From a virus, in the IMG/VR virus record IMGVR_UViG_3300038701_001690, positions 1-50,130 of that record: a DNA stretch of 50,130 nucleotides. The stretch is one strand, 5' to 3'. How positions within the stretch are numbered: the first letter of the stretch is position 1; each line of letters begins with the position of its first letter. The notes below the pieces were generated by a model. It had not been told where the DNA came from and searched no databases. It was given only the letters and a program-made list of their open reading frames with translations. Below, one piece after another: positions 1-50,130 of this stretch. The translations under genes were made by a program, and so were the position numbers.

Positions 1-127
1 TGTTGTTCTATATCTGGGATTCTCATAAAACTCTCTTTATTTATCTAAATTTACTTTTTTATTTATTTTGTTCAAATTGCAGAAAAGTTTAAAAAGCTTC
101 TTGATTTATATTAAATTGTAATATACA
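1..127. repeat. Direct terminal repeat, left copy (identical to 50004-50130)
   Basis: Exact 127-nt identity read at both window ends. It closes the contig into a 50,003-bp circle. Confidence 0.95.
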
Positions 128-144
128 TTTAATTATTGCAGTTC
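101..144 (+). promoter_or_regulatory. Early-class promoter with GCAGTTC box (head of island A)
   Basis: TTGATT(101-106), 17 nt, TACATT(124-129), 8 nt, GCAGTTC(138-144). GGAGAAA SD follows, then ATG at 167. Confidence 0.6.
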
Positions 145-166
145 ACTAAATAACGGAGAAATATAA

Positions 167-697
167 ATGAGCAATAAGCTGAGAGAACAATACAAAAAAG
201 AACTCAAAGACCTAAAAGAAAAAATGTTAAAAGCAGAGTCCTTTGCTAAAAAAATACCTGTGTTTGAGGATCTAATAATTGAGAATAAATACACTGAAGA
301 TAGGGGAAGCCTTGATTTTGGAAGACAATACAAAAAAATACCTTTGGACTGGCGTATAAGGCGATTTTCCTATAAGGGGGATAGAGCTAAATATATATGC
401 AATTATAAAGGTGAATGCAATGAGCATCTTTTTAATATCTATATCAACACCGTTAGCTTATTTGATGAGCACAATAAATTTAACCTTTACGACTACATAA
501 AAGATGAAGATGTATTTTTCATAGATCGTTTAAATACGACTTTTTATGTTAGGGATTGCCAAATTGGAGATTTTTTAGAGAAGATAAACAATTGGTATGT
601 TGAGGCTATAGAAAAACTTAAGGAATTTCAGAAAGATAAGAAGATTAAAGAGCTTAAGAAAGAGCTAGATAAGCTGGAGGCCCAAAATGAGCAGTGA
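167..697 (+). CDS. Hypothetical protein, coiled-coil rich (176 aa)
   Basis: ORF track. ATG preceded by GGAGAAA. First gene after the boxed promoter. Confidence 0.6.
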   Translation: MSNKLREQYKKELKDLKEKMLKAESFAKKIPVFEDLIIENKYTEDRGSLDFGRQYKKIPLDWRIRRFSYKGDRAKYICNYKGECNEHLFNIYINTVSLFDEHNKFNLYDYIKDEDVFFIDRLNTTFYVRDCQIGDFLEKINNWYVEAIEKLKEFQKDKKIKELKKELDKLEAQNEQ

Positions 698-1241
698 GAT
701 TAAGAGGTATAAGATAAATCCTTGGGACTCTTTTAGGTTAAGAGAGTATGAGTCAGTAGATGGCGAATGGTGCAAATATGAGGACGTCCAAAAACTAGAA
801 GTCAAGGTTAAGGAGTTGGAAGGATGCGACGCTAACTATCAAAGGAGGAGACACAGCGAATTAAAAAAGAATTTTGCCAAGCTAGAAAAAGAACTCGCTG
901 AGCTTAAGGAGGCTACTAAAACAACATGGGATGTCGAAACTCAATGGGGGTTAAAATCATTCTCTAAGAAACATCAATGTGAATCTTATTGTGATTTATT
1001 AAATCTTTATGAAGATCTTAAGGAGGCTACACGCTGGCGGGATGTTAAGGAAGAGTTGCCAGAGCAATTAACCCATATTCTTGGGATGTTTGAAAATAAC
1101 TTCATGCAACAAGTTTTCTGGACTTATAAAAATGGTCAAAAAAAGTGGTTTTCAGAGTTTTGTGAGTTTCAAGTAAATGACCCAAAGATGTGGCGACCAT
1201 TGCCAATACTCCCAAAGGCAAAACAGGAGGGTGAGGAGTGA
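687..1241 (+). CDS. Hypothetical protein (184 aa)
   Basis: ORF track. 11-nt overlap with the upstream gene. Charged, coiled-coil segments. Confidence 0.55.
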   Translation: MSSEIKRYKINPWDSFRLREYESVDGEWCKYEDVQKLEVKVKELEGCDANYQRRRHSELKKNFAKLEKELAELKEATKTTWDVETQWGLKSFSKKHQCESYCDLLNLYEDLKEATRWRDVKEELPEQLTHILGMFENNFMQQVFWTYKNGQKKWFSEFCEFQVNDPKMWRPLPILPKAKQEGEE

Positions 1242-1468
1242 TGTATTGCGAAAATAAAGTAGATAAAAACCCGTTCTATTTTTGGAGTGGTAAAGGGCCT
1301 AAAGATCCTGAAAGAGTGCTATGCAATAAAGAAGCGACTCACCGCTTAAATAAGGGTGGGTACAATAAGAGACTATGTAATCACTGTCTTCAATTTGATT
1401 ATAAATTTTATCTGTATGACGCAGTTCCACTAGAACAATCAAAATCAAGCGGGGTGGATGATGAGTAA
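1241..1468 (+). CDS. Small Cys-containing hypothetical protein
   Basis: ATG at 1241 overlaps the upstream TGA (TGATG). The track start at 1238 is GTG. Contains C..H...CNHC. Confidence 0.5.
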   Translation: MYCENKVDKNPFYFWSGKGPKDPERVLCNKEATHRLNKGGYNKRLCNHCLQFDYKFYLYDAVPLEQSKSSGVDDE

Positions 1469-1673
1469 GTATTGTATTGAATTTACAAACCAAGATAATC
1501 ACACAATTCTTTTTGGGCCATTTTATTCGCTTGACCGAGCATATAAAAAATTGGATAAATTAGTGGATAGACAATTAAAAAGTCAGCCTTGGAATAAAGC
1601 TGAGGCTGGGACAATATATCAAATAGATAATAACCTATTTGTGGCCAGTTATAAATTGAGGGAATTGCTATGA
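1458..1673 (+). CDS. Hypothetical protein (71 aa)
   Basis: ORF track. Overlaps the end of the upstream gene. Confidence 0.5.
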   Translation: MMSKYCIEFTNQDNHTILFGPFYSLDRAYKKLDKLVDRQLKSQPWNKAEAGTIYQIDNNLFVASYKLRELL

Positions 1674-2032
1674 ATAACCAAGAAGCAAAAATAAAGATGG
1701 CTGAGATGTGCGGGTATGAGGTAAATATTAGTGGAGGACAAATACAGATTGCTCTTGAAATGAATATAGGCGGGTATCCATGCTTTAACATATGGAATCC
1801 ACAGGAAAACTTAGAGCAGGCTATGGAGGTGTTGAGAGTTTTAAGATCTAAAGGTGTCTGTTATTGCATGAGTAATGAATCATCCACTGTAGGTGTAACT
1901 CTCTTTGAAGGAGATTTTATAGATGAGGATACTGTAATTTGCAATGGCTCTGCTGGTATAAATGGAGAGTCTGAAGCCATATTCCAAGCGGTTAAGAAGT
2001 ATTTAGAAAACCAGCAGGAGCGCGAAGGATGA
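1670..2032 (+). CDS. Hypothetical protein (120 aa)
   Basis: ORF track. ATGA overlap with the upstream gene. Confidence 0.55.
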   Translation: MNNQEAKIKMAEMCGYEVNISGGQIQIALEMNIGGYPCFNIWNPQENLEQAMEVLRVLRSKGVCYCMSNESSTVGVTLFEGDFIDEDTVICNGSAGINGESEAIFQAVKKYLENQQEREG

Positions 2033-2208
2033 GTTTTATTAGATCGTGTTGGATGACGGGATGCAATAAAGATTTTATGACAAGTTCACTCGATGATCAT
2101 TACTGCCCATCATGTAGAAAGTTAGCCATAGAGGAAAGAATGAGAAGACAGACTATATACTCAAGTAATACAGTGAATATATGGAAGCATAAGGAGCGCG
2201 AAAAATGA
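2029..2208 (+). CDS. Zinc-ribbon mini-protein (59 aa, below ORF-track cutoff)
   Basis: Hand translation: MSFIRSCWMTGCNKDF...CPSCRKL. ATGA overlap. GGAGCGCGAA SD-like sequence upstream. Confidence 0.45.
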   Translation: MSFIRSCWMTGCNKDFMTSSLDDHYCPSCRKLAIEERMRRQTIYSSNTVNIWKHKEREK

Positions 2209-2348
2209 AAAGTTTAGATTCTTCAACGACCACTAAAAAGTGCGCTGTATGCAACGCTTTGTTTTTAGTCGACACAGATCATCAATATCAAATAAATGAG
2301 AGATGTGATAGGTGCAAGAATTTGGTAATTATTGTGAGAAAATATTAA
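2205..2348 (+). CDS. Zinc-ribbon mini-protein (47 aa, below ORF-track cutoff)
   Basis: Hand translation: MKSLDSSTTTKKCAVCNALF...CDRCKNL. ATGA overlap. The same GGAGCGCGAA sequence lies upstream. Confidence 0.45.
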   Translation: MKSLDSSTTTKKCAVCNALFLVDTDHQYQINERCDRCKNLVIIVRKY

Positions 2349-2391
2349 AATGAGCGAACTTAAGAAGATGACGGAGAGATGAGGATGGATT

Positions 2392-2853
2392 TTAAAGATC
2401 AAACTCATTAATGAAATTCTTGCGCATGATATTCTCAAAGTTATCTTTGTTTTTATCGTGTGCCAATGTGAGAAATGGCCTTGGAGCTATGCGTCTCCAA
2501 GATGATGATCTTTGTTCTGGAGTTTTATACTGCTGAAGATACTGAGCATATTTTGTATTAGTTCCGAAATCCATCCTATGACCGCCAACCGTAAAAGAAA
2601 GGCTTCTGTGAAGAGTTCCTGAACGCCTCTGAGGATATTCACCCTCTGCACCGGCTCTTGCAATACGGCCCTTGTAATTATACAGCCTGCCGGTTTTCCT
2701 TGTCTTCTTAAGCATTCCAGTCTTAGCAGTCTTTACAAGATCTTTTCCGATCTCACGCATTCCACGAGTAATAGCGACATCAACCCGCTTTGGATTCAAT
2801 GCCTTAAGTACATCTTGGGGAACTTCCGATTTAACTGTAATTTCAAAGCTCAT
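2392..2853 (-). CDS. HK97 gp10-family neck/tail-completion protein
   Basis: ATG at 2853 (ATGA overlap); the track start at 2859 is TTG. Sequence resembles the HK97 gp10-like family from memory. Lies at the end of the head module. Confidence 0.65.
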   Translation of the reverse strand: MSFEITVKSEVPQDVLKALNPKRVDVAITRGMREIGKDLVKTAKTGMLKKTRKTGRLYNYKGRIARAGAEGEYPQRRSGTLHRSLSFTVGGHRMDFGTNTKYAQYLQQYKTPEQRSSSWRRIAPRPFLTLAHDKNKDNFENIMRKNFINEFDL

Positions 2854-3227
2854 GCCCAATTCGCTTGTTTAGTCTTAGATCCGTTTTTGGTGCAGGAAAT
2901 TTTCAGGAATCTATTTTCTTCATTGAGATTTTCAACAGTTCTGACAAGATAGTAATTATTGTTTTGCTCAATCGTGTAATTCATTTCAACGGTGTAACCG
3001 TATCGAATATAAAAAATGTGTGTTGGCGCATCATCGGTGTTCACCTGATTAAAAAACGGCCCTCCCTGCGTGGTGTCTATTCTGGCACGGCAAGAAACAT
3101 ATTCAGAAAAATCCATTGTGTGAGAAACTTCGGAAGGCTCAATTTTACGATTGATAATCTTAATAGGTTTCTTTAAATCGCCAATGCATATTCTATCTGC
3201 CTTTCGGGAAATTTTACGACAAGCCAT
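2850..3227 (-). CDS. Head-tail adaptor / head closure protein
   Basis: 125 aa. FYIRY...Y.I....N..L.I.C pattern typical of the Phage_H_T_join family. Position follows the connector gene. Confidence 0.6.
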   Translation of the reverse strand: MACRKISRKADRICIGDLKKPIKIINRKIEPSEVSHTMDFSEYVSCRARIDTTQGGPFFNQVNTDDAPTHIFYIRYGYTVEMNYTIEQNNNYYLVRTVENLNEENRFLKISCTKNGSKTKQANWA

Positions 3228-3863
3228 TTATGCACCTATTTCAACTATTTTATATTTCCGGTAAGTTTTAAGGGATTGAGAAGGAATAGAATTAAGGTCA
3301 TTACATGCGCAATCACCACGATTCTCGTACAAGAATGCAACGTGCTCCATTAACGCAATCTGAATATCGGATGGAACGCCTGCTGTAGTAGCAGAGATTC
3401 CGGCTATGAAATCAATTATAATACTTTGTGGTCTGGTGCTTTTTTGTGGAAAGTCAAAAGAGTCGATGAACTGGATTGAAGAATAAGCATCTGAGTAAAC
3501 ATCAAAATAATTAGTGTTGGTTACTGTCTGCTCAACTTCGTCTTCATCGTTATATTTTACCGAAGTAATTGAAACAAGTGGAGATTTCCTTAATTCATAA
3601 TGACATTTCCAACAATCTCTGAAGGTTTGGAAATTTGTATACATTAAAGTTTTCTTAGAAACTGTTTCAAAGCAACTGACCGCCTGATCGACTAACAACT
3701 GTAAAATTGCGTCCTCAGATGTATCTGTTACATCCATGCGCAACCACTGTTTTAATTTAGTCAAATCAAGCGGTACTTGTCCTGAATCTACCAAGCTTAC
3801 AGTTATGTAAGGACTGTTTCTTTCGTGGTAATCTTCACCATATATGTAATCTTGATAGCTCAT
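3228..3863 (-). CDS. Head-tail connector (gp6-like) protein
   Basis: N-terminal LKQWLRMD..DTSEDAILQLLVDQA motif typical of gp6-like connectors. Gene position fits. Confidence 0.6.
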   Translation of the reverse strand: MSYQDYIYGEDYHERNSPYITVSLVDSGQVPLDLTKLKQWLRMDVTDTSEDAILQLLVDQAVSCFETVSKKTLMYTNFQTFRDCWKCHYELRKSPLVSITSVKYNDEDEVEQTVTNTNYFDVYSDAYSSIQFIDSFDFPQKSTRPQSIIIDFIAGISATTAGVPSDIQIALMEHVAFLYENRGDCACNDLNSIPSQSLKTYRKYKIVEIGA

Positions 3864-3869
3864 ATTGTT

Positions 3870-4175
3870 TTATTTCTTCGCTGGTTTGCGTCTCTTATTC
3901 GCTGGCTTAGGTTCAACCTTTGTCTCTTCCACTTCAACAACTTTGACCTCTTCGACAGATTCTTCCAAATCCTCAGCCGGTGCAGATTCTTTCTTTTCTG
4001 GTTCAGGTTCAACCTTAGTTTCATGAGATGACACTTTTCCATCCACTCTTCCAGAATCAATTAACTGTTGAAGAAGAACCGGACATTTCACTTTAGCTGA
4101 AACATCTTCACCTTCTTTAAATTCGCAAAATTCCCTATTTATATAAACTGGGAAATTAATTTTTGCCTTGTTCAT
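3870..4175 (-). CDS. Hypothetical protein with acidic/Lys-rich low-complexity C-terminus
   Basis: ORF track. AGAGG SD. Starts just downstream of the terminator at 4210-4256. Confidence 0.5.
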   Translation of the reverse strand: MNKAKINFPVYINREFCEFKEGEDVSAKVKCPVLLQQLIDSGRVDGKVSSHETKVEPEPEKKESAPAEDLEESVEEVKVVEVEETKVEPKPANKRRKPAKK

Positions 4176-4209
4176 TTCTTAGTACCTCTTTATTTTAAGA
4201 AAAATATAC

Positions 4210-4256
4210 AAAAAAGACCAACACGGCAGAAAAGAGATACTGACACCGCATTGGTC
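4210..4256 (-). terminator. Rho-independent terminator after the capsid-accessory gene
   Basis: GACCAA(4216-4221) pairs with TTGGTC(4251-4256), with inner CGG/CAG pairs. A T6 run follows on the minus strand (A-run 4210-4215). Confidence 0.55.
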
Positions 4257-4263
4257 TTTTAAA

Positions 4264-4653
4264 TTACTTACCAGCTACGGCAGGATTACCAAGAGTAATA
4301 GTAGCTCCACCAACAAGGTTAGCAGAGTTATCACTTATGATTGAAACCTGTACATAACGCTTTTGCGCCACAATACCGGTAGAAACTACAGTATTTGCTG
4401 TGCTGTTAGCCGTGAAAGAGCCAATAACGAAATCGCCAGAAATCGCTGTTGCTCCACTCATGCCAGAATCATCAGATTCAGTCACGGAAAGAGTAACATC
4501 TCCAGCAGTTACCACACCTGTGATGCAATTAACCATTGCAGACTCACAACCTTGAGTGTCAATGATGATGCCAGCAGTAGTAGTATCACTTGAAATTGTC
4601 GCCGGTGCAACTGCCACTAATTCAACAGCGCTATTATAAAGATCTTGTTGCAT
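4264..4653 (-). CDS. Putative capsid decoration/accessory protein
   Basis: 129-aa Thr/Ser/Gly/Val-rich protein immediately after the major capsid gene. Function assigned by position only. Confidence 0.4.
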   Translation of the reverse strand: MQQDLYNSAVELVAVAPATISSDTTTAGIIIDTQGCESAMVNCITGVVTAGDVTLSVTESDDSGMSGATAISGDFVIGSFTANSTANTVVSTGIVAQKRYVQVSIISDNSANLVGGATITLGNPAVAGK

Positions 4654-4686
4654 TTTTAATGCTCCATTTTGAATTTAAGTTATCAA

Positions 4687-4705
4687 CCCTAAGCAGTACT
4701 TAGGG
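4687..4705 (-). other. Hairpin just downstream of the major capsid gene
   Basis: CCCTAAG(4687-4693) pairs with CTTAGGG(4699-4705), 5-nt loop. No clear U-tract. Confidence 0.4.
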
Positions 4706-4720
4706 CCAAATTAAAGAATC

Positions 4721-5974
4721 TTACTGAATTTTAAGAATCTTTGTTGCTTCAAAGTTTTTAACTTTACCGTCATTTCTGCGTCTAAGGTGAAGCTTGACAA
4801 ACTTAGGATTAGTTTCATCTCTAAGAACTGAGAAACCAAGACGCTCAATGAACGTGTAAGCTTCTCTGAAGTCACCATATGCAACAGAAAGACCATTTGT
4901 AGCAACAGCATTCATATTAACTTCCCACTTGACAGGAGCGCCAAGTATAGCAAGATCAAGATTTTGACCGCTGAAGAAATTAATCTGATTGCCAACCTGA
5001 AAACGAGCATTACCGTCAACGTCAGCAAGTAGAGCAAAGAATGTTCCTCTGTTCATTACATAGCTTGCGTTTGCGTGGTAAGGATCTTTAAGAGCACTTG
5101 GAAGAAGCTGAATAACATCAGCCCACTTGATAACTCCACTAGAGCTAGAAGTGATTTGCTCAATAGTTCCGTAAGTAGTACCGGCATCATAAGTCAAGTA
5201 TCCGCGTGGCTTGTCAACACCATTGCCAGAAACAATTAAATCACCAGATTCTCTTATTGAACCTTCACGAAGCTTACCAAGGATGTAAGATTCAATGTCA
5301 ATGAAAGAATCTTCAAGCTGAACACGACTAAATTTCTTAGTGTAAATCTGCTCTGAAGCGTTCCATGTTACTTCTTTAAAAGCTTCTCCACCCTGATCGT
5401 CAGTAGCAGTTGCAAGCTCGTTTGAGTAATAGGAATCATCATAATCAGCCCAGTCAATGATTTCTTTCCATACGCCAGAAGAAGTAGTTACTTTTTCAAC
5501 TACATCCATCAAACCACGACCGTCAAATTTCTTCTGAACGATGTTTTGGCTGTACTGAGGAACTACGAAAAAACCACCCTGAGGATCGATAACAGTATTA
5601 AGAGACTTCTGCTCGTCATTACTAAGACCGACAGCAGTTCCTTTTCTAATATACTTATCAAAGGCTGATTTGACTTCATTCATCTGCTCAAGGTCAACAG
5701 CTTCTTTGCCGTGAGTTTTAAGCATATCATTATATGATTTAAGATCCATTTCAAGAGCGTCTTTAGCGTTCTTTTCTTGAGTCTTACGGGCAACAGCTTT
5801 TTCAACTGCCGTAAACTTTGTTTCTATATCTTTGATACAGTTTTGAAGTTTTTCGATGCTCTGGCCCATTTCTTGACCATTGCTTTTTAATTCGTCATAG
5901 TTCTTTGTCGAGATCTCTTGGTGATCATGAAAAGCACTTTTTACTTCATCAATTAATTTAGCTACTTCAGCCAT
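4721..5974 (-). CDS. Major capsid protein, HK97 fold, with N-terminal coiled-coil delta-like domain
   Basis: 417 aa directly after a prohead protease gene. The N-terminal ~100 aa are coiled-coil. Size and order are typical of HK97-type heads. Confidence 0.85.
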   Translation of the reverse strand: MAEVAKLIDEVKSAFHDHQEISTKNYDELKSNGQEMGQSIEKLQNCIKDIETKFTAVEKAVARKTQEKNAKDALEMDLKSYNDMLKTHGKEAVDLEQMNEVKSAFDKYIRKGTAVGLSNDEQKSLNTVIDPQGGFFVVPQYSQNIVQKKFDGRGLMDVVEKVTTSSGVWKEIIDWADYDDSYYSNELATATDDQGGEAFKEVTWNASEQIYTKKFSRVQLEDSFIDIESYILGKLREGSIRESGDLIVSGNGVDKPRGYLTYDAGTTYGTIEQITSSSSGVIKWADVIQLLPSALKDPYHANASYVMNRGTFFALLADVDGNARFQVGNQINFFSGQNLDLAILGAPVKWEVNMNAVATNGLSVAYGDFREAYTFIERLGFSVLRDETNPKFVKLHLRRRNDGKVKNFEATKILKIQ

Positions 5975-5976
5975 GA

Positions 5977-6702
5977 TTAATTTCCTTTGTTTGTTTTCAG
6001 TTCATCTAAAAGAGTGGATAAAGAGTTTTTAATTTCTTCATTCTCTTTTTCGGATTTTTCCTCATCTTCATTAACTTGATCACCAAGTTTATCTTCTTCC
6101 TCTTGCTCACCAAGATTCAAAGATTTGATTTTGGAAATGATTGCTTCAGTGGCTTTTCTTGAATAACCACCTTCTTCTCTTAAATTTTTCTCAATATCTT
6201 TTAAGGTTTCTAGACCTTCGATATTTTTAACACCGGTCAGGACTGCGCTTTCATTCATTGGGAATACTACTAAAGAAGCATCTCTTATTCTGAGTTCTTT
6301 AATAACTCTAATTGGGCCAATCCATTCAACTTCAGTTGCTTTGTATCCGATTGATAGACCGCCGTATTCGCCGTGTCTTGCCTTGGCAACGATGTCATCA
6401 TTGAATTTAATTCCTTTGATGATTTCAGATTTAATCCAAACGCCATTTTCAGTCCTCTTATACTCGGTAACAATACCAAGAGGCATTCCAGAAAACCCAT
6501 CATGTTGATGCAAAAAAGTCGGAAGCCCATACTCTTTAAATGAATCAATAACAGCCTGAACTTCAACACGGTCATCACCTTGATCAACGTCATCAGTAGA
6601 AAGTATACCTTCAATTATATGATATGTTTGACCGCTCTCTTCATCGACTCTCTCGCCAACTGCCTTCACTTCAAAAGGGAATGCATACTTATCTTTTTTC
6701 AT
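5977..6702 (-). CDS. Prohead serine protease (HK97 / S78 family)
   Basis: Start moved to ATG 6702 (AGGA SD), so the product begins MKKDKYAFPFEVKA. GILSTDDVDQGDDRV and HQHD motifs. Acidic C-terminal tail. Confidence 0.75.
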   Translation of the reverse strand: MKKDKYAFPFEVKAVGERVDEESGQTYHIIEGILSTDDVDQGDDRVEVQAVIDSFKEYGLPTFLHQHDGFSGMPLGIVTEYKRTENGVWIKSEIIKGIKFNDDIVAKARHGEYGGLSIGYKATEVEWIGPIRVIKELRIRDASLVVFPMNESAVLTGVKNIEGLETLKDIEKNLREEGGYSRKATEAIISKIKSLNLGEQEEEDKLGDQVNEDEEKSEKENEEIKNSLSTLLDELKTNKGN

Positions 6703-6772
6703 AATATTTCCTGTATGATATGCTTCATAGTTATAATATTGGTCAAAACTAAAATTGTAAAATTGTACAAAT

Positions 6773-7663
6773 TTAAGTGGAAATTGAATTACACCGGCAA
6801 TTAATAATATTCCCCAAAGAAGCGCCAAGACTTGAATCAAGCGGTTGCATCATAAACTCACCAGCCACAATATAAGGTTTGAAAACATCGACCTCTTGAC
6901 CGTGAGCATCTAAATGAGCTTCGCGGGTAGCGTCATCTAAAAGCGATATCCAAGTTTTTGTTAATGTGATAGTCTGTAGCTTCTGAAAATCTTCTTCACC
7001 TAACGCCTGAAGGCTTGCTTCTTTTTTTTTAGCGTCATCAATAGCTGTTGCAAAAACCTCATCTTCTGAAGAGCTACCAATTCCGGCAGATGTTCCAACT
7101 TCAGTTTCTGCTATGGTAGGGACACGGTTTAAGTTCCTGTCTTTAATATTCGGGATAGCTTCTTTAATAACTGCGTCATCTGTTAACACTTCGCCGGACT
7201 GGCTAACAATTATATTTGCTTTGTCGATCTCATCAGCAATTACTTTCTTTGTCGTGTCGATTATTGAGCTTGCATGAAGAGGAATTACCTTTCTTATCTT
7301 GCTGTCAATATCAATAAATATTTGTCGGTTTATGTCTTTTCTTAGGAAAATTGCAAAAGCCAAAAGCGCGGAATCATCGCCTTCATCTTGCTGTTTCTGC
7401 ATTTCTCTTTCATAATGCTCAGAAAAGAATTTGGAAGTTTCTCTGTAAGATCGGCGAAGGATAACTTCAAGCTGTGTTTGGAATTCATCAAAATCTATTA
7501 ATCCACCAGTAGCAGAAAAGATAATCAGTAAATCTTCGGCCATCTCCCGAAAAAATCTGCGCATATCCTTTTCAAGCTTAGATTCAAATACAAGTTTTTG
7601 TGCATCGTACTTATCGGAGAGATCTTGTTTTTCGTCTAAGGTAAGATCTAAAAGATCAGCCAT
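6773..7663 (-). CDS. Head morphogenesis protein (Mu F / SPP1 gp7 family)
   Basis: Follows the portal gene with a TAATG overlap. C-terminal NCRC motif is typical of the family. Confidence 0.7.
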   Translation of the reverse strand: MADLLDLTLDEKQDLSDKYDAQKLVFESKLEKDMRRFFREMAEDLLIIFSATGGLIDFDEFQTQLEVILRRSYRETSKFFSEHYEREMQKQQDEGDDSALLAFAIFLRKDINRQIFIDIDSKIRKVIPLHASSIIDTTKKVIADEIDKANIIVSQSGEVLTDDAVIKEAIPNIKDRNLNRVPTIAETEVGTSAGIGSSSEDEVFATAIDDAKKKEASLQALGEEDFQKLQTITLTKTWISLLDDATREAHLDAHGQEVDVFKPYIVAGEFMMQPLDSSLGASLGNIINCRCNSIST

Positions 7664-9159
7664 TACTTATCATTTCCCCAAAACAGCTTTATTTTTTTAT
7701 CAATTTGTTCATCGGTGTATTTTCTTTCACCTTCATCATTCTTCAATTCTTCTAACTGCTTACGATATCTTCCTGAGGGAGTAGTATAATCATACTTTTC
7801 TTCCGGTGGTGGTGCAGTATTGCCAGTTTGACCGGCATCTTGAACAGGAACTGAAGACGAAGGAACGAGAAGTACGTTGCCAGCGTCAAGGGGGAGGGGG
7901 TCGAAGCCAAGTAGATCACGCCCTTCATCTACAGTTATAACCTTTGAATTTAATTTCTTATCCGTAACGGCTGATTGTTTGACCTGAAGAGCCGGTACAG
8001 CCTGTGGATCATAGCAAAGCTTGTATCGCCCTGATTGGTCATATCTTCTCATAAACAAAAGATTCATTTCATCATAAAACCAATTCGCAAATGGGAGAAC
8101 GTCAGAATCGTACATCATATATTTTGACTCTTCAAAGTTGTTCATGGTCATTGAAGAGCTGGTTATCATCGGCAATGGAATGCCCTTGGTAATATAAATT
8201 TGCTCTCTGACAAACTTAATTAACTCCATAAACTCCATGTCTTTATTGGTCTGCGATAACTGTTTAAAATCTTTACCGCCTTCAAGTATAAGAACATCAC
8301 CAGCATTTTCAGCACCGGCTTTCTTTTCTGCCATCTGTGTTCTCATGCGGTTATACTGCGCATCAGTTAAGTTGAATTCTTTGTCTATGATCAATACACC
8401 AGAAGGCCTCATTCCTTTCTTGAGAACAGAAGTATTATTTATATTTGAATATTCATACTCTTCTATTTCATGAAAAATTGGATTAAGCGGGGATAACCCA
8501 AAGAAATCACCACGGCTTTCTCTTGAATTGAATGTCTTAATTTGCCAAAGTTCTTTCGTTCCATCTTTAGTAAAGTATGAGCTTATCTGCTGTACCGCAT
8601 CTTCTGCATAGTGGAAGTTTTCATTCCATTGATTATTATTTAACTGCCATGTTCTCACTCTGCCGTCAGTGCCTTCAACAGGAACAAGGTCAGCCGGATT
8701 GATAAAATAGAATTCAAGTGGTTTAGCTTCTTCTGAAAGAGCCGTTACCAGTATAAAAATATCGCCAGTCACCTCAATTGATGGAACTATTGATTTAATA
8801 AATTCAATCCAAGTTTTATCTCTATTCGGAGTTTTAAGGAATTCTAAAATCTGCGTGGCTGGGATGTTTGGATCTGGCTTTCTTAGATAAACATTTTCAA
8901 CATTGTCATATATTGCCGGAATAATTGTGGTCATTGCCTTGGATTTTCTATCTACAGCATCAAAGATAGGTGAAATCTTTTCGTAGTATTTCCACGCTTG
9001 CGCATTTCTTAAAAGGGCTATGCCATTAGCTGAGCCAAAAGCATATGGGGAAAATATACTAAATCCGCTATTGCACTCAGAAATCCCATCGCTTTTAGTT
9101 TCTAAATCTTCTTCTACGCTTTTACTAAAATAGTTTGTGATGGATTTAAATAAGTTCAT
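7663..9159 (-). CDS. Portal protein
   Basis: 498 aa between TerL and the MuF-like gene. Size and order are typical. Confidence 0.85.
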   Translation of the reverse strand: MNLFKSITNYFSKSVEEDLETKSDGISECNSGFSIFSPYAFGSANGIALLRNAQAWKYYEKISPIFDAVDRKSKAMTTIIPAIYDNVENVYLRKPDPNIPATQILEFLKTPNRDKTWIEFIKSIVPSIEVTGDIFILVTALSEEAKPLEFYFINPADLVPVEGTDGRVRTWQLNNNQWNENFHYAEDAVQQISSYFTKDGTKELWQIKTFNSRESRGDFFGLSPLNPIFHEIEEYEYSNINNTSVLKKGMRPSGVLIIDKEFNLTDAQYNRMRTQMAEKKAGAENAGDVLILEGGKDFKQLSQTNKDMEFMELIKFVREQIYITKGIPLPMITSSSMTMNNFEESKYMMYDSDVLPFANWFYDEMNLLFMRRYDQSGRYKLCYDPQAVPALQVKQSAVTDKKLNSKVITVDEGRDLLGFDPLPLDAGNVLLVPSSSVPVQDAGQTGNTAPPPEEKYDYTTPSGRYRKQLEELKNDEGERKYTDEQIDKKIKLFWGNDK

Positions 9160-9185
9160 AAGCTCATCAATTTAGGTTTTTTCTT

Positions 9186-9217
9186 AAACTATCTCTGTTA
9201 CAAGGATCGTTCAAATT
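9186..9217 (-). promoter_or_regulatory. Candidate late-class promoter upstream of the portal gene
   Basis: Minus strand reads AATTTGAAC, 17 nt, TAGTTT. -35 at 9209-9214, -10 at 9186-9191. Confidence 0.3.
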
Positions 9218-11687
9218 ATAGCCACATGGCTCTAGCTTCCTTTTTAGGCTTGTTAATCATTTCTGTTATCCCAGTGACGCAATCCGGTGCATCATCGTGC
9301 GTATTAGCTTTAAACGCTCGCTTAAATTTTGTCAAATGAGTATAGAATACCGGCCAGCGTACATCCCATCCTTCAGGCATGATAAGCATTTCATTTACCG
9401 TTGCTGAGTTTGAAATAATCCGTGCTTCTTTGTTGTCCGATTGGTGAAACCATCTTATTTTACATGTTGCCGGAGTGAGCTCATCGACTTTTCTCGCATA
9501 TCCTCTGCCTCCATTGTTGCTTTCAATGTCGGCTTCTCTGGTATTATTTCTCTTGAGCATTCCGGCAACCAAAGGCTCTGTAACCTCCATAGGTGCATCA
9601 GTGTAAGAAACATCAATAACATATGCAAGACCGTCACTTGTCTCATCGTAATCTATAGAACAAAGGAAGTCATCGCCAGTATCAGCCGTGTCAGTATAAT
9701 TTTTCCGACAAATAACATTATCGGGCAAATCTCTATATGTTTTAAACGGCTTATAAAGTAAGCCCTCTGTGCTTTCTGGATTTCCTTGATAGAGAGAATT
9801 GAACTTAATTGGATCTTTACCACGTGAGTTCTTAAGCTTCTTAAGTGAATGTCTCTCAGGCCAAAGAGGTTCTTCTTTATTTCTTGGATCTAAATCGGTT
9901 GATTCATTCTCTTTTATTGCTTGGAAATTAACCTTAAACCAACAATCTGAATTTTTGTGCTCTTCGATATCCTCAAAGCTTTTTATTTCAATGACGGTTT
10001 CTTTTGATTCTATAAAACCAACAAGATCTTCTTCGTGCCAACGGGTGAAAACAATCAACTGCTGTGAGTCATTGTGTAAACGGGTATCTGCTACAGTGGT
10101 ATACCAATCTATAACATTTTGTCTTATTGTTGGTGAATTGGCCTCTTTCCAGTCTTTATAAAGGTCATCCATTAGAAGAACGTCAACCGGATCGCCAGTT
10201 AAACCACCCTGATAACCAACCATTTTCAAAGATCCTGTATGATCAACAATCTCCATTTCTTCGGCAGTGTTTATCTTTGTAACATCTTTCTTTCCAGACA
10301 ATCGAGCATCAAATACATCTTGATAAGTCGGCTCACTCATAAGGTTCTTTACACCACGACCAAACTTTCTGGCTTTGGTTGCCGAATAACAAACAGTAGC
10401 AATCTTTAAATCAGGATCACGCCCAATCATCATAGCAGGAGTATAAATTGAAGAACCGTTACTATTATGAGTCAATACTAAATTTTCACCAACAAGATAA
10501 ACGCCTCCCTCAACAGTAATACACCTCCCACATACTGGATTTTTCAATTTAGTTATACTGGTTATTGATCTTCTTCTTTTTGGAAATGATATTTTTACTG
10601 GTCTCTTTCTGATCAATGCAACAGGGATATCAAAATGTGGATTAAAGCACAATTGATACACAGGGTTTCTCCCAATTATACCAGAAGATGAGACAACAGG
10701 AGGAAATTTACTTATGGTAACCCTACATCCAAGGCTGACAACTAATTTCTTAATGTCATCAATAAGAGTTTTATTACATCCAGAGTAAGTAATTCTTCCA
10801 TTTTTTTGATAGGTGTATCCATCTGTATCAATTAGACCTGCCAAAAGCTCAAGACGTTGCTCTGTTGATGATATTAGGTACTTTTCTGGAATGTGCTTAC
10901 TATTTAAAACGCCTATATCTCTTAATTTCCCTCTAAGATCCCTGAAATATGTGGTGTGAACATTTGTCTGTGGATGGATTGCGCAAGAGGTTGATCGAAG
11001 ACCAAGTTTTTTTATTTTTTCAACAACTTCCATATCTTCATGAGAATGATTTATAGTTGGCCTACCAGAACTCCCATCTCCAAGCCAAGCGCCTAAAACA
11101 TACGGGTGAACTTCTAACTGTTTCTTATCAAAATCAACAGATGTATTGTAATCTACAGAAAATCTTCCTCTCCCTCCGCGCTTATTTTTTTTACCTATCC
11201 AAATCCCCCTTTGAATCATTTGTTGAGTTTCTAAAGTTACCTCTCTTCTTTTATCTCTGTCCATAACCACCCATTCATGGCGTGCGTGACATTTAATTTC
11301 AGAACCATCTATGAATTTAACTAAATGATCAGCTTTATTCTCTTTATGGACTTCAAGAACTTTAACAGGATTGCCTTCTCTGCCAAATACAAAATCGCCC
11401 TCTTTGATGTCGCCATGTGTGGCCCATCCCTTAGTGGTGAGAATAGGCGTATCATCAGAAATCAGCTTGCCATGTTGCGGTGGACAACTAACAATAAGCT
11501 TCTTAATATCTCCGTGGATGAACTTATCTAATATTTTATAATAAGTTTTATGAAACGGGGAGCTGTGAAACTTCGGCATTGTATAACGCGCCAAAGCTAA
11601 AGAGTGATTCCTTGCGAAGTTTATCTTCCGGAGTTTTACTTCTTGGTCTGCAAGGAGTATGTCTTCATTCGTAATCGCTAAACTCAT
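9216..11687 (-). CDS. terL: Terminase large subunit, interrupted by an intein in the Walker A loop
   Basis: The PPQHGK / S P-loop is split at aa 74/409. The C-terminal half has terminase ATPase/nuclease character. Follows TerS. Confidence 0.9.
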   Translation of the reverse strand: MSLAITNEDILLADQEVKLRKINFARNHSLALARYTMPKFHSSPFHKTYYKILDKFIHGDIKKLIVSCPPQHGKLISDDTPILTTKGWATHGDIKEGDFVFGREGNPVKVLEVHKENKADHLVKFIDGSEIKCHARHEWVVMDRDKRREVTLETQQMIQRGIWIGKKNKRGGRGRFSVDYNTSVDFDKKQLEVHPYVLGAWLGDGSSGRPTINHSHEDMEVVEKIKKLGLRSTSCAIHPQTNVHTTYFRDLRGKLRDIGVLNSKHIPEKYLISSTEQRLELLAGLIDTDGYTYQKNGRITYSGCNKTLIDDIKKLVVSLGCRVTISKFPPVVSSSGIIGRNPVYQLCFNPHFDIPVALIRKRPVKISFPKRRRSITSITKLKNPVCGRCITVEGGVYLVGENLVLTHNSNGSSIYTPAMMIGRDPDLKIATVCYSATKARKFGRGVKNLMSEPTYQDVFDARLSGKKDVTKINTAEEMEIVDHTGSLKMVGYQGGLTGDPVDVLLMDDLYKDWKEANSPTIRQNVIDWYTTVADTRLHNDSQQLIVFTRWHEEDLVGFIESKETVIEIKSFEDIEEHKNSDCWFKVNFQAIKENESTDLDPRNKEEPLWPERHSLKKLKNSRGKDPIKFNSLYQGNPESTEGLLYKPFKTYRDLPDNVICRKNYTDTADTGDDFLCSIDYDETSDGLAYVIDVSYTDAPMEVTEPLVAGMLKRNNTREADIESNNGGRGYARKVDELTPATCKIRWFHQSDNKEARIISNSATVNEMLIMPEGWDVRWPVFYTHLTKFKRAFKANTHDDAPDCVTGITEMINKPKKEARAMWL
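10464..11465 (-). mobile_element. Intein (334 aa) with LAGLIDADG homing endonuclease, class-3-like
   Basis: Block A LISDDTPILT, block B HARHEW, LGAWLGDGSS and LAGLIDTDGY motifs, block F GRCITVEG, block G LVLTHN followed by +1 Ser. Confidence 0.8.
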
Positions 11688-12072
11688 CTAACCCATCCTT
11701 GACACGCTTAAGAGCCTCAAGCCTTTCTTCCTCAGTCAAATCGGTGTTTAAATTAACGTTAGTATTATGAACCTCAGATTTTTCTATATACCCTCTTTCA
11801 GATCCACGGCACTTCAAGAAGAATATTGTAGCACTGGTATTGCCGGCATTTATCTGCTTATGAAGTGAAGATTCGGCAAAATCCAAGACAACTTCTTTTA
11901 CTGCATCTACATGACCAGCAAACTCTTTGTCTTTTTTAAGCCAGTCATAAAATGTTGATTTTGCAATTCCGGTTGATTTACAAGCCTGCGTAACAATACC
12001 GAGTGATTTCTCTAATGCGTGAAGAAATGTATTCTTCTGCATATTCTCAGCGCCTTTCATTTTTTTAGGCAT
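11665..12072 (-). CDS. terS: Terminase small subunit (HTH type)
   Basis: 135 aa immediately upstream of TerL. Contains HTH GIVTQACKSTGIAKSTFYDWLK and the IFFLK motif. Confidence 0.65.
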   Translation of the reverse strand: MPKKMKGAENMQKNTFLHALEKSLGIVTQACKSTGIAKSTFYDWLKKDKEFAGHVDAVKEVVLDFAESSLHKQINAGNTSATIFFLKCRGSERGYIEKSEVHNTNVNLNTDLTEEERLEALKRVKDGLDEFSDYE

Positions 12073-13244
12073 TATGCTACTCCTGTTTCAAATACTTTGT
12101 CTGAATCAATACCTTTGAGTTTACAGTACCTCTTTACTATAACATCGCAATATTTCGGATCGAGCTCCATCATTCTACATTGACGATTAGATTGATCGCA
12201 CGCAATTAAGGTTGATCCAGAACCACCGAATAAATCAAGGACTATATCTCCTGAGTTTGAGCTTTTAGTAAGAGCGTATCCAGAAAGTTTAACGGGCTTC
12301 TGCGTTGGGTGATCGTAATCAGATCCAGCATCTTTGCCGATCTCCCACACTCCTCCATCACGGCTTCCATTTAATTCTCTTCTTCCATTCTGGCAAAATA
12401 AACAAAGCTCATAGTTTCTCGCATAATCTCCAGAAAGGTCACCAATACATCCCCCGCCTTTATACCAAACTACGGTTGATTTAAACTCATCTTTGTACAT
12501 TTCCCTCCATTGATCATAGACGGGATCTGAAGTCCAAATATACCAGTGAGTATTATTCTTTGAATATATTTTAAGTAAAATTCTAAAATCGAGAATAACA
12601 TCATCATTCATAATCACGTCATGATTGTCATTCATATTGTTTGTATAACTAACACCATAAGGAGGATCTGTAAAAACCATGTCAGCGAGGTCACCATCCA
12701 TCAACATCTTCACATCTACCTCACTGGTAGAATCCCCGCACATTAAACGGTGATCGCCTAACTGGTATATCCTTCCGAGTTCAGTCTTTGGATCTTCTGG
12801 AGGCTCTTCATCGTAATCATCCTCTTCAACCTCTGGCTCTTCTTCCGGTTCAAAGAAATCTAATTCTTCAGAACTGAATCCCCACTCTATCAATGATTCT
12901 ACTTCAAAGTGATTTGCTAACATATCATAATCAAAAGAGCCGGTATTTTTATTAAGCCTTACATTAAGCTCTTTTTCCTGCTCCAATGTAAGCTTCAATT
13001 CAACTGTAGGGACTTCAGTATATCCAAGGGACTCAGCAACTTTGACTCTCTGATGGCCACCTATTATAATATCCATTCTGTCTTTATGTTTATTGACAAT
13101 TACCGGATCGACAAAGCCAAATCTTTTAATGCTGTCCGAGATCGTTCGGTGCTGTTCTTCCGAAAGTGACCTTGGATTATACTCAGCCGAAATAAGATCT
13201 TTTGGGTTTCTTGGCACTATCGTTGCAATAGATTTCTGAGCCAT
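12072..13244 (-). CDS. ParB-like nuclease domain fused to DNA methyltransferase (N6A/N4C, beta class)
   Basis: N-terminal ParB box IIIGGHQRVKV. TDPPYG (motif IV) lies before HPTQKP and FGGSGST (motif I). Confidence 0.85.
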   Translation of the reverse strand: MAQKSIATIVPRNPKDLISAEYNPRSLSEEQHRTISDSIKRFGFVDPVIVNKHKDRMDIIIGGHQRVKVAESLGYTEVPTVELKLTLEQEKELNVRLNKNTGSFDYDMLANHFEVESLIEWGFSSEELDFFEPEEEPEVEEDDYDEEPPEDPKTELGRIYQLGDHRLMCGDSTSEVDVKMLMDGDLADMVFTDPPYGVSYTNNMNDNHDVIMNDDVILDFRILLKIYSKNNTHWYIWTSDPVYDQWREMYKDEFKSTVVWYKGGGCIGDLSGDYARNYELCLFCQNGRRELNGSRDGGVWEIGKDAGSDYDHPTQKPVKLSGYALTKSSNSGDIVLDLFGGSGSTLIACDQSNRQCRMMELDPKYCDVIVKRYCKLKGIDSDKVFETGVA

Positions 13245-13295
13245 AAAAAAACTCTCCTAAACTAATTCTCTTTTTCTCTTTAAGTCAGTAAGAAT

Positions 13296-13330
13296 AATTT
13301 AGAAGAGTTAAATTGTTTTTTCAAATTGTG
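13296..13330 (-). promoter_or_regulatory. Candidate late-class promoter (no GCAGTTC box) for the MTase/terminase/head operon
   Basis: Minus strand reads CAATTTGAAA, 17 nt, TAAATT. -35 at 13319-13324, -10 at 13296-13301. Confidence 0.45.
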
Positions 13331-13336
13331 AGGGAT

Positions 13337-13621
13337 TTATATAAACTCTGTATCGCCTTCAAGTATTGCAATTGAATCCTGATTGTACTTCACCTTCAAT
13401 GTAATAAGATGTTTTTTCATCCAATAAATAACATCATTCTCAGCCTCTACTACTATGCAGAAATTTTGCCAAGGAAGACTTCCATCAGATGAAGCGCAAA
13501 AATGTATTATAGTGTCTTCGTAGCTTTCACAAATTGCTTTGATATCATTGCAGAATTCACTCCACTCCTCTTGCGTTAACTTATCGTCTGTATTTCCGAT
13601 CTGTATACATATTGTGTTCAC
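13337..13621 (-). CDS. Hypothetical protein
   Basis: GTG at 13621 has a GGAGAAAG SD, like sibling boxed leaders. The track's ATG at 13642 abuts the GCAGTTC box and has no SD. Confidence 0.5.
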   Translation of the reverse strand: MNTICIQIGNTDDKLTQEEWSEFCNDIKAICESYEDTIIHFCASSDGSLPWQNFCIVVEAENDVIYWMKKHLITLKVKYNQDSIAILEGDTEFI

Positions 13622-13643
13622 TCTAACTTTCTCCTTTATCATA

Positions 13644-13650
13644 GAACTGC
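13644..13650 (-). promoter_or_regulatory. GCAGTTC box copy
   Basis: Minus strand reads taatGCAGTTCtatgataaaGGAGAAAgttagaGTG. Weak TAAAGT -10 lies 9 nt upstream. No clear -35. Confidence 0.45.
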
Positions 13651-13726
13651 ATTACTAAAACTTTACGGCTTAACCCTCCCCCTCTCCCATTAAGATATCA
13701 AAGATTAAGGATTTTTCAAAAGCTAT

Positions 13727-13978
13727 TCAAATAACTCCTATCGTCCTTTTCAACACTTCAGCCGTTTTCCTCATCCTGTCTTTTACTTTTATATTGAGAT
13801 TCCCTGAAGGCTCGCTGATATGCTCCTCAATAATCTTAACTTCGTATTCATCGCTTATAATCCTGAACACCTTAATAAACTTTTCTGGAATGCTTGCCCG
13901 CATTACTTCAATGCACGGATTATCCATAAAAAAGCTTAATATTTCCTCAAGGCTTTCTTCGTCTTCTCCGTTTTCCAT
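13727..13978 (-). CDS. Hypothetical acidic protein (83 aa)
   Basis: ORF track. ATG start, tight spacing to neighbours. Confidence 0.5.
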   Translation of the reverse strand: MENGEDEESLEEILSFFMDNPCIEVMRASIPEKFIKVFRIISDEYEVKIIEEHISEPSGNLNIKVKDRMRKTAEVLKRTIGVI

Positions 13979-13979
13979 T

Positions 13980-14264
13980 TTACAGGGACTCCACTAATTC
14001 AATAAAATCACTCTTCCTCAAGCACTGAGCGATTGTAAACTTATTGATAAATTCAAGGAACTTGCTTTCTTTTGCATCAAGCGGGCTTAACTCTTCCAGC
14101 TTTTTAATTATCGTCTTCGAAAACTGTAAAACAGTATGCTCATATGAAGAAGCTGATAATTGCCGGACAAAAGAACGCCAAGCGATATTCTTTCCTTGGT
14201 TGGTTATTATTTCATTTGCTGAATATGACGTTTCAGTCTTTAGAAAGTTTTCAATTTTTTTCAT
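13980..14264 (-). CDS. Hypothetical protein
   Basis: Start moved to ATG 14264, just after the upstream stop at 14269. The track start at 14309 is TTG. Confidence 0.5.
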   Translation of the reverse strand: MKKIENFLKTETSYSANEIITNQGKNIAWRSFVRQLSASSYEHTVLQFSKTIIKKLEELSPLDAKESKFLEFINKFTIAQCLRKSDFIELVESL

Positions 14265-14268
14265 TTCT

Positions 14269-14523
14269 TTAATCCTTCTTCCAAGTAGTATAATTAACTT
14301 CAATCTCAACTAATAATTTAAATTCATTCTCACACTCCTCACATTCAATTTCAATTTCATGCTGTTCACCGCTATATTCCCAACTATCCATAAACTCGCA
14401 TCCACAATGAGGGCACGTTATCATACAAGCGCTAGAAGTTGAAACTGGAGAATCTTTAAAATTTTTGATCTTCCAATATATTTCAGAATTCCTATAATAA
14501 AGACCATCTGCATTAAATGGCAT
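14269..14523 (-). CDS. Zinc-ribbon protein
   Basis: ATG at 14523 with GGGGAGG SD. CPHCGCEF ... CEECENEF. Confidence 0.5.
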   Translation of the reverse strand: MPFNADGLYYRNSEIYWKIKNFKDSPVSTSSACMITCPHCGCEFMDSWEYSGEQHEIEIECEECENEFKLLVEIEVNYTTWKKD

Positions 14524-14534
14524 ATCGACCTCCC

Positions 14535-14810
14535 CTAATTCCACGCTGATCTAATTAAATTCTTATGTTGATTCTCCCATCTTCCGGCAGATGTCAACGG
14601 CTCACAATCAATCATTTCTTCAAATCTTTTAATAGCCATAAAAACACCATTCTTCAAAGTGAAGAAATCAAGACTGCTTATCTCTTCCAAAATCTTCTTG
14701 AGTCCTTCAATCGCCTTAAGGACATCTTCAGAATTAAAATTATCTGGATTTTGAACTATCGGCAAATAACTATTTGTTTTATCTCTGTATGATCTTTCAA
14801 TTTTTGTCAT
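14535..14810 (-). CDS. Hypothetical protein
   Basis: ATG at 14810. The track start at 14837 is a TTG inside the GCAGTTC box. Confidence 0.5.
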   Translation of the reverse strand: MTKIERSYRDKTNSYLPIVQNPDNFNSEDVLKAIEGLKKILEEISSLDFFTLKNGVFMAIKRFEEMIDCEPLTSAGRWENQHKNLIRSAWN

Positions 14811-14828
14811 TGTTGAATCTCTTGTTTT

Positions 14829-14872
14829 GAACTGCAATACTTAATAATAATATGAAATTGTAATAAATTCAA
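14829..14872 (-). promoter_or_regulatory. Early-class promoter with GCAGTTC box
   Basis: Minus strand: TTGAAT(14867-14872), 17 nt, TATTAT(14844-14849), 8 nt, GCAGTTC(14829-14835). Confidence 0.6.
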
Positions 14873-14891
14873 TATATATTAATAAATAATA

Positions 14892-15065
14892 TCAATCTTT
14901 TTTACTTTTCTTTCTAAAAGCCGGTTCATTTACATATCTATGCAAGCACCAGAAACACCCCTCTTGCGTGGCCTTACCGGAAGTAATAACCAAGTGAGGA
15001 TTTCCACATATATTGCAAATATCAGGAAGCGCCATTACTGAGAAATCACCGACTTCTATTATCAT
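14892..15065 (-). CDS. Zinc-ribbon mini-protein (57 aa, below ORF-track cutoff)
   Basis: Hand translation: MIIEVGDFSVMALPDICNICGNPH...CFWCLHRY. ATGA overlap with the YopX-like gene. Confidence 0.4.
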   Translation of the reverse strand: MIIEVGDFSVMALPDICNICGNPHLVITSGKATQEGCFWCLHRYVNEPAFRKKSKKD

Positions 15066-15391
15066 TTTAGTAGATCCTCGTTATCATGAATATTGCCTAT
15101 GACTTCACCATCACTTACCCTGTCTACACAGTATCCGTTATTCCAAACAAACATTCCTTCTTCTTCACACCAAGTTACTGTAGCAATTTTATGTCCATTT
15201 TCCCAAGGGCATCTAGCTATATCACCTTCGTAAACTTCAGTACCGTTCTTATCCTTAAGTCCGGTGAATTGTTCGATGATAGAATTATCATGAGGATTTG
15301 TTATAGAGTTCACATGCATTTTACCAAGAACCAATGAATTCACCCATCCACCACGTGCCTTATTCCAAGCTCTAAATTTAAACCTGCTCAT
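15062..15391 (-). CDS. YopX-like protein
   Basis: Product from ATG 15391 begins MSRFKFRAWNK. Also FTGLKDKNGTEVYEGDI and EVIGNIHDNEDLL, classic YopX motifs. Confidence 0.75.
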   Translation of the reverse strand: MSRFKFRAWNKARGGWVNSLVLGKMHVNSITNPHDNSIIEQFTGLKDKNGTEVYEGDIARCPWENGHKIATVTWCEEEGMFVWNNGYCVDRVSDGEVIGNIHDNEDLLK

Positions 15392-15579
15392 TTGCAGCCA
15401 CCTTTGTTCATACAACACACAACCGATACAAATATACATATAAAAGTTATAGTCTTATTCCACTCGATCATATTAAAATTATCTCCGTAAAATAAACTCG
15501 TTGCATTCCCAAGAACTCCTACAGCTACAACCTTAAAAACGATGTAACAAAAACAAAAGAAATATATGAGATCCTTCAT
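15388..15579 (-). CDS. Small membrane protein (63 aa)
   Basis: Two hydrophobic segments. ATGA overlaps on both sides. Confidence 0.45.
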   Translation of the reverse strand: MKDLIYFFCFCYIVFKVVAVGVLGNATSLFYGDNFNMIEWNKTITFICIFVSVVCCMNKGGCK

Positions 15580-15776
15580 TTAAATTCCTTTTTTCTTAAT
15601 TCTCTGTCAACTTCAAGTATCACCGACTGAAACAAACCAATCGGCCATAATGGAATCATCAACAAGCAAAAGAAGAATAACTTCAAGCAAAGTTTGTCTC
15701 GAGCCATTACAAGAAGCATTCCAAGAGCAAAGCATAAAGATCCAACAATTGTGTAATAAGTAACAGCGTCAATCAT
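15576..15776 (-). CDS. Small membrane protein (66 aa)
   Basis: Two predicted TM helices and a charged C-terminus. ATGA overlaps. Confidence 0.5.
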   Translation of the reverse strand: MIDAVTYYTIVGSLCFALGMLLVMARDKLCLKLFFFCLLMIPLWPIGLFQSVILEVDRELRKKEFK

Positions 15777-15970
15777 TTCTTAAGCTCCATAACCAACTTC
15801 ATCCCCTTGCAGAAAAATATAAATTCATTGGGGTTCATAAAGACAACTCTGTTATTCTCGACAGTTAAAGCCAACTCCAAGCCGTCAATCTCTACCTCTG
15901 CACCTTTCTCAATTACCCATTCTTTCCACTTCTGGAAGTTTTCAATTGCAAAAAAATCACTCACCGTCAA
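15773..15970 (-). CDS. Hypothetical protein, non-ATG start
   Basis: ORF track. Only TTG (15970) or GTG (15964) starts are available. Confidence 0.4.
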   Translation of the reverse strand: MTVSDFFAIENFQKWKEWVIEKGAEVEIDGLELALTVENNRVVFMNPNEFIFFCKGMKLVMELKK

Positions 15971-16247
15971 CCGCCCTTAGTAATTCTTTGGCCTTCTTTT
16001 CTGTTTTGGATAACCTGACAAGGCGATTATATGCCTTCTCGTTATTCTTTAAGTACTTGACTATATTGCACCGGCTAACAGCGTTTAAAATGGTTTTGTT
16101 AACTCGCGTCTTTGCCTTACACCAATTACTCACCGTCATTTTGTCCAACTCCAACCACTGAACAACCTCAGCCTGATTAAGAGGATAAATTGCATCTGAG
16201 AACTTTTTTGCATTGTCTTTGAATTCTTCTTTAACCTTTAAACCCAT
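15957..16247 (-). CDS. Putative HTH DNA-binding protein
   Basis: GGAGG SD. LNQAEVVQWLELDKMTVSNWCKAK looks like an HTH. Confidence 0.5.
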   Translation of the reverse strand: MGLKVKEEFKDNAKKFSDAIYPLNQAEVVQWLELDKMTVSNWCKAKTRVNKTILNAVSRCNIVKYLKNNEKAYNRLVRLSKTEKKAKELLRAVDGE

Positions 16248-16422
16248 AAATGACCTCCACTATTAACTTAATTATGTACATGTAAATAAATCCAAAAATA
16301 AAAACTCCAGCGTAAATGAGAAGCTTTTCAAGAAACTTACATCTTAAATTTTCTCTTCTTTCCGTTGCTATTTCACGCTGTTTCTCTTTGCGCTCTAAAT
16401 GTGTTATGATGTCAGCTTTCAT
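16231..16422 (-). CDS. Small protein with C-terminal TM helix
   Basis: ATG at 16422 (ATGA overlap). The track start at 16437 is TTG. Hydrophobic LLIYAGVFIFGFIYMYII. Confidence 0.45.
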   Translation of the reverse strand: MKADIITHLERKEKQREIATERRENLRCKFLEKLLIYAGVFIFGFIYMYIIKLIVEVIYGFKG

Positions 16423-16667
16423 AGTCTGTAATCCCAAAAATCAATCATATCTACTATCCCATTCCCAACTTCATATTTTGTTATGATAAAATCAAAACCT
16501 TCAGGAATAGTCATAGGCCTTAACATCCTACAAAGAGAAATGTCCTTAAACGTGGCGATAATTTCACCGGTATCTTCAGGCGTATCAACTTTTATCATTC
16601 TGACCTGATAAAGAAGCTGACCTTTCTTAAATTCGTCAACGTCAAATAAATATTGTTCGGTAGCCAT
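16419..16667 (-). CDS. Hypothetical protein (82 aa)
   Basis: ORF track. ATG start. Confidence 0.5.
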   Translation of the reverse strand: MATEQYLFDVDEFKKGQLLYQVRMIKVDTPEDTGEIIATFKDISLCRMLRPMTIPEGFDFIITKYEVGNGIVDMIDFWDYRL

Positions 16668-16669
16668 AA

Positions 16670-17026
16670 TTAAACCTCTAACCTCTTTGATTTAACTCCT
16701 TCTAAGAGTTCAGATATTCTACTTTGACCATTTTCAAACCCGTGAGTATATCGAAATCCTTTTAACTTCTGTCCAAGTTTTATAACTGCGTCAACTGGAT
16801 CATTTAAATTGAAACTCTCATAAGTGCACTCTTGATAAAACTGGCCACATGACTCACATTCATCACCGTTCTTATCAACCTTATTAAAGAAAATAAGATA
16901 CCAATCACCCATTGTACCCCTACAATCCAATAAGAAATAAGACCATTTATCCAAATCGATTTCTTCATCAGTTATAACAAACCAATCAAGAGAGTATCTG
17001 AATTTTTTAAGTTTTATTTTATTCAT
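16670..17026 (-). CDS. Hypothetical protein (118 aa)
   Basis: ORF track. ATG start. Confidence 0.5.
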   Translation of the reverse strand: MNKIKLKKFRYSLDWFVITDEEIDLDKWSYFLLDCRGTMGDWYLIFFNKVDKNGDECESCGQFYQECTYESFNLNDPVDAVIKLGQKLKGFRYTHGFENGQSRISELLEGVKSKRLEV

Positions 17027-17028
17027 AA

Positions 17029-17574
17029 CTAAACCTTCAGCCTATAACAAACGCCGGTTAATATGAAATGTCCTTGTTTATTTGAATTGGGGAATTGAAA
17101 AGCCGTGAAACCGCCGTGCTGTTTGATTATATCAATCTGACAGTTCAAATCGCCAATGATGCCGATAAGCTTTTGTTTATGATCATATAGAACATCAACT
17201 TCACTTTTGACTTTATCGGTAAATACCGGATGTTCTTTGCTTGGGGAAAAATCCAACTTGTATTGATTTTCCTCATCTCCTGACAAATGCCTTTCAGCCT
17301 CTTTATTTTCATCGAATGCAACCGGCCTTGGAAAAAGTTTTCCTGAGTTAACGCAGTGTTTATTGTAAGCCTCTTGAATCTTCCTTACATTTTCAACTCT
17401 GAGATATTTCTGTTCTCTATGTTTGCCGTGGAAAATCTTAATAAGTTGAGTTTTGGAAACTCCGACAACTTCAGCCAGCTCCTGAAATGTTCCCCAGTCG
17501 TTTTTCATCCTGAGGCTTTTCACTTGGTCTTGAATTAGGTTGAATAATGTTTCTGTGTTTAAAATTGATTTCAC
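17029..17574 (-). CDS. Putative HTH regulator, first gene after a boxed promoter
   Basis: GTG start with GGAGAAAG SD. N-terminal GTFQELAEVVGVSKTQLIKIFHGK looks like an HTH. Confidence 0.55.
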   Translation of the reverse strand: MKSILNTETLFNLIQDQVKSLRMKNDWGTFQELAEVVGVSKTQLIKIFHGKHREQKYLRVENVRKIQEAYNKHCVNSGKLFPRPVAFDENKEAERHLSGDEENQYKLDFSPSKEHPVFTDKVKSEVDVLYDHKQKLIGIIGDLNCQIDIIKQHGGFTAFQFPNSNKQGHFILTGVCYRLKV

Positions 17575-17597
17575 TTACTTTCTCCGTCATGTTTAAT

Positions 17598-17642
17598 GAA
17601 CTGCAACAATTCTATATTATATTAGTTTTTAATATATTTCAA
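17598..17642 (-). promoter_or_regulatory. Early-class promoter with GCAGTTC box
   Basis: Minus strand: TTGAAA(17637-17642), 17 nt, TAATAT(17614-17619), 9 nt, GCAGTTC(17598-17604). Confidence 0.65.
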
Positions 17643-17663
17643 CTCTATATTTAAAAATAATAC

Positions 17664-17697
17664 AAAAAAATGCCCCGTGCTGTTCAGGCTACGGGGC
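17664..17697 (-). terminator. Rho-independent terminator
   Basis: GCCCCGT(17672-17678) pairs with ACGGGGC(17691-17697). A T7 run follows on the minus strand (A-run 17664-17670). Lies downstream of the gene ending at 17788. Confidence 0.75.
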
Positions 17698-17787
17698 TTG
17701 CAGTTCTACAGAGAAGGGCATTGCACCCATTGTAGATTTTTAATTATAAGTCAATAATGCTATCTTTTCCAGTAGATATTAAAATAA

Positions 17788-17976
17788 TTAATTCCCATAC
17801 TTTTTGCTCAATTCCAAAGTTTCATTTAAATAATCATTCTCCTTTCCTCCAAGAACATCTTCAATAAGCTTAATTGAAGTGTTATGATTCTTGCCATTTT
17901 CATAATTGAGGGATATGGCCAACTTTTTAAGTTGTCTGATGATATAATTTTTATGCTTGCAGTTGACACACATCAT
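17788..17976 (-). CDS. Hypothetical protein (62 aa)
   Basis: ORF track. TAATG overlap with the upstream gene. Confidence 0.45.
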   Translation of the reverse strand: MMCVNCKHKNYIIRQLKKLAISLNYENGKNHNTSIKLIEDVLGGKENDYLNETLELSKKYGN

Positions 17977-18365
17977 TATTTCTCAATCAACCTCAATTCT
18001 TTACTTTTAATATCGATGACATAAAGGTTTATTTTTATCGACTTAATGCGGATCAATAACCGTACCCTATCAATATACTTTTGATCTTTTACGGGATCTT
18101 TCACTATTAAAATCAACCCTGCATGAAGTCCAGTTTTAGCGCTGTAATACAGACATTGACCTATTCCTTCATATGCTTTGTAGGCCCAATCAACCTCGAA
18201 AGCGACACCCTCTGTCAAAATGTCAACTCTGGTTTTATCAGACATGACAACTTCAGTTTTGCCATTGAGTATTTTTGCGCAAATATCCTGATAGTATGCT
18301 TCGTTTTCAGCTTCTACTGATGATATAAACAGTATAAAAAATGCAAACAAATAAATTTTAATCAT
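17976..18365 (-). CDS. Secreted protein with signal peptide
   Basis: ATG at 18365 (GAGG SD) gives MIKIYLFAFFILFISSVEA followed by ENEAYY. The longer track start overlaps the upstream gene. Confidence 0.55.
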   Translation of the reverse strand: MIKIYLFAFFILFISSVEAENEAYYQDICAKILNGKTEVVMSDKTRVDILTEGVAFEVDWAYKAYEGIGQCLYYSAKTGLHAGLILIVKDPVKDQKYIDRVRLLIRIKSIKINLYVIDIKSKELRLIEK

Positions 18366-18367
18366 AA

Positions 18368-18580
18368 TTAAACCTCTATTATTCCTCTTGGAAACCATTC
18401 CATATCAGGGGGATTTGGTGAATATGTAGTGAAGAAAGAACCTTTAAAAATTTCCATGGCTCTATCTCTTCCTCTTCCTGAATTGTCCGCCTTAATTAAA
18501 GCAACACAATCCTTATCAAAAGTTTTTCCATTTATTGAGTGAACATGGACTTGACCAAAAGTTACATATGTATTAACCAT
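18368..18580 (-). CDS. Hypothetical protein (70 aa)
   Basis: ORF track. ATG start. Confidence 0.5.
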   Translation of the reverse strand: MVNTYVTFGQVHVHSINGKTFDKDCVALIKADNSGRGRDRAMEIFKGSFFTTYSPNPPDMEWFPRGIIEV

Positions 18581-18737
18581 TTCTCTTTCCCTTTTTTTCT
18601 TCTCTCCAGTGAATACTTAATTTTGAATGATCCTTAAAAGATCTTGTATAATCATTGCTTAGAAATGATGGCATAAATTCATCGTGAACACTTTTGAAGA
18701 ACTTTTTCATCTTTGGTGTAAATATATCAAAGCTCAT
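18573..18737 (-). CDS. Hypothetical protein (54 aa, below ORF-track cutoff)
   Basis: Hand translation: MSFDIFTPKMKKFFKSVHDEF... GGAGAG SD lies directly after the GCAGTTC box at 18754-18760. Confidence 0.4.
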   Translation of the reverse strand: MSFDIFTPKMKKFFKSVHDEFMPSFLSNDYTRSFKDHSKLSIHWREEKKGKRNG

Positions 18738-18753
18738 TTACTTACTCTCCTTT

Positions 18754-18760
18754 GAACTGC
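18754..18760 (-). promoter_or_regulatory. GCAGTTC box copy
   Basis: Minus strand reads acatGCAGTTCaaaGGAGAGtaagtaaATG. TATAAA lies 7 nt upstream. -35 is weak. Confidence 0.4.
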
Positions 18761-18776
18761 ATGTTTTTTTATATTA

Positions 18777-19122
18777 TCAATCATTCCTATTATGAGTGAT
18801 TTTAGCTTTTACTGATCCTTGGCTACAATTGACACAGAAACAATAAAGCTTCTGGCCTTTTTCAATTATATCCACATCTTCATTTTGGGGTTTATAAAAA
18901 AGATTCTCTCCGCAAGAGCACCTTCTGTTATGTTGCTGATATAATACCTTCCTTGGCTGTGAATGATGCACGATGTTTGGATTCCCATTTAAAGTTGAAG
19001 TCTTTATACGTTTGACCGGTCTGGCAATATGTAAGTATATCACATAGCCACTTTCGAGCAAAATTATATTTCTCTATTTCGCTCATGTCTCGATTTAAAC
19101 AAACTGAATATCTTTTTAACAT
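18777..19122 (-). CDS. Cys-rich protein split over two overlapping frames (possible frameshift or two genes)
   Basis: Frame A (19122-18928) has ATG and GAGG SD. Frame B (to 18777) has no ATG, only TTG at 19061, and carries CSCG...CFCVNC. Confidence 0.3.
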
Positions 19123-19128
19123 GGCCCC

Positions 19129-19749
19129 TTATCCTCTCACTGGCATCAATATAATTTTTCTTTCAGATCCTATAAATTCAATCCTTAGTGGATTCATCAT
19201 AACTGAACTTCTAGAAGAGAATAAATTAAATGTACTGTTTTTTGCTATACACTTTTTAAACTTATCCTTCATAATATTAAATCCATCAAGAATCACATAT
19301 CCATCTTTTTCTTTGATTGATTCTGAATCTATTAAAGAACCATCGTACTTTTCAGTATTTTTAATAACTACAGGAAAGTTTGGCATGTTTAAATTATGAT
19401 CTTCTAATTTTTTCTCTTCAAAATAAGCACCATCATCAAGGTTAGTTTTGCAATAAGCCAATATACGCCCACATGATCCGTACATTATTTTATCTTTAAC
19501 CCAAACAACAGAAAGAGATCTTCTTGTGTAGTCGTTTGATAAAAACATATTAGCCCAATTGTAGTCCGAGGGATCATGCATATAATTTATTAATCTCGTT
19601 GCATGATTTTCCACATCTAATGGAAATTCCACTTCGCTATTAGCCAGTGAATTTATCTCAACCATTAGATCACTGCATTCTCTTTCAATATCATCAGCCC
19701 AAGATTCAATATCTCTGACCATATCTATTATTGCTTTTATTCTTCCCAT
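19129..19749 (-). CDS. Hypothetical protein (206 aa)
   Basis: ATG at 19749 after the upstream TGA at 19752. The track start at 19755 is TTG. Confidence 0.55.
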   Translation of the reverse strand: MGRIKAIIDMVRDIESWADDIERECSDLMVEINSLANSEVEFPLDVENHATRLINYMHDPSDYNWANMFLSNDYTRRSLSVVWVKDKIMYGSCGRILAYCKTNLDDGAYFEEKKLEDHNLNMPNFPVVIKNTEKYDGSLIDSESIKEKDGYVILDGFNIMKDKFKKCIAKNSTFNLFSSRSSVMMNPLRIEFIGSERKIILMPVRG

Positions 19750-19751
19750 GA

Positions 19752-19949
19752 TCAATTTCCCTTTTTATCTGGATGAATGAATTTCTGAGATTGCCCACAC
19801 TCACAGCAAATAAATCCTATGACTTTATAATTTGCATGAAAAATGTTTTTTTGTTCTATTTTTTTAAGATCCCCCTGAAGTATCTCAAGAGTAGAGAAAC
19901 AATTTATACATATTTGTTTTTGAGGAAATGTTGATTTAATTACTTTCAC
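19752..19949 (-). CDS. Zinc-ribbon protein
   Basis: GTG start with GGAGAAAG SD after a GCAGTTC box. CINCFS ... CCECGQ. Confidence 0.5.
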   Translation of the reverse strand: MKVIKSTFPQKQICINCFSTLEILQGDLKKIEQKNIFHANYKVIGFICCECGQSQKFIHPDKKGN

Positions 19950-19972
19950 TTTTACTTTCTCCGTTTGTTTTT

Positions 19973-19979
19973 GAACTGC
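19973..19979 (-). promoter_or_regulatory. GCAGTTC box copy preceded by a hairpin
   Basis: Minus strand reads gacGCAGTTCaaaaacaaacGGAGAAAgtaaaaGTG. The CTTGG/CCAAG hairpin at 19994-20008 lies upstream. Confidence 0.4.
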
Positions 19980-20134
19980 GTCACTAAATACTTCTTGGCT
20001 TTCCCAAGACCGTTACATTTTTATCACCTACAATTAAAGGTTAATACTATTGATATCTATTTTTATCATCACGCCGAATACAAGCGCTAAGTGATTTTTG
20101 TATATATTACTATTTAATAATTTTCAAGTGTTTA

Positions 20135-20242
20135 TTTCCTGTTTTTTTTCTTAATGATTTCTCGCAACTTTTTCATAAATTCTTCGCTTGGTGGTTTCCA
20201 TCGGTGCATATACTTAAGGATTTTCTTACTGTTAGGAGTCAT
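20135..20242 (-). CDS. Possible basic mini-protein (35 aa)
   Basis: Hand translation: MTPNSKKILKYMHRWKPPSEEFMKKLREIIKKKNRK. ATG directly follows the upstream TAA. Confidence 0.3.
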
Positions 20243-20659
20243 TTAAAACGGCAACCCGTCAAGAGTGCCAATGTACGATTGATCTACATTATGAGTTGAT
20301 TCATACTCTTTGTAATCCTCACACGGATTAACTTCTGTAGGCATTCTTTCAATAGTAAAATCCTCATCCATTTGTGCAGGTTCATAATTTTTTATATGTT
20401 TGTCAAACTTATAACAATAAAGGTTTATCTGTTTTTTCTCACAGAAAAAGGCTCTCTTCTCAGCCCAAATTTCAGAACCATCAAAATGCTCACCTAAATA
20501 ATGATTTACCATTTTTGATGATAAATAAGGACACCACCAGCATTGATGTAAGTTATTAGGGTGCTTATTACAGAATTTATTTTCATGCTTTTCACAAGCG
20601 TGTTTTCTTTGATAAAGTTTTCCGCAATGATCACATTTAAATCCTTTGAACTCTTTCAT
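20243..20659 (-). CDS. Zinc-finger protein (C2H2/CxxC-rich)
   Basis: FKCDHCGKLYQRKHACEKHENKFCNKH...CWWCPY. ATGA overlap. Confidence 0.55.
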   Translation of the reverse strand: MKEFKGFKCDHCGKLYQRKHACEKHENKFCNKHPNNLHQCWWCPYLSSKMVNHYLGEHFDGSEIWAEKRAFFCEKKQINLYCYKFDKHIKNYEPAQMDEDFTIERMPTEVNPCEDYKEYESTHNVDQSYIGTLDGLPF

Positions 20660-20859
20660 CTAAACTTCTCCCTCTTAATTATCATCTTCTTAAACTCATC
20701 AACAATATCATCACTTATTTTCTGGCGAAAAATTACAGTTCCGTTTGGCCGGATGACAGCACGATTTTCTCTTGTTGAATACCGTGAACCTTCAACAATC
20801 CAATTTCCAGTTGATCTTGATAACCTTCCTTTGTAATCCATAAACTCTAAATTATTCAT
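20656..20859 (-). CDS. Hypothetical protein (67 aa)
   Basis: ORF track. ATGA overlaps on both sides. Confidence 0.5.
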   Translation of the reverse strand: MNNLEFMDYKGRLSRSTGNWIVEGSRYSTRENRAVIRPNGTVIFRQKISDDIVDEFKKMIIKREKFR

Positions 20860-21122
20860 ACAGTATCCTTAGCTATCTTTAATTGAGAAAATCTAGAAAA
20901 TTTATGCTCAATAGGTTCATCGGGTAAACTTTTTAATTTCATGAATTCAGAAAATATTATTCCAGAAATTTTATACTGATCTTCAGTTGATTCTATTAAT
21001 CCGAGTCTGATATTCCACCACACAGGATTTTTTTCTATTTCTTCTTTTCTGGATTTATCATACTCAAAAGACAGATCAGCCATATCAAGTAAAATTAATT
21101 CTCTTTCTAGATCATCCATCAT
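20856..21122 (-). CDS. Hypothetical protein
   Basis: ATG at 21122. The track start at 21128 is GTG. Overlaps the end of DnaB. Confidence 0.5.
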   Translation of the reverse strand: MMDDLERELILLDMADLSFEYDKSRKEEIEKNPVWWNIRLGLIESTEDQYKISGIIFSEFMKLKSLPDEPIEHKFSRFSQLKIAKDTV

Positions 21123-22389
21123 ATTCACCTGTCACCTCATCATAAAATCTTGTTGTCTTACAATTAAACATAGTCTGAGCTACCCCTGTACGGCCTCCCC
21201 TATTCTTACCAACAATCAACTTTGCTTCAGTTTTATACTCGCCTTCAAACTGCTGTCCAAGATCACGATGAATTAAAATTATATAGTGGGCATCTTGCTC
21301 AATATCACCAGATTCTTTTAAATGACTCACCTTCGGGACTTCATCGCCTGCCCTGTTTATTTGCGCTAGACAACATATATGAATCCCCAAGTCAGTTGCC
21401 ATGTCTGTAAGTATTCCAGAAACAGAGCCAACTTCATTTCTTTTATTTTCATGCTTCCCATCACCTTGTAATTTCTGCAAATAATCTATGAAGAGAACTT
21501 TTAAATTAGGATCTCTATTTTTCATTTGTCGAGCAAGAGCTCTTATGTTAGAGATTTTCCTATCTGTTGTCCTGACAATTTGGATTTTATCGCTTTTGGC
21601 AATTTTAGCTCCCTCTTCTTGAAACCTTCTAAATTTTGGTGCTGGCATATCAGTCTTGAAGTCTTCTATTGAAACACCAGTTCGAACCTGCATAAGCCTT
21701 TCAACACATTCATCTTCTGACATTTCCACTGAAATAAATCCGCATGATAAACCGTAAGATGTCATATTACTCATAATGGTTAAACCTAAAGCAGACTTAC
21801 CAATACTGGGACGAGCTCCGATAACTGACATAGTTTTTGGAGTGAAGCCGTTTATAATCCTATCTAGGGCAAGTATGCCAGTCCTGTGATAGACAGTTTG
21901 ATCATTTTCCGAAATGCGAATAGCACGCTCTGTGACGGCCTTAACAGCATCAGGCAATGTCACGCCCGTTAAAACAGCTGAATTTGATTCTATATATTCG
22001 AGTTCGTTTCTGACGGCGCTTAAATACCTTTCGTGATCTCCCAAATCATCTTGATAACAATTTACTGTCAATTGTCCCAATCCAGAAAGCCTACGCTTGA
22101 CAAAAGATCCATAAGTCAGCTTAACATACTCCTGAAGATTCTCTTTAAATCCTGCGTTTTTCATCAATTCAAGATAAATATTTCTATCAACGTTTTTCTC
22201 TTGCCCCCTGATCAATAGCTCTCTTCTGTCAACCTTTCCAGTTTCGCCATATATCTCAAGACAGTCTTGGAAAACTGAATTTAGATTTTTCGTGCTGAAT
22301 GGTTTTTCAAAGTTTTTGATCAATCCGCAATAGTCAAGCATTTCGGGATATTTCATGATGAGCCCTATTAACTGCATTTCGTGATTCAT
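21112..22389 (-). CDS. dnaB: Replicative DNA helicase, DnaB family
   Basis: Walker A GARPSIGKSALG, Walker B LFIDYLQ, DnaB N-terminal domain. ATGA overlap with the organiser gene. Confidence 0.9.
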   Translation of the reverse strand: MNHEMQLIGLIMKYPEMLDYCGLIKNFEKPFSTKNLNSVFQDCLEIYGETGKVDRRELLIRGQEKNVDRNIYLELMKNAGFKENLQEYVKLTYGSFVKRRLSGLGQLTVNCYQDDLGDHERYLSAVRNELEYIESNSAVLTGVTLPDAVKAVTERAIRISENDQTVYHRTGILALDRIINGFTPKTMSVIGARPSIGKSALGLTIMSNMTSYGLSCGFISVEMSEDECVERLMQVRTGVSIEDFKTDMPAPKFRRFQEEGAKIAKSDKIQIVRTTDRKISNIRALARQMKNRDPNLKVLFIDYLQKLQGDGKHENKRNEVGSVSGILTDMATDLGIHICCLAQINRAGDEVPKVSHLKESGDIEQDAHYIILIHRDLGQQFEGEYKTEAKLIVGKNRGGRTGVAQTMFNCKTTRFYDEVTGEYDG

Positions 22390-23045
22390 GGCCTGTAGCC
22401 CTCCATTGGATCTTTGGTTGATTTGCCAGCGTTATCCATCCACCTCCTAATTTTTCCTGAAAGATTGCTTATAAAATACGGATCTTCTTGCCAGCGCATT
22501 TGATCAGTCATCTCATTGGTTGCTCCCCAGTATTCAACAAAGTTTGCAAACTCGCTCATATCTTTTATTATTTCCCTGAAATATTTTTTTGTGACCTCTT
22601 CAAAATGCTCGCGCTTTCTCTCTCTTTTTTCTTCATTCTTTATATTGTTATCATTATTGGTAGTGGTTAGTCGCTGGTTAGTCGCTGGTTTGTCGTTTGT
22701 TAGTTCGCTGGTTAGTTGCTGGTTAGTATCGTCACACAAATTTTGGTAAGTGTCGTATTTGCATATAGTTATCATGGTTGATTTGCTGGTTGATTTGCTG
22801 GTTAGTTCGCCGGTTGATTTTAGCTTACTGATACAAGTTCTTATATTTTGCTGACTTAATCCAGTCTCAGTAGATAGGGATTCTCTTGAGGTTAAAAAAC
22901 TCCCTCTTTTGATGATAGTTCCACGCCATTTCTTATCTTTATGATTAGCTTTTAGTAGACAATGTATAAAAAGCCTTGAGGTGTTTGGGCATTCGTACCA
23001 TTCCCATTCTAAAAATGAGCGGTGTAATTGAATCCATCCTTGCAT
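22386..23045 (-). CDS. Replisome organiser / replication initiator (winged-helix N-terminal domain)
   Basis: GWIQLHRSFLEWEWY...LFIHCLLKANH...GSFLTSRESLSTETGLSQQNIRTCISKLK. Contains DNA iterons. Lies upstream of dnaB. Confidence 0.7.
   Translation of the reverse strand: MQGWIQLHRSFLEWEWYECPNTSRLFIHCLLKANHKDKKWRGTIIKRGSFLTSRESLSTETGLSQQNIRTCISKLKSTGELTSKSTSKSTMITICKYDTYQNLCDDTNQQLTSELTNDKPATNQRLTTTNNDNNIKNEEKRERKREHFEEVTKKYFREIIKDMSEFANFVEYWGATNEMTDQMRWQEDPYFISNLSGKIRRWMDNAGKSTKDPMEGYRP
22665..22823. repeat. Iteron arrays (putative origin of replication) inside the organiser gene
   Basis: GGTTAGTCGCT x2 plus 4 degenerate units (22665-22731). GGTTGATTTGCT x2 plus 2 degenerate units (22776-23823 read as 22776-22823). 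An AT-rich spacer lies between them. Confidence 0.65.
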
Positions 23046-23170
23046 AATTATCTTCCTTTGCTCTTACTGCTCTTTTAAAAGGGTGAGGGGAATAGGTGAG
23101 CAAAGTTACCTATCGCTTTCGCCAGTGGCAGACCGCTAAATCTGTTATTCCAAAGCCCCATCATTGGGTG

Positions 23171-23203
23171 ACTATACTATACAAAAGATTAAAGAAAAAT
23201 CAA
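23171..23203 (-). promoter_or_regulatory. Sigma70-like promoter for the replication operon (no GCAGTTC box)
   Basis: Minus strand: TTGATT(23198-23203), 16 nt, TATAGT(23176-23181; a second overlapping TATAGT at 23171-23176). Confidence 0.5.
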
Positions 23204-23571
23204 TACCTTTTCCCGCCATTCTTCTCGCGGTTTTCTCTCTTGTGATCGGATCTGGTCTTGTTATACTCAAGCTTTTCAATGATCGCTCCTGATAAATCAA
23301 GTTCCATTTTACCGGCCAGATCCATTATGCGAATAACAGCGTCAGCAAGTTCAACTTCAATCATCTCTCTTTCAGGAAGATGATCATCCTTAAGGCCTTT
23401 TCTGTGACCTTCCATCGCTTCGGATATCTCAGAGTGAATCAAGCAAAGCTTTTCAGCGACGTTGAAATTTTCTGAGTTGTCCCACCATCCGGCTTTACTG
23501 GCTTGCTTGTGACAGTAATCTTGCAGATTGCCTAAGCCTTGGTTAATGATACTTTTAACTAAGTTGTCCAT
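23200..23571 (-). CDS. mazG: MazG-like nucleotide pyrophosphohydrolase
   Basis: HSEISEAMEG ... EVELADAVIRIMDLA ... KLEYNKTR, the all-alpha NTP-PPase motifs. Confidence 0.7.
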   Translation of the reverse strand: MDNLVKSIINQGLGNLQDYCHKQASKAGWWDNSENFNVAEKLCLIHSEISEAMEGHRKGLKDDHLPEREMIEVELADAVIRIMDLAGKMELDLSGAIIEKLEYNKTRSDHKRENREKNGGKRY

Positions 23572-23773
23572 TTAATCTCTCGTTTATTGAATAAGTTAAT
23601 CCAGATACGTAACCATCAGCCCATGCCAAATAGCTATCTTTACTATCAAGTGATTTTTCAGTACCGTTGACTTCAACTAATATTGATTCTCCTTCTACAT
23701 TAATTTTAACGCCGTTACTTAAGAGAATTGTTGATACATCTTTTATTATTTTTGCTTCTTGTTCTTTAGTCAT
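23555..23773 (-). CDS. Hypothetical protein (72 aa)
   Basis: ORF track. ATG start. Confidence 0.5.
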   Translation of the reverse strand: MTKEQEAKIIKDVSTILLSNGVKINVEGESILVEVNGTEKSLDSKDSYLAWADGYVSGLTYSINERLNGQLS

Positions 23774-23951
23774 TCGGCATTTCCCCTTTTATTTCACTTC
23801 TCATTTCTTCCATTTTCTTATGATCAGCACGCAACACATCAAGAAACTCTCCTTGGGTTAAGTTGCAATTATGATCCAATTTGTACTGAGCTAAAGCCAA
23901 CATGAAATTGGCCTTTTGCTTTGGCCTTACTGCGATATGGTCATGTTTCAT
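23766..23951 (-). CDS. Hypothetical protein (61 aa), first gene of the leftward early unit
   Basis: ORF track. AAGGA SD. Candidate promoter TTGTAA(24009-24014), 18 nt, TAATAT(23985-23990). Confidence 0.5.
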   Translation of the reverse strand: MKHDHIAVRPKQKANFMLALAQYKLDHNCNLTQGEFLDVLRADHKKMEEMRSEIKGEMPND

Positions 23952-24051
23952 AAATATTCCTTATTTATTTGAATGATGTTAAATATATTAAACCTTTAAT
24001 GTGCATTATTACAATACCATATTTAAAATATGTTAAACTTTTTTAAATGTC

Positions 24052-24093
24052 TTGAAATCTCTTATTTGGCGGTATATGATAGTATTGCAGTTC
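24052..24093 (+). promoter_or_regulatory. Early-class promoter with GCAGTTC box (recombination cassette)
   Basis: TTGAAA(24052-24057), 17 nt, TATGAT(24075-24080), 6 nt, GCAGTTC(24087-24093). Confidence 0.7.
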
Positions 24094-24113
24094 AAAAATA
24101 ACAGAGATGAAAA

Positions 24114-24341
24114 ATGATTGAAGATTCACATTTAATAGTACCAGAAGACGAAATGAATGAATTTATGGAAAGCTGGGTAAAAGGCTCTTCCGAAAAAGAA
24201 GGAATTCTTGAAATTTTACTCGAAACAAGGGCAGTAATAAAGATAAATGATTGGGACGGTGAAAGAGATCGTGTCAATTTCCTTTGTGACGGTCACTGTT
24301 TTGAAGATCACTTGAAGTTAATAGTAAATGGAGATTGGTAA
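24114..24341 (+). CDS. Hypothetical protein (75 aa)
   Basis: ORF track. First gene after the boxed promoter. Confidence 0.5.
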   Translation: MIEDSHLIVPEDEMNEFMESWVKGSSEKEGILEILLETRAVIKINDWDGERDRVNFLCDGHCFEDHLKLIVNGDW

Positions 24342-25234
24342 TGAGTACCGAAGTAGTAAAAAACAAGAAGAATGAAGTTGCTCTTGATGGAGCTGAAGAG
24401 ATCTTTGCAAACGCAGTTAAAAATTGTCATGAAATTTCAGCAATGGCAAACACAGCAATCAAGTCAATTAAGCTTGGTAAGGGGATAATGGAGCTTAGGA
24501 GCGCTCTTGACAATCCAGAGATAACAAATCTTATAATGTCGTTTCAAAATAACGGCTTAGGATTCTTAACAGATAATAGAAATAATGGTTATGCTCCACC
24601 AATTGTTAAAGATTGCGCCCTTGAAGCATTAACTGCCGGAGCTTTTCTACACGGAAATGAGTTTAACATCATCGCTGGCCGGTGCTACTTCGCTCAAAAC
24701 TTCTTTGTAAGAATGGTTAGAGAATATTGTACTCTTCATAAAATAAAGAGGCATTTCACTTATATTGAAAAGAAAACTGGCGCTGAAGGGAAGCAATCAA
24801 GGTGGGAGGTTAAAGCTCATATAACTTGGAAGCTTCCAACAGATCAGGAAAAGCAGACTTCCATTGAAACTTATAATCTTGTCGGTGTTAGCTCTGATCA
24901 AGTAATTGGAAAAGCTAAAAAGAGAGCTCACCAGTGGCTTTATAATGAGCTGACCAACAATAACTTCATTGCCGTTCCTGATACCGATTATGACATTGAT
25001 ATGGATGATATTTCCAAAACTGAAAAGCCAGAGGCAAACACAAATCCAGATATTGTTCAATATTTAATTGATAAGTTTGGCGCTCCTAATGTTTCTGGAT
25101 GTTTAAAGGATATGGGAGTTATGCAGGCAAATCAATCTTTTGATGATCTTAAAAAAGATGAACAAGCAATTTCATCATTGATTGCCGGAAGAGAATCTTT
25201 TGAAAAAGAAATAGAAGCATTCAGTAATATATAA
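24341..25234 (+). CDS. Putative single-strand annealing / recombination protein (RecT-like?)
   Basis: ATG at 24341 (TAATG overlap). Sits immediately upstream of a PD-(D/E)XK exonuclease. CALEALTAGAFLHGNEFNII shows weak RecT-like character. Confidence 0.35.
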   Translation: MSTEVVKNKKNEVALDGAEEIFANAVKNCHEISAMANTAIKSIKLGKGIMELRSALDNPEITNLIMSFQNNGLGFLTDNRNNGYAPPIVKDCALEALTAGAFLHGNEFNIIAGRCYFAQNFFVRMVREYCTLHKIKRHFTYIEKKTGAEGKQSRWEVKAHITWKLPTDQEKQTSIETYNLVGVSSDQVIGKAKKRAHQWLYNELTNNNFIAVPDTDYDIDMDDISKTEKPEANTNPDIVQYLIDKFGAPNVSGCLKDMGVMQANQSFDDLKKDEQAISSLIAGRESFEKEIEAFSNI

Positions 25235-25240
25235 ATAAAA

Positions 25241-25263
25241 AAGGCCGGAGTGGGAAGCTCCGA
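25241..25263. other. Intergenic hairpin
   Basis: GGCCGGAG(25241-25248) pairs with CTCCGACC(25256-25263), one mismatch. A6 lies upstream, which is a T-run on the minus strand. Confidence 0.4.
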
Positions 25264-25288
25264 CCTTCAAACCAAAATAGGAATTGTT

Positions 25289-26419
25289 ATGTTTAATGAT
25301 AAACCAATTTATTTGGAAAAACAATCTTCCGACATAAAAAAGGAAGAGGACTATTATAAAGAAAATAAGTTTTTAAGCTTTAGTTCGCTTAAGGCTATGT
25401 TCGATTGTCCATCTCAGCACTTATTAGGCGAGCCTCAAAGCTGGGACAAGGCAGAGTTTATGATAGGACATGGCGCTGAGAAATACGCTCTTGAAGGGCC
25501 AGAAGCTTTTGAAGATTGGATTCAAAACGGGAAGAAAGACGGTGAAGCGATAATTGACAAGGCTATGAAGCAACCAACAAAGGCTTCAATGGAGCTTTAT
25601 GATAAATTGCTTATTGCTATTGATTGGAGAAACGCTAATACGCAGTTAACTGGATTTAGGTTACAATTAAATAAAGAAGATCTTTTGACCGATGAAGAAG
25701 TTGAAAGGATTTCTAAAAATATAGAAGTTCTCGAAAACAAAAAACTTGCCAACGGCAAAAAGCCAACATCAGCACAATTGAAAGCAATGGATAAGCTTAT
25801 TGATGAGCATGGCGAAGAACCACCGATTAAACCACAACCAACTGAAGCTTCGTGGGTTAATATGTGCCGTATCTGTGGCGAAGCATCAAGGCGCTCTAAG
25901 TGGATGATGGATTTAGTAACTCACCCTGATACAAGATTTCAAGAGGCTATCACTATTGAGTGGGGAAGAACAAAGTTTAAAATGCGCTTGGATATAATTA
26001 ACCCTACACTTCAAATCATATTTGACTTTAAAACAGTTGGATATAAACTTGACCGTAACGGATGGAAAGTAGAAACTCTTCCTTCCGGCAAAAAGAAAAC
26101 TGTACGGATAAATTTTGTCGAAGATCAGCAATATTTACTTCAAGCAGGGATCTACACAGTCGGGGCATATGCTAAGTACGGGGAATTTTTCGACTACTAT
26201 ATAGGAGCAGTTGAGAAAGGCGAAATGCCACGCTTTGAAATCCTTTCAGTTCCCTTTGATGACATTCAGCCACATATGCAAAAGGTTGATGAGCAGAAAA
26301 ATCTCTATTACGATATGAAGAATGGCAAGATTAAGCCGTTTATGTGTGATAAACATACATGTAAGTATTGCGCTCCAAGACGAAGAGTAGATGAGCCTAT
26401 TTACTGGAAAGAGGTTTAA
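25289..26419 (+). CDS. PD-(D/E)XK exonuclease (RecB/Cas4-like) with Cys cluster
   Basis: ATG at 25289 (AGGA SD); the track start at 25250 is a GTG inside the hairpin. RLDII...DFK, QAGIY (QxxxY), CRIC and CDKHTCKYC. Confidence 0.65.
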   Translation: MFNDKPIYLEKQSSDIKKEEDYYKENKFLSFSSLKAMFDCPSQHLLGEPQSWDKAEFMIGHGAEKYALEGPEAFEDWIQNGKKDGEAIIDKAMKQPTKASMELYDKLLIAIDWRNANTQLTGFRLQLNKEDLLTDEEVERISKNIEVLENKKLANGKKPTSAQLKAMDKLIDEHGEEPPIKPQPTEASWVNMCRICGEASRRSKWMMDLVTHPDTRFQEAITIEWGRTKFKMRLDIINPTLQIIFDFKTVGYKLDRNGWKVETLPSGKKKTVRINFVEDQQYLLQAGIYTVGAYAKYGEFFDYYIGAVEKGEMPRFEILSVPFDDIQPHMQKVDEQKNLYYDMKNGKIKPFMCDKHTCKYCAPRRRVDEPIYWKEV

Positions 26420-26421
26420 TC

Positions 26422-26673
26422 ATGAAAGTCAAAGTTACTAAGCTTGAAAGATTAGGTCAAGTTAAAAAAGATGATTGCTTGGCTCTTGTATCAAAGGATG
26501 GCAAAATCATTCCGGCAAAAGCTGAACTTGTAAACTTTTCTAAATCACACAATGAAGAAGTCATTTATAATCTTGACAAAAATCATTACTTTATTGTGCA
26601 TATGCTATTAGAAGGTAAATCTCATATCAAAGAAGTTTTTATTATTGAGTTAAGTGAAGAGGTTAATCCATGA
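26422..26673 (+). CDS. Hypothetical protein (83 aa)
   Basis: ORF track. Confidence 0.5.
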   Translation: MKVKVTKLERLGQVKKDDCLALVSKDGKIIPAKAELVNFSKSHNEEVIYNLDKNHYFIVHMLLEGKSHIKEVFIIELSEEVNP

Positions 26674-26894
26674 GCTTAGATGAAAATGGGAACTTAGTTA
26701 TTCAGAACATCAGAGACATCTATAATTTAAGCCAATTAAAGAAGAGTGTATGCTTTAAGGATGGCAGGCCGATACACGGGAAGAAGTGCTTGAACGCTTC
26801 GTTTATTATTAACATGAACGGTATGCAGATACTTCAGATGATTAATAGTGGTTTAATAGTATACAACCCTAAGTCAAAAAAGGATAAAAAGTAA
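26670..26894 (+). CDS. Hypothetical protein (74 aa)
   Basis: ORF track. ATGA overlap. Confidence 0.5.
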   Translation: MSLDENGNLVIQNIRDIYNLSQLKKSVCFKDGRPIHGKKCLNASFIINMNGMQILQMINSGLIVYNPKSKKDKK

Positions 26895-26895
26895 A

Positions 26896-27201
26896 ATGGG
26901 TTATTATTCAAGTTTTGAAGAGATTTCCAATTTTAATGAAGATCAATTAAATGTATTAAGTGAAATATCAGGAATCGATTTAACTTTAGATCATTATTAT
27001 TTAGCATCTGATTGCAAATGGTATGAATTCGAGAAAGACTTAAAAGAACTATCCCTTAGATTTCCAGATACTCTATTTGCAATTGAGCGAGTAGGAGAGG
27101 AAAATCCAGACATGGAAAGAGTTTATGCCAAGAATGGAAAATCTGTTTCTCTTGTTGCTAGAGTATTATGGCCAGAATTTAAAGAGGATGATTTAAAATG
27201 A
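26896..27201 (+). CDS. Hypothetical protein (101 aa)
   Basis: ORF track. Confidence 0.5.
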   Translation: MGYYSSFEEISNFNEDQLNVLSEISGIDLTLDHYYLASDCKWYEFEKDLKELSLRFPDTLFAIERVGEENPDMERVYAKNGKSVSLVARVLWPEFKEDDLK

Positions 27202-27341
27202 AAAAGTGTGGGCCACTTTGCCTAATGTGTGATTGTGGTCGCACTTCCAATAAGTGTAAATTTTACCTTAATAAAATTCGAAGTATTCAAAAGTTGAAGC
27301 CACCAAAGAAAAAGAGAAGTAAAAGAGGTAATAAAAAGTAA
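27198..27341 (+). CDS. Cys-rich basic mini-protein (47 aa, below ORF-track cutoff)
   Basis: Hand translation: MKKCGPLCLMCDCGRTSNKCKFYLNK...KKKRSKRGNKK. ATGA overlap. Confidence 0.35.
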   Translation: MKKCGPLCLMCDCGRTSNKCKFYLNKIRSIQKLKPPKKKRSKRGNKK

Positions 27342-27374
27342 CCAAGAGTGTTGAGGGCTAAACACTGCTTAGGG

Positions 27375-27800
27375 CTAGGCTGTGATCATTCCGTTTTTTT
27401 TAGCGTATTTAGAAAGCTCAGAAATGATATTTTCGTAGCAATCAACATCGCCTTTGGTGAACACCTTGAAGTTTGACGGGAAGCGCCCCAGCCTTTTAGT
27501 AACTTCTTCTCTTATATAGTTTTTGCTCATACTGGATAAAAATATTACCTCTCCTTTAAAATTGTTAAGAGCATCAAGTATATAGGTTGCGTCAAAATTC
27601 TTCAACACCCAATCAATTACGAGGATGTGAGGCTTTTCAAAAGGTAACTGGCAATAGAAACTTAGACAGTCATCTACATTTTTTATTTTGACCTTATCGA
27701 GCTTTGCTTTTATGATGTGATCAAAGTAAACCTGTGATGATCTATCATCTTCTAAGTGCAAAACTCTTAATGATTTTGGCTTTTCTAGTAGCTGAATCAT
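27375..27800 (-). CDS. Stand-alone response-regulator receiver (CheY-like REC) domain protein
   Basis: LHLEDD (acidic pair), ILVIDWVL (phospho-acceptor Asp; compare CheY VISDWNMP), IFLSS, VFTKG (Lys). 141 aa with no output domain. Confidence 0.75.
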   Translation of the reverse strand: MIQLLEKPKSLRVLHLEDDRSSQVYFDHIIKAKLDKVKIKNVDDCLSFYCQLPFEKPHILVIDWVLKNFDATYILDALNNFKGEVIFLSSMSKNYIREEVTKRLGRFPSNFKVFTKGDVDCYENIISELSKYAKKNGMITA

Positions 27801-27801
27801 T

Positions 27802-28293
27802 TCATTTTTTTTCCTGTGTTTTTTCGTAAAGCTTGGCGATATGTTCCCTTATTTCTTTGTTTTGTTCTTTAAATTCTGCTTTCATCTCTTTGACTTCATC
27901 TTTCAAATTTATCTCTATTTTATCCAAACTTGCAGTTAATTCACTATTTAATTCGCTGAATTTATTGAAGATTGCTTTGATTTGATTGTTAGAAATAGCG
28001 TTTTCTTTATCGAGCTTGGTGACAATACCGTTAAGTTTTTGGCATTCAAGAGAAAATTTATCCATGATAACCCTCGCATTATCTCTATAATCTGAGAGTT
28101 TTCTATTTGCGCCTTCAATATCTTTTTCCCACTCCTTCTTGGCTGAATAAATAAAATCTTGCTTTCGAGACTTCTCTTTGAGCTTCCAAAATGCCATTAA
28201 AACAGTCATGAGAACAGACCACGCAAATAGGCCTATAGTTACAAAACTGCCCTCTGATAAACCTAAAAAATACATGGCCTGCTCTACCTTCAA
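27802..28293 (-). CDS. Membrane-anchored coiled-coil protein
   Basis: N-terminal hydrophobic helices (FVTIGLFAWSVLMTVLMAFW), then a long coiled coil with a single His (EIREHIAKL). Start is TTG 28293 or ATG 28275. The stop is coupled to the REC gene (TGAAATG). Confidence 0.55.
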   Translation of the reverse strand: MKVEQAMYFLGLSEGSFVTIGLFAWSVLMTVLMAFWKLKEKSRKQDFIYSAKKEWEKDIEGANRKLSDYRDNARVIMDKFSLECQKLNGIVTKLDKENAISNNQIKAIFNKFSELNSELTASLDKIEINLKDEVKEMKAEFKEQNKEIREHIAKLYEKTQEKK

Positions 28294-28317
28294 ATTAATT
28301 CATACTTTTAGAAAATG

Positions 28318-28346
28318 TTGTTACAAAAATGTAATAATATTATAAT
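28318..28346 (+). promoter_or_regulatory. Sigma70-like promoter for the Cro-like gene
   Basis: TTGTTA(28318-28323), 17 nt, TATAAT(28341-28346). The spacer contains the palindrome TTACAaaaaTGTAA. Confidence 0.6.
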
Positions 28347-28367
28347 GCCACTTTTTTCCTAAAAATC
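28339..28367 (-). promoter_or_regulatory. Candidate leftward promoter for the REC cassette; its -10 overlaps the rightward -10
   Basis: Minus-strand TATAAT is the reverse complement of ATTATA(28339-28344). Weak -35 GATTTT lies 17 nt upstream. Confidence 0.35.
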
Positions 28368-28422
28368 TAATTACGACTTTTTTAGTTTACCATATTGAAA
28401 AGTCATATAAAAAGTATTATTA

Positions 28423-28635
28423 ATGATTAATAACTTGAAGGTTTTTATGGTTTCAAAAAACTACTATTCCGATATTTCTTTTGAGCAGTTCAGGGAAATT
28501 ATCGATCCAAATAAAACGATGACACAGATTCAAATTGCGGATCACTTAGACGTTAGCCAAGCGTCAATCTCCTTATGGAAGAAAAACAATAAGATCCCCA
28601 AAGTGTTTGAAATAATAGCGAGGGGGAGAGTGTGA
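28423..28635 (+). CDS. Cro/XRE-like HTH protein
   Basis: MTQIQIADHLDVSQASISLWKKNNKIP is a typical HTH. Divergent from the REC cassette. Confidence 0.6.
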   Translation: MINNLKVFMVSKNYYSDISFEQFREIIDPNKTMTQIQIADHLDVSQASISLWKKNNKIPKVFEIIARGRV

Positions 28636-28856
28636 GGAAAAAAAAGTCTAGTAAGAACAGTTCTCAGATAATGAATAAAATTAGAAAGCTTTCAAAACTA
28701 CTAGACCGAAAAATTGAACACGCTGGAAACAACTTTGATTGTCAGATGTTTTTTAAGTATGTTGAAGATAAGGAGTTATTGACAACCATACGAAAGGGAG
28801 GTTATGTATCAGACCAGACCTTAAGACAAATGTTCGAGAGATACAAAATAAAATAA
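28632..28856 (+). CDS. Hypothetical basic protein (74 aa)
   Basis: GTG start (GTGA overlap) with GGGGGAG SD. Confidence 0.5.
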   Translation: MRKKKSSKNSSQIMNKIRKLSKLLDRKIEHAGNNFDCQMFFKYVEDKELLTTIRKGGYVSDQTLRQMFERYKIK

Positions 28857-28863
28857 TTGAATT

Positions 28864-28870
28864 GCAGTTC
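28864..28870 (+). promoter_or_regulatory. GCAGTTC box copy
   Basis: gaattGCAGTTCaaaGAGGaagtATG. TAAAAT lies 9 nt upstream. -35 is weak. Confidence 0.4.
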
Positions 28871-28881
28871 AAAGAGGAAGT

Positions 28882-29265
28882 ATGAACGAATTACAAACTA
28901 CTAAATTTATGGATATTGAAATAAGATATTCCAACGATGTTGAGCCCCTTTTTATGCTTGGCGATATATGCAAAGCTTTAGGCCTCACAAATCCAACAAT
29001 GGCAAAGAAATCTGTTTTTCCTGATTATATAAAGAAAGAGTTTTTCAAATCTGGCAACCGATCTATAAAAGCAAATGCATTAACTGAAGCCGGATTGTAT
29101 CAGTTGATTATGCTATCAAGAAAAGATGAAGCTATAAAATTTCAGCGTTACATATTTGAGGATTTGCTACCTAGAATCAGAAAAGAGAACTTCTTTGCCA
29201 ATCTTGAAGAAAATGAATCAACCATTCTTGGCAAAAGCTTTGCAAGGATTATGAGTAAAAGATGA
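28882..29265 (+). CDS. Bro-N domain protein (antirepressor-like)
   Basis: EPLFMLGDICKALGL...LTEAGLYQLIMLSRKDEAIKFQRYIFEDLLPRIRK, the BRO N-terminal domain pattern. Confidence 0.75.
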   Translation: MNELQTTKFMDIEIRYSNDVEPLFMLGDICKALGLTNPTMAKKSVFPDYIKKEFFKSGNRSIKANALTEAGLYQLIMLSRKDEAIKFQRYIFEDLLPRIRKENFFANLEENESTILGKSFARIMSKR

Positions 29266-29534
29266 CTGAAAAATTTTTCATCTCCCAAATGAAAAACATT
29301 GGCGAAAATGATATAAACGTTGATGAGGTTTGCGAAAGTTGGAATGATCTTTGGTATCTAACTCAATATAACGATGAATTTACACTTACTAAATTCAAGA
29401 GAAAAAAGTCAGATGAGAAAGAACTGAAAACAAAGATTTCACAGAAAGATGCCAAGGCAATAATTAAGAAATTGAATATGGTAAACGTTCCAAGCGGTAC
29501 TTTCACAAATTCTTCAAGGTGGATTAAGAAATGA
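29262..29534 (+). CDS. Hypothetical protein (90 aa)
   Basis: ORF track. ATGA overlap. Confidence 0.5.
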   Translation: MTEKFFISQMKNIGENDINVDEVCESWNDLWYLTQYNDEFTLTKFKRKKSDEKELKTKISQKDAKAIIKKLNMVNVPSGTFTNSSRWIKK

Positions 29535-29716
29535 CAAAAAAAGACGGCATAAGAAAAATGTCAGCGCATCTTAAAGAGTCATCCAGTAGTTTACAAAAGG
29601 CGACATTGATAATGAATGAGATCGGTTTTATCAACGCCTCTGAAGCCATGAATGAAATGGTTAAAGAAATAGAGAAATCAATTTTGATTGCTGATAATTT
29701 GACTGATTTGAAATGA
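29531..29716 (+). CDS. Hypothetical protein (61 aa)
   Basis: ORF track. ATGA overlap. Confidence 0.45.
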   Translation: MTKKDGIRKMSAHLKESSSSLQKATLIMNEIGFINASEAMNEMVKEIEKSILIADNLTDLK

Positions 29717-29828
29717 GCTTTGACAATAATAGAGATGAAAGCAGGAAGTAAAAACAATATTTATACCGGCCCTCCCCGCAACCAACACGAAAGAAGGAAG
29801 GATTAAGAAGACCGGCATTGTTTAAATT

Positions 29829-31274
29829 CTATATATCCTCATACCATACTATAGTAGCAGACAAATCAGCAGGAGATCCACTTGTCATCTTTCCACACAG
29901 TACCAACCTGAGAGAAGGAGGTTGCCGGATATTCAGAGCATTAAGATCTACCGTAAGTGAACTCAATCTAGCAACTGCCCAAGATCCTAAGTACCTTCCA
30001 TTTTCTGTAACTGTTCCACCGCTTACATCTTTCTGGCTTATTAAATTATTTCCGACTTCTTGAAAGTTAGTAGGCCCTGCAACAGTTGGATTGGCTCTAA
30101 GCTCGAATATTGCTCCTTTGTTTCCGTCATTGGTGAGAGTTATAGATCTTGGAGCGATCTCAACTTGGTTGTGAATGCCGTTATAAGTTCGGCTATTCTT
30201 AAGAGTTAAGATATTAGTTAGAGTTGTATCTATCGATTTTGTATTATCTTCAGCCCTAGGATTTCGGGTAGGAGATAGAACTCCAGAAACAAATCCAGCC
30301 AAGTACGGGCATTCTACTTCTACAGGGGTAGTCGCACCGATACTAGTTGCATAAACTCCTACATGTATAGAAGGATTTGCCAAATTAGGAGAGATTTTAC
30401 GATTTGACCATCTTTCTGTGTGGACTAACTGCAAATCCCCTCTCGAATCTTCTATGTAGAAATACATGTCACCATAGCCGTTATGGTAGGTTATCTCATA
30501 AGTATTGCCTTTGGATGGATCAAGTTCTGAAAAAATATAACCATTCCAATCAGATTGAGGTATATGGTCACTTGTCTTAGTGACTCCTGCTGTTACTTGC
30601 GAGAAAGAAGCTATTGCAGATCCAGTAGAAGAGAAAGAGTAAGTCCCTGACTTAGCACCATCAGAAGTAAAATCAATTCTAACTATGTCATCAATTTGTT
30701 CGACTTCGAAACCTGCGCCATTTGTAAGCAAGTATTGCTCTATTTCATAAGCGTTATCTTGAACAGTTCCAGAAGTTATAGGGACAGAATATAATACTCC
30801 GTTAATTGTAATAGAAGCAGTTTCAGAACCACCAGCAGGAGTAGTTATTTGGAGATCTCTAACTTCAGCTCTTCCATTATACCTGTGCCATATCCCGAAC
30901 TCTAGCCCGTTATATCCAAAAGATAATTCATCTCCTAAATTTATAGCTCCACAGCCACTCCACGAGTTAGCTTGCGGAGTCAAGAACCTAGCACACATCC
31001 TTACATGAGCGCCTTGTCCAGTCTTATAGTTAAGTGATCGAAAAGAACGTATAGTTCCATAATGTCCCAAAGCATCTCCTGAAGTAACTTTGAATATATT
31101 ATCTTCAGCAATGGCCGTTCCATTCCCTGCTAGAAAAGTTCTGAAGTTAGAAGGAATGAAGTTATATATTGCGCTTCCAGTAACTTGAGGAACTAGCTGA
31201 GATGCAACTATCTCACCATATGCAGAACTGTTTATATTGCTTACATTGACTGAACTACTATCTCTTTGTATCAT
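29829..31274 (-). CDS. Putative distal tail fibre / receptor-binding protein
   Basis: 481 aa, beta-rich. Last gene of the fibre operon. Function assigned from position only. Confidence 0.4.
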   Translation of the reverse strand: MIQRDSSSVNVSNINSSAYGEIVASQLVPQVTGSAIYNFIPSNFRTFLAGNGTAIAEDNIFKVTSGDALGHYGTIRSFRSLNYKTGQGAHVRMCARFLTPQANSWSGCGAINLGDELSFGYNGLEFGIWHRYNGRAEVRDLQITTPAGGSETASITINGVLYSVPITSGTVQDNAYEIEQYLLTNGAGFEVEQIDDIVRIDFTSDGAKSGTYSFSSTGSAIASFSQVTAGVTKTSDHIPQSDWNGYIFSELDPSKGNTYEITYHNGYGDMYFYIEDSRGDLQLVHTERWSNRKISPNLANPSIHVGVYATSIGATTPVEVECPYLAGFVSGVLSPTRNPRAEDNTKSIDTTLTNILTLKNSRTYNGIHNQVEIAPRSITLTNDGNKGAIFELRANPTVAGPTNFQEVGNNLISQKDVSGGTVTENGRYLGSWAVARLSSLTVDLNALNIRQPPSLRLVLCGKMTSGSPADLSATIVWYEDI

Positions 31275-31330
31275 TTTTTTGCCACTTTTTTTATTATGGT
31301 TTACCCTTAGGATCAGTTTACTTAAAAATA

Positions 31331-31606
31331 TTAGTCTCCAAAAAGTATTGAAGATAAAACTGATTTTAGTTGAGATATTGTAGTTACACTATTAAATGCA
31401 TCTCTACTTTCTTGAGAAATCTTGTCACCGCTTATGATCCTTTCAGGATGTACAGAATCTAATATTTCGGAAATATTTAATTCAGATCCCGTTGCCGACT
31501 CAGATTTTATATATGATTGACCTGAAGAAAGACCGCTTAGTTCAACCTTCTCGTCTATAAAATTCAATATAGATCCATCATCTTTATTATAAATAATAGT
31601 CTTCAT
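31331..31606 (-). CDS. Hypothetical protein (91 aa) in the fibre module
   Basis: ORF track. ATGA overlap. Confidence 0.45.
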   Translation of the reverse strand: MKTIIYNKDDGSILNFIDEKVELSGLSSGQSYIKSESATGSELNISEILDSVHPERIISGDKISQESRDAFNSVTTISQLKSVLSSILFGD

Positions 31607-32307
31607 GAGAATATTTGCCCTCCACTTACTGTTAGCTCATTCGCAGTTGATCCAGCTGGCTGAGTTCCAACTCTATATATTGTCGCAGCAGATGATATTA
31701 ACCCGTAAACAGGGGAGGTAGTAAAATCATCATTATTAAAAGAATAAGTACTTGAATTGCTTGATGAGAATATACCGTAATAAATATTTGTTATCCCACA
31801 ATTTCTTACTTCCCAAGATAATACTTTGGATACATGATAAGCCGATCCAGTTGATGATGTCTTTCCGTTTCCTTGAACATGATTATACTGAAAAGTTAAG
31901 TTAATACAGTCATTCCCTTGAAACGCTCTCTGTCCATCAGCAACATTAACTCTTATATAGTAAGCTCTGAAAGTACAAGAGTTATTCCTAAACCTAAATC
32001 CATAAGTTGAAGCGGTAACTACATCAACAACCACAGACTTAGAATTACTTAGAGTATTGTCAGATGAATTCCCATAGACATAAGCTGAGCCTCCACCATA
32101 GAAACCCTCAAATATAATAGTGCCTGTACTAGTATATGTCCCATCTGCAAATTGAAATGTTACTTCAACCCCAACAGGAAGATACTTTGGAATTGCATCA
32201 ATAAGAGCTTGTATTTCGGCAGTTGTCATTGAGTTATCAAAGTTGACAGTTTGAGTTGTCGCTTCACTAGCTCCTGATGATGGAGTATTTACCATAGGGC
32301 CAATCAT
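31603..32307 (-). CDS. Putative beta-helix tail fibre/spike protein
   Basis: Repetitive N/G/S-rich rungs (FRFRNNSCTF, QGNDCINLTFQYNHVQGNG, VRNCGITNIYYG) suggest a right-handed beta-helix. Confidence 0.4.
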   Translation of the reverse strand: MIGPMVNTPSSGASEATTQTVNFDNSMTTAEIQALIDAIPKYLPVGVEVTFQFADGTYTSTGTIIFEGFYGGGSAYVYGNSSDNTLSNSKSVVVDVVTASTYGFRFRNNSCTFRAYYIRVNVADGQRAFQGNDCINLTFQYNHVQGNGKTSSTGSAYHVSKVLSWEVRNCGITNIYYGIFSSSNSSTYSFNNDDFTTSPVYGLISSAATIYRVGTQPAGSTANELTVSGGQIFS

Positions 32308-32594
32308 TTTGTGACCTCGACAGTGATACTTGCAGAAGTCCCACCAGAAATAACAGCTCTTATAACAGTGTTATCAAATACTCTCCACCAAACTCGTGCA
32401 ATAGATTCTGTAAATGAACCACCTTCAGCAGAAACCCAAAGTCCAGAAGTTGGAGATTTAATTTCAATCTGAACTGTAGCGCCTCCCATAGTTCCACTTA
32501 CTATTATGTATTTGTCACCACCGGCTGATAATGTAACCTCATCACTTGTAGTATTGGTGGTTTCAGCATTGAATAAAACATTAACTTCTGACAT
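32304..32594 (-). CDS. Small beta-rich structural protein
   Basis: ORF track. ATGA overlap. Confidence 0.45.
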   Translation of the reverse strand: MSEVNVLFNAETTNTTSDEVTLSAGGDKYIIVSGTMGGATVQIEIKSPTSGLWVSAEGGSFTESIARVWWRVFDNTVIRAVISGGTSASITVEVTK

Positions 32595-32612
32595 TTTTAA
32601 TTCTCCTTTAAA

Positions 32613-33032
32613 TTAATCTTCTGACTCCCAATCATTATGACTTGCAAGTTCAAGAGCTTCAAACCATGCTTTAGCTCTCCATTTATACATTCCATCTTCA
32701 ATGCATAATCTATAAATTTCTTCGTTGCTTTGATGCATGACCGCTAAAGAATTTGGCCCTTTGAAAACTCCTTGATCTGAAATATAAAATATTCCATCGT
32801 GCAAACCACTTCCACGTCTTGATGATTTCGTGTCGATTGTAGGCCCTGACGCACCAAAAGTAAAATTTTCTTTAATGGTGACAAATCCAGTCTTGGTTAT
32901 TTTAATGAGGTCATCTTCATATTCATAACCATAAATAGATGTTTTCTCTGTGTGAGGAATAAGCAGTTTAAATTCCTGCCTTATAAATCTCCACCAAGGG
33001 CTAATCTTTTTATATTTTTTATGGAAGTTCAT
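32613..33032 (-). CDS. DUF1353-like protein
   Basis: ATG at 33032; the track start at 33041 is GTG. FTFGASGP...GLHDGIFY...EIYRLCIEDGM pattern recalled from the DUF1353 family. Confidence 0.45.
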   Translation of the reverse strand: MNFHKKYKKISPWWRFIRQEFKLLIPHTEKTSIYGYEYEDDLIKITKTGFVTIKENFTFGASGPTIDTKSSRRGSGLHDGIFYISDQGVFKGPNSLAVMHQSNEEIYRLCIEDGMYKWRAKAWFEALELASHNDWESED

Positions 33033-33033
33033 C

Positions 33034-33213
33034 TCATTCACCTACTAAATATTTATAACCTTGAACACACCACTTCCAAAAAGGAGGAAGAGCGGTGATA
33101 GACAATCCTCTCTCTGAAATTTCACCAGTATATTCAATATGCGTTGCTGGACTTTTTATAGTCGTAACACATGATGAAAGTAAAATACACAAAATTAAGA
33201 TTGCCTTCTTCAT
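33034..33213 (-). CDS. Small lipoprotein (59 aa, below ORF-track cutoff)
   Basis: Hand translation: MKKAILILCILLSSCVTTIK..., with lipobox LLSSC. The start lies 1 nt after the upstream TAA. Confidence 0.5.
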   Translation of the reverse strand: MKKAILILCILLSSCVTTIKSPATHIEYTGEISERGLSITALPPFWKWCVQGYKYLVGE

Positions 33214-33214
33214 T

Positions 33215-33931
33215 TTACTGCGTAGCTAAGAAAGTTTTTCTTTCAGTACGAATGTCAACAAATCCCCAAGAAGCTTCGCCAAGATTGCTAAAATCTAAAC
33301 TGGCTTGATTACCAGCTATGATGTGGTTTTTACGTGCAAAATATGTTCCATCTTCACTCGCTGGATCATCTGGATAACCCCACAAAGTAGACTCTATAAA
33401 ATCAGCGTTTTCTTTAGCTTTAGGGAGATCTGTAACTGTAGCACCTCCTGATTCCCAAAGAGCTTCAGATTTGTCTAATTCAGCTTTTGTATTATCATCA
33501 ACCTGACTTAACTGATAACGTACAGCATTTGCATAAAGGTTATCAATATCTTTAAGTTGTTGAGCTTCCTTTTCAGAAGCTTCTCTTGCATCCAGTTCAG
33601 CCGTGTTTGGCTTTCTAACAGCATCGCCTTCAATTATCCACCATGAAGCAGAACCGGAAGAACCAAAGTCAGAGTCTTTTACTGATATAATTCCGAAAGT
33701 TTCATAGTAATCTCTTAAGTCATAGTATCCGGCCAATCTAGTTTCAAGCCTTACTCTTTCAGCGATCAAACCAAGTTGATCTTCACTCCCATCTTCAGCA
33801 CTATCAATTTTTTCATTGATTGAAGCAACACGGCCTTCAAGAGTAAGAATTATCTTGTTATTCTCTTCTATGTGACCTATGGAAGTTAGTTTCACTTTCC
33901 CGTCTTCTAGCTTTACATATCTGTCTTTCAT
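33215..33931 (-). CDS. Fibre-module protein, function unknown (assembly/chaperone?)
   Basis: 238 aa, acidic, with a coiled-coil middle. Position follows a large fibre gene. Confidence 0.35.
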   Translation of the reverse strand: MKDRYVKLEDGKVKLTSIGHIEENNKIILTLEGRVASINEKIDSAEDGSEDQLGLIAERVRLETRLAGYYDLRDYYETFGIISVKDSDFGSSGSASWWIIEGDAVRKPNTAELDAREASEKEAQQLKDIDNLYANAVRYQLSQVDDNTKAELDKSEALWESGGATVTDLPKAKENADFIESTLWGYPDDPASEDGTYFARKNHIIAGNQASLDFSNLGEASWGFVDIRTERKTFLATQ

Positions 33932-33935
33932 TTTA

Positions 33936-35441
33936 TTACCTCAATCTTGATAAAATTATTTTTCCAGTCAATACGTCTGTCGTTATGGCGTGAACTTCTA
34001 AACTTGTGATTTCATCTGCGGTATTTGTCCACCAACCAGCGTCAAATCTAACCGTATCGTCAGGGTTGTTTGTTCGGCAATACCATTCTTGTAAGCTTGG
34101 CCTTTCCTCACCTGACTTAGTATAGATATGATGAATAAATTTGCTCGGTTCTGAAGGACTGACAATACCTATATTATAGAACGGCTGTGAGGTAACAGAG
34201 GACGAGTCTACAGTACTTGACCTAGAACGTAAATACTGATAGTCATAATTATTTCCAGTGTCCCCATTAATGTCACCTCTTAGCCCAACAGTGGTAGCGC
34301 CAGAAGACTCTAATAATATCTCAAGGCGGTACATTGTAACGTCATCACCTTTCAAACCGCTAAAAGTATGACCTCCTGAAAAGTCCCCGCTCACGTCTAC
34401 CTCTTCCACAACTTCCCAAGGTAAATCACCGGAAGGAATAGAAGTCGGGCGCTTGCGGTAAAGCTTCGCAACCCCGTCAGTACTGGCTGAAGGTGTGCAA
34501 TCGATAGATGTTATATTATCAGCGGTATTTGACCACCAGCACGCACTTCGCTGTTGCTCGTAACCTGAGCCCCCTATTTCTGAGTTACCCCATGTTATGA
34601 GCCTTTCAACTCCCGATACATTCTTTATCTTAAAATCAGCGTTTTGCAAAAGGAGGCCGAAAGTTATTCTTTGAGCTTCTACCTCTGTCAGAGTTTCGTT
34701 TATGCCTAAATCCGTACCGCCATTATTAAGCAAGTCTTGATGTTTATAGTTTGAGCCTGAGTCGTTATTTAATCTAAAAGTAAAAGTTCTGTAACCCTCC
34801 CACACTACGCGGTATTCTATATCCCTGTCACCGTCAAGCCCAGTGAAGCTCTTTTGAGAGCTTTCAGAGCTCCAAGTCAAAGTGTCTACGAGCTCCCATT
34901 CACTTGTAGAGTGTTCTTTAAGAGTCGCAAAAACTATAATTCTTAATGTTGATATTGTAGACGATGCTGAAGCAGTGAAACGCAAGCTTGTAATTTCATC
35001 AACAGTATTATCCCAGTAACCATCGTTTACATACACTCTAGAATCCGCACCATATTGCGAGGTGAATTTTCTTTCATCTCCTGTCATTCCGGTTATCTTT
35101 AAACGTATAAAGCTTGGGGTTGTTCCTGTTCTGAAAAATTCATGGCCTAAAGGAGTGTCATCGGTTGCGTCTACAAAACCAGAAGGGGAAGAGCTTTGAC
35201 CTCTCATATACGCTTGATGATAATTAGTCGCCCCTGTATCTGAGTTAGGCAGTATTTTTAAGTCAGCGTTAGATGTCGGATCAATCCCTATAACTGAAAC
35301 ATGATAATCATACTTGTCGCTCGGGAAAAGTGAGGTACTAACATCAATAGGGGTTGTGTTTATATTTGCGGAGGTATGCTCCGTATCGTATATTTTCTGC
35401 GCTTTGCTTATATCTCGCAGACCTGCCGGAGCGTAGCCCAT
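33936..35441 (-). CDS. Tail fibre-module protein built of three tandem ~160-aa repeats
   Basis: ATG at 35441 has a GGAGG SD. Repeats end in YWDNTVDEITSL, WWSNTADNITSI and WWTNTADEITSL. Confidence 0.5.
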   Translation of the reverse strand: MGYAPAGLRDISKAQKIYDTEHTSANINTTPIDVSTSLFPSDKYDYHVSVIGIDPTSNADLKILPNSDTGATNYHQAYMRGQSSSPSGFVDATDDTPLGHEFFRTGTTPSFIRLKITGMTGDERKFTSQYGADSRVYVNDGYWDNTVDEITSLRFTASASSTISTLRIIVFATLKEHSTSEWELVDTLTWSSESSQKSFTGLDGDRDIEYRVVWEGYRTFTFRLNNDSGSNYKHQDLLNNGGTDLGINETLTEVEAQRITFGLLLQNADFKIKNVSGVERLITWGNSEIGGSGYEQQRSACWWSNTADNITSIDCTPSASTDGVAKLYRKRPTSIPSGDLPWEVVEEVDVSGDFSGGHTFSGLKGDDVTMYRLEILLESSGATTVGLRGDINGDTGNNYDYQYLRSRSSTVDSSSVTSQPFYNIGIVSPSEPSKFIHHIYTKSGEERPSLQEWYCRTNNPDDTVRFDAGWWTNTADEITSLEVHAITTDVLTGKIILSRLR

Positions 35442-35442
35442 T

Positions 35443-36225
35443 TTACCCAAGCCTCCACTCATTAGCAGTAGAGGTAAATTGCATTCTTACAGTTTCCGCA
35501 GGAGAAAGGTTTAATGTGTCTATACCTAAAGAAGTATCTCCGATTGTGTCAGAAGCGTTTGCAAAGTCAATTGTTAAAATTCCAGTTCCACGATGCTCGA
35601 TAAATACGTAAGACTCGCCAGCAGTTAAAGACGCACTTGTTAAATTGGTGAAAGTGTCACCGCCAGAACCTGTGTAAACAACTGTAATATCATTATCAAC
35701 GCCATAATCTGTAATTAAAAGTGAGTAGTCACCTGATTGAGTATTTTCATTAATACCGAAACCGCCACCGCCAGCACCACCGCCACCAGTAAAGTCAGCA
35801 AGTTCAAAAGCGTCTTCTCCTGAGTCGTAGTAAAGGGCATAAATTTTATCAGCAGTTATATCATCGGCTTCGAGATTGTCAGCGAATTGATTCTTTTTAA
35901 TCGTCTTTGCCGTAAGTCCTGAAACGGTGGCCGTAGAAGATCCGGTATTTGTATTACCCGCAATGAAGTAATAAATCTGTCCGTTTACATAAGCGCTTGG
36001 CTTGTCGTTTGATCCAATAGCGTTAAGCGTGTAGGCATCGGCAATACCTGAGTCGGTATATGTTGATCCGTTATGAACGTAACGGGATACGGCCTGTTTT
36101 AATTGCACGGAATTTGCAACAAGCGTCAAACCAGCTGAGGTTTCAAAATTTTGAATCTCGTTCTTCATCTGGTTGTACTCATCAGGGCCATAACTCGAAC
36201 CCTCGATTTTGTCATTTATATTCAT
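35443..36225 (-). CDS. Tail fibre protein with poly-Gly hinge
   Basis: 260 aa with GGGGAGGGGFG. Follows the baseplate genes. Confidence 0.5.
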   Translation of the reverse strand: MNINDKIEGSSYGPDEYNQMKNEIQNFETSAGLTLVANSVQLKQAVSRYVHNGSTYTDSGIADAYTLNAIGSNDKPSAYVNGQIYYFIAGNTNTGSSTATVSGLTAKTIKKNQFADNLEADDITADKIYALYYDSGEDAFELADFTGGGGAGGGGFGINENTQSGDYSLLITDYGVDNDITVVYTGSGGDTFTNLTSASLTAGESYVFIEHRGTGILTIDFANASDTIGDTSLGIDTLNLSPAETVRMQFTSTANEWRLG

Positions 36226-36276
36226 ATTGCAACCTCTTGTAATTCGATGCTTTTAATTTTAAAATTACGCTTCATT

Positions 36277-36891
36277 TTAAAAAATCTCATTATAAATTAT
36301 TCGGCAATTGGCCGGTTTAAGTATCTCGAAAAAACACTTTAAAAGTGTCACTCTTGGATCTCCGAAAATAAACGTGAAAGTGAAAGTGAATGTTGATGGC
36401 AATCCATCTAAGATATTAACGACAATTGTATATCTTGCGTCAATCACATCAGAATAAAAAGTAAATGGAAAAGTCATAGTAAATTTTGTTAGCAAAGACG
36501 TTCCCGCTTCGACATCTACTTCAACGCCTAAAAGAAGCGCAATTGCTTCAAATTGCTCTTCAGTGCTTGTTCCATTTGATGCGATCATTACGAGAATGTT
36601 TTTTATCCTCTGTTCAAGGTCGCTTTTATCCTGCTCACCAAAGCACGATTTATCTATTCCATATTCAACTTCCCAGTCATTTATTAAATCTTGTGTCCTT
36701 AATAAACTTAATTCGTCATCCGTATAATTCAGATTATTTTCAAGGCGCATGTATTCCAAGCCGTAACCGATCAGTAAATTTCTCATTACTGTATCTTCAG
36801 TAAATTTATCAATCCAAGCTTTTCCCTGTGGCATTTTACGTGCTAAAGCGTCAGCTTGTTCGGTCTGGTTATGGATTTGGAATTGTGGCAT
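36277..36891 (-). CDS. Baseplate/tail protein, Mu gp48 (DUF2313) analogue
   Basis: MPQGKAW...LINDWEVEYGI motifs. TAATG overlap with the J-like gene. Confidence 0.65.
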   Translation of the reverse strand: MPQFQIHNQTEQADALARKMPQGKAWIDKFTEDTVMRNLLIGYGLEYMRLENNLNYTDDELSLLRTQDLINDWEVEYGIDKSCFGEQDKSDLEQRIKNILVMIASNGTSTEEQFEAIALLLGVEVDVEAGTSLLTKFTMTFPFTFYSDVIDARYTIVVNILDGLPSTFTFTFTFIFGDPRVTLLKCFFEILKPANCRIIYNEIF

Positions 36892-38438
36892 TATGGGAAA
36901 CTCACTGTGCCAAGGGTTAATATTTCGTCATACTCTGCCGTCAGATCTCCTGAAGGCGCTGAAATCGTAAATGAAGTTACGCCAATGTTATTGGAAGCAT
37001 CAAAAGAATTCTGAATTGCAGTTTGGTAAGCAATCTCTGTTAATGTTTCGCCAAGGCTTAAACCTAAGAATAATTCGGCAAGGTTTGCATTTACGCTGTC
37101 TCTTATGCCTTGAGTATTTGGTTCAAGTGCTGTGAAAGTAAAATCATTAGAAACAGGAGTAGGAGCAAAAACAAATACATTTGCATCGTCAGTATTAGCC
37201 GGTTTAATTTCAAGAATCTTATCTCTTACTTCTTCTATCTCTGCCGTGGATGGAATAATATTATCGTCATTGTCTCTTAAGAAATAAATGGCAACCTGTC
37301 CAAGCTGTACCTGTGGATAATCACAAGTGATAGTGCCTGTCGCAGTTCCTGTTATTCCTGTGCCATAGTAAGCAATTTCATCATCGGCAATTACAAGTAT
37401 TCTGAAATCACCATTAAAGGCTGATTCATTAGCGCCGGATATTCTCACCTTAGTTCCACCAGATAAAAGATCGTGATCACTGGGAAAAGTAGCTTCGGCA
37501 ATTCCAGAGGCAGGCGAAGTAATAGTTACAGTTTCACTTCTGGTTAAATCGTTCGATTCAAAAACAAATACTCTTGTAACGCCTTCAATAGTTCTGGCTT
37601 GAGTTTCGATTTCAACGGCATTGAAAGGAGTGTTTGGGTTTTGCTTTTTCTGTAGAGTTCTTTCTCTTAACTCTTCGCTTGTCTCTGCATCTTCAGCGCC
37701 ATCTATACCGACTGAATCAGTAAAGGCCGTACTGTCAACGCCGACAATTGTATTTGATAAGCTAAGAGTCGAACCGGCTTGAATGTTTGCGTCAGTTCCT
37801 GTTTCAACAGAAGTGACTGAGCTTGTCGCCATATCAATAGAAGCTGTAATTGTTCCTGTTGCCGGAGAAGTTGGAGAACCTGAAACTGTGTATTCAAAAA
37901 CGGTTGAGCTTATAACAGTAATATCAAAATCACCGTTATAGTCAGTTTCTACAGCACCGGCAATTGTCACAGTCATTCCAGAGCCTAACCCATGACCGGC
38001 TGAAATTGTAACAGTGGCAACACCACCAGAAGAGGTAAGGGTATCAACCGAAAGAGAAACGGTTGAGATTGTGACAGCCGTTGAAGTTTCAAAAGTAATC
38101 CCCTGAGCAGTCAATTCAGTACTAGCCGGAATAGTTGAACCGACAACGCCAGTAAATAAAGCATTACCAGTTGATTGTGTGGCTGGCTTTGGAATTATGC
38201 CTTCAATCAAAGCTCTCTCTAAAAGCGCCTGCCCTTGTGCGGTAGTTACAAATGAATCTCTTGAAATCAATCTTAACTGATCATAGATTTCTTTCATCCT
38301 GTTTGTATTAGCCGTTGCTATGACATTTAGAATGGAAGTTATTATGTAAGGATCGGAATTAGGAAGTAATTGCTTTATATCCGCTCTAATCCGGCTCAGT
38401 ATTTCAGAAGATGAAGGATAATTTAGATTAATTGACAT
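36891..38438 (-). CDS. Baseplate J-like protein (Mu gp47 analogue) with two inserted repeat modules
   Basis: N-terminal Baseplate_J-like region. Gene order is gp46-J-gp48. Inserted modules at 37839-38042 and 37323-37535. Confidence 0.75.
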   Translation of the reverse strand: MSINLNYPSSSEILSRIRADIKQLLPNSDPYIITSILNVIATANTNRMKEIYDQLRLISRDSFVTTAQGQALLERALIEGIIPKPATQSTGNALFTGVVGSTIPASTELTAQGITFETSTAVTISTVSLSVDTLTSSGGVATVTISAGHGLGSGMTVTIAGAVETDYNGDFDITVISSTVFEYTVSGSPTSPATGTITASIDMATSSVTSVETGTDANIQAGSTLSLSNTIVGVDSTAFTDSVGIDGAEDAETSEELRERTLQKKQNPNTPFNAVEIETQARTIEGVTRVFVFESNDLTRSETVTITSPASGIAEATFPSDHDLLSGGTKVRISGANESAFNGDFRILVIADDEIAYYGTGITGTATGTITCDYPQVQLGQVAIYFLRDNDDNIIPSTAEIEEVRDKILEIKPANTDDANVFVFAPTPVSNDFTFTALEPNTQGIRDSVNANLAELFLGLSLGETLTEIAYQTAIQNSFDASNNIGVTSFTISAPSGDLTAEYDEILTLGTVSFP

Positions 38439-38886
38439 TTGTTTTTTCCCAAACGTTAAAAGTGAAGGACTTTATTAAATTATTTTGAACGTAAAAATCA
38501 GAAGTTATTTCCAGCTCACTTGGTAAAATTCTCCTTCCTGAAACCTCGACTCTTTCACAATATCCAACTTGGACAAACCAGTCTAAAGCTTCCTGAACAA
38601 TCTGAACAGCTTTGTTTCTATTCTCAATTGTGTTTCTGGATTGTTCCAAAAGCCACAGCTTAGATCCGATCAAGTAATCGTTAAGGTTTAAAAATTCGTC
38701 ACCTTCCCAGCCACGTCTTTTTTCAGGCTGTTGCATTTCTGACTCATTGGCTCTTCTGTCTGAGAATAAACTGACATTAATAAACGAGTCAAAAGATTCA
38801 TCATGTTTTAAATCTCCGTTCTCATCTATCTCAAAATGATGTCTATTATCAGTCCCAAGCTTTAATGATACGTCAAAAAAGGCCAT
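38428..38886 (-). CDS. Baseplate protein, Mu gp46 family
   Basis: SLFSDRRA...RRGWEGD...GSKLWLLEQSRNT...EALDWFV matches the GP46 family pattern from memory. Confidence 0.7.
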   Translation of the reverse strand: MAFFDVSLKLGTDNRHHFEIDENGDLKHDESFDSFINVSLFSDRRANESEMQQPEKRRGWEGDEFLNLNDYLIGSKLWLLEQSRNTIENRNKAVQIVQEALDWFVQVGYCERVEVSGRRILPSELEITSDFYVQNNLIKSFTFNVWEKTNVN

Positions 38887-38903
38887 ATATTTTCTCGTTT
38901 TTA

Positions 38904-38936
38904 AAAATATAATTCAGCGTGAGCTGTATTCAAATT
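38904..38936 (-). promoter_or_regulatory. Candidate late-class promoter restarting the baseplate operon after island B
   Basis: Minus strand reads AATTTGAAT(-35 at 38928-38933), 17-18 nt, TATTTT/ATATTT. The leader would be very short. Confidence 0.3.
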
Positions 38937-38969
38937 ATGAAAAAGTTTGAAGAATTGTTTTAAATGGAC

Positions 38970-39013
38970 TTGTTTTGTATTATTTCTTAATATATAGTTA
39001 GTTATTGCAGTTC
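38970..39013 (+). promoter_or_regulatory. Early-class promoter with GCAGTTC box (head of island B)
   Basis: TTGTTT(38970-38975), 17 nt, TATAGT(38993-38998), 8 nt, GCAGTTC(39007-39013). Confidence 0.6.
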
Positions 39014-39037
39014 GATAAATAACAACGGAGAAAGAAG

Positions 39038-39292
39038 ATGGAATTCACAAAGGCAGTAAAGAGAGCAACAACTAAAACTGAAAAAATTTTTCAAACAAAA
39101 CCAAATTGTTTTCAAGGTTTGTTAAATAATAACATAATAACATTTTATAAAAACGGTCCTGAACCTAACGCTGAAGCTACATGCTTTAATGTTCGAAGAG
39201 TTGGTGATGAACATGATTCAATGACAGACTATAGCGCTGGCACTTTTCTGGATAATCTTGGCCAGTCAATTAAATGGGCTTTAAAAAACTAA
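39038..39292 (+). CDS. Hypothetical protein (84 aa)
   Basis: ORF track. GGAGAAAG SD. Confidence 0.55.
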   Translation: MEFTKAVKRATTKTEKIFQTKPNCFQGLLNNNIITFYKNGPEPNAEATCFNVRRVGDEHDSMTDYSAGTFLDNLGQSIKWALKN

Positions 39293-39296
39293 AAAC

Positions 39297-39321
39297 GGCC
39301 CTTCGGGGCTTAACGCAGTTC
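39297..39321 (+). promoter_or_regulatory. UUCG-tetraloop hairpin followed by a GCAGTTC box copy
   Basis: GGCCC-ttcg-GGGCT (39297-39310), then taac, then GCAGTTC(39315-39321), then aGGAGAAAtaaGTG. Confidence 0.4.
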
Positions 39322-39332
39322 AGGAGAAATAA

Positions 39333-39551
39333 GTGAATAATTCAGATCAACCGGCATTCCCAACTAAAGAGTTGCTTGAATCAACAGATGTTGTCTTTAA
39401 GAAAGGGGGCTTAACAAAGCGTGAGTACTTCGCAGGCTTGGCGCTACAGGGATTTCTATCTAGAGATATAAACAATATGGATGGTTCTGAAATTGTTGGA
39501 GCTTCTATAAGTTATGCAGATGAACTTCTTCAACAATTGGAAGAATTTTAA
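39333..39551 (+). CDS. Hypothetical protein (72 aa)
   Basis: GTG start with GGAGAAA SD. The GLTKREYFAGLALQGFL motif is seen in many small phage proteins (from memory). Confidence 0.5.
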   Translation: MNNSDQPAFPTKELLESTDVVFKKGGLTKREYFAGLALQGFLSRDINNMDGSEIVGASISYADELLQQLEEF

Positions 39552-39552
39552 A

Positions 39553-39888
39553 ATGAGCAATTTGACAGTTATGACCGATGAAGAATTTATAGTATTTGCT
39601 CATAATGAAGGATACACAATAGGTAGCAATGAGAAAATAACCGACTTTAGAGAAAGAGTCACAAAAAGTATCATTTACACTAAGGATAATAAAGTTAGCA
39701 AAGAAGAGGATTATTTAAGAAAACTAAATAAAATTTATCATGAAGGTCACTTGGAATTGATGGAACTACTTAATAAATATTTTCTATGCAAAAATTTAAA
39801 AGGAAAAGAAAAGGCCTTGATTAATGATTTGATTGGGAAGTTAAACGACACAAGTTTTAAGATTATGAAGGAGTTGATTGCGAAATGA
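39553..39888 (+). CDS. Hypothetical protein (111 aa)
   Basis: ATG at 39553, 1 nt after the upstream TAA. The longer track start overlaps the upstream gene. Confidence 0.5.
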   Translation: MSNLTVMTDEEFIVFAHNEGYTIGSNEKITDFRERVTKSIIYTKDNKVSKEEDYLRKLNKIYHEGHLELMELLNKYFLCKNLKGKEKALINDLIGKLNDTSFKIMKELIAK

Positions 39889-40073
39889 AAATAGAAACTT
39901 TTATAATCGTCAGCACTCGTTGTATTGACGCTGAAACCGGAAAGTATATGACAAAGCAGAAATGTTTTTCTTTGGATAATTTACTTGGAAGAGATTGCCC
40001 TGTAGATGTATCATTAATAAACGCCTCTGAGGATCATAAGCGGGAAATAAAAAAGGAGATTAAGGAGAGATGA
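39885..40073 (+). CDS. Hypothetical protein (62 aa)
   Basis: ORF track. ATGA overlap. Confidence 0.45.
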   Translation: MKIETFIIVSTRCIDAETGKYMTKQKCFSLDNLLGRDCPVDVSLINASEDHKREIKKEIKER

Positions 40074-40117
40074 GCTCCTTTGATATTAATACGCTTTATA
40101 AGGAATTGACTAATTAA

Positions 40118-40558
40118 ATGACTAAATCTTATTATGAATATAACTATGATGATAAATGGAAAATCAATTACATAGATAAGAGTAATTTTACCTGTCTTGA
40201 ATTTCGGGGAGCGCAATATCTTGGAATAAAGAAAATAAAATTTTCTGATTTTAAATTATACCATATAAAAAACAATTTTATAATTGATGACAAAGGTAAA
40301 AAATTGGATTTAAACCTTCACTTCGTGGATGCTTATAGTGAAATTTACAGAAATATAAAGCCACTAAAATATTGGCCTTTTATTCGATATGAAGATCAAT
40401 GCACCCAATGTTTTGAAGATTGCACCATGGATCTTTTTTATTACAATAACAACAGGAATAGAACATGCTTAAATTGCTATAAGAAAAAACAAAGAGACAG
40501 ATACCAAGAAATAAAGAAAACCAAACTATTATTATCAATAATGAATAAAGGAAGATAA
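40118..40558 (+). CDS. Hypothetical protein with C-terminal Cys4 motif
   Basis: CTQCFEDC ... CLNCYKKK. Very N/K/Y/I-rich. Confidence 0.5.
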   Translation: MTKSYYEYNYDDKWKINYIDKSNFTCLEFRGAQYLGIKKIKFSDFKLYHIKNNFIIDDKGKKLDLNLHFVDAYSEIYRNIKPLKYWPFIRYEDQCTQCFEDCTMDLFYYNNNRNRTCLNCYKKKQRDRYQEIKKTKLLLSIMNKGR

Positions 40559-40559
40559 A

Positions 40560-41129
40560 ATGAATAATATAAATAGAGTAAATGATCTCCTCAACTCAAT
40601 GAATGAAACATTGCATGAAATTGCAATTTTGTATTATAAGGACTTTTGCCAAGATGAGAAGGCAGAAGATTACTATAGGGATAATACTATGCTAACTAAA
40701 ACTCTTCTTAGAAGGTTGGTGATGATAGCTGAGAATAAAATTATACCTGAGATTTTTTATATATCATCATTCCCACATTTCTCAATACTTAGAGACCTCC
40801 CAAAGAAATGTCAGAGCAATCTTATTCATAACAAAATAAAAGTCATATCAAATGATGGATCGCATTACCTAAGATTTTTTGTTGATGTTCCAACAGAAAA
40901 ACTACCTATTATATTTGATAGGAGCTTAAATATAATTAGAAATATAGAAGAACAGGAAATTATACTATCATCAAGAAGGAATAACATTGTTGAGAAGGCA
41001 TCTTTTAGTAAAGCTATTTTAATAAAAGAACTAAAAAAGCACAAGATAAATTATAAAGACATAATAAAAATATGTGATAAGGATATTCTTGAAAGAGCGA
41101 TTGAGCACTATAGAGAATTGACCACATAG
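40560..41129 (+). CDS. Hypothetical protein (189 aa)
   Basis: ORF track. ATG 1 nt after the upstream TAA. Confidence 0.5.
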   Translation: MNNINRVNDLLNSMNETLHEIAILYYKDFCQDEKAEDYYRDNTMLTKTLLRRLVMIAENKIIPEIFYISSFPHFSILRDLPKKCQSNLIHNKIKVISNDGSHYLRFFVDVPTEKLPIIFDRSLNIIRNIEEQEIILSSRRNNIVEKASFSKAILIKELKKHKINYKDIIKICDKDILERAIEHYRELTT

Positions 41130-41144
41130 TCATGATTACTAAAG

Positions 41145-41288
41145 ATGAAAAGTAAAATATTAAAAACGATAGATATTATAGTTGTCGCTCTTGTTATAAT
41201 ATATGGATTCTGCTGTCTTTGGGTTAGTGTGAAAAATCCAGAGTTGACACAGATGCAGGTCATATATAAAGTTTTGGGAATTGACTAA
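41145..41288 (+). CDS. Possible small membrane protein (47 aa)
   Basis: Hand translation: MKSKILKTIDIIVVALVIIYGFCCLWVSVKNPEL... Confidence 0.35.
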   Translation: MKSKILKTIDIIVVALVIIYGFCCLWVSVKNPELTQMQVIYKVLGID

Positions 41289-41438
41289 ATGAATACTAAA
41301 AAACTACCTGATATCAAAGATCTTCTTCCTGAATTGCCGAGGAAAAAAGAAAGCGTTCCTTTATTTATGATAGATCAGATGTACTTAGAAAAATTGCCTT
41401 ACATAAATTGCCGATGCTATCCAATCAAGGATTCTTAG
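41289..41438 (+). CDS. Possible mini-protein (49 aa)
   Basis: Hand translation: MNTKKLPDIKDLLPELPRKKESVPLFMIDQMY... Its 3' end overlaps the convergent gp45-like gene by 14 nt. Confidence 0.25.
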   Translation: MNTKKLPDIKDLLPELPRKKESVPLFMIDQMYLEKLPYINCRCYPIKDS

Positions 41439-42027
41439 GAGCGTCAGTGTCATTAGGAGTATCATTTTCTTTGTGAACATGCGTATTAAACACAACACCA
41501 TTCACCGTCAAAGTCCCTGTAATATTCACATTCCCCGTAAAAGTAGAAATTGGAGATGTTACACCAAATGAAGTAGTAGCCGTGTTCAATATGATAGGCG
41601 CTGTCTCTGCAATGCTTGTTTCAGCTGTCTCTGTAATTACGGGAGCAACTGTATTATTGCTGACTACGGCAGTTTCAGTAATGGAAGCCGGTGAATAAGA
41701 AATGATGTTGCCCAGCGCATCAAATTTTGTAAAAGCGCCTGTCTTTAAATTCTGAATAACAACTTCACCTTCTAAAAGTAGCTTCGGTCTGTTCTTGTAA
41801 TCGTTGGCAATCCCTTGTAAATCATCAGGATTTGAACGGCTTGAAAATATCAACCACTGAGAATCTAAAACCGGAGAGCTGTACAAACCGTATGGAGTAA
41901 CATGCTTGACATTCTTGACCTGTCCCATGAACTGATTCTGAGCCTTGGGTATATCCTTTGTATCATCCATGACTTTAGTCTGCTTACCGTTCTTGATAAG
42001 ATTCTTTATCATGTTGAATAAATTCAT
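41425..42027 (-). CDS. Baseplate spike/assembly protein V (Mu gp45 analogue)
   Basis: VTPYGLYSSPV...LLLEGEVVIQN pattern. Position follows the hub gene. Confidence 0.65.
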   Translation of the reverse strand: MNLFNMIKNLIKNGKQTKVMDDTKDIPKAQNQFMGQVKNVKHVTPYGLYSSPVLDSQWLIFSSRSNPDDLQGIANDYKNRPKLLLEGEVVIQNLKTGAFTKFDALGNIISYSPASITETAVVSNNTVAPVITETAETSIAETAPIILNTATTSFGVTSPISTFTGNVNITGTLTVNGVVFNTHVHKENDTPNDTDAPKNP

Positions 42028-43101
42028 TTACTGCCCCTGCGCTGAGTTTGTCGGGTTCGTGCTTCCTGTCTGCTGGCTGTATGCATCTGGCAATACTAAC
42101 TGAAGATTTGTTACACTACCACCACTTTCAGAAAAATTAAATTCAACGTCTTTAATCATCATACTTGAAGTGACTCCGGCAAAATCGTCATCGACATCTA
42201 CAAGTAAATTTATATCGTACTTTGTGCCAAGGTAAGAAAAACCAAAAACGGTGCAGTTATAAGAAACTGAATCAGAAATTCTTTTGTTCACTTCCCATTT
42301 TGCCTGCGTAGTGCATCCGGCCTGATCAACTATATTCTCAGATAAAATGCATTTAACCCCGTCAGATTTCACGCTTGAATCTTCTGCCTCTCCTCGAACA
42401 TCGTCTTCAAATTCCTGCTGAGAAACTACAATAACTTTTTTCATTCTGTTGCTGTAATCAATCAAATAGTCTGCTGACTTAATAGTTTTATTGGTCGGGT
42501 TATTTCTTTTATTCTTCAGTCTTATCGGAGATCCTACCGGAGCATTGTCATAAATAACTAACTGGCCTTTTGCATTGGTCGAAAGAATAACGCCTACTTT
42601 TTTCGCATAACGGTCAAGGAAGGAAAATAAAGTTTCTCCAATATCACCAGAAGTTCCAGCCTCATTAGAATCAATTATGGTGCTTATCATTTTTCCAGAA
42701 GCAAAACCACCGGCAACCCCTACACTTGAAACGGAATTGTCACCAAAGATTTTATTAACTAACCCAATAAAACTAATGGGCGTTGCATAGTTTGGATTGG
42801 TGAAAATTGTCGCCTTGGTCAAATCAAAAGTATTACTGAATCCAGAGATAGTAACATCATGACTGCGGTCAGTGTATCCAGTATTTATTGAATTTACTTT
42901 TCCGGTTAAAGTCAAATCATCATTAATGTAAATCTGAATCTCATCGTTTATCGAAAATCCAGTCTGAAAGTTTTCTCGAGCAATATCAAAAGAGAATGCA
43001 CTCGCAACAGCCCCAAGAGAAAGAGAAATTGAAGCCCTTTTGAACTTCGTAAACTCAACGCCATTAACTACGACTCTTAAACTATTATCCACCAGTGACA
43101 A
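42028..43101 (-). CDS. Baseplate hub protein (Mu gp44 / P2 gpD-like)
   Basis: 357 aa between the DNA-circulation and gp45 analogues. Non-ATG start (TTG 43101 or GTG 43092). Confidence 0.65.
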   Translation of the reverse strand: MSLVDNSLRVVVNGVEFTKFKRASISLSLGAVASAFSFDIARENFQTGFSINDEIQIYINDDLTLTGKVNSINTGYTDRSHDVTISGFSNTFDLTKATIFTNPNYATPISFIGLVNKIFGDNSVSSVGVAGGFASGKMISTIIDSNEAGTSGDIGETLFSFLDRYAKKVGVILSTNAKGQLVIYDNAPVGSPIRLKNKRNNPTNKTIKSADYLIDYSNRMKKVIVVSQQEFEDDVRGEAEDSSVKSDGVKCILSENIVDQAGCTTQAKWEVNKRISDSVSYNCTVFGFSYLGTKYDINLLVDVDDDFAGVTSSMMIKDVEFNFSESGGSVTNLQLVLPDAYSQQTGSTNPTNSAQGQ

Positions 43102-44344
43102 CCTTTACTTCACCTTCAATAAAACTTGGCTCATTGAAAGAATTCAAATCTCTTATCAAATCGTAATTGTCAAGATTTCCATATAACGAATGAACCAAAG
43201 AAGTTAAAGTTGTTGTTCTTACCGTTATAGTTTCAACTCTAAAAATGCTTAAAAGCTCCTGATCAATAGCCTGCCTAAGTTTATTTTTAAGATCCTTTAT
43301 GAGGTCGAATAATTCAGGATCAAGACCGCTTAAGTTAGATACTTTATCTATTTGATTCATTATAGAATCAACCTCAGATTGAAGATCTTCATCCGTTGCA
43401 TAGTCAATTTCAATCATCGCAACTGAAGCCTGAGCAACACCGATAACCTGAATAATATTTCTGAACGCTATTTCATTTGCTTGCTGTTCTGCACGTTGTC
43501 TTGTAGTTGGAGTACTTTCGTCAACTTCATCATTGTATCCATATATACTCTTAATTCCTGACAGCCATAATTCAGCATCGTCTATTGCATTTCTTCCTTG
43601 GGTAAATAACTCACCAACGCCATCAATAATATCAGCTATCTCGAGAAGTCCAGTCAATTCAAATTCTCTTATCAATGCTGAATACTTGGAATAATCCAAA
43701 GGGTTCGTTATTAATCGAGCTATCGAAGAAAACTTTGCTGAAATATTCGTGATATTTGATTGAATAGCATTAACGCCATCAAGAAAATCATTCTGTATTT
43801 TTGGTACAGTCCCAAGACCATCTACGCCAATATCTGAATTTTTCGTGGTTGGATTGGTATAAATTGGCTCATCAGAGTTAAATTCAATACCCTTGGTGCT
43901 GTTTATAGATCCTTTCTGTATATTGTCGCGCGATTGGTCTATAGTTCGCTTTGTCGGCTGTGTATTGAGAGTGAAAGAATCAACACGTAAAAAGGTAGCG
44001 GTAAAAATCGCTCTTCCCTGTTCAGTTATAGATTCATTTATTTTGTATATTCCGGCAAGCTGTGCAGTCATCTTTCCGTAAAGAGGGTGTATTAATTCTC
44101 CAGATCCTTTTGAATCTAGAACTTTAATAAACGCATCACGCTTTGAAAAATAATCTTGCCCCCTCCCTGAGATAATCATATTTAAGGAGAATGCCCGTGG
44201 CGCTCTTCCTAAGTCTTCAAATTGAACATCGTCAGAATTTGGGAAAGTGTGAAATATAGATTTCCTTCCTGAATCCCTCACTGAATTATCATAGTTAAAC
44301 TGAACGCCTTTGAAAGATCCGGTTCTTGTTAGTTCAAATATCAT
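43085..44344 (-). CDS. DNA circulation protein (Mu gp43 analogue)
   Basis: N-terminal FKGVQFNYDNSVRDSGRKSIFHTFPNSDDVQFEDLGRAPRAFSL...GSGELIHPLYG, typical of DNA_circ_N. ATGA overlap with the tape measure gene. Confidence 0.75.
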   Translation of the reverse strand: MIFELTRTGSFKGVQFNYDNSVRDSGRKSIFHTFPNSDDVQFEDLGRAPRAFSLNMIISGRGQDYFSKRDAFIKVLDSKGSGELIHPLYGKMTAQLAGIYKINESITEQGRAIFTATFLRVDSFTLNTQPTKRTIDQSRDNIQKGSINSTKGIEFNSDEPIYTNPTTKNSDIGVDGLGTVPKIQNDFLDGVNAIQSNITNISAKFSSIARLITNPLDYSKYSALIREFELTGLLEIADIIDGVGELFTQGRNAIDDAELWLSGIKSIYGYNDEVDESTPTTRQRAEQQANEIAFRNIIQVIGVAQASVAMIEIDYATDEDLQSEVDSIMNQIDKVSNLSGLDPELFDLIKDLKNKLRQAIDQELLSIFRVETITVRTTTLTSLVHSLYGNLDNYDLIRDLNSFNEPSFIEGEVKVVTGG

Positions 44345-46260
44345 CTTACACCCGCTCCGCTTGCGCCTTGTGGCGTTGCTTTAATGGTAGATTTCTGCTC
44401 TGTAATTGGCTCACCGTCTGGCCCTTTTATACTGCCATCAATAGTCGCCTGTACTTTTATTCCGGCTTGTCTGGCACGCATAGAATTTAATTCTTCTCTT
44501 GAGAGCCCAATAGCACCAGCTCCTTTATTTATTCCACCGCCAGCGCCAGCACCTCTGACTCTTGCTATTTCTTTTTTTGTCGCAGTTCCTTCAACAGCAT
44601 CAGTCATCTTTTCAACCAGCGCCATTCCCCACTCTAGAGATTTCAAAATAGCCTTAAGAGGAATGAGGGCAATATTAAAAGCCTTTCCCAGTATTATTCC
44701 TACAGTAGCGCCAGATTTAGAAAACTTTTCAACACCTTCGTTTGCACCAAAAAGAAGAGTGCCTATTTTTCCAAAAGTTGTTGAAATTTGATTCCAAGTA
44801 TCTGAAAATACTTTTCCAATTGGCGATATCTCTTCAACAAAGCTTGACCACATTGTTTTAAAGAATGATCTAAATCCAGCTGATTTTCTCCACAGTATTA
44901 ATATACCTGAAGTAACTGCTGTAACTCCTGCAACAATGGCAAGTATAGGAGCAATAAGAGGCGCAAAAGAAACACCCATTAATCCAGCAATTATAGGAGC
45001 AAGAACAGCCGAAGCCTTAGCCCATAAAACCATCCCTTGACCAACGGCCAATAAAATAGGCCCTATAGAAGCCAGAACCCCAGCGAATGCAAGAAGAACC
45101 ACAGTTAGAGCTTTGTTGTTCGACATCCATTTTGCAACTACCGTTGACATCTTAATAAATGAATCTATAAGATTGTTTAAAGTCGGTTGAATAAGGAAGA
45201 AAACTTTAATTAGCTTATTCTTTAGTGATTCCCAAAGGCGTTTAATCCTTTCATTTGTGGTTGACATCCTGATTCCAGCCTGTTCAACACCGGTATTTGT
45301 TCCCTGTATATTTTTGGTCATCTTCTTGAAAGCTTCAGCATTTGCAATCAATGCAGGGAAAGAAACAATTGCTTCATCTCCTAAGAGCTTTGACATTTGA
45401 GCTGTCTTCAATCCAGCCTCATTCATATTCTCTAGAGCTTTTTGAAGTCCTACTACTGACGGTCTGAATTTCTTTGGCCCTTCTTTCTCAAGTTTTAAGA
45501 ACGCTGTTTTTAATCCAGTACCAATTCTTTCAGATGCTAAACCTGTTTTCTCAGAGATTATTTCAATTGATGCGACTAATTCAGCCATATTCACACCGGC
45601 AAGCTTGGAAGCTGAACCAGCATTTTTCATAGCGGAGGTGACAAAAGGAATTTGAGCCGAACCGAATTTAGAAGCCGAGGCAAGAAGGTTAACTACTTCA
45701 AGAGCTCTTGTCCCGTCAACATTAAAAGTGTTCATTACATCAAGAAGATTACTTGCCGATTCTGGCAAATCCTGACCGGATGCTTTCGCTAAAACAGAAG
45801 AAGCCTTAGCAACATCTAAAAGTAAGGCCGGAGTCTTAAGAAGTTTCGGTTGTTTAGATCCGATCAACTCCATACCTTTTGCAATATCTGAAGCACCAAT
45901 TCCAAACTGTGTGCTTGTCTTCATTATATTTGTGCTGAGATCGTTTAATGCTTTACCTTGTAAACCGGTAATAGCTGAGAGGGAAGCGAGCGCGTCTTCA
46001 TACTTCCCCCCCGCTAAAATTGAAGCGGTGAACCCAGCAACTACAGGAAGTGTGAAAGCCTTGGTCATAAAACCGCCTGCTTTCTTCATTGCTTCGCCAG
46101 TCTTTTCGATCTGTCCGTTTAATTGCTTGAATTTTGGCAAGGCTTTAGTTGCCGAATCTTTGAGCTTCTTTTCAAGAACTTTGGCTTTAGCTCCCATCTT
46201 CTCAAGATTAGGAGAAATCTTGTCAATTGCTTCATAAATGAATGACGTACTAAAAGCCAT
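44341..46260 (-). CDS. Tail tape measure protein
   Basis: 639 aa, Ala/Gly/Lys-rich helical protein with a hydrophobic central segment. Follows the chaperone gene. Confidence 0.85.
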   Translation of the reverse strand: MAFSTSFIYEAIDKISPNLEKMGAKAKVLEKKLKDSATKALPKFKQLNGQIEKTGEAMKKAGGFMTKAFTLPVVAGFTASILAGGKYEDALASLSAITGLQGKALNDLSTNIMKTSTQFGIGASDIAKGMELIGSKQPKLLKTPALLLDVAKASSVLAKASGQDLPESASNLLDVMNTFNVDGTRALEVVNLLASASKFGSAQIPFVTSAMKNAGSASKLAGVNMAELVASIEIISEKTGLASERIGTGLKTAFLKLEKEGPKKFRPSVVGLQKALENMNEAGLKTAQMSKLLGDEAIVSFPALIANAEAFKKMTKNIQGTNTGVEQAGIRMSTTNERIKRLWESLKNKLIKVFFLIQPTLNNLIDSFIKMSTVVAKWMSNNKALTVVLLAFAGVLASIGPILLAVGQGMVLWAKASAVLAPIIAGLMGVSFAPLIAPILAIVAGVTAVTSGILILWRKSAGFRSFFKTMWSSFVEEISPIGKVFSDTWNQISTTFGKIGTLLFGANEGVEKFSKSGATVGIILGKAFNIALIPLKAILKSLEWGMALVEKMTDAVEGTATKKEIARVRGAGAGGGINKGAGAIGLSREELNSMRARQAGIKVQATIDGSIKGPDGEPITEQKSTIKATPQGASGAGVR

Positions 46261-46266
46261 GTGTGA

Positions 46267-46461
46267 TTACTCTTCTTTTGGACTATTTTCTTCTATTACT
46301 TTACGTCTGAAAAATAATTCGTCAAAAGGCATGTTCATTGCATCTTTAAGAGTGATCGCACCATTATATTCAATCATAATGATACTTGTAATTCTATGAA
46401 CGTCCTCAGAAGTTAATCTGAGGTATTGATAAAATTTACAAAGTAAAACGCCAATAATCTT
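46267..46461 (-). other. -1 frame extension ORF after the tail chaperone gene (putative G/GT-type frameshift product)
   Basis: The -1 frame is open from 46461 to the TAA at 46267-46269. It overlaps the last ~16 codons of 46413-46883. A U-run (AAU UUU AUC, 46431-46434) lies in the overlap. Confidence 0.4.
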
Positions 46462-46883
46462 TTAATTTCACTCATCGGTATATCATCCCAGTGGCCGGCT
46501 TTGAGTTCGAACTCTCCATCATCGCCAACACATGTTGCACCGCCTTTCTTGGCACATAGGATATCTTTAAGGATTGTGTAAGATTGGGAGAAATCAAAAT
46601 CAGTCAATTGAAATTGTTCAAGCATCTCCTGAACAAGCTCATCATTGCTTTTTTCTTCTTCAACTTCTTTTTTTGGCGCTTCATCTGGAATCATACCAGA
46701 GCTTTTAAGGTTTATCGCAAACTCTTGAAGCCCTCTATTGAATGCACCCAGTTGCCCTTCTAAACGAGCAAACATCGATTGCATTCTTCCTGTTGGATGG
46801 GGAATGTGTATTTCGCTTACTTTGTGATTTTGACCACCAGTCAATACATCAAATGTATTTCTACAAATATATTCTTCTGACAT
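46413..46883 (-). CDS. Tail assembly chaperone
   Basis: 156-aa acidic protein between the tube and tape measure genes, the canonical position. Confidence 0.55.
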   Translation of the reverse strand: MSEEYICRNTFDVLTGGQNHKVSEIHIPHPTGRMQSMFARLEGQLGAFNRGLQEFAINLKSSGMIPDEAPKKEVEEEKSNDELVQEMLEQFQLTDFDFSQSYTILKDILCAKKGGATCVGDDGEFELKAGHWDDIPMSEIKRLLAFYFVNFINTSD

Positions 46884-46919
46884 CTCTTTTCTCTCTTTTC
46901 TTTTAAGTCAATGCAGATA

Positions 46920-47300
46920 TTAATCTAATGGAGTACCCATGTAATCCAAAGTGATCTTACCATCTGTCCCCAAATTGGTAACTGTATCATTTTTTGTTAC
47001 ACCGGAAGCCATTACTTTTTCAGTTCCATTCTCGTCAAAGAATTTTATCGTTGAGTTTGTTCTGCTCATTAAAGTATTCGCAAGATCAATATTTTCCTTT
47101 GTTGCTGGAATATCGAACTTGATCATACCTAAAGCAGATTCTCTATTTTCGGAAAAAGTTATATCGCCATTATCAAGACCTTTTACATCTCTTTCCGGCT
47201 TACCTTCCTTATACTCCAAAGAGTTTGGAATTATGCCGATGCTCTCACCGTCAACATTTACGCTGACAGTTGAAACAACTCTATTAAGTGTGCCTGCCAT
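46920..47300 (-). CDS. Tail tube protein
   Basis: 126 aa immediately after the sheath gene. Confidence 0.65.
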   Translation of the reverse strand: MAGTLNRVVSTVSVNVDGESIGIIPNSLEYKEGKPERDVKGLDNGDITFSENRESALGMIKFDIPATKENIDLANTLMSRTNSTIKFFDENGTEKVMASGVTKNDTVTNLGTDGKITLDYMGTPLD

Positions 47301-47310
47301 TTCTTATCTC

Positions 47311-48870
47311 CTAGCTTGCAATTTCGTTGACGTTGAATCTAATATTCAGCGGGGCGATGATTGTTCTTACCTGAGTAACCAAAGGAAGAATTGAAGTTAT
47401 TTGAATCTCACCTGCTTTGACATCAAAAACCACCGTAAGCTGTGATTTATAAATGTCAGCAATAGATCTTCCATCTTCGAGAATACCACCCTGTAAAAGA
47501 ACATAACCAGCACCGGCTAGAGTTGAGTAATAGCCTGTCATGTCAGCTCTAACACCGCCAATTGTAGCAAAGTCATAACCGCCAACACCTTGACCTAAAG
47601 TTAAACGTCTTTGAGCGTAGTCAATCTTCAGTGACTTCCAAATAAACTCTCTTGAAGCTGTAGCTGTATCAACATAGTTAAGATACTTATAAGTAAGATC
47701 TTCAAAGCCTTGGTTGTTGGTTTTGTATGTTGTTAACACTTCACCAATAAGAAGAGTATTGTCTGCTAGATTATTACCCATGACAGAAACACCGGAATCT
47801 TTCAAATCATCAACTTCTGAACTTGTAAAACCTTCACCACTTGGAACAGTCGCAAGAAGCGTTGCTGTATTAGCGTAAGGTAAAGAAGAAGTATGAACAC
47901 CGCCTATATTATCAAGCGGAGCAGTAGTAGTCATGTAATCGGCAATTGAAACATTATCTTCAAGCCTAAGAGCTCTTATTCCAGCAAAGTGTGCTGATCT
48001 TTCAAAGTCATTTGCAAGAATTGCTGAACCTTTCTTAGTAGAAGAGTCAACCGGCTTGTCGCCAAAGATAACAAATGATTGAGAGTTTTCAGCATCGCCA
48101 AGAGTTACAAGATTCGCTTTCGTATCAGTAACGCCAATAATTAAACGACCATCCATAACTGTATTGTCAAGATTGAATCTTGAATCAAGCTCTGTAAGTA
48201 TTGCGGAATACTCAAGTTCCGAAGGAATAACAACATCAGTTCTATCAACAAGTAAAGCTTCAAGGCCAGTTGTTGCCGGATCGGTAGCACCGCCAGACAT
48301 TGCAGTAAGAGCAACCGCAACACCAGCTACTTCACCAGAAACTAAAATTGTGTATTTGTTCGCAACAGTTCCACCATTGACAGCCGTTAGAGTCACAGTG
48401 CCGGTAGTATTTGAAGCGGTTACAAGTGATTTTGTATCGGCAGTTATCAGAGCTTCTAGTTTATCTCCAATAGTTGTTGCCGTGTCAGTCGTGATAACAT
48501 CAACAGTATATTTTCTGTCTTCGTTACCAACATAAAATATTAATGAACCCGTTTCAGTAGGAGTTCCAGAAAAAGCAACAGATCCTGTGGCATCAACAGC
48601 AGAACCATTGTCATCAAGAGGAATAACATCAAGTCTTGAAGTTTGGTTTGTTTCCCTGAATGCGTTGATCATTGCAGTTACTTGAGAGTTAGCGCCAAAT
48701 AGCGCATCTTGTGTGTTTAAATCGATATCGACCAAACGAACACCAGAAGTAGCAGAACCGGCACTTGTCATTTGTCCAATGATAGTTGTAGTCTTTGGAT
48801 CAACTGAGACAGTCGGAGTCTCTGGTACTAGTGGTGTACTTACGTATGGAAAATTAACGGACTGTGCCAT
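47311..48870 (-). CDS. Tail sheath protein
   Basis: 519 aa upstream of the tube gene. Size and order are typical of Mu/P2-type contractile tails. Confidence 0.8.
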   Translation of the reverse strand: MAQSVNFPYVSTPLVPETPTVSVDPKTTTIIGQMTSAGSATSGVRLVDIDLNTQDALFGANSQVTAMINAFRETNQTSRLDVIPLDDNGSAVDATGSVAFSGTPTETGSLIFYVGNEDRKYTVDVITTDTATTIGDKLEALITADTKSLVTASNTTGTVTLTAVNGGTVANKYTILVSGEVAGVAVALTAMSGGATDPATTGLEALLVDRTDVVIPSELEYSAILTELDSRFNLDNTVMDGRLIIGVTDTKANLVTLGDAENSQSFVIFGDKPVDSSTKKGSAILANDFERSAHFAGIRALRLEDNVSIADYMTTTAPLDNIGGVHTSSLPYANTATLLATVPSGEGFTSSEVDDLKDSGVSVMGNNLADNTLLIGEVLTTYKTNNQGFEDLTYKYLNYVDTATASREFIWKSLKIDYAQRRLTLGQGVGGYDFATIGGVRADMTGYYSTLAGAGYVLLQGGILEDGRSIADIYKSQLTVVFDVKAGEIQITSILPLVTQVRTIIAPLNIRFNVNEIAS

Positions 48871-48940
48871 TGCTTACTTCCTGTTTTAAAAATAAAGTTT
48901 TACCAAGTTCAATTTAGATTCAATTAAAAGTTTCTTCAAA

Positions 48941-50029
48941 TTATACATCTGTGTAATCAATTTCATCCTGAGCAATAATTCTTCCGGTGTCTTCGTGAAT
49001 GTAATCTGAGTTTATTTTTCTGACTGCATAACTATCAGCAATATAAGTGTCGCAACTCGTTATATTAACATTACAAGCGAAGTCATAACGGTGAATATAA
49101 TAAGAGGCGTTATAAGTTTCTATACCGTCAGCTATGTAATACATCATATTCATTTTTGACGTTAAAGAAGAATCGGGAATATAGCCAACCAGTAAAGATA
49201 AGATTGCATTTCTTAGATCGTTTCTTGCTATGTCCTGACCTTGAACGGCAGAAACTTTATCCTGCACTGGGAATATTGCGAATATGCTTATATTTTCCTG
49301 AGTGTGAATAATCCTTGAATCACCTTCTTGGAAAGTTCTTTCAAAATCGGTGTCATTATTTCTATCTCTTGAAGATGCAGTTGCACCTGCAATAACAAAA
49401 AGCCAAAGCTTCTCAACTGGTTGAGCTGTATAAGAGTCTAAAATTCTTGACAAATCAACATCAGAAGAAACACAAACATCATTTACATTTATATAAGAAG
49501 GCGTTCCAATCAAAGATCCATCAGGAGCGTTAACTGTTGATACTTCAAAATCTCCGGCATTAACAGCGGTAACAGTAAACCTTGAGTTATATCTTGGAAG
49601 GTCAAGTTCATTTACTACCGGCGATCCTGTAGGCTCTCCAGTAATAGAATTTGAGCATTCAATTTCTACCTGATATCTCGAAGGTACTGAAATAATAATA
49701 AAGGTGTCGTTCCACTCTGCCTCAGTTGCTCCGGTGATTGTAACGGTGGTATTAAACCCTTCTGTAAATTCGTGAACTTCATCAACCTCTATAATTGCAC
49801 TTTGAGAAGTAGCGGAAAGATTCACAGTAACAGAGTTTATAGAATTTTGATAAGTTAATCCAGTAATAATAACATCGTCATTAACGGATGGAAGATCTTC
49901 TGCGCTGACTACGGTCATAACATTTGAAGAAACGCTTGCGCTTGTTCCAGCTTTGAAGTCTCCTGAAAATGAAGGATATGCAACCGGTAAATTTTCTCTG
50001 AGGTGTTGTTCTATATCTGGGATTCTCAT
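48941..50029 (-). CDS. Virion structural protein, first gene of the tail module (tail completion/terminator-like C-terminus?)
   Basis: 362 aa. aa 75-135 carry the same repeat module as the J-like protein. Function is uncertain. Confidence 0.4.
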   Translation of the reverse strand: MRIPDIEQHLRENLPVAYPSFSGDFKAGTSASVSSNVMTVVSAEDLPSVNDDVIITGLTYQNSINSVTVNLSATSQSAIIEVDEVHEFTEGFNTTVTITGATEAEWNDTFIIISVPSRYQVEIECSNSITGEPTGSPVVNELDLPRYNSRFTVTAVNAGDFEVSTVNAPDGSLIGTPSYINVNDVCVSSDVDLSRILDSYTAQPVEKLWLFVIAGATASSRDRNNDTDFERTFQEGDSRIIHTQENISIFAIFPVQDKVSAVQGQDIARNDLRNAILSLLVGYIPDSSLTSKMNMMYYIADGIETYNASYYIHRYDFACNVNITSCDTYIADSYAVRKINSDYIHEDTGRIIAQDEIDYTDV

Positions 50030-50130
50030 AAAACTCTCTTTATTTATCTAAATTTACTTTTTTATTTATTTTGTTCAAATTGCAGAAAAGTTTAAAAAGC
50101 TTCTTGATTTATATTAAATTGTAATATACA
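50004..50130. repeat. Direct terminal repeat, right copy (identical to 1-127)
   Basis: Exact identity read by eye. Confidence 0.95.
50051..50082 (-). promoter_or_regulatory. Candidate late-class promoter for the tail module (also present as 48-79)
   Basis: Minus strand reads CAATTTGAAC, 16 nt, TAAATT. -35 at 50073-50078, -10 at 50051-50056. Same -10 and flanks as 13296-13330. Confidence 0.45.

What the first reader, a model, noticed from the sequence alone, without database searches (positions are those of the whole stretch)
13644..19979. Oriented GCAGTTC box heads every early cassette (five minus-strand copies here, five more on the plus strand)
**Copies.** The heptamer GCAGTTC, usually xTGCAGTTCA, occurs co-oriented with the downstream gene at these positions:
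- Minus strand: 13644, 14829, 17598, 18754, 19973.
- Plus strand: 138, 24087, 28864, 39007, 39315.

**Context.** In every case the box lies 11-24 nt upstream of the first start codon of a run of small genes. An A-rich stretch and a GGAGAAA(G) Shine-Dalgarno sequence follow it.

**Promoter geometry.** Five copies (138, 14829, 17598, 24087, 39007) have a TTGAxx/TTGTTT -35, an exact 17-nt spacer and a TAnnAT -10 ending 6-9 nt before the box. This places the box at or near +1.

**Specificity.** No late gene has the box.

**Statistics.** From composition I estimate only about three chance hits for this 7-mer on both strands (rough estimate, not computed). Two probable chance or orphan hits exist at 1421 and 17700.

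**Interpretation.** The box looks like a phage-specific temporal-class signal. It could be an initial-transcribed or discriminator element, an operator for one of the phage HTH proteins, or a 5'-UTR tag acting on mRNA stability or translation.
Basis: seen in the sequence. Interest (0 to 1): 0.65.

Follow-up and report, generated by a model that had tools for sequence, protein, structure and literature searches.

The report
Early-leader tag matched by antisense RNA
Ten early gene cassettes of an uncultivated 50-kb phage carry the same 7-base tag (GCAGTTC) in their leaders, and the phage also holds a small-RNA-like element complementary to that tag and the adjacent ribosome-binding site, so one RNA may control the whole early gene set.

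Summary
GCAGTTC occurs 16 times against 4.8 expected. Eleven copies lie in the 5.5% of the genome that is intergenic. Ten of them head gene cassettes, co-oriented, 11-24 nt before the start codon.

Five sit 6-9 nt after TTGxxx-17-TAnnnT promoters. Five have no such promoter, and one of these lies about 115 nt into a leader. So the box is not simply a start-site element.

An ~80-85% identical relative keeps the box at every homologous site, even where the flanks have diverged. It also uses the box on cassettes that the window lacks. More distant relatives lack it.

On the minus strand it reads GAACUGCAA in the single-stranded linker of a conserved ~72-nt unit: TATAAT promoter, 5' hairpin, linker, intrinsic terminator. 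The 8 nt just upstream (UUCUCUGU) complement the second leader block, AC(G/A)GAGAA, which is the Shine-Dalgarno region. All 18 leaders in three genomes form this two-arm duplex (-17 to -21 kcal/mol).

Best reading: the box is the target site of a phage antisense small RNA that occludes the ribosome-binding sites of the early regulon. This is inferred from sequence only; there are no expression data. Confidence is about 0.5. It would be a new variant of phage antisense control.

The parts
138..144 (+). Box copy heading the cassette that starts at 167. Promoter -35 is at 101-106 (TTGATT) and -10 at 124-129 (TACATT).
   Evidence: Promoter, box and Shine-Dalgarno sequence are conserved in L172 although the downstream gene differs.
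13644..13650 (-). Box copy without a nearby promoter, heading the gene whose GTG start is at 13621.
   Evidence: Longest contiguous pairing with the sRNA.
14829..14835 (-). Box copy. Promoter -35 is at 14867-14872 (TTGAAT) and -10 at 14844-14849 (TATTAT).
   Evidence: The homologue is REL 1741.
17598..17604 (-). Box copy heading the operon that starts with an XRE-like HTH gene (17029-17574). Promoter -35 is at 17637-17642 and -10 at 17614-17619.
   Evidence: In REL the promoter was replaced but the box was kept.
18754..18760 (-). Box copy without a convincing promoter.
   Evidence: The homologue REL 8343 keeps the box although the flanks are only 36% identical.
19973..19979 (-). Box copy about 115 nt downstream of a TTGAAA-17-TATACA promoter (20127-20099) and 13 nt after a hairpin.
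24087..24093 (+). Box copy heading the recombination block. Promoter -35 is at 24052-24057 (TTGAAA) and -10 at 24075-24080 (TATGAT).
   Evidence: The homologue is REL 12567.
28864..28870 (+). Box copy 8 nt after the upstream stop codon, heading a Bro-N gene. No convincing promoter.
   Evidence: The homologue is REL 16850.
39007..39013 (+). Box copy. Promoter -35 is at 38970-38975 (TTGTTT) and -10 at 38993-38998 (TATAGT).
39315..39321 (+). Box copy 6 nt after a GGCCC-UUCG-GGGC hairpin. No promoter; 1-nt spacer to the Shine-Dalgarno sequence.
17664..17736 (-). Candidate small RNA of about 72 nt: 5' hairpin, single-stranded anti-leader segment, intrinsic terminator with a U7 tail.
   Evidence: MFE -26.2 kcal/mol, z = -2.85. 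About 97% identical in REL; both stem substitutions keep pairing and the 2-nt indel lies in an internal loop. No Rfam family matches.
17743..17771 (-). Predicted promoter of the small RNA: TGGAAA, 17 nt, TATAAT.
   Evidence: The counterpart in REL is TAGACT-17-TATAAT. The TATAAT is conserved although the upstream genes are not homologous.
17698..17706 (-). Arm B (anti-box), GAACUGCAA, complementary to UUGCAGUUC.
17708..17715 (-). Arm A, UUCUCUGU, complementary to the leader Shine-Dalgarno block AC(G/A)GAGAA.
17672..17697 (-). Terminator hairpin of the small RNA, followed by U7 at 17671-17664.

Best explanation
**What the box is.** GCAGTTC (extended TATT-GCAGTTC-AAAA) is an RNA-level tag in the 5' leader of the phage's early cassettes. 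Together with the Shine-Dalgarno block AC(G/A)GAGAA a few bases downstream, it forms a two-part target site for a phage-encoded antisense small RNA.

**The small RNA.** It is made from the minus strand at about 17736-17664. It would come either from its own TGGAAA-17-TATAAT promoter or as the 3' end of the upstream operon. It has a 5' hairpin, an exposed segment 5'-UUCUCUGU-A-GAACUGCAA-3', and an intrinsic terminator.

**How it would act.** Arm B pairs with the box, arm A pairs with the Shine-Dalgarno block, and the variable A-rich spacer loops out. This covers the ribosome-binding site. The most likely outcome is coordinated translational shut-off, and perhaps cleavage or decay, of all ten tagged cassettes once the small RNA has accumulated.

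**Shown:** the motif, its enrichment, orientation and conservation; the structure and conservation of the small-RNA-like unit; the two-arm complementarity.

**Inferred:** that the RNA is made, that pairing happens in the cell, and that the effect is repression.
For: **The box is real and orientation-locked.**
- 16 copies against 4.8 expected; 11 lie in the 5.5% of intergenic DNA.
- 17 gene-heading copies in two genomes are all co-oriented with the gene.

**It is not tied to the transcription start.** Five of ten copies lack a promoter at 6-9 nt, and their homologues in REL lack one too. One copy is about 115 nt downstream of a promoter.

**It is under selection.** The box is invariant in six homologous pairs, including two whose upstream flanks are only 36% identical. 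Spacers carry indels. The box also heads cassettes found only in REL.

**The one reversed intergenic copy is part of a conserved unit.**
- It is conserved in REL.
- It sits in the unpaired linker of a hairpin-linker-terminator unit preceded by a perfect TATAAT.
- The unit is conserved even though the upstream gene is not homologous.
- The unit is about 97% identical between genomes, against 73-86% for most shared genes.

**A second, independent arm.**
- The 8 nt next to the anti-box complement the Shine-Dalgarno block.
- RGAGA occurs in 9/10 box leaders against 7/82 others (p = 1e-7).
- Box leaders pair better with arm A (p = 3e-6) but not with a canonical 16S tail (p = 0.21).

**Pairing energies.**
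- All 18 leaders give the two-arm duplex, -17 to -21 kcal/mol.
- With full-length folding, ddG is -12.6 to -18.8 against -3.8 +/- 2.4 for 82 control leaders.
- The shuffled segment gives -6.95 +/- 1.39 against -19.46 observed.

**Phyletic pattern.** Box and unit occur together in the window and REL. Neither is seen in more distant relatives.
Against: - There are no expression data.
- Only two genomes carry the unit, and box and arms are identical in both, so there is no covariation test.
- The small RNA's -35 is weak (4/6).
- The last three bases of arm A lie in the weak lower stem of the 5' hairpin.
- Conservation of TA at -4/-3 is not explained by pairing. It may reflect the start site or promoter function.
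- Read on the plus strand, the unit looks like a collapsed leader (box, 1 nt, ACAGAGAA, compare 39315). It could be an inverted relic next to terminators.
- Leaders may share the Shine-Dalgarno block by descent from duplicated promoter-leader modules, which inflates the statistics.
- The host is unknown, so nothing can be said about chaperones or RNases.
Confidence: 0.5

Rival explanations
1. The box is an RNA tag read by a protein rather than by an RNA. Candidates are a phage or host endoribonuclease that cuts polycistronic early transcripts into cassettes, a RegA/RegB-like translational repressor, or a ribosome or S1 enhancer. The reversed copy would then be a coincidence or a relic.
For: - Orientation-locked leader position, with and without promoters.
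- Two promoterless boxes follow hairpins that lack U-tracts and could protect an upstream 3' end after cleavage.
- The leaders are unstructured, so the box is a linear motif.
- T4 uses proteins in this way on early mRNAs (PMC3014915).
Against: - No RegA, RegB, RNase or RNA-binding domain was found among the small proteins. Most have no annotation, so this is weak evidence.
- It does not explain why the only reversed intergenic copy lies in an exposed linker of a conserved hairpin-terminator unit, with an adjacent arm that matches the Shine-Dalgarno block.
Confidence: 0.2
2. The box works on DNA. It would be a promoter-proximal or initial-transcribed element, or an operator or half-site, for a phage DNA-binding protein such as one of the HTH proteins. 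That protein would repress or activate early transcription. The reversed copy about 100 bp upstream of the 17598 box would be a second site for autoregulation of the HTH operon.
For: - In five window copies and five REL copies the box starts 6-9 nt after a -10 hexamer, at or near +1.
- TATT upstream of the box is conserved.
- HTH genes are present: 17029-17574, 28423-28635 and 15957-16247.
- The 28864 box lies in an imperfect palindrome, TTGAAtTGCAgTTCAA.
Against: - Half of the copies have no promoter at that distance, and one is about 115 nt downstream of a promoter.
- The heptamer is asymmetric.
- The strict 17:1 orientation bias is not expected of a roadblock repressor.
- It does not explain the match between arm A and the Shine-Dalgarno block.
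Confidence: 0.15
3. The box has no regulatory role of its own. It is the conserved joint of duplicated promoter-leader modules, kept by descent or as micro-homology for cassette shuffling.
For: - Promoter-leader modules are repeated within and between genomes. REL 3665 and 8724 are identical over the 45 nt before the box, and the window's 138, 39007 and 14829 promoters are about 80% alike.
- The same promoter and box head different genes in the window and in L172.
- The phage encodes a PDDEXK exonuclease.
Against: - The box is invariant where both flanks have diverged to 36% identity and where spacers carry indels.
- It also occurs at promoterless junctions with unrelated flanks.
- Seven to fifteen bases is short for homology-driven exchange.
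- Descent alone does not predict a conserved antisense copy in an RNA-like unit.
Confidence: 0.1

Closest known systems
P1/P7 c4 antisense RNA (PMC12197685) and P4 CI RNA (from my own knowledge of the P4 immunity literature)
   Same: A phage-encoded, structured small RNA acts in trans. Short exposed segments pair with complementary sites in the phage's own early leader, around the ribosome-binding site, and block expression.
   Different: - c4 and CI act on one operon with one or two sites, and they are processed out of that same transcript. Here ten separate cassettes carry the site, and the RNA looks like an independent promoter-to-terminator unit.
- There is no sequence or structure match to any Rfam family, which would include C4 if Rfam holds it as I recall.
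- No lysogeny module was seen.
T4 RegB endoribonuclease and RegA translational repressor (PMC3014915)
   Same: Global post-transcriptional shut-off of many early mRNAs through a short motif in or next to the ribosome-binding site (GGAG for RegB). Middle and late messages are spared.
   Different: The effectors are proteins. No RegA or RegB homologue was detected. Here the motif has two parts, and both are matched by an RNA.
Bacterial trans-acting small-RNA regulons, including 3'-UTR-derived small RNAs (general knowledge; examples in PMC12197685)
   Same: A seed region next to a Rho-independent terminator, pairing at the ribosome-binding site, and many targets sharing one short motif.
   Different: The targets are the phage's own early cassettes and carry an invariant, apparently dedicated tag. 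Pairing has two arms with a looped-out spacer. Dependence on a chaperone is unknown.
T4 promoter-early stem-loop (PeSL) repeats (from my own knowledge)
   Same: Repeated promoter-proximal modules head early cassettes and mark the joints where genes are shuffled.
   Different: PeSLs are defined by a stem-loop. No consistent structure exists at the box, and half of the boxes have no promoter.
ops / JUMPStart element read by RfaH (from my own knowledge)
   Same: A short, oriented leader element shared by a set of operons, independent of its distance from the promoter.
   Different: The ops sequence is unrelated. No NusG-like protein was found. ops does not explain the antisense unit.

Membership tests
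Trans-acting antisense small RNA with its own regulon (generic class) | A discrete non-coding transcription unit: promoter, stable structure and intrinsic terminator. | tested here: met
   - Promoters TGGAAA-17-TATAAT (window) and TAGACT-17-TATAAT (REL).
- Two hairpins plus a U7-9 tail; MFE -26.2 kcal/mol, z = -2.85.
- 19 pairs are kept, and a 2-nt indel rules out coding.
- These are predictions only.
Trans-acting antisense small RNA with its own regulon (generic class) | An accessible seed complementary to the target mRNAs at or near the ribosome-binding site. | tested here: met
   The linker is unpaired. All 18 leaders form the two-arm duplex.
Trans-acting antisense small RNA with its own regulon (generic class) | The RNA is expressed and changes target expression. 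| not testable with these tools
   No transcriptome is available and the host is unknown.
Trans-acting antisense small RNA with its own regulon (generic class) | Seed and target co-vary across relatives. | tested here: inconclusive
   Only the window and REL carry both, and the sequences are identical. More distant relatives carry neither.
   No Rfam hit at gathering score in the whole window. Only chance-level hits to unrelated families at E <= 10 in 17550-17850.
Sigma-70-type promoter element (initial-transcribed or discriminator) | A fixed position relative to a -10 hexamer at every copy. | tested here: not met
   Met for 5 of 10 copies, at 6-9 nt. The other five have no such promoter, and one is about 115 nt downstream of a promoter.
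Operator of a dimeric HTH repressor | Dyad symmetry, with no dependence on orientation relative to the gene. | tested here: not met
   The heptamer is asymmetric. Only the 28864 copy sits in an imperfect palindrome. Seventeen of 18 intergenic copies are co-oriented with the gene.
T4 RegB/RegA-type control | The phage encodes a RegB or RegA homologue. | tested here: inconclusive
   Pfam found none among about 70 small proteins, but most of them match nothing at all.
T4 PeSL repeats | A stem-loop next to an early promoter in each repeat. | tested here: not met
   No consistent pairing of or around the box in 17 leaders.

The most novel reading that the evidence does not exclude
A phage with no RNA polymerase or sigma factor detected runs its early-to-late switch with RNA alone. 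Every early cassette, whether at a promoter or inside an operon, carries a dedicated leader tag. One ~72-nt phage RNA pairs with the tag and the Shine-Dalgarno sequence together, and so shuts off or processes the whole early regulon at once. The same tag would serve as the joint at which cassettes and promoters are swapped, so any newly acquired gene comes under the switch automatically.
Probability: 0.4. Interest if true: 0.8.

Novelty: new variant of a known kind. Interest (0 to 1): 0.62.

Why it matters
Early-gene shut-off in lytic phages is known mainly through proteins such as T4 RegA/RegB and transcription shut-off factors (PMC3014915). The phage small RNAs surveyed in a recent review act on one phage gene or on host genes (PMC12197685).

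A single phage RNA controlling ten of its own cassettes through a dedicated, portable leader tag would be a simple and modular form of temporal control. It would also show how mosaic phages keep newly acquired genes under common regulation.

The pair is small: an 18-nt anti-leader and a leader of about 30 nt. It can therefore be tested in a heterologous reporter system even though the host is unknown, and it could be reused as a synthetic multi-gene switch.

Tried and rejected
**Searches for relatives and for the host**
- Megablast of two 8-kb regions against GenBank phages found no match.
- Protein searches with terminase, DnaB and sheath found only distant cultured relatives (25-46% identity), so the host stays unknown.
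- IMG/VR and metagenome relatives by terminase reach at most 73% identity. They have no Shine-Dalgarno sequences and no box.
- DnaB-based relatives L224-L227 (80-53% aa identity) have no intergenic box and no equivalent tag.
- Pattern scans of IMG/VR gave chance hits, except L172:
  - box plus Shine-Dalgarno patterns;
  - the 15-mer TATTGCAGTTCAAAA;
  - the small-RNA 23-mer, no hit.
- An 18-mer of the small RNA gave seven chance hits in GTDB genomes.
- DnaB and the 299-aa protein found nothing in IMG/VR.

**Known RNA families and structures**
- No Rfam match and no tRNA.
- The covariance model of the small RNA finds it only in the window and REL.
- No consistent local RNA structure exists at the box.

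**Ideas considered by eye and dropped**
- Sigma-54 -12 element: there is no GG at -24.
- MotA-box-like -30 element, or a phage-RNAP promoter: the leaders are too short to hold a downstream -10 and start site, and no RNAP or sigma was found.
- Bacteroidota -7 TAnnTTTG promoter: it does not fit, and Shine-Dalgarno sequences are widespread.
- tRNA T-arm mimic: there is no closing stem.
- Small ORF in the antisense unit: the 2-nt indel breaks the frame.

Full report
**What the window is.** The window has an exact 127-nt terminal repeat. A related contig bridges its two ends. It is therefore a complete genome of about 50,003 bp.

- Structural genes lie on the minus strand: terminase, portal, capsid, sheath, tape measure and baseplate.
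- They are interrupted by four plus-strand blocks of small genes. A long minus-strand block of small genes lies upstream of the terminase.
- Pfam scans of about 70 small proteins found no RNA polymerase, sigma factor or integrase. PHROGs scans of 20 large proteins found only structural, replication and methyltransferase families. About ten mid-sized proteins in the structural blocks were not scanned.
- No cultured phage is close, so the host is unknown.
- Shine-Dalgarno sequences are common, and several promoters fit TTGACA-17-TATAAT well.

- GCAGTTC occurs 16 times against 4.83 +/- 1.96 in shuffles.
- Eleven copies lie in the 2,776 nt of intergenic DNA (p = 2e-11). It is the most intergenic-enriched 7-mer. 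TGCAGTTC is intergenic in 9 of 9 copies.
They lie 11-24 nt before its start.
- The other five do not. The 19973 copy lies about 115 nt downstream of a TTGAAA-17-TATACA promoter. The 28864 copy is 8 nt after a stop codon, and the 39315 copy is 6 nt after a hairpin.
These look like chance: about five are expected, and 28485 is not conserved in the relative.

**Comparative evidence.** One relative, here called REL, comes from JGI sample 3300002231. I assembled 25 kb of it from two look-ups. Its shared genes are mostly 73-86% identical in DNA. A second fragment, L172, is 88% identical over the tail region.

- REL has ten GCAGTTC copies. Seven head cassettes and are co-oriented, one is the homologue of the window's 17700 copy, and two are in coding sequence.
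- In six homologous pairs the box is invariant. Upstream identity ranges from 93% down to 36%, and the spacer after the box carries indels.
- The box also heads cassettes found only in REL (7116, 8724). In L172 the 138 promoter and box precede a different gene.
- Eighteen aligned copies give the consensus TATT-GCAGTTC-AAAA.
- Relatives further away have no intergenic box and no obvious substitute. These are the contigs at up to 73% terminase identity and those at 80-53% DnaB identity.
- The signal is therefore specific to this lineage. That argues for a phage-encoded reader rather than a general host signal, with the caveat that the hosts may differ.

**The "orphan" at 17700.** Read on the minus strand, which is the direction of both flanking operons, the region has five parts:

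1. a promoter-like site, TGGAAA-17-TATAAT (17771-17743);
2. seven bases later, a hairpin;
3. an unpaired stretch, AACUGCAA;
4. a GC-rich hairpin;
5. a U7 tail.

The fold has MFE -26.2 kcal/mol and z = -2.85.

- In REL the upstream gene is unrelated. Even so, the unit from just before the TATAAT to the U-tail is about 97% identical.
- REL has its own TAGACT-17-TATAAT.
- The two substitutions fall in stems and keep pairing (G.U to G-C, and U-A to U.G). The 2-nt indel falls in an internal loop, which also rules out coding.
- No Rfam family matches.

**Two-arm complementarity.** The exposed segment is 5'-UUCUCUGU-A-GAACUGCAA-3'.

- Arm B is the complement of UUGCAGUUC, which is the box plus the two conserved T's before it.
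- Arm A is the complement of AC(G/A)GAGAA, allowing one G.U pair.
- All 18 leaders in the three genomes form the same duplex, with the A-rich spacer looped out, at -17 to -21 kcal/mol.
- When the whole RNA and 60-nt targets are folded together, the net gain is -12.6 to -18.8 kcal/mol. For 82 control leaders it is -3.8 +/- 2.4, with a minimum of -10.0.
- Shuffling the segment gives -6.95 +/- 1.39 against -19.46 observed. Among the 20 best-scoring intergenic windows, the only ones that are not the antisense strand of a leader are those covering this segment.
- The second arm is not just "a good Shine-Dalgarno sequence". RGAGA occurs at -22..-4 in 9/10 box genes against 7/82 others (p = 1e-7). 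Box leaders pair better with arm A (p = 3e-6) but no better with a canonical 16S tail (p = 0.21).
- My own rough estimates, not tool results: a 9-mer complement of the tag somewhere in the intergenic DNA has a chance of about 0.02. An adjacent 8-mer that pairs with the Shine-Dalgarno block has a chance of about 1e-3.

**Interpretation.** The simplest reading is that the box and the Shine-Dalgarno block form the target of a phage antisense small RNA.

- Pairing covers the ribosome-binding site, so repression of translation is the likely effect. Decay or cleavage at internal boxes is possible.
- The RNA has a host-type promoter and also forms the 3' end of an early operon. It would therefore build up during the early period and then shut the tagged cassettes off.
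- None of this is shown. It rests on sequence, predicted structure and two genomes with identical arms.

**Weak points.**

- The -35 is weak.
- Part of arm A lies in a weak stem.
- Conservation of TA at -4/-3 is not explained by pairing.
- Leaders may share the Shine-Dalgarno block by descent.
- The plus-strand reading of the unit looks like a collapsed leader, so an inverted relic cannot be excluded.

**Rivals.**

- *A protein reader of the RNA tag.* A nuclease or repressor of the T4 RegB/RegA kind (PMC3014915) fits the position and orientation. It does not explain the antisense unit.
- *A DNA-level element or operator.* This fits the five promoter-proximal copies and the conserved TATT. It fails at the five promoterless copies and does not fit the orientation bias.
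- *A mere recombination joint.* This fits the module shuffling. It does not fit invariance amid diverged flanks.

**Comparison with what is known.**

- The nearest systems are the P1/P7 c4 RNA (PMC12197685) and the P4 CI RNA (from my own knowledge). These are phage RNAs whose exposed segments pair with sites in the phage's own early leader at the ribosome-binding site. They control one operon and are processed from it.
- No Rfam family, which would include C4 if Rfam holds it as I recall, matches here. So this unit works like them but is not a member.
- The phage small RNAs mentioned in the passages I read of a recent review act on single phage genes or on host genes (PMC12197685).
- I therefore rate this as a new variant of a known kind. 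Confidence in the mechanism is about 0.5.

Noticed in passing
window 1-127 and 50004-50130: An exact 127-nt terminal repeat. A related contig (L172) bridges the two ends, so the window is a complete genome of about 50,003 bp, either circular or terminally redundant.
   Followed up: yes
window 8913, 9467, 9561, 14160, 25182, 26084, 26511, 29922, 37859, 42175, 44051, 48273: The 8-mer TTGCCGGA occurs 12 times against 0.9 expected (0 of 100 shuffles reach 12). By their coordinates all copies lie inside genes, on both strands and scattered. It is also present in REL (2 copies) and L172 (2 copies). Its function is unknown; it might be a methylation, uptake or Chi-like signal.
   Followed up: partly
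window 9210-9218, 38929-38937, 48935-48943 (minus strand); variants upstream of the genes that start at 50029 and 13244: (T/C)ATAATTTGAA sits upstream of three late operons (portal, baseplate block, sheath), and AATTTGAA variants precede two more. This may be a late-promoter signal: a -10-like hexamer plus TTGAA with no clear -35. The motif is not over-represented genome-wide (5 copies against 10.5 expected).
   Followed up: partly
window 17678-17686 (plus strand), the loop of the small-RNA terminator: The terminator loop reads UGAACAGCA on the minus strand. It differs from the anti-box UGAACUGCA by one base, so it may be a second, weaker seed or a trace of a duplication.
   Followed up: no
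window 28855-28873: The 28864 box lies in an imperfect 16-bp palindrome, TTGAAtTGCAgTTCAA, which is conserved in REL. It is directly downstream of a Cro-like HTH operon (28423-28856). This is the only box with such symmetry.
   Followed up: no
window 88-166, 38958-39033, 14825-14891; REL 3665 and 8724: Promoter-leader modules are repeated within and between genomes, at about 80% identity among the window's 138, 39007 and 14829 promoters. The REL 3665 and 8724 copies are identical over the 45 nt before the box. The same module heads different genes in different genomes, which points to cassette shuffling at the box.
   Followed up: partly
L121-L123, L179 (IMG/VR and JGI contigs, 73% terminase identity): The nearest terminase relatives have no Shine-Dalgarno sequences before their genes, as in Bacteroidota phages. 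The closest cultured terminase matches are Bacteroides and Porphyromonas phages at 45%. This phage, in contrast, uses Shine-Dalgarno sequences and TTGACA/TATAAT-type promoters, so the head module may have crossed host phyla.
   Followed up: partly
window 9216-11687 (minus strand): The large terminase ORF is 823 aa. In the 73%-identical relatives the matched stretch is only about 1.4 kb, and L122 has a 488-aa ORF there. The extra N-terminal half also hits DnaC- and primase-like PHROGs. This may be a fusion or a split gene.
   Followed up: no

Follow-up and report, generated by a model that had tools for sequence, protein, structure and literature searches.

The locus described here is, with high confidence, a conserved phage accessory operon that combines a bitopic inner-membrane coiled-coil protein with a divergent, catalytically complete single-domain receiver. 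Both genes lie on the minus strand of a 50,130-nucleotide stretch of viral DNA, analysed as a whole and hereafter called the window, and both open reading frames of the two-gene cassette described in the original prediction were recovered (Table 1). The carrier is an uncultured, marine-type phage, its portal protein reaching ~25% identity at most with any isolate; the hosts, uncultured for these phages, are probably Flavobacteriaceae.

Table 1. Features of the receiver-partner locus and of its surroundings; positions are those of the window, residues those of each protein.
Feature	Position	Strand	Description and basis
Receiver gene	27375..27800	(-)	141-aa stand-alone REC/CheY-like domain; ORF, fold, family profile
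Gene junction TGA-A-ATG	27798..27804	(-)	Partner stop and receiver start one base apart
Partner gene	27802..28275	(-)	157 aa; ORF, comparison with L001, JGI call P0025
Divergent intergenic region, presumed promoter/operator	28276..28422		AT-rich, highly conserved with L001
Small CI/Cro-type HTH gene	28423..28635	(+)	Pfam Phage_CI_repr 22.9 bits (gathering score 22)
Bro-N antirepressor-like gene	28882-29265		Bro-N 60.2 bits; PHROG anti-repressor matches
59-aa lipoprotein, possibly associated	33034..33213	(-)	Lipobox LLSSC; homologues beside the pair elsewhere
Receiver key residues			E17/D18 acidic pair, D63 phospho-acceptor, S89, K116, P108-x-N110-F111
Partner layout, N-terminal part			Acidic N-flank; TM helix at about residues 11-29; basic juxtamembrane KLKEKSRK; long helix
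Partner layout, C-terminal part			Hinge near 91-95; conserved (I/V)KxI(F/Y) motif; second helix; LYEKTQEKK tail

The AF2 model of the 141-aa protein (pLDDT 93.4, pTM 0.87) has the (βα)5 topology, with strands at residues 11-16, 37-42, 59-63, 84-89 and 111-115 and helices at residues 20-33, 45-55, 71-79, 93-104 and 121-135; D18, D63, S89 and K116 fall at the C-terminal ends of β1, β3, β4 and β5, respectively. When the model was compared with the PDB by Foldseek, 452 matches were obtained at E<1e-3 and the top 50 were receivers throughout, with TM-scores of up to 0.82. The profile of the receiver family, which comprises 21 representatives (20 members in the conservation alignment), matched 222 PDB chains at a best E of 2.9e-7, response regulators and CheY ranking first. 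Pfam Response_reg (PF00072), suggested in the original prediction as a check, aligned in register with the window receiver over model positions 1-88 and scored 17.5 bits (E 0.0047), falling short of the gathering score of 30.2 bits; it was matched individually by 16 of 20 family members, at best with an E of 4e-6. Judged from its sequence, the window receiver is a remote homologue of Response_reg, short of a formal Pfam call.

All the receiver landmarks originally listed are present, two of them in a more precise form: the acidic pair assigned to LHLEDD is exactly E17-D18, D19 being variable, and the conserved Ser/Thr assigned to IFLSS is S89. Each position of the active-site quintet ([E/D]17, D18, D63, [S/T]89 and K116) is kept in 20/20 family members, which favours retained phosphochemistry over a pseudo-receiver and, together with the fold, upholds the earlier view of an output-less, phage-encoded receiver with an intact active site. 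A Pro at K+1 and an aromatic switch residue in β5 (P110 and Y106 of CheY) are widespread in receivers, if not universal. The window receiver has Gly at K+1, where Pro occurs in just one of 20 family members, and Val at K-3, a position that is aliphatic (Ile or Val) in 15 of 20 and carries no aromatic switch. An invariant PxNF motif, specific to the family, sits in the α4-β5 loop. Since both the K+1 Pro and the aromatic switch are missing, switching or output of this receiver may be non-canonical. Both genes of the pair are under strong purifying selection, dN/dS being 0.055-0.10 for the receiver and 0.074 for the coiled-coil part of the partner, with 0.044 for DnaB, the comparison gene.

For the partner, the start first proposed at TTG 28293 gives way to ATG 28275, the most likely start codon by comparison with the close relative L001, which has TTA in place of that TTG; call P0025 is likewise 157 aa long. 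The expected N-terminal membrane anchor followed by a coiled coil was confirmed as one TM helix preceding a helical region devoid of Pro, with ~42% charged residues. Modelled alone by AF2, the protein is all-helical (residues 9-90 and 96-156), at low confidence (pLDDT 66.5), and its length across lineages is 113-168 aa. As already noticed, no HisKA or HATPase domain is matched in Pfam. The single His (EIREHIAKL) pointed out in the original prediction does occur in the window partner but is not kept in the family, the aligned partners reading H/H/Q/E/-/R/-/I; the partner was thus rejected as a kinase or Hpt, in view of this unconserved His and of the lack of any HisKA, HATPase or Hpt match in Pfam and NCBIfam. 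Searches of the PDB with the partner profile returned generic coiled-coil noise only, and both the JGI name ExbB/TolQ and a PADLOC match to ZorA (E 0.012) were judged to be noise of the same kind, the matching part lying outside any TM bundle. Acidic N-flanks free of K/R are found in 7/8 partners, and 3-5 K/R occur in the C-flank, charges that favour an N-out/C-in orientation. The control i-spanins lambda Rz, T7 gp18.5 and P2 LysB have basic N-flanks, yet they too show a C-flank K/R excess, and the metric separates true i-spanins weakly. Because bona fide N-in/C-out i-spanins share this excess, the topology argument is a weak one, and the orientation derived from the positive-inside rule was downgraded after this control.

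The TGAAATG junction was seen in the sequence as first reported, and a stop and a start one base apart imply translational coupling. In the nine other lineages the stop-to-start spacing ranges from -4 to +5 nt, with ATGA overlaps in L008, L019, L023 and L024. In 10/10 lineages the receiver gene is immediately preceded by a homologous gene for a TM plus coiled-coil protein, a linkage that persists although the receivers share just 21-49% identity, and every family receiver has a match to the partner HMM upstream of it. Members of the partner family turned up at receiver-pair loci only; no partner gene accompanies ordinary bacterial receivers (L011-L018), and a metagenome scan with the receiver-family alignment, serving as negative control, retrieved solely ordinary bacterial hybrid-kinase receivers, without partner. 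In L001 frameshifts affect both genes of the pair, suggesting that it may be dispensable.

In agreement with the original prediction, no histidine kinase was found among the tested ORFs of at least about 120 aa over the whole window (HisKA, HATPase, Hpt), and an adjacent cognate kinase or Hpt, the mark of a classical two-component system or phosphorelay, is missing from the pair locus. A complete receiver under strong purifying selection, with a constant partner and no phage kinase, implies that host kinases are used or drained. Bacteria sense their surroundings chiefly by two-component signalling, and the best reading of the locus, which we advance tentatively, is that of a membrane-tethered phospho-acceptor tapping host His-Asp signalling. 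Asp63 would be phosphorylated, with Mg2+ held by E17/D18, and the phosphoryl donors would be host histidine kinases, Hpt proteins or small molecules, since the phage encodes no kinase of its own. Having no output domain, the receiver must act via protein-protein contacts, and would do so in a stoichiometric complex with the partner, which, if the coiled coil is oriented as supposed, would keep it on the cytoplasmic side of the membrane, beside the sensor kinases. So tethered, it could drain or read host His-Asp signalling. During infection or lysogeny, the likeliest pay-off would be a change in the expression of envelope components or receptors, or a damping of stress or defence signals, because the pair adjoins tail-fibre (receptor-binding) genes, beside which superinfection-exclusion and moron genes typically lie. 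A response-regulator decoy in the full sense, tethered to the membrane, siphoning or reading the phosphoryl flux of host kinases and reprogramming envelope or receptor expression or silencing stress or defence signalling, is possible but somewhat unlikely.

The surroundings of the pair bear on other explanations. The picture of a minus-strand cassette interrupting plus-strand genes was abandoned, coding in the window being mostly on the minus strand and plus-strand blocks the exception. The pair and the CI/Cro-type HTH gene point away from each other in the window, L001 and L019, separated by a conserved AT-rich spacer in which a TTACA-N4-TGTAA palindrome overlaps a sigma-70-like TTGTTA-17-TATAAT element facing the HTH gene; a 74-aa gene separates the latter from the Bro-N gene. 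This arrangement speaks for the view, put forward originally, that the pair replaces a CI-type repressor and acts as a phage lysis-lysogeny switch, a view now largely refuted and very improbable. The HTH/Bro-N block is limited to this clade and does not neighbour the pair in other lineages; five of these (L002, L020, L022, L023 and the P0004 contig) have the pair behind the tail-fibre genes, in the same orientation and with no HTH gene beside it, so that the company of Cro-like genes sought in relatives did not extend beyond the clade. Moreover, neither pair protein has a DNA-binding (HTH) domain, the temperate relative L021 carries a separate S24-peptidase CI-like repressor, with an integrase, ~4-6 kb from the pair, and no integrase was detected among the tested window ORFs of at least about 120 aa (Pfam, PHROGs). 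The HTH/Bro-N block rather looks like an insertion between a tail-fibre gene and an ancestrally co-directional pair, to go by gene order and strand. The same tail-fibre-distal accessory hotspot would suit a moron-type function in defence or superinfection exclusion, with the membrane protein as effector or injection blocker and the receiver as its switch under phosphorylation control; the pair would be produced by the prophage, or at an early stage of infection, to keep out competing phages. A ~200-nt intergenic gap upstream in some lineages, fitting an own promoter, is consistent with it, as are at least one temperate carrier (L021), CII-like CP76 regulators near the pair in L022, L023 and the P0004 contig, the frameshifted L001 copy, which suits a dispensable accessory function, and weak matches of distant family members to the candidate defence family PDC-M60B. 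Nevertheless, PADLOC gave nothing for the window receiver and just the noise-level ZorA match for the partner, no effector domain (nuclease, pore-former or NADase) is recognisable, the window phage has no detectable integrase, and purifying selection matching that of DnaB would be unusual for a dispensable moron; this explanation is unlikely.

Lysis cassettes are also common distal to tail-fibre genes, and the pair might belong to a lysis or exit module in which the partner is i-spanin- or holin/antiholin-like, the lipoprotein is the outer-membrane partner and the receiver is a cytoplasmic lysis timer coupling to host state. The partner fits lambda Rz, T7 gp18.5 and P2 LysB in size and architecture (113-168 aa, N-terminal TM helix, two hinged helices), the cluster follows tail-fibre genes, and no endolysin, holin or spanin was identified elsewhere in the window (Pfam, PHROGs). 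The lipobox protein encoded by the window has homologues in L020, L023 and L024 whose genes overlap the receiver gene at its 3' end. Against a lysis role, however, it was undetected in the DNA examined from L001, L002 and L022, and its gene in the window is ~5 kb away from the pair, within the tail-fibre region beside a DUF1353-like gene (32613-33041); its membership of the module is uncertain. Spanin gene pairs are normally adjacent, overlapping or embedded, and here neither a spanin-type placement of the lipoprotein nor a lysis cassette was found, the receiver gene separating partner and lipoprotein in three lineages and no endolysin or holin flanking the pair at any locus. The acidic N-flanks of 7/8 partners differ from the basic ones of the control i-spanins, and the invariant coupling is with a cytoplasmic receiver, not with the lipoprotein; a lysis module is thus quite unlikely. 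Lastly, the receiver fold could serve outside His-Asp signalling, as a cREC-like phosphoesterase or as a pseudo-receiver that only binds proteins and takes up a ligand in its conserved pocket. The divergent, sub-threshold sequence, the exchange of the K+1 Pro and aromatic switch for a new invariant motif, the lack of a phage kinase and the precedent of phage Rec domains outside two-component systems (PMC7824862) are in line with this idea. On the contrary, all five catalytic or metal-binding positions are unvaried in 20/20 members, the BFVD cREC entry, a cyclic-phosphate processing receiver, matched the receiver model at rank 35 with an E of 7e-3, compared with about 1e-6 to 1e-7 for canonical receivers, and the NAD+/ADPr-processing neighbours whose linkage defines cREC (PMC7824862) are absent in all 10 pair contexts, leaving a non-signalling role decidedly improbable.

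The receiver family is rare, with about 20 representatives among 1.8 billion proteins. It had no tblastn match in 50,697 GenBank phage records, a search for near-identical DNA in GenBank phages gave no relative of the pair region, pattern scans of IMG/VR with the receiver and the family alignment yielded no family member, and exonuclease-anchor scans of IMG/VR and genome contigs returned no matches. Literature searches and defence-system and phage libraries contained no description of the receiver-partner module, as the original prediction had supposed. To our knowledge, contact of phages with two-component signalling is known only through a few non-homologous inhibitors or truncated effector domains. 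A phospho-acceptor role, if true, would make this the first characterised phage receiver to hijack host His-Asp signalling at the acceptor side, a further means of phage-host conflict along with a new scaffold principle, and would define a new class of adaptor for single-domain regulators (a TM coiled coil bearing the conserved RVKxIY motif and an LYxxKQDK tail). An unannotated gene pair would also be flagged for virome annotation pipelines. The rarity of the family and the uncultured hosts limit this impact.

Among known systems, the partner resembles lambda Rz, T7 gp18.5 and P2 LysB in length, N-terminal TM helix and two hinged coiled-coil helices, with no sequence similarity detected to Rz/Rz1-type spanins. 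It differs from the latter by the acidic N-flank, by a receiver gene that is always interposed, by the lack of an adjacent endolysin or holin, and by a sporadic lipoprotein gene that is never embedded in, or overlapping, the partner gene. Stand-alone receivers are not unique to the window phage, several being annotated in viral databases. These include A0A6J5RMP2, a 'CheY-like receiver' of an uncultured Caudovirales phage, and a 149-aa protein of Alteromonas phage PT11-V22, besides giant-virus hybrid kinases; database viral receivers superpose on the window receiver with TM-scores of about 0.6-0.7, sharing just 10-21% identity.

In the Detocs system, DtcB is a stand-alone 'buffer' receiver, proposed purely to accept phosphate or serve as a sink for it, and its function depends on the phospho-Asp; it is bacterial, and its operon of three genes also encodes the kinase DtcA and the effector DtcC (10.1101/2023.01.24.525353). 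Both receivers stand alone, whereas the phage locus has neither kinase nor effector and its second protein is a membrane coiled coil. An assignment to Detocs or anti-Detocs was not retained, PADLOC being negative for the receiver and the preprint describing no phage DtcB homologues (10.1101/2023.01.24.525353). PIT4 of Pseudomonas phage LSL4 targets several host two-component kinases, and infection exclusion has been proposed as its role (PMC10714779); it has neither a receiver domain nor a membrane partner, and its likeness to the window pair is conceptual only, with no homology claimed. Phage-borne spo0A homologues keep the DNA-binding effector domain without the receiver (PMC10294663). They too represent part of a response regulator acquired to manipulate host signalling, and the window case, with the receiver only, would be their mirror image.

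Counterparts of the receiver itself are CheY, Spo0F, DivK, CpdR and similar proteins (PF00072), with which the window receiver shares the (βα)5 fold and the five active-site positions, and, in the case of CheY, also the 'DW' after the phospho-Asp. Like other single-domain response regulators, it has no output domain. Unlike them, it comes from a kinase-less phage, scores below the Pfam threshold, lacks the K+1 Pro and has an aliphatic residue (Ile/Val) in place of the K-3 aromatic one, and its family displays the invariant PxNF motif and is always accompanied by a dedicated membrane coiled-coil partner.

The two minus-strand ORFs of the original prediction are both present in the window, the distal one coding for a 141-aa protein, and the receiver-domain landmarks read from its sequence were confirmed by fold, profile matches and conservation. 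Searched alone, this receiver gave weak matches to the Spo0A receiver and a sub-threshold score against Pfam Response_reg (17.5 bits, gathering score 30.2), in register with model positions 1–88. When 1.84 billion representative proteins were searched exhaustively with HMMER, just 21 relatives emerged, nearly all of them stand-alone proteins of 120–150 aa. Response_reg was matched individually by 16/20 family members, and the family profile matched 222 PDB chains with a best E of 2.9e-7, CheY and response-regulator receivers ranking first. In the family alignment D18, D63, P108 and K116 are invariant, and [E/D]17, D18, D63, [S/T]89 and K116 are each conserved in 20/20 sequences. The AlphaFold2 model built on this alignment (pLDDT 93.4, pTM 0.87) has a clean β1α1–β5α5 topology with these five residues at the C-terminal ends of β1, β3, β4 and β5; its Foldseek comparison with PDB returned 452 matches at E<1e-3, the top 50 being all receivers. 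A flavodoxin-like, non-receiver family lacking the acidic pocket does not accommodate the protein, thus the assignment stands: although divergent, the 141-aa protein is a true receiver domain. An invariant P108-x-N110-F111 motif lies on the α4-β5 loop, whose face is the output face of canonical receivers.

The proximal ORF was also found as predicted, but its start is placed at the ATG at nt 28275 and not at the TTG at nt 28293, since the latter codon is TTA in L001, a close relative of the window phage, and the JGI gene call (P0025) gives a 157-aa protein from this ATG. The eight partner proteins whose DNA could be obtained align as one family (alignment A6), with a short acidic N-flank, one transmembrane (TM) helix, a basic juxtamembrane stretch and a Pro-free helical region in which 38–47% of residues are charged. 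A central motif, (D/E)xR(V/I)Kx(I/L)(Y/F), and a C-terminal tail, (L/I)(Y/W)xx(K/R)x(D/E)K, are common to the family. AlphaFold predicted, at low confidence (pLDDT 66.5), an all-helical partner in which the TM helix is continuous with a long helix (9–90), followed by a hinge (91–95) and a second helix (96–156). Profile searches detected no HisKA, HATPase or Hpt signal, in agreement with what had been noticed for the first two, thus the partner is not a phosphodonor; the single His originally pointed out reads H/H/Q/E/-/R/-/I across the alignment.

Genomic context was compared in ten lineages carrying family receivers, 21–91% identical to that of the window. In every one a same-strand gene for a 113–168-aa protein precedes the receiver gene, with -4 to +5 nt between partner stop and receiver start (TGA-A-ATG in the window). 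With HMMs built from the alignments, each family receiver in the loci examined had a partner upstream, whereas the negative control, ordinary bacterial hybrid-kinase receivers from a metagenome scan (L011–L018), had none; searching a word index with the partner profile added no loci to those carrying family receivers. The partner is thus a real homologous family, always present beside family receivers, and the cassette very probably encodes a catalytically complete, output-less receiver with an obligate, co-translated membrane coiled-coil partner.

Nei-Gojobori dN/dS ratios between the window and L001 (~85% nucleotide identity) were 0.055 and 0.10 for the first and second part of the receiver, 0.074 for the coiled coil and 0.22 for the TM part of the partner, compared with 0.044 for DnaB and 0.15 for the exonuclease; these values show strong selection, and both cassette genes are functional. 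In L001 each of the two has a net +2 frameshift and an adjacent 74-aa gene has one of +1, the large genes nearby being intact. The sequence to either side of each frameshift still bears the mark of purifying selection, so either the lesions arose very recently in an accessory region that the phage can do without, or they are local errors of sequencing.

Being a whole contig bounded by a direct terminal repeat, the window is a complete phage genome of ~50.0 kb (GC 36.5%), which from this repeat would be circularly permuted or terminally redundant. Its gene content points to a myovirus (tail sheath, tape measure, Mu-like baseplate, portal, major capsid protein, large terminase), with a ParB-methyltransferase and the replication genes DnaB and DnaD-like, most genes lying on the minus strand. 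No tRNA gene was found in the window and no close relative among GenBank phages; the host presumably belongs to the Flavobacteriaceae. Several further features were observed. At 823 aa the large terminase ORF is longer than usual, with a canonical TerL match at residues 413–817 and matches of residues 39–326 to P-loop PHROGs (other TerL, DnaC-like loader, primase); its N-terminal ATPase region may have arisen by duplication or fusion, or two genes may have been joined. Just upstream, a ParB-like N-terminal domain is fused to a DNA methyltransferase (PHROG 498, E 8e-105). A three-gene plus-strand island, whose middle gene weakly matches an HNH-endonuclease PHROG, breaks into the minus-strand tail and baseplate module and may be a mobile insertion. 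In the recombination module, a 299-aa protein without family match takes the place where relatives carry RecT and precedes a PDDEXK/DUF3799 exonuclease, which suggests a family of single-strand annealing proteins not recognised so far. A further ORF, of 47 aa, converges on the receiver gene; its product, Cys-rich at the N-terminus (CGPLCLMCDCG...C) and strongly basic in the tail (KKKRSKRGNKK), may be a small zinc-ribbon nucleic-acid-binding protein.

Coordinates of features in the window and in relatives' loci
Feature	Sequence	Position (nt)	Strand
Exact 127-bp direct terminal repeat	window	1–127; 50004–50130	
Large terminase	window	9216–11687	-
ParB-like/methyltransferase fusion	window	12072–13244	-
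Recombination module	window	24335–26419	+
47-aa ORF	window	27198–27341	+
Receiver gene	window	27375–27800	-
Partner gene	window	27802–28275	-
Palindrome and promoter-like site	window	28318–28346	
Lipoprotein gene	window	33034–33213	-
Three-gene island	window	39514–41129	+
Middle gene of island	window	40118–40558	
Lipoprotein gene	L023	6398–6589	
Lipoprotein gene	L024	1049–1237	
Lipoprotein gene	L020	8386–8685	
Frameshifts, cassette genes	L001	9598–9614; 10189–10200	
Frameshift, 74-aa gene	L001	~9022	

The pair had been proposed to occupy the slot of a CI-type repressor. Indeed, in the window, L001 and the related locus L019 a small HTH gene of CI/Cro type (22.9 bits to Pfam Phage_CI_repr) is divergent from the pair, with a Bro-N antirepressor-like gene behind it. 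The intergenic region between pair and HTH gene, almost invariant between window and L001, holds a TTACA-N4-TGTAA palindrome that overlaps a sigma-70-like TTGTTA-17-TATAAT site and could be the operator bound by the HTH protein next to it. In five other relatives (L002, L020, L022, L023 and the P0004 contig), however, the pair comes straight after co-directional tail-fibre genes, in many cases behind ~181-aa chaperone-like and ~139-aa DUF1353-like genes, and converges on recombination or early genes such as RecT, YqaJ/DUF3799 and CP76 CII-like regulators. L021, which was binned to a Psychroserpens MAG and is the only carrier that is plainly temperate, has its integrase and S24-peptidase CI-like repressor several kb from the pair; no integrase was detectable by Pfam or PHROGs in the window ORFs tested. 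A replacement of the repressor by the pair is thus very improbable. The window tail genes likewise have minus-strand orientation; most simply, the pair would have retained the ancestral orientation, and the HTH/Bro-N block would have entered between a 481-aa fibre gene and the pair.

A lysis or exit function is still alive, though unlikely and not the best explanation. A TM protein with a two-helix coiled coil, combined with a small lipoprotein, recalls i-/o-spanins, and neither endolysin, holin nor spanin was recognised by Pfam or PHROGs in the window ORFs tested. The lipoprotein ORF, which overlaps the receiver gene at its 3' end in L020, L023 and L024, encodes a lipobox, a mature part of ~44 residues and the conserved motif SPxTxIxYxG...PPxW, with no Pfam match; a 57% identical homologue lies in the window tail-fibre region beside a DUF1353-like gene. 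This lipoprotein could be o-spanin-like, or an exclusion lipoprotein of Llp/Cor type. On the other hand, it was not detected in the locus DNA examined of L001, L002 and L022, its gene never lies within or overlaps the partner gene, and in no locus examined does an endolysin or holin adjoin the pair. Flank charges were compared with lambda Rz, T7 gp18.5 and P2 LysB: N-flanks are acidic without K/R in 7/8 partners and basic in these i-spanins. The C-flank K/R excess (+3 to +5 in partners, +2 to +3 in the N-in/C-out controls) gives a weak topology argument, since true i-spanins show it too. A moron-type defence or exclusion switch, although no defence-system model matched the pair, is an outside possibility, slightly likelier than a lysis module. 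The family is atypical, with Pro at K+1 in only 1/20 members and Ile/Val, not an aromatic, at the β5 'switch' position, which speaks for a use of the fold outside His-Asp signalling, as in cREC-like proteins; but the catalytic quintet is complete, and such a use is improbable. These readings overlap in part with each other and with the best explanation.

The best explanation, tentative as a whole but better than any of these, is a tethered phosphoacceptor. Host kinases, Hpt proteins or small-molecule donors would phosphorylate the receiver at D63; no phage kinase was found among the window ORFs tested. The receiver would complex with the partner's coiled coil, probably in the cytoplasm, candidate docking elements being the receiver PxNF surface and the partner RVKxIY motif or C-terminal tail, and at the membrane it would drain or read host His-Asp signalling. 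Given the neighbourhood (receptor-binding genes, lipoprotein) and the precedents of DtcB and PIT4, the most plausible pay-off would be receptor or envelope reprogramming, or damped kinase-dependent responses.

Of these precedents, DtcB is, like the window protein, a stand-alone receiver, proposed to act as a phosphate buffer (10.1101/2023.01.24.525353); PIT4 is a phage-encoded factor binding several kinases, with infection exclusion proposed (PMC10714779). Phage spo0A homologues, unlike the receiver-only protein described here, lack the receiver (PMC10294663). Database matches show that viral genomes do carry receiver domains, therefore a receiver in a phage is by itself no novelty; the family was not found in GenBank phages, nor did literature searches retrieve a description of a receiver with a membrane coiled-coil module. 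The module is well supported as a feature, yet rare and seen only in uncultured phages, and its function is a proposal. What is new here is a divergent receiver family that is specific to phages and has the obligate partner as its defining mark.
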